Positions 1-938 of a DNA stretch of 938 bases are shown in pieces. The notes under the pieces were generated by a model, which saw only the letters and a list, made by a program, of their open reading frames with translations, was not told the DNA's origin and did no database searches. Every line of letters starts with the position of its first letter. Positions within the stretch are counted from its first letter, which is position 1. This stretch comes from a phage, in the sequence record AB841359.1; one strand, 5' to 3'. A program made the position numbers and the translations under genes.

Positions 1-795
1 TTACGCCAGCTTGGTTCTAGCATCCTGCTGTGCGGCTCTCATTGGTCCAGTCCCAGCGATGACTCCTTCTGAGTAACCCTGCAGTTGATTGCCAAGTTTT
101 GTTTTTGGAGGAACTACATCCGATGTCATAACTGGTACATCTGCCGCAGCGGCACGCTTGAGCAATTGCTGATCTGCGGGTGATATTTCGCCACGAACAG
201 CAGTAATTCCACGCCCTATTCCCTTTGCTGCTGCGGAAAGAACACCCTGAGCGGCAAGGTTGACTCCGGCATTTTTAGCTGCATTTTGTGCGAAATCGCC
301 TTTCTGATTTGCGGCCTCTGCCAGTGATCCAATAGCCATGCTTCCTGCCGTTCCAACTCCTGGAACTAAATACCCGCCAATTGTTTCTCCAGCTTGCGCA
401 TAAGGGTCTGTCGGTCGATCGACAGGGCGATAAACATCATCCAAAACCTTGGGGCCACCAAGCCCCTGGCTGATTGCATTAATCAGACTTGCGCCACCCT
501 GCAATACGTCAAATGGTATGTTTACCAGACCACGACCAGCCTGCTCTGCAATTTGCCCTGCACTTTGACCACCTGTGAGCCAATCGCCAGCTTGTTGCAT
601 CAATGATGGTTCTTCTTTCTGCTGATGAGGCGGAGGGTATGCTGCATAAAACTGATCTCTTGCTTCAGCCCATTTGTCACCAGCCTTAGGGGCAACAACC
701 TCATCAAAATATTGCGCTTGAGCCTGTGCTTTCTGTTCTTCAGTTAACGCCTGATACTGTGGAGAGGCGATAACATCTTTCCATGCTTTAGCCAT
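1..795 (-). CDS. Hypothetical protein, 264 aa, Ala/Gly/Gln-rich and Cys-free, with glycine-zipper-like small-xxx-small segments; function unknown (possibly phage/mobile-element associated)
   Basis: Uninterrupted minus-strand frame from ATG (nt 793-795) to TAA (nt 1-3). Chance of 264 stop-free codons at ~50% GC is roughly (61/64)^264, about 3e-6. SD-like GGGGTG lies 4 nt upstream of the ATG. The ATG overlaps the TAA of the upstream ORF (TAATG), suggesting translational coupling. Hand-counted composition: about 17% Ala, 12% Gly, 10% Gln, 0 Cys, 1 His. The N-terminus is polar with no signal-peptide-like hydrophobic core. No catalytic motif recognised. Confidence 0.8.
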
Positions 796-938
796 TAATC
801 ACCCCATAGTGAAGAAAAGTTACTGCTGGCTGCTGGCTGTGATACCTGTGTAGGTTGAGATTGCTGCCGCTGAAATTTACCAACATTAACGTTATATTGT
901 TGGTTGTAATTGTCGGTATATTGCTGAATGTCGCGCAT
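795..938 (-). CDS. Small Gln/Asn-rich ORF, 47 codons from the ATG at the window edge ([47 protein letters not shown]); either a complete small protein or the C-terminal end of a longer gene extending beyond the window
   Basis: Minus-strand frame is open from nt 938 to TAA at nt 795-797. ATG at 936-938 coincides with the window edge. Its stop overlaps the start codon of the 264-aa ORF (TAATG), an arrangement typical of co-translated operon partners. About 32% Gln+Asn (15 of 47), no Cys. Weak statistically on its own: chance of 47 stop-free codons is about 0.1. Its ribosome-binding site and promoter, if any, lie outside the window. Confidence 0.4.
800..805 (-). promoter_or_regulatory. Shine-Dalgarno-like ribosome-binding site (GGGGTG) for the 264-aa ORF, embedded in the 3' end of the upstream ORF
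   Basis: Minus-strand sequence reads CTATGGGGTGATTAATGGCT. GGGGTG matches the GAGGUG part of the SD consensus with one mismatch, spaced 4 nt from the ATG (slightly short). It sits inside the last codons of the upstream ORF, consistent with coupling. Confidence 0.35.

Follow-up and report, generated by a model that had tools for sequence, protein, structure and literature searches.

The 264-codon open reading frame (ORF) that extends from base 795 to base 1 on the minus strand of the 938-base stretch of DNA analyzed here (hereafter the window) is almost certainly gene 16 of a P22-like phage or prophage (Lederbergvirus) from E. coli or a close relative, interrupted, as judged from its sequence, after codon 262 of about 621. 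The gene is already known: the ORF is a truncated copy of gene 16 of phage P22, which is textbook material and encodes a DNA ejection protein. The four segments of regularly spaced small residues that had drawn attention to the product are present in the protein, and they are no more numerous than its amino acid composition leads one to expect.

ORFs and Composition of the Window

Two ORFs on the minus strand jointly fill the entire length of the window. The larger one has its ATG at bases 795-793 and its TAA at bases 3-1, and the ORF list here agrees with the original prediction, which had described a 264-aa product over bases 1-795. The description of the composition was also correct, with 46 Ala, 31 Gly and 26 Gln among the 264 residues (39.0%), no Cys and one His, and all fourteen residues that had been named in four small-xxx-small segments are found as given. 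No mention had been made of the truncation of the gene, nor of the 3′ end of gene 20, which takes up the remaining 143 bases.

The single His results from a change that is private to the window. It is encoded by codon 57 (bases 625-627), where CAG has become CAT (Q57H), and it is absent from the copies in phage phiv205-1 and in the AST20 prophage. The GC content of the window is 43-53%. A scan of the window against Rfam was empty, and scans for promoters and terminators returned sites at chance level only.

Identification as a P22 gp16-Type DNA Ejection Protein

The 264-aa ORF matches PHROG 770, “DNA transfer protein,” with an E-value of 2.4e-112, and the related PHROGs that it also matches carry the labels lytic tail fiber protein, transglycosylase and DNA ejection protein. 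In a BLASTP comparison, residues 64-263 were aligned to residues 53-252 of P22 gp16 with identity at 145 of 200 positions (73%; E = 2e-95). The full-length homologue in phiv205-1, with 621 aa, shares 54% identity with P22 gp16 across 560 aa. The protein had been called unrecognised and without an assignable motif, a statement that is refuted by the matches to PHROG 770 and P22 gp16; BLASTP and PHROGs led to a well-known family at once. The accompanying guess of an ejection or membrane-active protein named the right class, since this is a P22 gp16-type ejection protein, but the argument from sequence motifs on which the guess was built does not support it.

The relationship is equally evident at the DNA level. 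In megablast searches, bases 8-938 were 97-98.2% identical to the Lederbergvirus phages phiv205-1, UPF_BP1 and JEP4, and up to 98.6% identical to segments of 30 complete E. coli chromosomes, where the counterparts are annotated as “DNA transfer protein” or “P22-gp16 family phage DNA ejection protein.” Taken together, the homologues in E. coli phage phiv205-1 (MN340231), Salmonella phage UPF_BP1, Escherichia phage JEP4 and the AST20 prophage of E. coli (WP_072727985) span 97-98.6% DNA identity over these bases. The protein is identical to those of the same relatives save for Q57H; their genes are intact with 621 codons, whereas the window diverges from them 7 bases from its edge. A comparison with AST20 over bases 8-938, which covers both ORFs, revealed 13 differences, 11 of which are synonymous. 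Three changes are private to the window, and two of these are non-synonymous (Q57H and a replacement of Ser by Phe in the gp20 tail). Of 5426 complete E. coli genomes, 1099 carry DNA that resembles some portion of the window. The protein family is of modest size, with 179 cluster representatives at E≤1e-3 among 1.84 billion.

The precomputed Pfam family of the database homologues is PF26808 (Phage_P22_gp16). A local Pfam scan of the ORF was empty because the library copy apparently predates PF26808, and not because the family is absent from the ORF. A scan of the ORF against NCBIfam was likewise empty.

The copies of the gene in phiv205-1 and the AST20 prophage are 621 codons long and take their place in the canonical order gp10, gp26, gp14, gp7, gp20, gp16. 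Compared to the P22 gp16 family as a whole, the copy in the window shows the expected sequence similarity and synteny, but not the full length of about 600 aa. Its likeness to P22 gp16 itself is most pronounced in the Gly/Ala-rich core, which is almost identical, and the gene lies in the same place, directly after gene 20 with an overlap of 1 base; the phage genus, Lederbergvirus, is also shared. The differences concern the two ends of the protein: the N-terminus reads MAKAWKDV... here and MKVTANGKTF... in P22, and the copy in the window ends at residue 262 of about 621, with 57% of the protein missing.

The second ORF (bases 938-795, minus strand; ATG at 938-936, TAA at 797-795) consists of the last 47 codons and the stop codon of a gene for a P22 gene-20-type ejection protein. 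It begins at an internal Met codon of a protein that has 454 aa in phiv205-1, and it equals the C-terminus of that protein except for the change from Ser to Phe at residue 22 (base 874), which is private in comparison with two close homologues. Sixteen of 20 residues are identical to residues 420-439 of P22 gp20, and the ORF matches PHROG 917/2534, “released from the phage upon host infection.” The stop codon of gene 20 and the ATG of gene 16 share one base (TAATG), as do the corresponding codons of P22 genes 20 and 16. The order of gp7, gp20 and gp16, including the TAATG overlap, recurs in P22, phiv205-1 and the AST20 prophage; in our case, gp7 lies beyond the window.

Retained Regions and Their Predicted Structure

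What is left of gp16 can be divided into three regions. The first is an N-terminal module of residues 1-58 (bases 622..795, minus strand), starting with MAKAWKDV..., which is predicted to form a helical hairpin; AlphaFold2 places helices at residues 5-15 and 19-52 with a pLDDT of about 96. The family is a mosaic in this region, with at least three interchangeable N-termini: MAKAWKDV..., the MKVTANGKTF... of P22, and an SLT lytic transglycosylase domain (P0032 and Sf101 type). Each of them precedes a Gln/Pro-rich linker, which is followed by the conserved Gly/Ala-rich core. The MAKAWKDV module is also found alone at the N-terminus of proteins with lengths of 580-1694 aa. Bases 689-938, a mosaic block across the boundary of the two genes that covers the gp20 C-terminus and gp16 residues 1-35, are shared at about 91% identity with the phages Gally, HF4s and vB_EcoP-683R2, in which the remainder of gene 16 differs. 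The tail of gp20 and the N-terminus of gp16 seem to have been inherited as a unit, which fits the published requirement for a matched gp16 and gp20.

The second region is the Gly/Ala-rich core, residues 64-200 (bases 196..606, minus strand), which is near-identical to residues 53-190 of P22 gp16. Within the core, A107, D119, Y122, P124 and P145 are invariant in the family, and G87, R88, G89, G148 and G156 are conserved in at least 90% of its members. The DNA is also strongly conserved here, with bases 370-615 being 95-98% identical in HK620, CUS-3 and epsilon34. The confidence of the AlphaFold2 model is low in the core (pLDDT 37-74). The biochemical role of residues 64-200 is still sparsely described in the literature consulted, and the near-atomic in situ structures announced in a 2026 preprint probably address this core (PMC13622523).

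With the third region, residues 201-264 (bases 4..195, minus strand), the helical middle part of gp16 begins; this region was aligned to residues 190-252 of P22 gp16. Helices are predicted at residues 206-217, 233-246 and 250-263 with pLDDT values of 79-93, and the region is broken after residue 262.

For the ORF as a whole, an AlphaFold2 model built with 84 diverse relatives had a mean pLDDT of 69.8 and a pTM of 0.33, and was confident only for residues 1-55 and 200-264; with 48 mostly fragmentary sequences, the mean pLDDT was 50.5. No match with an E-value below 1 came out of a Foldseek search of the model against PDB and BFVD, and phmmer and hmmsearch against the PDB sequences gave no meaningful match. 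Ejection proteins have been described as “conformational gymnasts” in a review (PMC8954989), and the low confidence of the monomer model may be compatible with this description.

The Break in Gene 16

The breakpoint is located between bases 7 and 8 of the window: every megablast match, whether to phages, E. coli genomes or plasmids, begins at base 8. Bases 1..7 (ttacgcc), which complete the Ala264 codon and add the TAA stop, have no counterpart in the homologues. The homologous protein reads ...TKLVNRFTEKYG... where the window reads ...TKLA*, and in a direct comparison the DNA of the homologues proceeds past the breakpoint as ...aagcttgttaatcgcttcacc. Across the junction, the DNA is ...AAGCTTGTTAATCGCTTCACC in the homologues (...K L V N R F T E K Y G...) and ...AAGCTGGCGTAA in the window (...K L A stop). 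Without gaps, the identity of bases 1-7 to the homologues is 2/7, which is the level of unrelated sequence. If a gapped alignment is forced, these seven bases require two substitutions and one indel, compared to 13 differences from the nearest relative in the other 931 bases. All matches stop at base 8 and bases 1-7 are divergent, and the ORF therefore appears to contain the first 262 of about 621 codons plus foreign or erroneous sequence that brings in the stop. In our reading it is an N-terminal fragment that corresponds to about 42-43% of gp16, in which residues 263-264 and the stop include unrelated bases.

The junction itself is not represented elsewhere. None of about 15 billion catalogued proteins is identical to the product of either ORF, a 30-mer across the junction is absent from the viral contigs and a 25-mer from the metagenome contigs, and an 18-mer searched in genome contigs gave only 13 chance matches in unrelated taxa.

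The break could mark a deletion or an insertion, a junction formed by recombination, or a mistake in the assembly. We consider it most likely that the fragment is a pseudogene in a decaying prophage, and less likely that it is an artefact of assembly or sequencing. Both ends of the window fall exactly on ORF boundaries, with the upstream ORF starting at an internal Met of gp20, which hints that the source contains mere fragments of gene 20 and gene 16, as a decayed prophage would. An IS element was also considered as the cause of the break and was rejected, as the minus-strand sequence GGCGTAA does not match the IS3-family left end at which the truncated homologues P0002 and P0053 stop; a stretch of seven bases is, moreover, too short for any identification.

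Another explanation is that gene 16 is intact in the source and that the stop is an artefact, with the last 7 bases stemming from a chimera, from poor sequence at the end of a contig or from an error of the frameshift type. Such an error would agree with the nearest relatives being intact at 98.6% identity, with the gapped alignment of CTGGCGTAA to CTTG-TTAA that is possible with 2 substitutions and 1 indel, and with the presence of frameshift-fragmented gp16 genes in public assemblies, such as CP051278 with its three consecutive PF26808 ORFs. However, 3 changes in 7 bases as opposed to 13 in 931 is far above the local divergence, the ungapped identity (2/7) is that of unrelated sequence, and the position of the window ends on ORF boundaries suggests that both genes were called short and that gene 20 was also interrupted upstream. 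We regard the artefact as rather unlikely, and favor the hypothesis of a pseudogene in a decaying prophage.

Two truncated homologues in the family (P0002 and P0053) provide a comparison. They break at different codons and then share one and the same terminus, TGAACCGCCCCGG(A/G)AATCCTGGAGACTAAAC...ATGACTAAAAATACTCG, after which the contigs end (L019 3160-3286; L020 6025-6149). We take this terminus to be the left end of an IS3-family element (IS629/IS1203-like), and with such a common terminus in both homologues, IS insertions into gene 16 would be recurrent events.

Two further arrangements were observed. In the prophage of E. coli Z1323CEC0015 (L016 3752-5884), a gene-20 homologue that is annotated without its N-terminus adjoins IS100 (istA/istB), a further case of decay in the ejection cassette. 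In CP051278 (L017 5527-7440), gene 16 is represented by three successive ORFs of 276, 215 and 104 aa, all of which belong to PF26808, and this split is probably due to assembly frameshifts.

The Small-xxx-Small Segments

The original prediction placed its emphasis on four segments in which small residues recur at every fourth position, in a pattern resembling that of glycine zippers. Segment 1 (G75/A79/A83/G87; bases 535-573, minus strand) has small residues at all positions in 19 of 21 homologues, and the stretch is gapped in 27 of 48. The corresponding numbers are 43 of 48 homologues for segment 2 (S103/A107/G111; bases 463-489, minus strand), 13 of 47 for segment 3 (G148/S152/G156; bases 328-354, minus strand) and 26 of 41 for segment 4 (G184/A188/G192/G196; bases 208-246, minus strand). 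Of the four, S103-A107-G111 alone shows good conservation across the family.

Gly, Ala and Ser make up one third of the residues in the 264-aa ORF, and we compared the number of i,i+4 chains with that in 5000 composition-preserving shuffles of the same ORF. The protein contains 8 chains of at least three small residues, compared to 6.25±1.85 in the shuffles, of which 24.6% reach 8 (p≈0.25). Likewise, it contains 3 chains of at least four small residues, compared to 2.0±1.2 in the shuffles, with 32.5% reaching 3 (p≈0.33). On the Kyte-Doolittle scale, about 1.6 is the customary threshold for a transmembrane segment. The highest mean over 19 residues in the ORF is 1.18 (residues 90-108), and no segment is at transmembrane hydrophobicity. 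In the AlphaFold2 model, segments 1 and 3 are located in low-confidence helices, segment 4 is at the end of a helix and segment 2 is in coil.

The significance attached to the glycine-zipper-like pattern is not upheld by these results: the chain counts equal the expectation from composition, the segments are not hydrophobic and one of the four is well conserved. The caution that the segments are not classical transmembrane helices was, on the other hand, borne out by the hydrophobicity maximum. In the structure prediction and the structure search that had been proposed as checks, segments 1 and 3 are helical at low confidence, segment 2 is in coil, and no Foldseek match below E=1 was obtained. 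In the literature searched, we found no paper that links gp16 to a glycine zipper. Like the glycine-zipper and GxxxG motifs of membrane proteins, the ORF has (G/A/S)xxx(G/A/S) chains, but here they are situated outside hydrophobic helices, are not enriched over composition and are mostly unconserved. In our reading, the small-xxx-small segments are a consequence of the abundance of Gly and Ala in the conserved core, and the most that might be said for the packing idea is that S103-A107-G111 could form a genuine contact surface once the oligomer is assembled.

It has to be considered whether the 264-aa product could nevertheless be functional in itself, as a membrane-active or oligomerising protein with glycine-zipper-like helices that come together as a pore or a bundle. 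The parent protein is membrane-associated and part of a channel (PMC10883804; PMC13622523), S103-A107-G111 has small residues in 43/48 homologues, G87, A107, G148 and G156 are at least 90% conserved, and segments 1 and 3 are held in AlphaFold2 helices. Against this stand the agreement of the chain count with the expectation from composition, the hydrophobicity maximum of 1.18 and the presence of Gln, Lys or Arg inside the segments. Furthermore, segment 3 is kept in just 13/47 homologues and the G75 column of segment 1 is gapped in 27/48, the helices of segments 1 and 3 have a pLDDT of about 50, the coil of segment 2 has a pLDDT below 40, and no identical short protein is on record. A functional product of this kind is in our view improbable.

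The Function of gp16 and the Fate of the Fragment

The virion of Salmonella phage P22 contains gp7, gp16 and gp20 at about 12, 12 and 30 copies, respectively (PMC4992974). These proteins exit the virion ahead of the DNA and form a trans-envelope conduit, and all three E-proteins are needed for K+ efflux or release and for the entry of DNA, as described in a study that cites Perez et al. (2009) and Wang et al. (2019) (PMC10883804). In the same study, P22 gp16 is reported to associate with membranes in vitro and to promote the uptake of DNA into liposomes, it is placed at the inner membrane, and gp16 and gp20 are stated to function only as a matched pair (PMC10883804). Substitutions that allow escape from SieA are listed there at G532 and P546 of P22 gp16, and residues 476-609 are cited as dispensable for membrane association (Perez et al., 2009, via PMC10883804). 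The preprint mentioned above describes a trans-envelope channel of about 50 nm that is built from gp7*, gp20 and gp16 (PMC13622523).

According to this literature, intact gp16 is expelled through the tail before the DNA and forms the inner-membrane or cytoplasmic end of the conduit. The copy studied here retains the N-terminal helical module and the Gly/Ala-rich core, and is without the C-terminal 57%, including the region of the SieA-escape substitutions (P22 G532, P546). Since this C-terminal 57% is missing, we infer that the fragment is unable to perform the function of gp16, and most likely it cannot support infection.

Two more specific roles may be imagined. Either an expressed fragment might act as a decoy against the gp20-gp16 conduit of superinfecting P22-like phages, or S103-A107-G111 might be a helix-packing interface of the inner-membrane channel; that one or the other should be correct is very improbable. 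Finally, the requirement that gp16 and gp20 match in order to function (PMC10883804), and the retention of the N-terminal module, co-inherited with the gp20 C-terminus, could speak for a fragment kept by the prophage as a dominant-negative or exclusion factor that binds incoming gp20 or gp16 and blocks the DNA entry of related phages, but we give this next to no credence, as the PADLOC defence models yielded 0 families at E≤1, the fragment is unique and non-recurrent, the promoter signal is no better than chance, the product would be made in the cytoplasm and without a signal peptide whereas the channel assembles from outside, and the three private changes, two of them non-synonymous, are compatible with relaxed constraint. 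A pseudogene in a decaying prophage is the reading that we retain.

A parallel to gp16 of P22 is found in phage T7, where gp16 (internal virion protein D) is the inner-membrane and cytoplasmic component of the ejectosome, with an analogous role and gene order and the position of third and largest ejection protein (PMC8954989). Members of the P22-gp16 family such as P0032 have an N-terminal lytic transglycosylase domain, as does T7 gp16. However, no sequence relationship between the ORF and T7 gp16 was detectable (hhalign probability 0.26%), the ORF has no Pfam SLT match, and the family length is about 621 aa compared to 1318 aa for the T7 protein.

Implications

Taken for itself, the finding matters little, as it concerns a common fragment of a textbook gene. 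Decay is common around the ejection cassette, and the situation in CP051278 indicates that many “short gp16” entries in the databases are fragments. The small-xxx-small patterns are a second case in point: in a protein of which one third is Gly, Ala and Ser, they are uninformative without a control for composition. More generally, ejection proteins of low complexity that are rich in Gly and Ala appear “unassignable” when they are inspected by eye or with older versions of Pfam, yet they are identified at once by PHROGs or BLAST.
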